From a virus (lineage: Duplodnaviria > Heunggongvirae > Uroviricota > Caudoviricetes), in IMG/VR virus record IMGVR_UViG_2908567220_000010: a stretch of 12,050 bases of DNA; one strand, given 5' to 3'. How positions within the stretch are numbered: position 1 is the stretch's first letter; every line of letters starts with the position of its first letter. The position numbers were made by a program, and so were the translations under genes. Below the pieces are notes generated by a model. That model was not told the DNA's origin, searched no databases, and worked only from the letters and a program-made list of their open reading frames with translations. Below are positions 1 through 12,050 of the stretch, piece by piece.

Positions 1-137
1 CACAACATCCGAGGACAGCATCGTCCGCTGGCCCACAGAAGTCCGGAAAGTCATGGAAGGTCGTTGTTGGGAGGAGGTACAAATTCTCTCATGCAAAAAA
101 TACGTAAAATCGATAATAGCTGGAAATAATTCAATAC

Positions 138-198
138 ATGCACTCTCGAAAGTGCATCAGCCAACCGCAGAACGTTATTGCATACAACGTTTCTGCGG
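138..198 (+). other. Two adjacent inverted repeats (possible RNA stem-loops) in the apparently non-coding left end
   Basis: Seen in sequence: atgcact (138-144) pairs with agtgcat (151-157), 7 bp stem and 6 nt loop; ccgcagaacgtt (165-176) pairs with aacgtttctgcgg (186-198), about 12 bp with one bulge. Neither is followed by a T-run on either strand, so they are not classical intrinsic terminators. Confidence 0.3.
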
Positions 199-395
199 CA
201 TAATCCCAATGATTACTCCCTGACAGGGTTCGTAGGCCACTCAATATCAGGTGCAGTTGATGTATCAACACGGTTCAGCAACACCCGATACTTTTTCCAG
301 GCTTCCAGCAACAAGGTTTCTTCCTCCGTTGCGATTTCCAGCTCAACAACAGTCTGAACGTACCGGGAACAGCCTCCTTCAGAACTTGAAGGATA

Positions 396-3300
396 TCAAT
401 GTTCGCTTCCTGTTAACTGCCGGACAAGTGCAACCAGTTCGCTTACCTGATTTTCCAGAGTGCTGATCCGGGTGTCTGCTGTTGCCAGATTTTCACGTAG
501 CGTTGTGTTTTCCTCTTCCAGCGCGGTAACGCGATCATCTGTTTCACGGGCGACCTGAACAAGTAAACCCGTCACGGCGGCGTAGTCAACATTAAGATAG
601 CGCGTTTCTTCGCGTAGCTCGTTGCCGTCAACGGTCGGGCCTTGCAACTCTTCACCGTAATGGATGAATGAACCAACGGCCTCCGGGATGGCCTCTTCAA
701 CTTCCTGTGCTATAACCCCGGCGCAATGTGCCCCATTCTCCTTGAGCGTGTACGTGTATCCATTAATTTTGCGGATTGCGTCAGTCGCGTTATCGATAAT
801 CTCGATATTTTCTTTCAGTCTGCGGTCTGATGACTGATTCAGTGTGGTGCAGTTAACACTTCCGTTTACAGTAAGGTTTTGCCCGTCTGTTGTTTTTTGC
901 GCATAAAACAGATACGCGGCAGACGTGCCAACCTCAAAAACGTTTTGACGAGTACTGGAACCCCACACCCTGACAGAAAACGGTAGTTCTGCATTACCTG
1001 AGTTCTGTAAAACAAAACGATTACCAGTCCCTGATTGCTTTGTAAGGGTTAAATCAACGGTTGAGTTAACCTCATTCCTGTTGATAGTGAGCGCCTGCGC
1101 TATAGCCCCGTTAACAGCACCTGTTTTGAGTTGAACCGCGCCGTCATTACCATTTAACAGTATCTCAGCTCCGCTAAAGAAATTTTTTAGCGACAGCATC
1201 TTACTTACGCCGGCTGATGAACCCAACGCCCACGCGAGAGAATTACCGGTGCTATCAAACCCACGTACAAAGCAATCCATTTTGCTATAGTCTGACGTGC
1301 TTCCAAGGACATCAATCCGCCCTCCGCCAGATTTTACCGGACTAGATGTGGTTAACGACCTGACAGTTATATCCTGATTCCATCCGGAAACAACAACCTG
1401 ACTCCACGCTGTCCAGTTTCCATTAACAACAAAGCGAACGTATATACGTTTTGTGTCGTTGCTGATCAGCGTTTGCATGTTCGCATAATCCGAAGCAGAA
1501 ACTTTGCGAGTCGACTCTACACGGAGCAAAAAGTTACCGGTTACACCGTCAGGCTTGTTGGTGATATTTGCACCACCTCCAGAGGATGGACAACTATAGT
1601 ATTTAACCGCCCCGGCATCTGACCTGATGGTCAGGTTGTTAAGATCAACCTTCTGGCCGCCAATGTTTTCCGGCTCGATAGCTCCTGCTATCCCGGCACT
1701 GAACGTAGCAGCGGCTGAAAACGCTGTCGTACCTTTGAAAGCCAGTTGACCACCAATCGTTAATCCCTTGTCGAGTTTCGCTTGCGTGATCAATTTGCTG
1801 TTTTGTTTCTGATCAGGACTCTCACCAAAAGCCAGATCCCCATTAGTATCAATTCCAAGATACTTTGGGTTCACGTTGTCTAACTTAAACCCAATGGACA
1901 CATTTTCAGAAGAACCAGAACGCGTTAAAACCAACGGCGTGTGCTGTGCTCCATAGATGCTGAGCGTAGTTGCCGATGAGTCAGTGTCGGTATTTGCAAT
2001 CTCAATCGTTCTGCTTTTAATTTTATACGCTACTGTGAGATCACGGACTTCAACCCTCCCGTCGTGACGAACAACAAGATCCCCTCCTGATGTCCCCCCT
2101 GCTGTCTTTGCCCTGATGCGAACTTCGCCAAGCGAATCAGTGTTAGGACCAGCATAGATTATGCCGCGCTCTGTGTTATCGCCAGTATAAAACCGCACAG
2201 CGGTGACTCCACTGTCTGCCCGCAGGAAGACTGACGGTGTACCTTTTTTGATTGTCAAGTCACCGGTCATTGTATCGCCGGTTTTTTTTACCTGCGCATC
2301 GTTCGTTACGTTGCCAAGTCCAACATCCGATTTCGACGGCTTGTTTGCCGAGCCGTATAGCTCATTGACGCTAAAAGTCCCGTTGTTAAGCCGGGCATCG
2401 GTGCCGGCATAGATCTTAATCTTCGCGGTTGAGTAGTCGATATTGATCGCTGACCACGTATCGCCGCACCGCGAGAATATACCAGAACCGTGGCTATAAA
2501 TGGTCGCCGTGCTTCCGGGCGGCTTATCACCGCGCCAGAAATGACCACCTTTGTCACGCAGAGCTTTTAAGATCTCTACATCGCTCATCTTGCCGTTTGT
2601 TGATATCCCGCTACCGCCAAGACCGAAAGCGCCTGTAAGCATAGCATTAGAAAGACCCAAATCTGCTTTAGTCGGCTTGTTTACCTGGTCGTAAATCCTT
2701 ACAACGTTGCCTTCAATATATCCAGAAGGCGCGGCGGTTTGCTTAACAAATCCGTCTGGAATGTATAATTCTGTGTTTAGTGTTGTCTGCGCCAGCACCG
2801 CAACCTTTGCGTCGTTAATAAACGCACCCTGGAATGCCCAAACCTCAATAAAGCCGTCACCTTTAACCAGGCCGTAACGCATCTGGTTGTTATCGGTCAG
2901 CCCGGTTGACCCTAAGCGGCGTATACTCAGATGACGAGAAACATTATCCGCACTAAGCAAAGAAGGCAGACCGCGCGCCGAGATCTCGATAAAGTCAATG
3001 TTTCCGTAAGGGGAGCCGTAGTTACCAGCGTTAGTAACCATTAGCGTTACATGACTTCTGCTGGTTCCAGGATCGGAAAGTTTCGCGATCTTGATGTAAA
3101 GAGACTCACTAGCAGTAACAACAGGCCAATCGTATTGCGTCATCGGGCTGACGAGTCCCCCGACCTTGTCGAGATATTCTTTCGCCTTGTTCTCTGACGC
3201 TTTAGCGTTGGTTTCGCTGACCTTTGCTGCTGACTCACTATTTTTCGCGTTGGTTTCTGATTTTTTGGCTGCTGTCGCGGAATTTGCCGATGCAGTTTGT

Positions 3301-4172
3301 GAGTCTGCTGCCGCCTGTGCGCTGTTATCCGCATTCGTCTCAGACGTTTTTGCGGCCTTCGCGGAATTTCCTGCCGCCGTTGCCGAGGAAGCTGCACTGC
3401 CGGCGCTCGAGGCTGCGCTCGTTTCTGATGATTTTGCCGCCACTTTTGAAGCCGACGCATCCCGGGCTGAGGTGGCAGCTTCTGACGCTTTCGTGGTCGC
3501 GGTGGATGCAGAAGTGGCCGCAGATTTTTGTGATGCTGCGGCATTCGTTTCTGACGTTTTCGCTGCACCGGCACTGGTGGCTGCCGCGCTTTTTGAAGAC
3601 TCTGCAGCGGCAGCACTTTTTGATGCTTCAGTGGCCTTTGCTGATGCCGTTCCTGCGCTGGAAGACGCTGACTGAGCCGACGAAGCGGCCTGTCCGGCTG
3701 ACGTGCTGGCTGCACGTGCTGAGCCTGCAGCATCAGTCGCATGGGTTGCCGCCTCACGGGCTGATGTGCTGGCATCGCTGGCTGACTTCTTTGCGGCAGC
3801 CGTGTTCTGTGCCACTGCGGACGCGTTATGCGCCACCTCTTCCACCATCAGTTCAAAGCGGCGCAGTGCCTCCGGACGGACATCATCCTCCGTCATGGCA
3901 CCGAGAAAATCATTCAGCGTACCCGGTTGTGAGTCTTCATACACGGTGATGGTCCCGGCATGCGATGGCGGGAAGCCTTCCACCAACAGAATAACGCTGT
4001 ACTGACCGTACTCAACGTCCATGCTGTAACGCCCGGCTTCATCCGGATTTTCTGAGGCCACCGTGTTCGCCACCACCGTGGTGCTGTTACGTTTTGCTTT
4101 CAGCTGGATTGTGCAGTTCTGTACCGGTTTACCTGCACCGTCTTTCAGTACACCTGAAATCTTTACTGCCAT
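396..4172 (-). CDS. stf: Side tail fibre protein, chimeric: lambda Stf-like N-terminus, Ala/Ser/Thr-rich fibrous repeats, large distal domain, C-terminal intramolecular-chaperone (peptidase S74-like) domain
   Basis: Single 1260-codon ORF in the track. The track starts it at a GTG (4176-4178), but the ATG two codons in (4170-4172) gives MAVKISGVLKDG..., which matches the N-terminus of lambda Stf (orf-401) and Rac StfR as I recall them, so I place the start at 4172 (1258 aa). A GGGG motif lies 5 nt upstream. Residues about 118-333 are low-complexity A/S/T-rich with recurring KxSETNA units. GDTMTG (aa 634-639, nt 2262-2279) and KxDLGLxN motifs are typical of phage tail fibres. The C-terminal 144 aa start SDRRLKENIEIID...GVIAQEVEEAIPEAV, characteristic of auto-cleaving chaperone domains. 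Stop TGA at 396-398. Confidence 0.9.
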   Translation of the reverse strand: MAVKISGVLKDGAGKPVQNCTIQLKAKRNSTTVVANTVASENPDEAGRYSMDVEYGQYSVILLVEGFPPSHAGTITVYEDSQPGTLNDFLGAMTEDDVRPEALRRFELMVEEVAHNASAVAQNTAAAKKSASDASTSAREAATHATDAAGSARAASTSAGQAASSAQSASSSAGTASAKATEASKSAAAAESSKSAAATSAGAAKTSETNAAASQKSAATSASTATTKASEAATSARDASASKVAAKSSETSAASSAGSAASSATAAGNSAKAAKTSETNADNSAQAAADSQTASANSATAAKKSETNAKNSESAAKVSETNAKASENKAKEYLDKVGGLVSPMTQYDWPVVTASESLYIKIAKLSDPGTSRSHVTLMVTNAGNYGSPYGNIDFIEISARGLPSLLSADNVSRHLSIRRLGSTGLTDNNQMRYGLVKGDGFIEVWAFQGAFINDAKVAVLAQTTLNTELYIPDGFVKQTAAPSGYIEGNVVRIYDQVNKPTKADLGLSNAMLTGAFGLGGSGISTNGKMSDVEILKALRDKGGHFWRGDKPPGSTATIYSHGSGIFSRCGDTWSAINIDYSTAKIKIYAGTDARLNNGTFSVNELYGSANKPSKSDVGLGNVTNDAQVKKTGDTMTGDLTIKKGTPSVFLRADSGVTAVRFYTGDNTERGIIYAGPNTDSLGEVRIRAKTAGGTSGGDLVVRHDGRVEVRDLTVAYKIKSRTIEIANTDTDSSATTLSIYGAQHTPLVLTRSGSSENVSIGFKLDNVNPKYLGIDTNGDLAFGESPDQKQNSKLITQAKLDKGLTIGGQLAFKGTTAFSAAATFSAGIAGAIEPENIGGQKVDLNNLTIRSDAGAVKYYSCPSSGGGANITNKPDGVTGNFLLRVESTRKVSASDYANMQTLISNDTKRIYVRFVVNGNWTAWSQVVVSGWNQDITVRSLTTSSPVKSGGGRIDVLGSTSDYSKMDCFVRGFDSTGNSLAWALGSSAGVSKMLSLKNFFSGAEILLNGNDGAVQLKTGAVNGAIAQALTINRNEVNSTVDLTLTKQSGTGNRFVLQNSGNAELPFSVRVWGSSTRQNVFEVGTSAAYLFYAQKTTDGQNLTVNGSVNCTTLNQSSDRRLKENIEIIDNATDAIRKINGYTYTLKENGAHCAGVIAQEVEEAIPEAVGSFIHYGEELQGPTVDGNELREETRYLNVDYAAVTGLLVQVARETDDRVTALEEENTTLRENLATADTRISTLENQVSELVALVRQLTGSEH
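399..830 (-). other. Predicted C-terminal intramolecular chaperone / autoproteolytic domain of the side tail fibre (peptidase S74-like)
   Basis: Last 144 residues of stf (aa 1117-1260). The conserved Ser-Asp followed by RRLKENI, then a GxxAQEVEE acidic helix and a coiled-coil-like tail (ALEEENTTLRENLATADTRISTLENQVSELVALV), fits the family found at the C-terminus of endosialidase tailspikes and the T5 L-shaped tail fibre, where cleavage occurs at the conserved Ser. Domain assignment is from motif recognition only. Confidence 0.65.
3180..3827 (-). repeat. In-frame degenerate repeat tract inside stf encoding Ala/Ser/Thr-rich units
   Basis: Protein residues about 118-333 are almost only A/S/T/K/E/N with recurring AAKTSETNA, KKSETNAKNSE, VSETNAKASE units. 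At the DNA level there are imperfect copies such as gcattcgtctcagacgtttttgc (about 3333-3355) and gcattcgtttctgacgttttcgc (about 3542-3564). The repetitive codon structure also explains the long antisense and out-of-frame ORFs reported on the + strand here. Confidence 0.7.
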
Positions 4173-4184
4173 ATTCACCCCACA

Positions 4185-4210
4185 AAAAAGCCCGCCTGAA
4201 CCGGCGGGCT
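4185..4210 (-). terminator. Rho-independent terminator downstream of lom (minus-strand orientation)
   Basis: On the minus strand: AGCCCGCC-GTTCA-GGCGGGCT (perfect 8 bp GC-rich stem, 5 nt loop) followed directly by TTTTT then G. It lies 27 nt after the lom stop and just before the stf start. On the + strand the hairpin has no T-run, so it is unidirectional. Confidence 0.7.
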
Positions 4211-4236
4211 GTCATAACACTGTGTTACCTGGCTAA

Positions 4237-4836
4237 TCAGAACTTATAACCAACACCCACGATGAAACCGTCAGTGCGCCAGTCGCCACTGCCGGAGCCT
4301 TCATAAGCAATATCAATGGCCACGGATTCGGTCGGGTTAAACTGCACGCCAGCCCCCCACGCCAGAGACGTGTTGCTGTGGCGACCATCATCACTTCCGG
4401 TCAGCACTTCGTGCGTTTTCCCCTTGTTGTCAGTTACGCGGAGATAATCCCCGGAGAAAGTAGAAATACGGCTGTAAGCCACACCCGCCATCGCATACGC
4501 GCTGAACCATTCATTCACGCGCACAGACGGCCCCGCCATCACGCTGAACCAGCGGTTACGCACGGAATCCTCATGCCAGCGGGTATCGCTGTAATGCGTT
4601 TTTTGCTCATCTTCAGCGTTGGCATAACTGAATGACGTAATCAGCCCCAGCGTGTCCGTAAACTCATAACGGTATTTCACGTTAATCCCGTTCAGATTAT
4701 CGCTGCCGGGAGCGTTCGTACGGGCATGAAGATACCCCGCGCTCAGTGTGGACTGATGTTCAGACGCCCATGCAGGCGCACCGGATACGGCCAGACAGAT
4801 GGCTGCGGACAAAATGGCTGCACAAACTTTACGCAT
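4237..4836 (-). CDS. lom: Lom, outer-membrane beta-barrel protein of the Ail/Lom/PagC family (lysogenic-conversion moron)
   Basis: 199-aa ORF. N-terminal signal peptide MRKVCAAILSAAICLAVSGAPAWA with an AxA cleavage motif, C-terminal ...GVGYKF ending in Phe as in outer-membrane beta-barrels, and alternating hydrophobic/aromatic strands. It sits between J and stf exactly as lom does in lambda. SD GAGAGG lies 5 nt upstream of the ATG (plus-strand 4842-4847). Confidence 0.93.
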   Translation of the reverse strand: MRKVCAAILSAAICLAVSGAPAWASEHQSTLSAGYLHARTNAPGSDNLNGINVKYRYEFTDTLGLITSFSYANAEDEQKTHYSDTRWHEDSVRNRWFSVMAGPSVRVNEWFSAYAMAGVAYSRISTFSGDYLRVTDNKGKTHEVLTGSDDGRHSNTSLAWGAGVQFNPTESVAIDIAYEGSGSGDWRTDGFIVGVGYKF

Positions 4837-4860
4837 AATTACCTCTCGCTTTTCTGCAAT

Positions 4861-4884
4861 AAAAAAGGCGCCAGAAATGGCGCC
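4861..4884 (-). terminator. Rho-independent terminator between J and lom (minus-strand orientation)
   Basis: On the minus strand: GGCGCCA-TTTC-TGGCGCC (7 bp stem, 4 nt loop) followed by TTTTTT, about 20 nt after the J stop codon. Confidence 0.65.
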
Positions 4885-4904
4885 CGCATATGGGTTATGA
4901 AAAT

Positions 4905-7900
4905 TCAGCTAATCGTGATACCTGCTGTGGATTTCTTCATCACCACAACCAGCAAATCACTGATACTGGCTGTGGGATACCAGTCATTTACCAGCCACGC
5001 TGATACCGAAAACTCCAGCGTCATGTGACCGCGACCGGCAGGCATATCAATAACACCTGTATAAACCAGCGTATTATCCAGCGCGGTACGGTTATAAATT
5101 TCAGCACCGTTTTTCTTCACTATCAGGCGGCATGACGAATAAATATCGTTATTCTCCCGCTCATGTTTAGCGCCACGAAACGCCACCGCGGGAATAACAA
5201 TCTGCCGGTCAAACGGCTGATCGTCATAAACCCTGACGGTAATGGTCCCTGATGGCCACCGCTCCGGTGCACGGGAGTCCCGGGGGAAAGCTTTGCCCAC
5301 TGTTTTAACGAGATCGCCTTCAATCTGGTTCGCAGACAGTTTTCCCAGAACCCGACAGTTTTCATTAATCGTGACGTTGTTGAGCGTCCCGGCGTTCGCA
5401 TTCACGTTACCGCTGATATCCGCATTTTTAGCAGTCAGCTTTCCGTCCGGTGTCAGGGAAAATGCCGGTGGATTTCCACCGCTGGTAATGGTGGGGGCCG
5501 TCAGGCGTTTCAGGAACACTTCGTTCATGAATATCTGATCGCCCTGCCCAACAAACATCGGCTTTGTGTTGCCATTCGCAGGATTAATCATCGCAATCCT
5601 GTCTGCCGCCAGCAGCACCTGACTCTGCATGCCGTCAGGGGTGTTCTCAATACCGGCACCAATACCCGCGATATAAAGGCGTCCGTCCTGCATCTGCTGC
5701 AGCTTCACAGCCCACATGCTGTTCAGGTTATTATTTGTATCAACCTGAACCTTCTGTATCTGCTGAATTGCCGCACTCTGGTCTTCCAGTTTCTTATTGA
5801 CGGTCTGTGTGATTTCATTGCTGACATCCGTAATGGATGTCCTGATTTCAGCCAGGTCAGGCGCAAGCTGACCGTTATCAATCTGCGTCCACAGCTCCTG
5901 AGCCAGATGGGTTTTCCCTATCTCGCCTTTGAAAAAATCCAGATAGCCGGATGCGTCATCACTCGGCTGACCAACAGCCTCCACGAATGCCGATTTGCCA
6001 ACGGTGTTCACACTGCGAACGTAAAAATAATAATTATGGCCCGGCCTGATATTGATACTGGCGGCTATCCAGTACAACGCCGTACCAAGATAGCGTGCTG
6101 TGGTTTCAACCTGCCTGATATCCGCAATCCGCTTTTCCGAGAACCAGAACTCAAACTGTACCGTCGGATCATAAACCGCAAGATGCGGCGTGGCGGTTAT
6201 CTGAAAATAGCCCGGCGTCAGCTCAATCCGAGACGGCGCTGCCGGTGCGGCAATCCGGAACGATACCGATGCCGGATCGCCCTGCTGTCCCCACGCATTT
6301 ACCGCCCGGACTGTCAGCCTGTAATTCCCCAGCGCCAGTTGCGTGAAGCGGTATGTGGTTTCCGTCGTCCGGGCCGTGCTGACCAGCCGCTCACTGCCGT
6401 CATCCGCTGCCACGGTCAGGCGAAGCAGGAAGCTCACGCCCTTCACCACCTTCGGCGTGTCCCAGCGGGCCAGCACCTGGTATTCCCCGCTGTCTGCGGT
6501 GACTTCTGCGGTCAGGTGCTGCACTGCTGGCGGCGTGACACCATTCACCGTGCCGCTCTGGTCGCCGTCAAAGTGCGCCCCGTTATCCACGATGGCCTCT
6601 TTTTCCGGTACATGCTGCACGGCGGTGATGGCATACGTGCCGTCATCGTTCTCACGGATACTCACGCAGCGGAACAGGCGCTGGCGCAGCGTCGGCAGCT
6701 TCAGCCCCCACACGCTGTACTCGGCAACGCCGTCAGGAACCCGGCTCACTTTCACCTTCACGCCGTCGGTGACGGACTGGACCTCCACGCTGACCGGATT
6801 GCCACTTCCGTCAACCAGGCTTATCAGCGTGGTGCCGGAGGATGGCAGCGTGATTTCACGGTCGAGCGTCAGCGTCCGGGTCTGGCTGTTCACCGCCAGC
6901 ACGCGCCCGCCGGTGCTGATACCGGCATAGTCATCATCGCAGATTTCAATGACATCGCCCGGTACATGGCGAAGCCCTTCTGCGCCGACGCTGAAATCCA
7001 CGGTCTGCGTCTCCAGCAGTTCTGTTTTAATCAGCCACAGCCCGGCGCGGTGCGCCTGCCCCCGACTGGTACAGCCAAACGCATCCATCTTCGTGACGTT
7101 ACGACCGTAACGGGCAATGGCCTGCGAGTCCTCCACAAGCTCTGTTGCCGTCTCCCAGCCGTTATCCGGGTCAATCCAGTTCACTTCAACGGCATTATGG
7201 CGGTCTTTCAGGGCGCTGAAGCTGTAGCGGAATGGTGCGCCATCATCCGGCATCACCACATTACTGCGGTTATAGGTCCACACCTTATCTGATGGTCGGT
7301 CCTGCACGAACGTCAGCGTCTGCCCGTTCCATACCGGCATACAGCGCATCGCCGAGCAGAAATCACTGAGCACATCCCACGCCTTGCGCTGTGTGGTCAG
7401 GTACGCATTACAGGTGATGCGCGGCTCCGTGCCGCCAAAGCCGTCCGGCACCGACTGGTCGCAGTACTGGCCGATGACATACAGCGCCCATTTATCCACA
7501 TCCGCCGCACCAAGACGTTTCCCCATGCCGTAGCGCGGATGGGTCAGCATATCCCACAGACACCAGGCCATGTTGTTGCTGTATGCCGGTTTAAACGTTC
7601 CGTCCCAGATACCGCTGTATTGCCGCGTCTGCGGGTTATAGTTCGACGGCACCTGCAGAATACGCCCGCGCAGATGATAATTACGGCTCACCTGCTGGCT
7701 GCCGAACTGCTCCGAGTCCACCTGCACGCCGACCAGTGCCGTGTTCGGGTAGCACTGTTTCACATCGATAATTTCGGTGTATGACGACCAGAGCGTTTTG
7801 TTCTGCAGCTGGTCTGTGGTGCTGTCCGGCGTCATCCTGCGCATCCGGATACTGAACGGGCGCGGCGGCAGGTTATCCACCACCACCGAGGCCAGATACT

Positions 7901-8384
7901 GTGAAGTGGTTTTACCCTTAATGGTGATGTCTTTTTCCGTCACCCAGCCACCATTACGCTGTATCTGAACCAGCAGGCGAACTTCCGACGGATTCCTGTC
8001 CCCCTTTGAGGTGGTTTCCACCAGTGCCTGCACGCCGAAAGTAAAACGCAGACGGTCAATGTTTGCCGACGTGATGGTCCGGGTGATCGGCGTGTCATAT
8101 TTCACTTCTGTACCGAGCACCGTCTCGGAGCCGGAGGATTCAAACCCCTCCGGCGGTGTCTGCTCCTGCTCACCGGCCCGGAACACCACCGTGACGCCGG
8201 AGATATTGGTATTCCCCTCACTGTCCAGCACTGGCGTACTGTTCAGCAGCACGCTTTTTAATCCATCCACCGGACCTTCAACCGGCCCTTCGCTGATGGC
8301 ATCGATCACACTCAGCAACTGCGTGGACTTCAGGTTGTCCTTCGCTTCGCGCGGAGTATGCCCCTTACTGCTGCCTTTACCCAT
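4905..8384 (-). CDS. J: Tail tip / central tail fibre host-specificity protein J
   Basis: 1159-aa ORF beginning [34 protein letters not shown]..., which I recognise as the N-terminus of lambda gpJ. Fibronectin-III-like central region (e.g. [30 protein letters not shown]). GGAG lies 8 nt upstream of the ATG. Lambda J is 1132 aa, so this protein is 27 residues longer. Confidence 0.95.
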
Positions 8385-8406
8385 TCCTCACGCTCCATAA
8401 ACGACA

Positions 8407-8426
8407 AAACCGCCCGGAGGCGGTTT
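8407..8426 (-). other. Stem-loop in the I-J intergenic spacer (weak terminator-like hairpin)
   Basis: On the minus strand: AAACCGCC-TCCG-GGCGGTTT followed by TGTCGTTTAT. 8 bp stem, but the U-tract is interrupted and partly inside the stem, so it is at best a weak or attenuating structure. Confidence 0.3.
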
Positions 8427-8443
8427 CACATAAACGTTTTTCA

Positions 8444-9115
8444 TCAGCGACCAATCACCACAACCTGACCACCATCCCCTTCGTCTGCCGTGCTGATCTC
8501 CTGAGAAACCACGCGTGACCCCACGCGCATTTCCCCGTACAGAACAGGCAGAACATTGCCCTGGGCAACCATGTTATCCAGTGAGGAGAAATAGGTGTTC
8601 TGCTTACCGTTATCCGTTGTCTGTGTACGGGGAGTTCTGGCTTTCGGTGCCAGCATCTGCGCCACACCACCGAGCACCATACTGGCACCGAGAGAAAACA
8701 GGATGCCGGTCATACCACCGGCCCCAATGGCTGCCCCCCATGCTGCAAGGGTGGCTCCGGCGGTAAAGAATGATCCGGCAATGGCGGCAGCCCCCAGGAC
8801 AATCTGGAATACGCCACCTGACTTGGCCCCGGCGACTCTGGGAACAATATGAATCACAGCGCCATCAGGCAGAGTCTCATGTAACTGCGCCGTTAACCCG
8901 GACGTGCTGACGTCCCGCCCGGCAATCCGTACCTGATACCAGCCGTCGCTCAGTTTCTGACGAAACGCCGGGAGCTGTGTGGCCAGTGCCCGGATGGCTT
9001 CAGCCCCCGTTTTCACACGAAGGTCGATGCGGCGACCAAATCGTTGTAAATCCCCGTAAAGGCAGATGCGCGCCATGCCCGGTGACGCCAGAGGGAGTGT
9101 GTGCGTCGCTGCCAT
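8444..9115 (-). CDS. I: Tail tip assembly protein I
   Basis: 223-aa ORF, MAATHTLPLASPGMARICLYGDLQRFGRRIDL..., matching lambda gpI in sequence and length (223 aa). Gly/Ala-rich hydrophobic segment in the C-terminal half. Its start lies inside the 3' end of K in another frame, as in lambda. Confidence 0.93.
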   Translation of the reverse strand: MAATHTLPLASPGMARICLYGDLQRFGRRIDLRVKTGAEAIRALATQLPAFRQKLSDGWYQVRIAGRDVSTSGLTAQLHETLPDGAVIHIVPRVAGAKSGGVFQIVLGAAAIAGSFFTAGATLAAWGAAIGAGGMTGILFSLGASMVLGGVAQMLAPKARTPRTQTTDNGKQNTYFSSLDNMVAQGNVLPVLYGEMRVGSRVVSQEISTADEGDGGQVVVIGR

Positions 9116-9756
9116 TTGTCGGTGTACCTCTCTCGTTTGCTCAGTTGTTCAGGAATATGGTGCAGCAGCTCGCCGTCGCCGCAGTAAATTGCGGCGTGAT
9201 TCGGCACTGATGAACCAAAACAGCACAGCAGCACATCGCCCGGCTGTGCCGCTGACAACGGCACCTGATACAGCCCCGTCGCCTCCAGATTATCCAGATA
9301 GAGATTCTGGCCGTTACGCCACCAGTCATCCTCACGATGAAAGTCCGGCATCTCAATCCCCGCCAGATGATAAGCATCCCGGAACAGTGTGTAACAGTCC
9401 GTCACACCGTGCTCAAAGCGCCGCCCGGTGAGATGCGGCACACAGCGGAACTTATGAATCGTCCCCCGGCAGACCAGCCACCACGGCAAATCACTCTGCA
9501 CCTGCAGCCGCCGGTCGGCCTCACTCAGCCAGGGCAGACCACCGGGGTGGCTGTGGACCAGCGCCACAATCTCACCCTGCATCTCTGCCTGCAGCCAGTC
9601 CTCCGGAGCCATCCGGAAATACGCCTCCGGCTCACCGGAGATATTCACGCAGGGGAAATATCTTTCCCCCTCCGGCGTGCTTACCACGAAGCCGCACGAC
9701 TCCGCTGGCGCACATCGCCGGGCGTGCGCCAGAATCGCTGATTCTGTCTCTGTCAT
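9013..9756 (-). CDS. K: Tail tip assembly protein K, long form with JAMM/MPN and NlpC/P60 signatures
   Basis: The open frame runs 9013..9798 (261 codons from the first ATG). I place the start at the ATG at 9754-9756 (MTETESAIL..., 247 aa), 4 nt after the L stop. The classic lambda annotation (199 aa) corresponds to the internal Met at 9610-9612 (MAPEDWLQ...). The long form contains a complete JAMM metalloprotease signature H-S-H-x7-S-x2-D (aa 68-81, HSHPGGLPWLSEAD) and an NlpC/P60-like Cys/His set (GVTDCYTLF Cys121, VPNHAAIY His187). Confidence 0.85.
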   Translation of the reverse strand: MTETESAILAHARRCAPAESCGFVVSTPEGERYFPCVNISGEPEAYFRMAPEDWLQAEMQGEIVALVHSHPGGLPWLSEADRRLQVQSDLPWWLVCRGTIHKFRCVPHLTGRRFEHGVTDCYTLFRDAYHLAGIEMPDFHREDDWWRNGQNLYLDNLEATGLYQVPLSAAQPGDVLLCCFGSSVPNHAAIYCGDGELLHHIPEQLSKRERYTDKWQRRTHSLWRHRAWRASAFTGIYNDLVAASTFV

Positions 9757-9760
9757 GGGA

Positions 9761-10459
9761 TTACTGCGAAAGTTTGTTAATGGAAAGGAAGCCGCCAAAG
9801 TTGCCGACGTTATTGCGAAACTTACAGCCGCTCAGGCATTTGCTGCATTTATCCTTCGTGATATCGGACGTCGGCTGGTCATATTCATCCGCGACAGCCG
9901 GACCGCTATAACCGCACTCGTCACCGCGATAGGTCCAGGTGCAGGTGTTGGCCAGCATGATACGTCCCGGAAAAACAGCGCCATCCGTTTCCGTCGGCGT
10001 GGACAGTACAAAGGAGGCACTCACCGCGCTCAGTTCGCTGCACTGCTCAATGCGCCAGCGGCTGATCACCTCCTGCTCCGGATCGGCGTCACTGTTTCCG
10101 TTGACGAAGTTCACCGCATCCAGAAAACGGGCGTAAACCTTACGCCGGACCACCGTTCCGCCGACCAGACTCTGCATATCTTCCGCCATCCCGGTGACCA
10201 TACCGTACAGGTTAGAAACCGTCAGCGTGGGGCGCGTACTGGTGCCTTTGCCATTCAGTTCAAAACCGCTCCCCTGAATGGGATACGGCTGATACTGTCG
10301 CCCCTGCCAGGTGACCGGCTCACCTTTTTCGTTCTGCTCATTACAGAAAAAATAACGTTCTCCACCGACCTCTGTCAGGTCGATTTCCCAGAGCACCACG
10401 CTGGCCGACTGCTCCGCACGGGTGCATTCATTCAGTGTTTCCTGCCGGATATCCTGCAT
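9761..10459 (-). CDS. L: Minor tail protein L
   Basis: 232-aa ORF, MQDIRQETLNECTRAEQSASVVLWEIDLTEVGGERYFF..., matching lambda gpL in sequence and length. Cys cluster near the C-terminus (CSKCLSGCKF). Its start overlaps the M stop by 1 nt (TGATG on the minus strand, plus-strand 10457-10461). Confidence 0.95.
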   Translation of the reverse strand: MQDIRQETLNECTRAEQSASVVLWEIDLTEVGGERYFFCNEQNEKGEPVTWQGRQYQPYPIQGSGFELNGKGTSTRPTLTVSNLYGMVTGMAEDMQSLVGGTVVRRKVYARFLDAVNFVNGNSDADPEQEVISRWRIEQCSELSAVSASFVLSTPTETDGAVFPGRIMLANTCTWTYRGDECGYSGPAVADEYDQPTSDITKDKCSKCLSGCKFRNNVGNFGGFLSINKLSQ

Positions 10460-10788
10460 CAGTTCACCACCTGTTTAAACTCTGCGCTGAACCCAACACG
10501 CAACATACTGACCTGCGACGACCATTTTGCGCAGGTCACCTTTATCTGCCTGTAACCATAAGGCGGCGTCCACAGAAAGGCCTTCCAGCCCCCGTGCTCA
10601 GCCAGAAACGACTCCAGCGCCGTGGCCTCCTCACGGGAGACAGACAGCGTCACGCTGTACGTTTTCAGGTCAGCGTTCAGCCCGGCAGGCGCACGCTGGG
10701 AATAGCCATCACCAAAGCGCACCTCCCTGACGGAAGGAGCCGATGTCACATCCATCCCGGGTTTCACTTTCCAGCGGAAGGTTTTCAT
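10459..10788 (-). CDS. M: Minor tail protein M
   Basis: 109-aa ORF, MKTFRWKVKPGMDV..., matching lambda gpM in sequence and length. Start overlaps the H stop (ATGA, plus-strand 10785-10788). SD GGAGGTG lies upstream inside the H 3' end. Confidence 0.95.
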   Translation of the reverse strand: MKTFRWKVKPGMDVTSAPSVREVRFGDGYSQRAPAGLNADLKTYSVTLSVSREEATALESFLAEHGGWKAFLWTPPYGYRQIKVTCAKWSSQVSMLRVGFSAEFKQVVN

Positions 10789-12050
10789 CGTCCACCTCCG
10801 GAGAACAGACCACCATCGCGCATCTGTGCCTGGATTTCATCACGGGCACCCTTGCGGGCCATGTCATACACCGCCTTCATCATCTGTGGACCTGGCAGAC
10901 CATTCGTACCGTCGTTCTGAATCACCACGTTGTTGTTCTGCTCAAACCTGATACCCTCTGAACGCCGCATTTGCGCCGGACTTCCGGTGCCACCGACATA
11001 ACCGCCGGTGGCATAGCCGCGCATCAGCCGGTAGAGATTTCCCACGCCAATCCGGCTGGTTGCCTCCTTCGTGAAGACAAATTCACCACGGTGAACAATC
11101 CCCGCTGGCTCATATTTGCCGCCGGTTCCCGTAAATCCTCCGGTTGCAAAATGGAGTTTCGCCGCAGCGGCCTGAATGGCTGTACCGCCTGACGCGGATG
11201 CGCCGCCACCAACAGCCCCGCCAATAGCGCTGCCGATACTCCCGACAATCCCCACCATTGCCTGCTTAAGCAGAATTTCTGTCATCATGGACAGCACGGA
11301 ACGGGTGAAGCTGCGCCAGTTCTGTTCACTGCCGGTCAGCATCGCCGCCATATTCTGCGCAATACCATCAAAGGTCTGCGTGGCAGCACTTTTAACCTGC
11401 GACATACTGTCCGTGGCACTCTCTTCCCACTCACTCCAGCCTGACCTGAGGCCTGCCATCCAGCTCCCGCGAAGCTGGTCTTCAGCCGCCCAGGTCTTTT
11501 TCTGCTCTGACATGACGCTATTCAGCGCCAGCGGATTATCGCCATACTGTTCCTTCAGGCGCTGTTCCGTGGCGTCCCGCGCTGCCTGCCGGTCAGTCAG
11601 CCCCCGGTTTTTCGCCTCAATGGCTGCCCGTTTTGCCCGTTGCTGCTGTGCGAATTTATCCGCCTGCTGCGCCAGCGCGTTCAGGTGCTCCTGATACGTG
11701 ACCTTATCGCCAAGTGCAGCCAGCTGGCGTTTGTACTCCAGCGTCTCATCTTTATGCGCCAGCAGGGATTTCTCCTGTGCGGACAGCTGGCGACGTTGCG
11801 CCGCCTCCTCCAGTACCGCGAACTGACTTTCTGCCTTCCACAAATCCCGGCGCTGCTGGCTGATTTTCTCATTCGCTCCGGCATGCTTCTCCAGCGTCCG
11901 GAGTTCTGCCTGAAGCGTCAGCAGGGCAGCATGAGCACTGTCTTCCTGACGATCGCCCGCAGACACCTTCACGCCGGACTGTTTCGGCTTTTTCAGCGTC
12001 GCTTCATAATCCTTTTTCGCCGCCGCCATCAGCGTGTTGTAATCCGCCTG
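10785..12050 (-). CDS. H: Tail tape measure protein H, C-terminal portion (5' end lies beyond the right edge)
   Basis: The frame is open from the window edge (12050) to the stop at 10785-10787. The track reports it only from an internal Met at 12029. The translation ...QADYNTLMAAAKKDYEATLKKPKQSGVKVSAGDRQEDSAHAALLTLQAELRTLEKHAGANEKISQQRRDLW... to ...MRDGGLFSGGGR matches the C-terminal half of lambda gpH (853 aa), including the Gly-rich IGSAIGGAVGGGASASGG segment. Confidence 0.95.
   Translation of the reverse strand, partial: QADYNTLMAAAKKDYEATLKKPKQSGVKVSAGDRQEDSAHAALLTLQAELRTLEKHAGANEKISQQRRDLWKAESQFAVLEEAAQRRQLSAQEKSLLAHKDETLEYKRQLAALGDKVTYQEHLNALAQQADKFAQQQRAKRAAIEAKNRGLTDRQAARDATEQRLKEQYGDNPLALNSVMSEQKKTWAAEDQLRGSWMAGLRSGWSEWEESATDSMSQVKSAATQTFDGIAQNMAAMLTGSEQNWRSFTRSVLSMMTEILLKQAMVGIVGSIGSAIGGAVGGGASASGGTAIQAAAAKLHFATGGFTGTGGKYEPAGIVHRGEFVFTKEATSRIGVGNLYRLMRGYATGGYVGGTGSPAQMRRSEGIRFEQNNNVVIQNDGTNGLPGPQMMKAVYDMARKGARDEIQAQMRDGGLFSGGGR

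What the first reader, a model, noticed from the sequence alone, without database searches (positions are those of the whole stretch)
396..4172. Chimeric side tail fibre: lambda Stf head joined to a long fibre with its own C-terminal chaperone
The first ~115 residues match lambda Stf, the part that attaches side fibres to the virion. The remainder is a ~1140-aa fibre quite unlike lambda Stf: an A/S/T-rich repeat shaft, a large distal domain with GDTMTG and KxDLGLxN tail-fibre motifs, and a C-terminal domain of the self-cleaving intramolecular-chaperone type. By inspection the distal part also looks more AT-rich than the lambda-like core genes, consistent with horizontal acquisition of the 3' portion. 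Such N-terminal-anchor / C-terminal-swap mosaics are how lambdoid phages change adsorption specificity, so this gene is the likeliest determinant of what this phage binds.
Basis: partly seen in the sequence, partly recalled or inferred. Interest (0 to 1): 0.55.

Follow-up and report, generated by a model that had tools for sequence, protein, structure and literature searches.

The report
Mosaic lambda/T5-like self-chaperoned side tail fibre
This is an intact side tail fibre gene of a lambda-like E. coli prophage, built from a lambda-type attachment end, a phage-T5-like shaft, an exchangeable tip and a self-cleaving folding domain; it is a common, database-annotated but experimentally uncharacterised kind of host-range gene, not a surprise.

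Summary
The ORF is real: window 396-4172, minus strand, 1258 aa, downstream of H-M-L-K-I-J-lom in a lambda-like tail cluster. It is a mosaic side tail fibre with a C-terminal S74 intramolecular chaperone and an AT-richer distal part.

Lambda Stf homology runs to about aa 280 (86% identity), not about 115.

- aa ~281-943 are homologous to the phage T5 L-shaped tail fibre pb1 (57% identity).
- The crossover lies in a stretch shared by lambda Stf and pb1 (aa 241-280).
- aa 944-1114 are a separate tip cassette, shared with phages mEp460, FritzHoffmann and slur09 and swapped independently between alleles.
- aa 1115-1258 are the chaperone, with the Ser1115/Lys1120 dyad conserved.
- A 48-codon remnant of tfa sits just downstream, marking the replaced lambda-type stf-tfa cassette.

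Phage Ayreon has a collinear 80%-identical fibre. 306 of 5426 complete E. coli genomes carry the distal part.

The receptor is not determined; a surface glycan such as O-antigen is inferred. Both monomer AlphaFold2 models failed. This is an ordinary member of a known kind, of low interest.

The parts
396..4172 (-). Complete stf-type side tail fibre CDS: 1258 aa, ATG at 4170-4172, stop at 396-398.
   Evidence: ORF list and translation. The start matches the lambda Stf start MAVKISG. dN/dS is 0.3-0.4 against other alleles.
3891..4172 (-). aa 1-94: collar (virion-attachment) domain of lambda Stf type.
   Evidence: 87 of 94 residues are identical to the solved lambda Stf N-terminal domain, PDB 9e7m. 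It lies within Pfam phage_tail_N, aa 1-134, E 4e-71. In Ur-lambda this domain forms a 12-copy collar at the gpV/gpM junction (PMC12617516).
3168..3869 (-). aa ~102-335: A/S/T-rich proximal shaft, inferred to be a trimeric coiled coil.
   Evidence: aa 135-280 are 84% identical to lambda Stf. Lambda residues 102-393 were modelled as a coiled coil (PMC12617516). No DNA tandem repeat was found.
3333..3452 (-). aa 241-280: left crossover zone, a stretch shared by lambda Stf and T5 pb1 (..SSATAAxNSA[K/R]AAKTSETN).
   Evidence: In a 20-aa sliding window, lambda identity is 0.80-0.90 here and falls to 0.60, 0.30 and 0.20 afterwards. T5 pb1 identity rises from 0.05 to 0.75-0.80 at aa 241 and stays high.
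1344..3332 (-). aa 281-943: shaft and knob region homologous to the phage T5 L-shaped tail fibre pb1 (pb1 ~aa 150-806). It contains the GDTMTG and KxD[LV]GLxN motifs.
   Evidence: 57% identity to T5 pb1 over 663 aa. tblastn finds T5, Salmonella T5-like phages and Klebsiella phages at 54-60% over aa 306-958. PHROG 24369 matches at E 1.5e-291. There is no Pfam or PDB sequence match.
831..1343 (-). aa 944-1114: distal tip cassette, the presumed receptor-binding end after chaperone removal.
   Evidence: It is not T5-like (27% identity in a forced alignment). Identity is 88% to mEp460 Stf, 76% to FritzHoffmann, 74% to vB_EcoS-640R1 and 64% to the T5-like phage slur09. dS is 0.46 here against about 0.03 in the flanks, comparing the window with L001 and L007. 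aa ~1059-1100 resemble a T4 gp34 fibre module (profile E 3e-7).
399..830 (-). aa 1115-1258: S74 intramolecular chaperone with a C-terminal coiled coil. The predicted scissile bond is Ser1114|Ser1115 (Ser1115 codon 828-830, Lys1120 codon 813-815).
   Evidence: Pfam PF13884 scores 60.2 bits against a cut-off of 22. PDB 6f45 (S16 gp37 chaperone) matches at E 2.5e-9 to 4e-8. S1115, D1116, L1119 and K1120 are invariant in 26 homologues. The T5 pb1 equivalents are Ser1264 and Lys1269, with cleavage at Thr1263|Ser1264 (PMC4690869). The helix at aa ~1197-1254 is the only confident part of the AF2 model.
216..359 (-). Remnant of tfa (tail fibre assembly chaperone): the last 48 codons only, with no start codon.
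   Evidence: tblastn gives 79% identity to lambda Tfa aa 147-194. The same Tfa-147 breakpoint lies downstream of stf in Ayreon, mEp460, L001 and L002.
4189..4210 (-). Intrinsic-terminator-like hairpin plus T-run between lom and stf.
   Evidence: Consensus scan: 8-bp stem with 7 GC pairs, followed by TTTTTT. RNA fold gives -22.3 kcal/mol, z -2.2. The equivalent site is annotated as a terminator in Ayreon and mEp460.

Best explanation
The gene encodes a homotrimeric side (lateral) tail fibre of a lambda-like temperate siphovirus. It was assembled by recombination from four modules.

1. aa 1-94 form the lambda Stf collar domain, which fastens the fibre to the tail tube/tip junction. aa ~102-335 continue as the Stf-type coiled-coil shaft.
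2. At a stretch shared by lambda Stf and T5 pb1 (aa 241-280), the sequence switches to a T5 L-shaped-tail-fibre-like shaft with knob region (to aa ~943).
3. aa 944-1114 are an exchangeable distal tip that makes the first, reversible contact with the cell. The target is most probably a surface polysaccharide (O-antigen or LPS), as for T5-type lateral fibres. This contact would speed adsorption before J binds its outer-membrane receptor.
4. aa 1115-1258 are an S74 intramolecular chaperone. It trimerises, templates folding of the tip, and then cuts itself off at Ser1114|Ser1115 using Ser1115 and Lys1120. No separate Tfa chaperone is then needed, which explains why tfa survives only as a 48-codon stump.

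Shown here: the ORF, the homologies, the junctions, the conserved catalytic residues, the tfa stump, the GC shift, purifying selection and tip-cassette exchange.

Inferred: trimer state, autocleavage, four fibres per virion and the nature of the receptor.
For: - Gene order H-M-L-K-I-J-lom-stf matches lambda, Ayreon and mEp460.
- The collar domain is 92.6% identical to the solved lambda structure.
- Lambda identity is 86% over aa 1-280, then collapses. T5 pb1 identity is 57% over aa 281-943.
- S74 Pfam and PDB matches, with the Ser-x4-Lys dyad invariant in 26 homologues. The mechanism is known from T5 pb1 (PMC4690869).
- The tfa remnant has the same breakpoint in five loci.
- GC3 is 0.48 in the distal part against 0.64-0.70 in the core tail genes.
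- dN/dS is 0.3-0.4. The ORF is intact in L001, L002 and L007, and a viable phage (Ayreon) carries a collinear 80%-identical gene.
- The tip is far more diverged than its flanks between otherwise near-identical alleles.
- Lateral fibres of T5-like and small siphoviruses bind O-antigen. Ur-lambda Stf helps overcome the O16 O-antigen (PMC8594841; PMC11990801).
Against: - No experiment or structure for this protein or any close relative was found.
- Both monomer AF2 models were unusable (pLDDT 51 and 33). The fold of the shaft and tip is therefore untested.
- The tip is not homologous to the T5 pb1 polymannose-binding domain, so T5's receptor cannot be transferred.
- Lambda's own Stf is reported to bind a protein, OmpC.
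- The window covers only the tail end of the prophage, so it is unknown whether the prophage as a whole is functional.
Confidence: 0.8

Rival explanations
1. Same fibre architecture, but the tip binds an outer-membrane protein, as lambda Stf binds OmpC, rather than a polysaccharide.
For: Ur-lambda Stf is reported to bind OmpC (PMC12617516). Tip relatives occur in phages isolated on O-antigen-less K-12: Ayreon and FritzHoffmann. No carbohydrate-binding domain was detected; CBM_6 scores only E 0.39.
Against: The distal part of lambda Stf that contacts OmpC is absent here. T5-type lateral fibres characteristically bind O-antigen. Growth on K-12 does not require lateral fibres.
Confidence: 0.25
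2. The gene is a decaying relic of a defective prophage and makes no functional fibre.
For: RefSeq often annotates it as a pseudogene plus fragments. Some genomes have IS elements in or beside it. In MEI008 (L008) no full-length ORF beginning with the Stf start (MAVKISG) was found.
Against: The ORF is intact here and in L001, L002 and L007, despite their split annotation. dN/dS is 0.3-0.4. The catalytic residues are invariant. A plaque-forming phage carries the collinear homologue.
Confidence: 0.08
3. It is an enzymatic tailspike (depolymerase, like the endosialidases) rather than a passive fibre.
For: The S74 chaperone was first described on endosialidase tailspikes; Pfam names it 'Chaperone of endosialidase'.
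Against: No glycosidase, lyase or beta-helix family was detected anywhere in aa 336-1114. The best relatives are non-enzymatic fibres: T5 pb1, S16 gp37 and T4 gp34.
Confidence: 0.03

Closest known systems
Bacteriophage lambda (Ur-lambda) side tail fibre Stf (orf401/orf314) with Tfa
   Same: Same locus after J and lom. The collar domain is 92.6% identical and aa 1-280 are 86% identical, including the A/S/T-rich coiled-coil shaft. It presumably has the same attachment to the virion and the same role as an adsorption accelerator.
   Different: From aa ~281 there is no lambda homology. The gp37-like distal domain is absent. Folding relies on an in-cis S74 chaperone instead of Tfa, and tfa is reduced to its last 48 codons.
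[quoted passage not shown]
   Same: 57% identity over aa 281-943 (pb1 ~150-806), including the GDxMxG and KxD[LV]GLxN motifs. Both have a C-terminal self-cleaving chaperone with a Ser/Lys dyad.
   Different: The pb1 N-terminal attachment region is replaced by the lambda Stf collar. The pb1 bullet-shaped polymannose-binding domain (aa 970-1263) is not present: there is no PDB sequence match and only 27% identity in a forced alignment. The chaperone is closer to that of S16 gp37.
Side tail fibres of the lambdoid phages Ayreon (MF807953) and mEp460 (JQ182728)
   Same: Ayreon Stf is full-length collinear at 79.6% identity. mEp460 shares the N-terminus plus shaft (to aa ~335) and the tip plus chaperone (from aa ~934, 86-88% identity). 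Both have the same tfa stump downstream.
   Different: mEp460 has an unrelated middle section (16% identity over aa 336-943). Neither fibre has been studied functionally, as far as the papers searched show.
S74 intramolecular chaperone domains (K1F endosialidase, T5 pb1, S16 gp37, phi29/GA-1 appendages)
   Same: Pfam PF13884 match, C-terminal position, the SDxxxK motif and a following coiled coil.
   Different: It is attached to a different passenger (tip) domain. Cleavage has not been demonstrated.

Membership tests
Lambda-type side tail fibre (Stf; Pfam PF08400 phage_tail_N) | N-terminal collar/attachment domain homologous to lambda Stf aa 1-94. | tested here: met
   PF08400 at E 4e-71, 237.7 bits against a cut-off of 26.6. 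87 of 94 residues are identical to PDB 9e7m.
Lambda-type side tail fibre (Stf; Pfam PF08400 phage_tail_N) | Gene located after J and lom at the end of a lambda-like tail gene cluster. | tested here: met
   The ORF order H, M, L, K, I, J, lom, stf matches the annotated lambda, Ayreon, mEp460 and E. coli prophage loci. J is 83.5% identical to lambda J.
Lambda-type side tail fibre (Stf; Pfam PF08400 phage_tail_N) | Lambda-type distal receptor-binding part together with a separate downstream Tfa chaperone. | tested here: not met
   No significant similarity to lambda orf314 beyond low-complexity sequence. Only the last 48 codons of tfa remain.
T5 pb1 L-shaped tail fibre | Homology along the pb1 shaft. 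| tested here: met
   57% identity over aa 281-943. The BLASTP alignment covers aa 166-1039 at 839 bits.
T5 pb1 L-shaped tail fibre | pb1 N-terminal region that attaches the fibre to the T5 tail. | tested here: not met
   2% identity over aa 1-94. The N-terminus is lambda Stf.
T5 pb1 L-shaped tail fibre | Bullet-shaped polymannose-binding domain (pb1 aa 970-1263; PDB 4UW7/4UW8). | tested here: not met
   No PDB sequence hit to pb1 even at E<=10 or with a 26-sequence profile. Identity is 27% in a forced alignment. Fold-level similarity could not be tested because the AF2 model failed.
Peptidase S74 intramolecular chaperone | Match to PF13884 above the curated threshold, at the C-terminus of a fibre or spike. 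| tested here: met
   60.2 bits against a cut-off of 22, aa 1115-1166. PDB 6f45 also matches.
Peptidase S74 intramolecular chaperone | Conserved catalytic Ser and Lys (S-x4-K) at the domain boundary. | tested here: met
   SDRRLK at aa 1115-1120. S, D, L and K are invariant in 26 homologues. The motif aligns to SDRRIK of S16 gp37 and corresponds to Ser1264/Lys1269 of T5 pb1.
Peptidase S74 intramolecular chaperone | Autoproteolytic release after trimer folding. | not testable with these tools
   This requires protein expression with wild-type and S1115A variants.
Endosialidase-type tailspike / depolymerase | Catalytic glycosidase or lyase domain upstream of the chaperone. | tested here: not met
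   No such Pfam, NCBIfam or PDB match in aa 336-1114.

The most novel reading that the evidence does not exclude
The exchangeable tip (aa 944-1114) could be an uncharacterised receptor-binding fold. It circulates between temperate lambdoids, Queuovirinae (FritzHoffmann) and T5-like virulent phages (slur09). It may recognise a receptor that is neither T5's polymannose nor lambda's OmpC. The hybrid would also show that a T5-type lateral fibre can be mounted, presumably as four trimers, on a lambda-type collar.
Probability: 0.3. Interest if true: 0.35.

Novelty: new member of a known kind. Interest (0 to 1): 0.2.

Why it matters
The gene is probably the primary-adsorption (host-range) determinant of a prophage family present in about 6% of complete E. 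coli genomes. The mapped module boundaries are natural splice points for engineering lambda-type particles with new specificities without a separate chaperone gene. These boundaries are the shared motif at aa 241-280, the end of pb1 homology at aa ~934-943, and the Ser1114|Ser1115 cleavage site. The locus also illustrates gene flow between temperate lambdoid and virulent T5-like phages. None of this changes current understanding. Mosaic tail fibres with conserved N-terminal anchors and S74 chaperones are well established.

Tried and rejected
1. AlphaFold2 monomer of aa 900-1258 with a 26-sequence alignment gave mean pLDDT 51 and pTM 0.29. Only the C-terminal helix was confident.
2. AlphaFold2 monomer of aa 336-943 with a 14-sequence, shallow alignment gave mean pLDDT 33.
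   - Both models are too poor for fold searches, so none were run.
   - The protein-database searches returned only close E. coli relatives in the listed top 120.
   - T5-like sequences could not be added to the structure jobs.
3. NCBIfam gave no useful hit, so RefSeq's 'pyocin knob domain' label could not be verified here.
4. Pfam found nothing significant in aa 336-1114.
5. I suspected a real frameshift, as in lambda PaPa stf, because RefSeq splits the gene. I rejected this: the ORF is intact in L001, L002 and L007.
6. I considered a tandem DNA repeat in the shaft. I rejected this: TRF found only two trivial rows.
7. I considered transferring T5's polymannose (O8/O9) specificity. A few carrier strains are labelled O9, but I rejected the transfer. 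The tip is not pb1-like, and serotypes could not be cross-tabulated with these tools.
Full report
**Observation**

The window carries, on the minus strand, a lambda-like tail gene cluster: part of H, then M, L, K, I, J and lom. The same order is annotated in lambda, Ayreon, mEp460 and E. coli prophages.

An uninterrupted ORF follows at 396-4172, after a terminator-like hairpin at 4189-4210. It is 1258 aa, and its ATG gives the lambda Stf start MAVKISG.

Pfam finds phage_tail_N at aa 1-134 (E 4e-71) and Peptidase_S74 at aa 1115-1166 (E 2.5e-16).

The composition claim is right:

| Region | GC | GC3 |
|---|---|---|
| stf aa 281-1258 | 0.49 | 0.48 |
| stf aa 1-280 | 0.58 | 0.53 |
| J, L, M, H | 0.56-0.59 | 0.64-0.70 |

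BLASTP against lambda orf401 (the N-terminal part of Stf) aligns aa 1-348. Identity is 86% over aa 1-280 and 84% over aa 135-280, which is the A/S/T-rich shaft. The shaft is therefore lambda Stf sequence, not something unlike it.

In the Ur-lambda structure, residues 1-91 form the collar domain. There are twelve copies, that is four trimers, at the gpV/gpM junction. Residues 102-393 form a coiled coil (PMC12617516). The window protein is 87/94 identical to that solved domain. The shaft is not a DNA tandem repeat.

**The foreign part is T5-like**

tblastn against phage genomes and BLASTP show that aa ~281-943 are homologous to the L-shaped tail fibre pb1 of phage T5. Identity is 57% over 663 aa, and T5-like Salmonella phages reach 60%.

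A five-way alignment places the switch precisely:
- Lambda identity is 0.80-0.90 up to aa 280 and then falls to 0.60, 0.30 and 0.20.
- T5 identity jumps to 0.75-0.80 at aa 241 and stays there.

The 40 residues of overlap (..SSATAAxNSA[K/R]AAKTSETN) occur in both lambda Stf and pb1. This makes them the obvious substrate for homologous recombination. No Pfam or PDB sequence match exists for aa 336-943.

**Tip and chaperone**

pb1 similarity ends at about aa 943 (VVSGWNQDITVRSLTTS). From about aa 934 the sequence matches the otherwise different fibre of mEp460, at 88% over aa 944-1114.

The same tip occurs in FritzHoffmann (a BASEL Queuovirinae phage, 76%), vB_EcoS-640R1 (74%) and the T5-like phage slur09 (64%). 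Between the window and the alleles in L001 and L007, the tip has dS 0.46 while its flanks have about 0.03. It is therefore an independently exchanged cassette. This is what one expects of the specificity-determining end.

The last ~55 residues before the chaperone resemble a T4 gp34 fibre module (profile E 3e-7).

The chaperone (aa 1115-1258) matches the S16 gp37 chaperone (PDB 6f45) across the SDRR[L/I]K motif. S1115, D1116, L1119 and K1120 are invariant in 26 homologues. In T5 pb1 the equivalent Ser1264 and Lys1269 cut the Thr1263|Ser1264 bond after trimer folding, and only the cleaved protein competes with phage adsorption (PMC4690869). By analogy, cleavage here is predicted at Ser1114|Ser1115.

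**The tfa stump**

Immediately downstream, window 216-359 encodes the last 48 residues of a Tfa-like protein with no start codon. It is 79% identical to lambda Tfa aa 147-194. The same breakpoint at Tfa residue 147 follows stf in Ayreon, mEp460, L001 and L002.

So the right-hand junction of the replacement is old and shared. The cassette that brought an in-cis chaperone made the separate chaperone gene dispensable.

**Is it functional and how common is it?**

The distal part (≥80% coverage) is present in 306 of 5426 complete E. coli genomes. The whole window at ≥80% coverage is present in 231 genomes.

RefSeq often annotates the gene as an N-terminal pseudogene plus a 'pyocin knob domain-containing S74 family peptidase'. 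The ORF is nevertheless intact in all three such loci checked. dN/dS is 0.3-0.4.

Phage Ayreon, a plaque-forming temperate phage, has a collinear fibre at 79.6% identity. No paper found in the searches analyses this fibre type functionally.

**Mechanism**

*Shown:* the module map, the junctions, the conserved catalytic dyad, the tfa stump, the composition shift, purifying selection and tip exchange.

*Inferred from named homologues:*
- trimeric state;
- attachment through a lambda-type collar;
- chaperone-templated folding followed by autocleavage;
- reversible primary adsorption through the exposed tip.

I favour a surface glycan (O-antigen or LPS) as receptor. T5-type and small-siphovirus lateral fibres characteristically bind O-antigen, and Ur-lambda Stf helps overcome O16 (PMC8594841; PMC11990801). 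This point is the weakest, because the tip is not the pb1 polymannose-binding domain and lambda Stf binds OmpC. An outer-membrane protein receptor remains a serious rival. A dead relic or an enzymatic tailspike is unlikely.

**What failed**

Two AlphaFold2 monomer models had pLDDT 51 and 33. This is expected for intertwined trimers with shallow alignments. No fold search was attempted.

**Verdict**

The breakpoints were misplaced, and the distal part is itself a mosaic of T5-like shaft, exchangeable tip and S74 chaperone. The architecture is already present in sequenced phages and hundreds of genomes, and it follows well-known principles of tail-fibre modularity. It is a new member of a known kind, of low interest.

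Noticed in passing
L001 3238-7017, L007 662-4441, L008 2850-6626 (equivalent to window 396-4172): RefSeq (PGAP) annotates this gene in many E. coli genomes as an N-terminal 'pseudogene' plus a separate 'pyocin knob domain-containing S74 family peptidase' or 'tail fiber domain-containing protein'. In L007 about 2 kb between the two is left unannotated. The reading frame is nevertheless continuous (1272 codons between stops) in L001, L002 and L007, so the split is an annotation artefact. In L008 no full-length ORF beginning with the Stf start (MAVKISG) was found.
   Followed up: partly
window 4905-5980 (J codons ~801-1159): J is 94-100% identical to lambda J over aa 1-800. It drops to 36-77% over the C-terminal ~360 aa, where GC3 also falls from 0.72 to 0.53-0.60. 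The central fibre's receptor-binding end is thus a second swapped module and probably does not use lambda's LamB site.
   Followed up: partly
window 3140-3775 (-), 3166-3675 (+), 3224-3949 (+): Long overlapping ORFs (169-241 aa) occur in other frames and on the opposite strand within the A/S/T-rich shaft. They match the position of lambda's annotated 'orf206b'. They are most likely a by-product of the Ala/Ser/Thr codon composition rather than genes.
   Followed up: no
L009 4001-4393 (plasmid p92_MLI108-1, NZ_CP116989.1); window ~1357-1749: A 393-bp piece of the knob region just before the tip is 93.6% identical at DNA level to part of a 1446-aa tail fibre gene. That gene is followed by a tfa gene and lies on a 92-kb plasmid carrying phage tail genes. 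This points to module exchange with a phage-plasmid.
   Followed up: partly
L002 1-2683: In strain 300081 a GtrA/GtrB/type-specific glycosyltransferase (O-antigen glucosylation) cassette lies next to the tfa stumps beside this fibre gene. Whether it belongs to the same prophage was not determined. If it does, it would fit an O-antigen-directed fibre with seroconversion-based exclusion.
   Followed up: no
window 4866-4885 and 4189-4210 (-): lom (4237-4836) is bracketed by two strong terminator-like hairpins, as annotated in Ayreon and mEp460. This is consistent with lom being an independently expressed moron within the late operon.
   Followed up: no
window 165-199: A perfect ~12-bp inverted repeat (GCCGCAGAACGTT...AACGTTCTGCGG type) with no T-run lies downstream of the tfa stump in otherwise non-coding sequence. 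In the related locus L008 the equivalent side leads to integrase remnants and an IS2.
   Followed up: no
hits H41 and H73: In some genomes IS2/IS3-family elements are annotated within the matched stretch. In H73 the match to the fibre gene itself is broken into pieces around one. Some copies may therefore be truly inactivated.
   Followed up: no

Follow-up and report, generated by a model that had tools for sequence, protein, structure and literature searches.

A lambdoid side tail fibre ending in an S74 chaperone domain, with the remnant of a tfa gene behind it

The side tail fibre gene stf of phage lambda and of the Rac prophage is followed by a separate gene, tfa, for a tail fibre assembly chaperone. 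The DNA analysed here (the window; 12,050 nucleotides of the IMG/VR virus record IMGVR_UViG_2908567220_000010, numbered from its first letter) carries an stf gene of this family followed by no complete tfa, which raises the question of how such a fibre is folded. The initial annotation proposed that a self-cleaving chaperone domain at the end of the fibre has taken the place of Tfa. The best explanation of the locus, to which we give a probability of roughly 0.85, is that stf joins a lambda/Rac N-terminal attachment domain to the distal part of another fibre lineage, and that this fibre would fold by means of its built-in S74 chaperone rather than with Tfa.

The window belongs to a Rac-type lambdoid Escherichia coli prophage and covers its tail-tip end. 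All genes of the window lie on the minus strand and, according to the open reading frame (ORF) list and Pfam, comprise the C-terminus of the tape measure, M, L, K (JAB and NlpC/P60), I, J, lom and stf; the order J-lom-stf is borne out by the Ail_Lom and J domains that Pfam finds upstream of stf. The nearest complete genome is that of E. coli 2024CK-00188 (NZ_CP150019), the prophage of which contains racR, kilR, sieB, trkG and ydaSTUV, so is a Rac-type element, and adjoins sitABCD, uspF and ompN. Identity to this genome is 100% over positions 1-1300 and 97.8% over 1-8686. The window is mosaic in this comparison, with an unmatched stretch at 8687-8912 (the I/K overlap region) and then 92.7% identity (to 10470), and no complete E. 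coli genome is more than about 96.5% identical across its whole length. The stf gene has 1258 codons in the window and 1257 in NZ_CP150019, a net difference of 3 nt, and the positions of lom and J are both shifted by 3 nt. Promoter and terminator scans of 1-900, and Rfam over the whole window, gave no result.

The features of the fibre gene needed for the argument are the following.

396..4172, minus strand: stf, the side tail fibre gene; 1258 aa from the ATG, TGA stop at 396-398 (ORF list, translation)
399..830, minus strand: intramolecular chaperone domain (IMC, Peptidase_S74); 144 aa, 16.0 kDa
828..833, minus strand: predicted scissile bond Ser1114-Ser1115 (ATG numbering), by analogy with Thr1263-Ser1264 of T5 pb1
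828-830, minus strand: Ser1115, predicted nucleophile; nearly invariant in a 35-sequence alignment
813..815, minus strand: Lys1120 (Ser+5), predicted general base; nearly invariant, and Lys1269 of T5 pb1 is likewise at Ser+5
588..677, minus strand: long beta-hairpin of the IMC, the ‘tentacle’ (AlphaFold2, model residues 142-171)
402..584, minus strand: C-terminal 61-residue helix of the IMC, predicted trimeric coiled coil (AlphaFold2, helix 173-233)

Two starts are available to stf. An in-frame GTG at 4178 lies two codons upstream of the ATG at 4172 (ORF 396..4178, minus strand), but the ATG is the more likely start, as its product begins MAVKISG in the manner of lambda and as PGAP chose it in the homologous record. 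The conserved serine that had been placed at aa 1117 (nt 828-830) is correctly numbered from the GTG, where it opens SDRRLKEN, and becomes Ser1115 from the ATG; from this residue to the last is exactly 144 aa (399-830), as had been estimated. The N-terminus is of the lambda kind, with phage_tail_N (PF08400) covering aa 1-134 (E 4e-71). The lambda-type distal region that pairs with Tfa is absent: similarity to a Tfa-dependent Stf found at the same chromosomal site stops at aa 281, and the remaining 977 residues bear no relation to the lambda-type fibre. NCBIfam returned no useful match for the fibre or for the tfa fragment described below, while RefSeq already calls the homologues ‘pyocin knob domain-containing S74 family peptidase’.

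The C-terminus of the fibre is indeed an S74-like chaperone domain. Peptidase_S74 (PF13884) matches aa 1115-1166 over positions 1-57 of the 58 in the profile (E 2.5e-16; 60.2 bits, cut-off 22), and the domain makes up the last 144 of the 1258 residues of a protein that has phage_tail_N and stands in the stf position. Its motif is S-D-R-R-L-K, in which conservation of Ser, of Asp and of Lys is at least 90% across 35 homologues, the most distant at 27% identity. The Ser/Lys pair agrees with that of T5 pb1, in which Ser1264 and Lys1269 are catalytic and the bond cleaved is Thr1263-Ser1264 (PMC4690869). An AlphaFold2 monomer model (pLDDT 83) contains an alpha/beta subdomain, a long beta-hairpin and a C-terminal coiled-coil helix; hairpin and coiled coil are the IMC architecture described for T5 pb1 (PMC4690869) and endoNF (PMC9608196). 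The helix has a pLDDT of 93-96 over most of its length and gives weak coiled-coil matches in Pfam. Compared by fold, the model matches 3GW6, 7DC3, 3GUD and 4UW8, and in this way every solved chaperone of the kind: those of MyRF, GA-1, T5 pb1 and the K1F endosialidase. By sequence the closest solved relative is S16 gp37 (6F45; E 2.6e-9, phmmer against PDB sequences), where LNVSSDRRIKKDI aligns with LNQSSDRRLKENI, sharing LNxSSDRRxK and continuing through a GVIAQEVE motif. The same search did not recover endoNF or T5 pb1 even at E <=10, and these were seen via fold comparison only.

C-terminal S74 chaperones recur in many classes of fibre and are absent from the mature fibres (PMC12143355, PMC7289586), and T5 pb1 folds with its own chaperone alone (PMC4690869). 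By analogy, C-terminal processing is predicted for the present fibre. The coiled coil at the end of the chaperone would bring three chains into register, and three beta-hairpins would clasp the nascent tip of the fibre. When the tip has folded correctly, Lys1120 would activate Ser1115 to attack the Ser1114-Ser1115 bond; the 16.0-kDa chaperone would then leave, and a mature fibre of 1114 aa (115.3 kDa) would remain. One observation goes against this scheme. The ‘sensor’ Arg and Asp, which in the T5 and K1F active sites come from the neighbouring subunit, were not located in the monomer model, a model that cannot show residues of a neighbouring subunit; the sequence has no Arg at -14 from Ser1115, and most sequences of the alignment have an Arg at a point further upstream (WGxSxR). 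Our literature search returned no paper on a lambdoid Stf with an intramolecular chaperone and no experiment on such an Stf, though one may exist outside the literature searched.

What lies behind stf bears on the same question. The features concerned, together with the segment in which the fibre tip seems to have arrived, are these.

360..395, minus strand: spacer of 36 nt between the stf stop and the tfa fragment (read from the sequence)
213..359, minus strand: 3' remnant of tfa (coding 216-359, stop 213-215), codons 147-194 of a lambda-type tfa plus TAA (Caudo_TAP, tblastn, PGAP)
165..198, strand unassigned: inverted repeat CCGCAGAA...TTCTGCGG, directly after the tfa stop and with no T-run
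359..3330, minus strand: cassette of about 2.97 kb, comprising fibre shaft and tip, chaperone domain and the 36-nt spacer (blastn against SPF_0923)

It had been claimed that the 395 bp downstream of stf hold no tfa-like ORF. As regards an intact gene this stands, no complete tfa ORF of about 194 aa following stf, but the claim overlooked a 48-codon tfa remnant at 216-359, which matches Caudo_TAP over profile positions 87-130 of 131 (E 3.1e-20). By tblastn its 48 residues are 87.5% identical to aa 147-194 of an intact Tfa of 194 aa, and a search with the full 194-aa protein through the window, the 6-kb left flank and mEp460 found only residues 147-194. The remnant has no start codon and lies in frame with stf after the TGA; RefSeq/PGAP label the homologous stretch a pseudogene, ‘tail fiber assembly protein, incomplete, missing N-terminus’. 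In Tfa it is the variable N-domain that attaches to the fibre, while trimerisation depends on the conserved C-domain (PMC9608196, citing the structure of phage Mu Tfa), so that the part deleted here is the fibre-specific one and the part that survives, as a fragment only, is the conserved one. A tfa gene just beyond the left edge, which would have spoken against the replacement, was not found: in the closest genome, identical to the window over 1-1300, the next 6 kb hold sitDCBA, uspF and ompN and show no Tfa similarity by tblastn. The remnant is direct evidence that a tfa gene formerly occupied this place and was cut short by the arrival of the chaperone-tipped cassette, which strengthens the initial proposal that the domain replaces a separate tfa.

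Several smaller elements surround the remnant. The sitABCD iron/manganese transporter operon stops exactly at the left edge of the window, about 210 bp past the tfa fragment, and is also found inside the GenBank entry for ‘Salmonella phage SPF_0923’; either this Rac-type prophage carries sit as cargo at its end, or the SPF_0923 phage record takes in host flank. The spacer is probably intergenic sequence of the donor. It contains a hairpin, CCTTCA-N5-TGAAGG, at 376-392 and a Shine-Dalgarno-like AAGGAGG at 373-379 with no start codon after it; a small gene starting from this AAGGAGG was considered and rejected, as no frame offers a start codon save a 9-codon frame from CTG. In the six loci compared the spacer is kept with few substitutions, mostly in the loop of the hairpin, the stem being constant and the loop reading AGTTC, AGCCC or AGCTC. 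The inverted repeat at 165-198 falls within the region common to prophages with an intact tfa and was not called as a terminator. Its arms are present in mEp460 with changes on both sides, and the stem appears preserved there; it may form the structured 3' end of the late transcript.

The limits of the exchange can be placed by comparison with SPF_0923, a record derived from a prophage that occupies the same site next to sit and keeps both genes intact, stf with 1008 aa and tfa with 194 aa. Homology to it by blastn is confined to 4300-3331 (94%) and 358-1 (97.5%) of the window. Judged from these breakpoints, the cassette at 359-3330 replaces stf from about aa 282 onwards (727 distal residues of SPF_0923) together with Tfa residues 1-146. 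Its insertion into an ancestral stf-tfa pair would have removed the fibre-specific N-domain of Tfa and left the last 48 codons as a pseudogene. Over 496-1300, which codes for chaperone and fibre tip, the DNA of the window is 73-80% identical to fibre genes of non-lambdoid phages, namely slur09 (111.8 kb), the BASEL phage FritzHoffmann, mEp010/013/044 and MagusPhagus, an identity that suggests module exchange between prophages and unrelated phages.

Fibre-gene mosaicism at tfa has long been recognised, and the fragment is mosaic in its turn. Among the viral contigs that bear the junction, the left part of the fragment is constant, while about 19 types can be told apart by its last 10-15 codons. 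Two of these right ends are the endings of intact Tfa proteins, PAVPVME (HK630) and PTNPVRE (PhiR26_1, SPF_0923); a homologue search with the 48-aa fragment gave only short partial Tfa entries, and the intact endings were taken from HK630, PhiR26_1 and SPF_0923. The left junction is identical everywhere, which argues for a single origin. The simplest reading would then be repeated recombination into different backbones through a highly conserved coding stretch of 13 residues. On balance the pattern leans towards the tfa fragment serving as the right-hand homology arm that makes the cassette portable, a Tfa-independent module spreading by recombination within the conserved sequence for the trimerisation domain. 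Several prophages and PhiR26_1 provide another instance of an inserted gene with tfa 3' ends on either side: there, two copies or fragments of tfa enclose a YbcY-like class I SAM-dependent methyltransferase (records L008, 3450-4633; L010, 2128-4620; L063, 1-1436).

The arrangement is far from confined to this window. The segment holding chaperone and fragment (215-830) is present, at a coverage of at least 80%, in 798 of 5426 complete E. coli genomes (about 15%). In a ranked sample, matches took in either the whole segment or the tfa part alone, and never the chaperone alone. The segment was found in prophages adjoining sit/ompN, paoD, bioA-ybhB and potAB, with the pseudogene annotated each time, so the cassette occupies at least four chromosomal sites. 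The junction, taken as a pattern of 34 nt with one N (20 nt from the end of the spacer, then 14 nt from the start of the tfa fragment), occurs in 50 IMG/VR viral contigs, while scanning species-representative genomes for it gave no match. Of the 49 contigs that could be evaluated, 48 have a 144-aa domain ahead of the junction that begins SD...K. The sole disrupted chaperone of the 49 lies upstream of 3752 in contig L040 (IMGVR_UViG_2908572912_000001), where a stop falls within 88 codons and SD...K is absent. Tfa residues 1-146 gave a tblastn match in none of the 50 contigs, 35 of which hold at least 1 kb downstream, and the fragment is intact in 47 of the 48 contigs long enough to judge, the copy in L021 being frameshifted. 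Two plaque-forming phages, mEp460 (viability stated in PMC9836094) and Ayreon, have the same junction of stf, spacer and tfa fragment, and tblastn across the entire mEp460 genome finds nothing similar to a lambda-type Tfa except this fragment.

Selection on the chaperone segment was estimated from six loci. Its dN/dS is 0.09-0.24, with dS up to 0.5, against 0.24-0.56 for the preceding 90 residues (one near-identical pair aside); the tfa fragment has too few changes to be judged. Purifying selection on the segment predicted to be discarded is therefore at least as strong as on the residues before it, as expected of a domain that does its work before it is removed. Such selection is hard to square with an account in which the S74 domain is a degenerate, uncleaved relic that stays on the fibre or renders it non-functional, the tail module of the prophage being in decay. 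That account draws on the many cassette copies in truncated stf genes of degraded prophages (the upstream ORFs have 178-735 codons in several viral contigs), on the existence of copies disrupted by insertion sequences and on the sensor residues that were not located. Yet the ORF of the window is intact over all its codons, Ser, Asp and Lys are conserved, and the same domain is found in mEp460 and Ayreon, which form plaques. Lambda can do without its side tail fibres in the laboratory, and for this reason the viability of mEp460 is no proof that its fibre assembles. Even so, we consider a decaying relic improbable.

Marginally less probable still is that the fibre requires a partner from outside, whether the Tfa of another prophage or a gp38-like adhesin capping the tip once the chaperone has been released, as in S16. 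Other tfa genes in other prophages are usual in E. coli (median 2 places per genome), most genomes having several, so help from a Tfa in trans is possible; moreover S16 gp37, the closest solved relative in sequence, binds gp38 once its chaperone is removed (PMC7289586). A local partner is nevertheless missing: neither a gp38-like nor any other ORF follows stf when the three minus-strand frames of 1-395 are translated and read, no adhesin-like gene is annotated after stf of mEp460, and the whole of that genome offers nothing of a lambda-type Tfa beyond the remnant. Nor would a Tfa from elsewhere be expected to fit, since the fibre-specific part of Tfa is its variable N-domain (PMC9608196) and the tip here has no similarity to Tfa-dependent lambda-type tips beyond aa 281, while T5 pb1 offers the precedent of folding with the chaperone alone (PMC4690869). 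Very improbable is expression of the 48-codon fragment itself, through read-through of the TGA or an internal start, so as to supply the Tfa trimerisation domain: the fragment follows the stf stop directly and in the same frame, corresponds to the conserved C-terminal domain, to which trimerisation is ascribed (PMC9608196), and is intact in nearly all contigs, but it has no ATG or GTG and no suitably placed ribosome-binding site, its sole in-frame candidate, a TTG, is not conserved, one copy is frameshifted, the 19 or so right-end types are as expected from recombination with resident tfa genes and not from selection, a shared frame is a one-in-three chance in a junction that arose once, and a read-through product would leave with the cleaved chaperone. 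All three alternatives are thus disfavoured against a fibre folding by its own chaperone.

If this preferred reading is correct, some consequences follow. For annotation, the mature fibre of a widespread class of E. coli prophages is best taken as about 1114 aa, ending ...LNQS. For engineering, chimeric lambda-type side fibres with such tips would be expected to fold without co-expressed Tfa as long as they retain the last 144 residues. The tfa scar is a clean and datable case of a swap of chaperone strategy in a conserved gene slot, and it marks the site at which fibre cassettes are joined to lambdoid backbones by recombination. The arrangement itself is ordinary and widespread, the S74 domain is known, and RefSeq already names the domain and flags the tfa pseudogene; the addition made here, a scar of single origin with a mosaic right end, is modest, and it leaves our knowledge of how S74 chaperone domains work unchanged.

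The fibre can be set beside the closest known systems. With lambda Stf/Tfa and Rac StfR/TfaR it shares phage_tail_N, the position after J and lom, the prophage family and the last 48 codons of tfa, whereas its distal 977 residues are unrelated to theirs and Tfa has lost residues 1-146 and with them its fibre-binding domain. The endosialidase of K1F, endoNF (PDB 3GW6; MEROPS/Pfam Peptidase_S74), has a chaperone that is only 12-14% identical and serves a tailspike, with a triple beta-helix stalk and a sialidase, rather than a lambdoid fibre. T5 pb1 is alike in the spacing of its catalytic pair, Ser1264/Lys1269 corresponding to Ser1115/Lys1120 with the lysine at Ser+5 in each. In S16 gp37 (6F45) LNxSSDRRxK and the alpha/beta subdomain that follows align well, but that fibre is capped by a separate gp38 encoded downstream, a gene with no counterpart in the window. 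The stf products of mEp460 (AFM76057) and Ayreon (ATP61598) have the same architecture, the same chaperone and an identical junction, with 87% identity over the last 325 aa in mEp460 and 80% over the full length in Ayreon. In mEp460 another module makes up the middle of the fibre (aa 332-933), and both phages integrate elsewhere and carry the tfa fragment unannotated in their records.

Follow-up and report, generated by a model that had tools for sequence, protein, structure and literature searches.

The lambda-family protein J of an Escherichia coli prophage as a probable three-module mosaic with its extra length in the shaft

The tip attachment protein J encoded in the window (the whole stretch analysed here, 12,050 nt of the Caudoviricetes record IMGVR_UViG_2908567220_000010) is longer than its lambda counterpart, at 1159 aa versus 1132 aa (NC_001416), raising the question of whether the additional residues signal a different receptor-binding end. 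A preliminary description of the locus had proposed exactly this, placing the extra residues and any switch of receptor together in the C-terminal region, at roughly nt 4908-5650. As one joint reading, we consider it rather probable that the window encodes an intact lambda-family J protein within an E. coli prophage tail module of the order H-M-L-K-I-J-lom-stf, that this protein is a three-module mosaic with its extra length in the shaft, and that its receptor-binding domain (RBD) most likely binds OmpC. The gene would then be a recombinational mosaic of a lambda-like body, a phage-21-type shaft, and an RBD of the type found in 1A2, VT1-Sakai and 640R1 (Table 1).

Gene J and its place in the tail module

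According to the list of open reading frames and the translation, J is a single uninterrupted reading frame, so that the 27-codon excess over lambda stands, and the C-terminal peptides quoted in the preliminary description are present in the protein. Six Pfam J domains, all scoring above their curated cut-offs, follow one another in the same order as in lambda gpJ (NP_040600.1 / P03749; PDB 8iyk, 8xcj, 8xck), and a phmmer comparison with PDB 8iyk chain J returned E = 0. An identical full-length J protein is carried by CP024978.1. As judged from the map of open reading frames and the Pfam content of the neighbouring genes, J follows M-L-K-I and precedes lom and stf, matching the lambda annotation; the reading frame sizes agree with those of lambda I (223 aa), L (232 aa) and M (109 aa), lom sits in the same position as lambda lom, and stf carries phage_tail_N (aa 3-136) and Peptidase_S74 (aa 1117-1168) domains. 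A promoter and terminator scan of the window yielded no more sites than shuffled sequence did; candidate terminator hairpins were noted after J and after lom only, by analogy with phage 21, which has a terminator annotated at the matching place after J.

Table 1 Features of gene J, its product and the neighbouring genes in the window (nt, window coordinates; aa, residues of window J)
Feature	nt	aa	Strand	Remarks
Gene J, tip attachment / central tail fibre protein	4905..8384	1-1159	minus	stop codon 4905-4907
Module 1, hub domains and two FNIII/Ig domains	5955..8384	1-810	minus	lambda-like
Module 2, alpha-helical shaft and upper straight fibre	5505..5954	811-960	minus	phage-21/Ayreon/640R1 type
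Insertion 1 versus lambda, 21 residues	5817..5879	836-856	minus	MAFFT and global alignments
Insertion 2 versus lambda, 7 residues (QTVNKKL)	5787..5807	860-866	minus	alignment
Conserved junction	5355..5504	961-1010	minus	likely recombination joint of shaft and RBD modules
Module 3, Ig-like RBD	4908..5354	1011-1159	minus	1A2/VT1-Sakai/640R1 allele
FNIII-A_GpJ		86-207		Pfam
Phage-tail_3		330-498		Pfam
Ig_J		610-714		Pfam
Ig_J_second		716-818		Pfam
Phage_Tail_Tip		872-1000		Pfam
Ig_GpJ_C		1029-1159		Pfam, E = 9.6e-39
Gene I, tail assembly protein, upstream of J	8444..9115		minus	Pfam Lambda_tail_I
K, L, M, then end of H	upstream of gene I			gene calls
lom, Ail/Lom outer-membrane protein, downstream of J	4237..4836		minus	Pfam Ail_Lom, E = 1e-127
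stf, side tail fibre, 1260-aa reading frame	396..4178		minus	probable ATG start 4172; S74 intramolecular chaperone domain at end
Terminator-like hairpin with T-run, directly 3' of J	4866..4885		minus	consensus scan, by itself no proof of function

Per-window identity to the J proteins of lambda, 21, 434, phi80, HK97 and N15 delineated a lambda-like body followed by a diverged shaft and RBD. Module 1 has a GC content of 57-64% and, in 90-nt bins, is 88-100% identical at the nucleotide level to lambda, 21, 434, Ayreon and 640R1. In 50-residue bins its amino-acid identity to lambda is 94-100% up to aa 750 and 88% at aa 751-800, in keeping with the earlier impression of a lambda-like N-terminus and body. 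The J proteins of N15, phi80 and HK97 share 12-56% identity per 50-residue bin with window J over its first 1000 residues, and over the last ~160 residues they gave no usable alignment (0-24% identity, mostly gaps for N15 and phi80).

The extra residues lie in the shaft

At the first module joint the GC content falls from ~60% to ~50%. Beyond it, module 2 is 94-100% identical at the nucleotide level to phage 21, Ayreon and 640R1, versus just 28-79% to lambda and 434. The match to phage 21 J (UMO75436.1) amounts to 94-97% nucleotide identity over aa 811-960, and to 98% amino-acid identity with an identical gap pattern over aa 801-950. In comparison with lambda gpJ, from which the sequence has diverged over aa 811-950, the shaft is longer by two insertions that together make up 28 residues, or four heptads, and lie ~150 residues upstream of the RBD; the phmmer alignment to the lambda J structure (PDB 8iyk) left aa 836-865 of the query unaligned. 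A single one-residue deletion in the last 150 residues completes the balance (+28 and -1, net 27). The additional residues are thus located at nt 5787-5879 (aa 836-866), and not in the C-terminal stretch to which they had been assigned.

In lambda, Ge & Wang 2024 (PMC11101478) assigned residues 841-861 to the alpha-helical shaft, and the insertion sits just ahead of them. Proline and glycine are absent from aa 843 to ~900, and a low-confidence single-sequence AF2 model of aa 790-1159 (mean pLDDT 38.5), from which we used secondary structure alone, has a helix at aa 842-900; the stretch that holds the 28 residues is therefore weakly predicted to be helical.

The same long shaft, with 28 residues more than in lambda and 434, occurs with three different RBD types, examples being phage 21, whose native receptor is LamB, and Ayreon, which has a 434-like RBD; long-shaft J proteins measure 1160 aa in phage 21, 1165 aa in Ayreon, 1159 aa in 640R1 and 1158 aa in BP-4795. 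Conversely, the RBD type of window J is found on the short lambda shaft in phage 2G7b (J of 3396 nt) and in the engineered 1A2 chimera. Shaft form therefore assorts independently of RBD type, and because all 28 extra residues fall in the shaft module, the 27-codon excess reflects shaft length and not receptor choice. A literature search for phages 2G7b and 1H12 found no paper describing them.

These observations bear directly on the explanation that the 27 extra residues belong to the C-terminal ~250 residues and by themselves bring about a receptor switch. Its appeal lies in the general rule that host-range variation in J is C-terminal, yet the placement is refuted by the alignments: both insertions precede the last 250 residues, and the RBD, far from having gained length, is one residue shorter than that of lambda. 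Since the same RBD type also works on a short shaft in 1A2, and the long shaft pairs with other RBDs, we give this explanation next to no weight.

Shaft and RBD are separated by a stretch that is conserved across the family and corresponds to the region around lambda aa 932-980. Over aa 951-1000, window J is 88-96% identical to lambda, 21, 434, Ayreon, 640R1 and VT1-Sakai, and 74% identical to BP-4795; the junction at aa 961-1010 is likely the recombination joint between the two modules.

A distinct allele of the receptor-binding domain

Over aa 996-1159, identity is 95.7% to 640R1, 93.3% to VT1-Sakai, 66.3% to phage 21, 46.3% to lambda and 42.5% to 434, and every variable loop differs from its counterpart in the LamB-binding RBD at lambda aa 985-1132. 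The preliminary description had set its proposal against a C-terminal end essentially identical to that of lambda with the extra residues elsewhere; the residues did prove to lie elsewhere, but the end shares less than half of its residues with lambda.

The closest relatives over the entire gene, J of vB_EcoS-640R1 (URC10086.1, 1159 aa) and of PhiR55_1 / PhiR46_1, share the three-module combination and the length, at 94-96% nucleotide identity; the SNIPE paper, which used PhiR phages, gives no outer-membrane receptor for them. J of the VT1-Sakai (Sp15) prophage of E. coli O157:H7 shares the RBD allele free of indels, but is frameshifted and has a body just 56-93% identical to the window at the DNA level over nt 1-2160. 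The same allele, again free of indels, is carried on the short lambda shaft by the gpJ-1A2 chimera (Brodel et al. 2024, Nature 632:877). The gpJ-1A2 sequence was taken from the supplement of that paper (PMC11338833), where it is machine-read with bases dropped; plain tblastn split it across frames, and we therefore used a frameshift-tolerant aligner, checked on the A8 chimera against the clean PDB sequence 9wca. In this alignment 149 of the 162 readable positions match the window (at least 92%), and VT1-Sakai matches at 158 of 162 (97.5%). At the DNA level 1A2 is only ~70% identical to the window and appears recoded.

The J specificity region described by Maddamsetti et al. 2018 has its indel hotspots at lambda positions 1012, 1048-1049, 1077-1078 and 1107, and the indels among the alleles aligned here fall at those four sites. 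Phage 21 J differs from the window by indels at two hotspot loops (-4 and +5 residues). With RBD identity of at least 90% and all four hotspot loops free of gaps, window J belongs to the 1A2/VT1-Sakai-type allele. Within aa 960-1159 it differs from 640R1 at nine positions and from VT1-Sakai at 13, the substitutions clustering in the variable loop 1070-1079, plus position 1134. At this last position, where the hotspot residue is not shared, the window has D and 1A2, VT1-Sakai and 640R1 all have N; the lambda residue aligned with D1134 is D1107, which is critical for the gain of OmpF use (Maddamsetti et al. 2018). D1134 marks a sub-allele without excluding the window from the allele.

Both modules are common. 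Among complete E. coli genomes, ~3,390 records carry sequence with at least 95% identity to nt 5595-5954, and 3,560 of 5,426 genomes (~two thirds) match this stretch over no less than 80% of its length. The RBD DNA allele occurs in ~3,330 such records at identity of at least 90%, and the window sub-allele in 162 at identity of at least 99%. The best 120 matches in a protein search with aa 800-1159 all came from E. coli and Shigella sonnei and were fragments with 95-100% identity. This exact combination of shaft and RBD is thus confirmed as widespread.

The probable receptor and what the mosaic means

The receptor assignment draws on the engineered particles of Brodel et al. 2024 (PMC11338833). 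Delivery by 1A2 particles into K-12 carrying EDL933 OmpC reached 95.6% at MOI 26 and 98.3% at MOI 233, compared with ~5% in wild-type MG1655, which has LamB and K-12 OmpC, and ~2% when K-12 OmpC was supplied to a lamB ompC double mutant; lambda-WT particles, by comparison, delivered to 97.7% of MG1655 cells in that assay. In the text of the supplement, the Extended Data Fig. 2c values for 1A2 and A8 repeat those of panel b. An STEC preprint gives the same OmpC receptor assignment for 1A2, which is the only member of this RBD allele with receptor data that we found. Because the chimera joins this RBD allele to a lambda body, the porin used by window J is most likely OmpC of a non-K-12 (O157-like) type rather than LamB. 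The suggestion of a different receptor-binding end thereby gains support, in a distinct Ig_GpJ_C allele formed by the last ~150 residues, though its coupling to the gain in length does not hold. The OmpC-binding J proteins of phage 434 and phi330/WGPS6 and the A8 chimera (PDB 9wca) have the same family and fold as the window RBD, and the RBD scaffold is therefore able to dock to OmpC; they differ from the window in that the 434-type RBD is ~42% identical with larger loop insertions, and A8, on the phage-21/BP-4795 branch, is ~62% identical. Phi330, from a paper on EHEC phages, was set aside as a receptor model; its nearest relative is WGPS6, whose RBD, of the 434 type, is another allele. A 2026 receptor-prediction preprint was likewise set aside as a source, as it covers GpJ for Drexlerviridae and related phages only and leaves lambda GpJ out of its alignment.

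RBD identity of 92-96% is no guarantee of a shared receptor, since the RBDs of A8, which uses OmpC, and of the LamB-using phage 21 are 82% identical, and one substitution switches phage 21 from LamB to OmpC. Continued LamB binding as in lambda and phage 21, with the divergence due to drift or antigenic variation, would be compatible with the shared Pfam RBD family, with loops that match lambda in length at all but one of the four indel hotspots, with the 66% identity to the phage 21 RBD and with the aspartate that the window shares with lambda at position 1134. We nevertheless regard it as quite improbable in view of the poor delivery of 1A2 particles into LamB-expressing MG1655, the dependence of that delivery on EDL933-type OmpC, and an RBD less than half identical to that of lambda. 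Somewhat less remote, if still unlikely, is a receptor range shifted from that of 1A2 by the sub-allele (R1070, R1076, N1078, N1079, R1118 and D1134, among others), which might then accept OmpC variants other than those used by 1A2, perhaps that of K-12 among them, or use another porin, for example OmpF. Such sensitivity has precedents in the single-residue switching of phage 21 and in the different OmpC variants accepted by 1A2 and A8 (PMC11338833); the substitutions are concentrated in loop 1070-1079 and at the lambda-1107 homologue, and the sub-allele is itself common. The absence of indels versus 1A2 or VT1-Sakai, equal lengths at all four hotspot loops and the high overall identity weigh against it, and nothing points directly to another receptor.

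On the preferred reading of an OmpC-binding mosaic, J would act much as in lambda, with which it presumably shares the trimeric tip and trigger mechanism; 94-100% identity to lambda J over the first 750 residues suggests a trimer that closes the tail tip, projects the central fibre and opens upon receptor binding. Docking onto the trimeric outer-membrane porin would fall to the distal RBD loops, and the binding signal would then travel along the straight fibre as far as the helical shaft, whose unfolding may free the FNIII domains and open the tube. It is conceivable, if doubtful, that the four-heptad extension, which window J has in common with phage 21 and with the majority of J genes in E. 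coli prophages, is a functional trigger variant and not neutral, and separately that the D1134 sub-allele recognises other OmpC variants than 1A2 does. If so, the extension could alter reach through O-antigen or capsule, or the unfolding threshold at which the tail opens.

Modular exchange of the J specificity region has already been published, and the finding is real but ordinary; annotated E. coli genomes with this J architecture number in the thousands, it carries little weight as a discovery, and an RBD of this allele has already been exploited in engineered lambda particles. What it offers is a correction, in that J proteins of the lambda family that differ in length are not thereby to be taken to differ in receptor, because the length polymorphism lies in the shaft and specificity in a highly diverged Ig-like domain of equal length. 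For this prophage it also yields a prediction, namely that the tail tip probably targets non-K-12 OmpC, with consequences for host range and the choice of indicator strains.

The J gene in its tail module

An ORF map and Pfam matches identified the window as the distal half of a lambda-type tail module, carried on the minus strand in the order H end, M, L, K, I, J, lom and stf (see table). J contains six Pfam families specific to the tip attachment protein J, all in lambda order, and in RefSeq genomes a gene of the same length carries the gpJ annotation. An identical J protein occurs in one record only, the 4.9-Mb chromosome CP024978.1, where the prophage tail end adjoins a metal ABC transporter operon, a usp gene and a porin gene; this arrangement points to an insertion site close to Rac/ompN on that chromosome. 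The operon (L011, our extract of CP024978.1, 12053-17148) comprises four genes (ZnuA, ABC_tran and two ABC-3 genes) and resembles sitABCD.

Positions of J, its neighbours and the segments compared
Feature	Position	Strand	Description
stf	window 396-4178	-	tail module; long
lom	window 4237-4836	-	tail module neighbour of J
J	window 4905-8384	-	uninterrupted ORF, 1159 aa
Ig_GpJ_C	J aa 1029-1159		Pfam; C-terminal receptor-binding domain, last of the six J families
Global alignment to lambda J	J aa 1-750		94-100% identity per 50-residue bin
	J aa 751-800		88% identity
	J aa 801-950		28-60% identity; 28 gap positions in lambda
	J aa 951-1000		94% identity
	J aa 1001-1159		33-54% identity; one gap in the window
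DNA modules	J nt 1-2430		closest: lambda, 21, 434, Ayreon, 640R1, 88-100% to each per 90-nt bin
	J nt 2431-2880		closest: 21, Ayreon, 640R1, 94-100%; lambda and 434, 28-79%
	J nt 2881-2970		conserved joint; 94% to lambda
	J nt ~3060 to end		closest: 640R1, VT1-Sakai, 88-99%; all others ~34-88%

GC-rich hairpins followed by T-runs lie directly after J (4866-4885, -) and after lom (4189-4210, -), bracketing lom as a separate unit, as is also annotated in phage 21; a scan of the window for terminator-like hairpins returned overall no more sites than in shuffled sequence. The side tail fibre gene stf is one continuous 1260-aa frame (L011 7817-11657). Its N-terminal domain is lambda-like, aa ~120-340 form a repeat region rich in Ala and Ser, and the C-terminal part holds a Peptidase_S74 intramolecular chaperone domain (aa 1117-1168); downstream there is no separate gene for tail fibre assembly. 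The CP024978.1 annotation gives stf just 915 aa and puts two small genes on the opposite strand within its repeat region, probably an annotation artefact.

Position of the extra residues

The preliminary description had noted that J is 27 residues longer than lambda J, and this difference is real (1159 versus 1132 aa, NC_001416). In a multiple alignment, lambda has a gap of 21 residues opposite window J aa 836-856 and another of 7 opposite aa 860-866; independently of that alignment, phmmer matched the solved lambda J to query residues 1-835 and 866-1159, leaving 836-865 unmatched. Together, these results place the extra residues at nt 5787-5879, outside both the last 250 residues and nt 4908-5650, where they had been expected; neither that location nor the reading of the length gain as a sign of receptor change holds.

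The inserted sequence, 28 residues in total or four heptads, lies past the end of Pfam Ig_J_second (aa 818) and ahead of Phage_Tail_Tip, which begins at aa 872; it directly precedes the stretch matching lambda residues 841-861, assigned to the shaft helices that refold upon LamB binding (Ge & Wang 2024, PMC11101478). Window J from aa 843 to ~900 is without Pro or Gly, and hydrophobic residues recur every 3-4 positions past a short NGQLAP break. An AF2 single-sequence model had low overall confidence (mean pLDDT 38.5), the helix at aa 842-900 being its sole moderately confident element. We infer that the shaft may be lengthened by up to ~4 nm. This long shaft is not peculiar to the window: it is present in J of phage 21 (1160 aa), Ayreon (1165 aa), 640R1 (1159 aa) and BP-4795 (1158 aa), and among 5,426 complete E. 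coli genomes, 3,560 match 80% or more of the shaft-module DNA (nt 5595-5954), in almost every case at 95% identity or higher.

Receptor-binding end and predicted receptor

A divergent receptor-binding domain (RBD) had also been proposed, correctly; more precisely, it is the 1A2/VT1-Sakai allele, whose target is probably OmpC. Over window J aa 996-1159, identity is 95.7% to vB_EcoS-640R1, 93.9% to Stx2a phages and 2G7b, 93.3% to VT1-Sakai, 66.3% to phage 21, 46.3% to lambda and 42.5% to 434. J proteins of HK97, N15 and phi80 are just 12-56% identical in 50-residue bins across the first 1000 residues, and could not be usefully aligned over their last ~160 residues (0-24% identity, with N15 and phi80 mostly gapped). 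Indels among the alignable RBD alleles fall into four hotspots (lambda 1012, 1048-1049, 1077-1078 and 1107) described by Maddamsetti et al. 2018, who found residues 960-1132 to behave as an independent evolutionary module across 1,207 natural homologues. The allele is widespread: 3,350 of 5,426 complete E. coli genomes have a match covering at least 80% of the window RBD DNA, which is at least 90% identical in ~3,330 records of such genomes. In VT1-Sakai, the O157:H7 Sakai Stx1 prophage (AP000400.1; our extract L005, 1523-4995), J with this allele is split into two ORFs by a frameshift and is probably non-functional; the window copy is intact.

Brodel et al. (Nature 2024, PMC11338833) built chimeras in which lambda gpJ is joined at aa 964 to the C-terminus of a natural gpJ, and characterised two of them, A8 and 1A2. 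Their supplementary DNA was machine-read with bases dropped, and was aligned by a frameshift-tolerant method; the A8 reconstruction was confirmed by the clean sequence in PDB 9wca. Of 162 readable positions in the 1A2 C-terminus, 149 agree with the window RBD (at least 92%) and 158 with VT1-Sakai (97.5%); identity is 65% to phage 21 and 45% to lambda. A8 belongs to the phage-21/BP-4795 type, with 82% identity to phage 21. In that study, 1A2 delivered to ~5% of wild-type MG1655 at MOI 50 (lambda-WT particles, 97.7% at MOI 174), to ~2% of a lamB ompC double mutant with K-12 OmpC, and to 95.6-98.3% of K-12 with EDL933 OmpC; for 21 of 23 OmpC variants, at least one of A8 and 1A2 delivered efficiently. 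A later STEC preprint repeats that gpJ-1A2 recognises EDL933 OmpC, not LamB. Because of this RBD match and the delivery behaviour of 1A2, the receptor of window J is probably OmpC of a non-K-12 type. In the supplementary source data of PMC11338833 (Extended Data Fig. 2), the 1A2 and A8 values of panel C (OmpC-EDL933) duplicate those of panel B (OmpC-MG1655), contradicting the main text and Fig. 1b; this has the look of a copying mistake, either in the file or in its extraction.

Over aa 960-1159, window J has 9 differences from 640R1 and 13 from VT1-Sakai, four of the latter in variable loop 1070-1079. D1134 (nt 4983-4985, -), which is N in 1A2, VT1-Sakai and 640R1, aligns with lambda D1107, one of two residues universally required for lambda to gain OmpF use (as D1107K; Maddamsetti et al. 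2018). D1134 marks a distinct, common sub-allele: 162 records of complete E. coli genomes match the window RBD DNA at 99% identity or more. A single J mutation lets phage 21 gain OmpC use, and A8 uses OmpC whereas phage 21, which of the natural phages compared is the one closest to it, uses LamB. Given these 9-13 substitutions, D1134 included, and both precedents, the receptor class is likely rather than certain, and window J may accept a different range of OmpC variants from 1A2.

Mosaic structure of J

At the DNA level, in 90-nt bins, J consists of three modules and one conserved joint. Shaft and RBD types reassort freely: the long shaft accompanies a 21-type RBD in phage 21, a 434-like RBD in Ayreon and the window RBD type in the window, 640R1, PhiR55_1 and PhiR46_1; the short shaft accompanies the window type in 2G7b (J of 3396 nt) and their own RBDs in lambda and 434. 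GC drops from ~60% to ~50% across the first joint of J. Along the window it is 57-64% in the tail genes and J body, ~50% in the C-terminal third of J (4905-6000) and 45-50% in distal stf (750-3000), steps consistent with separately acquired host-range modules. Window J is a well-described, already known variation of the lambda-family J proteins.
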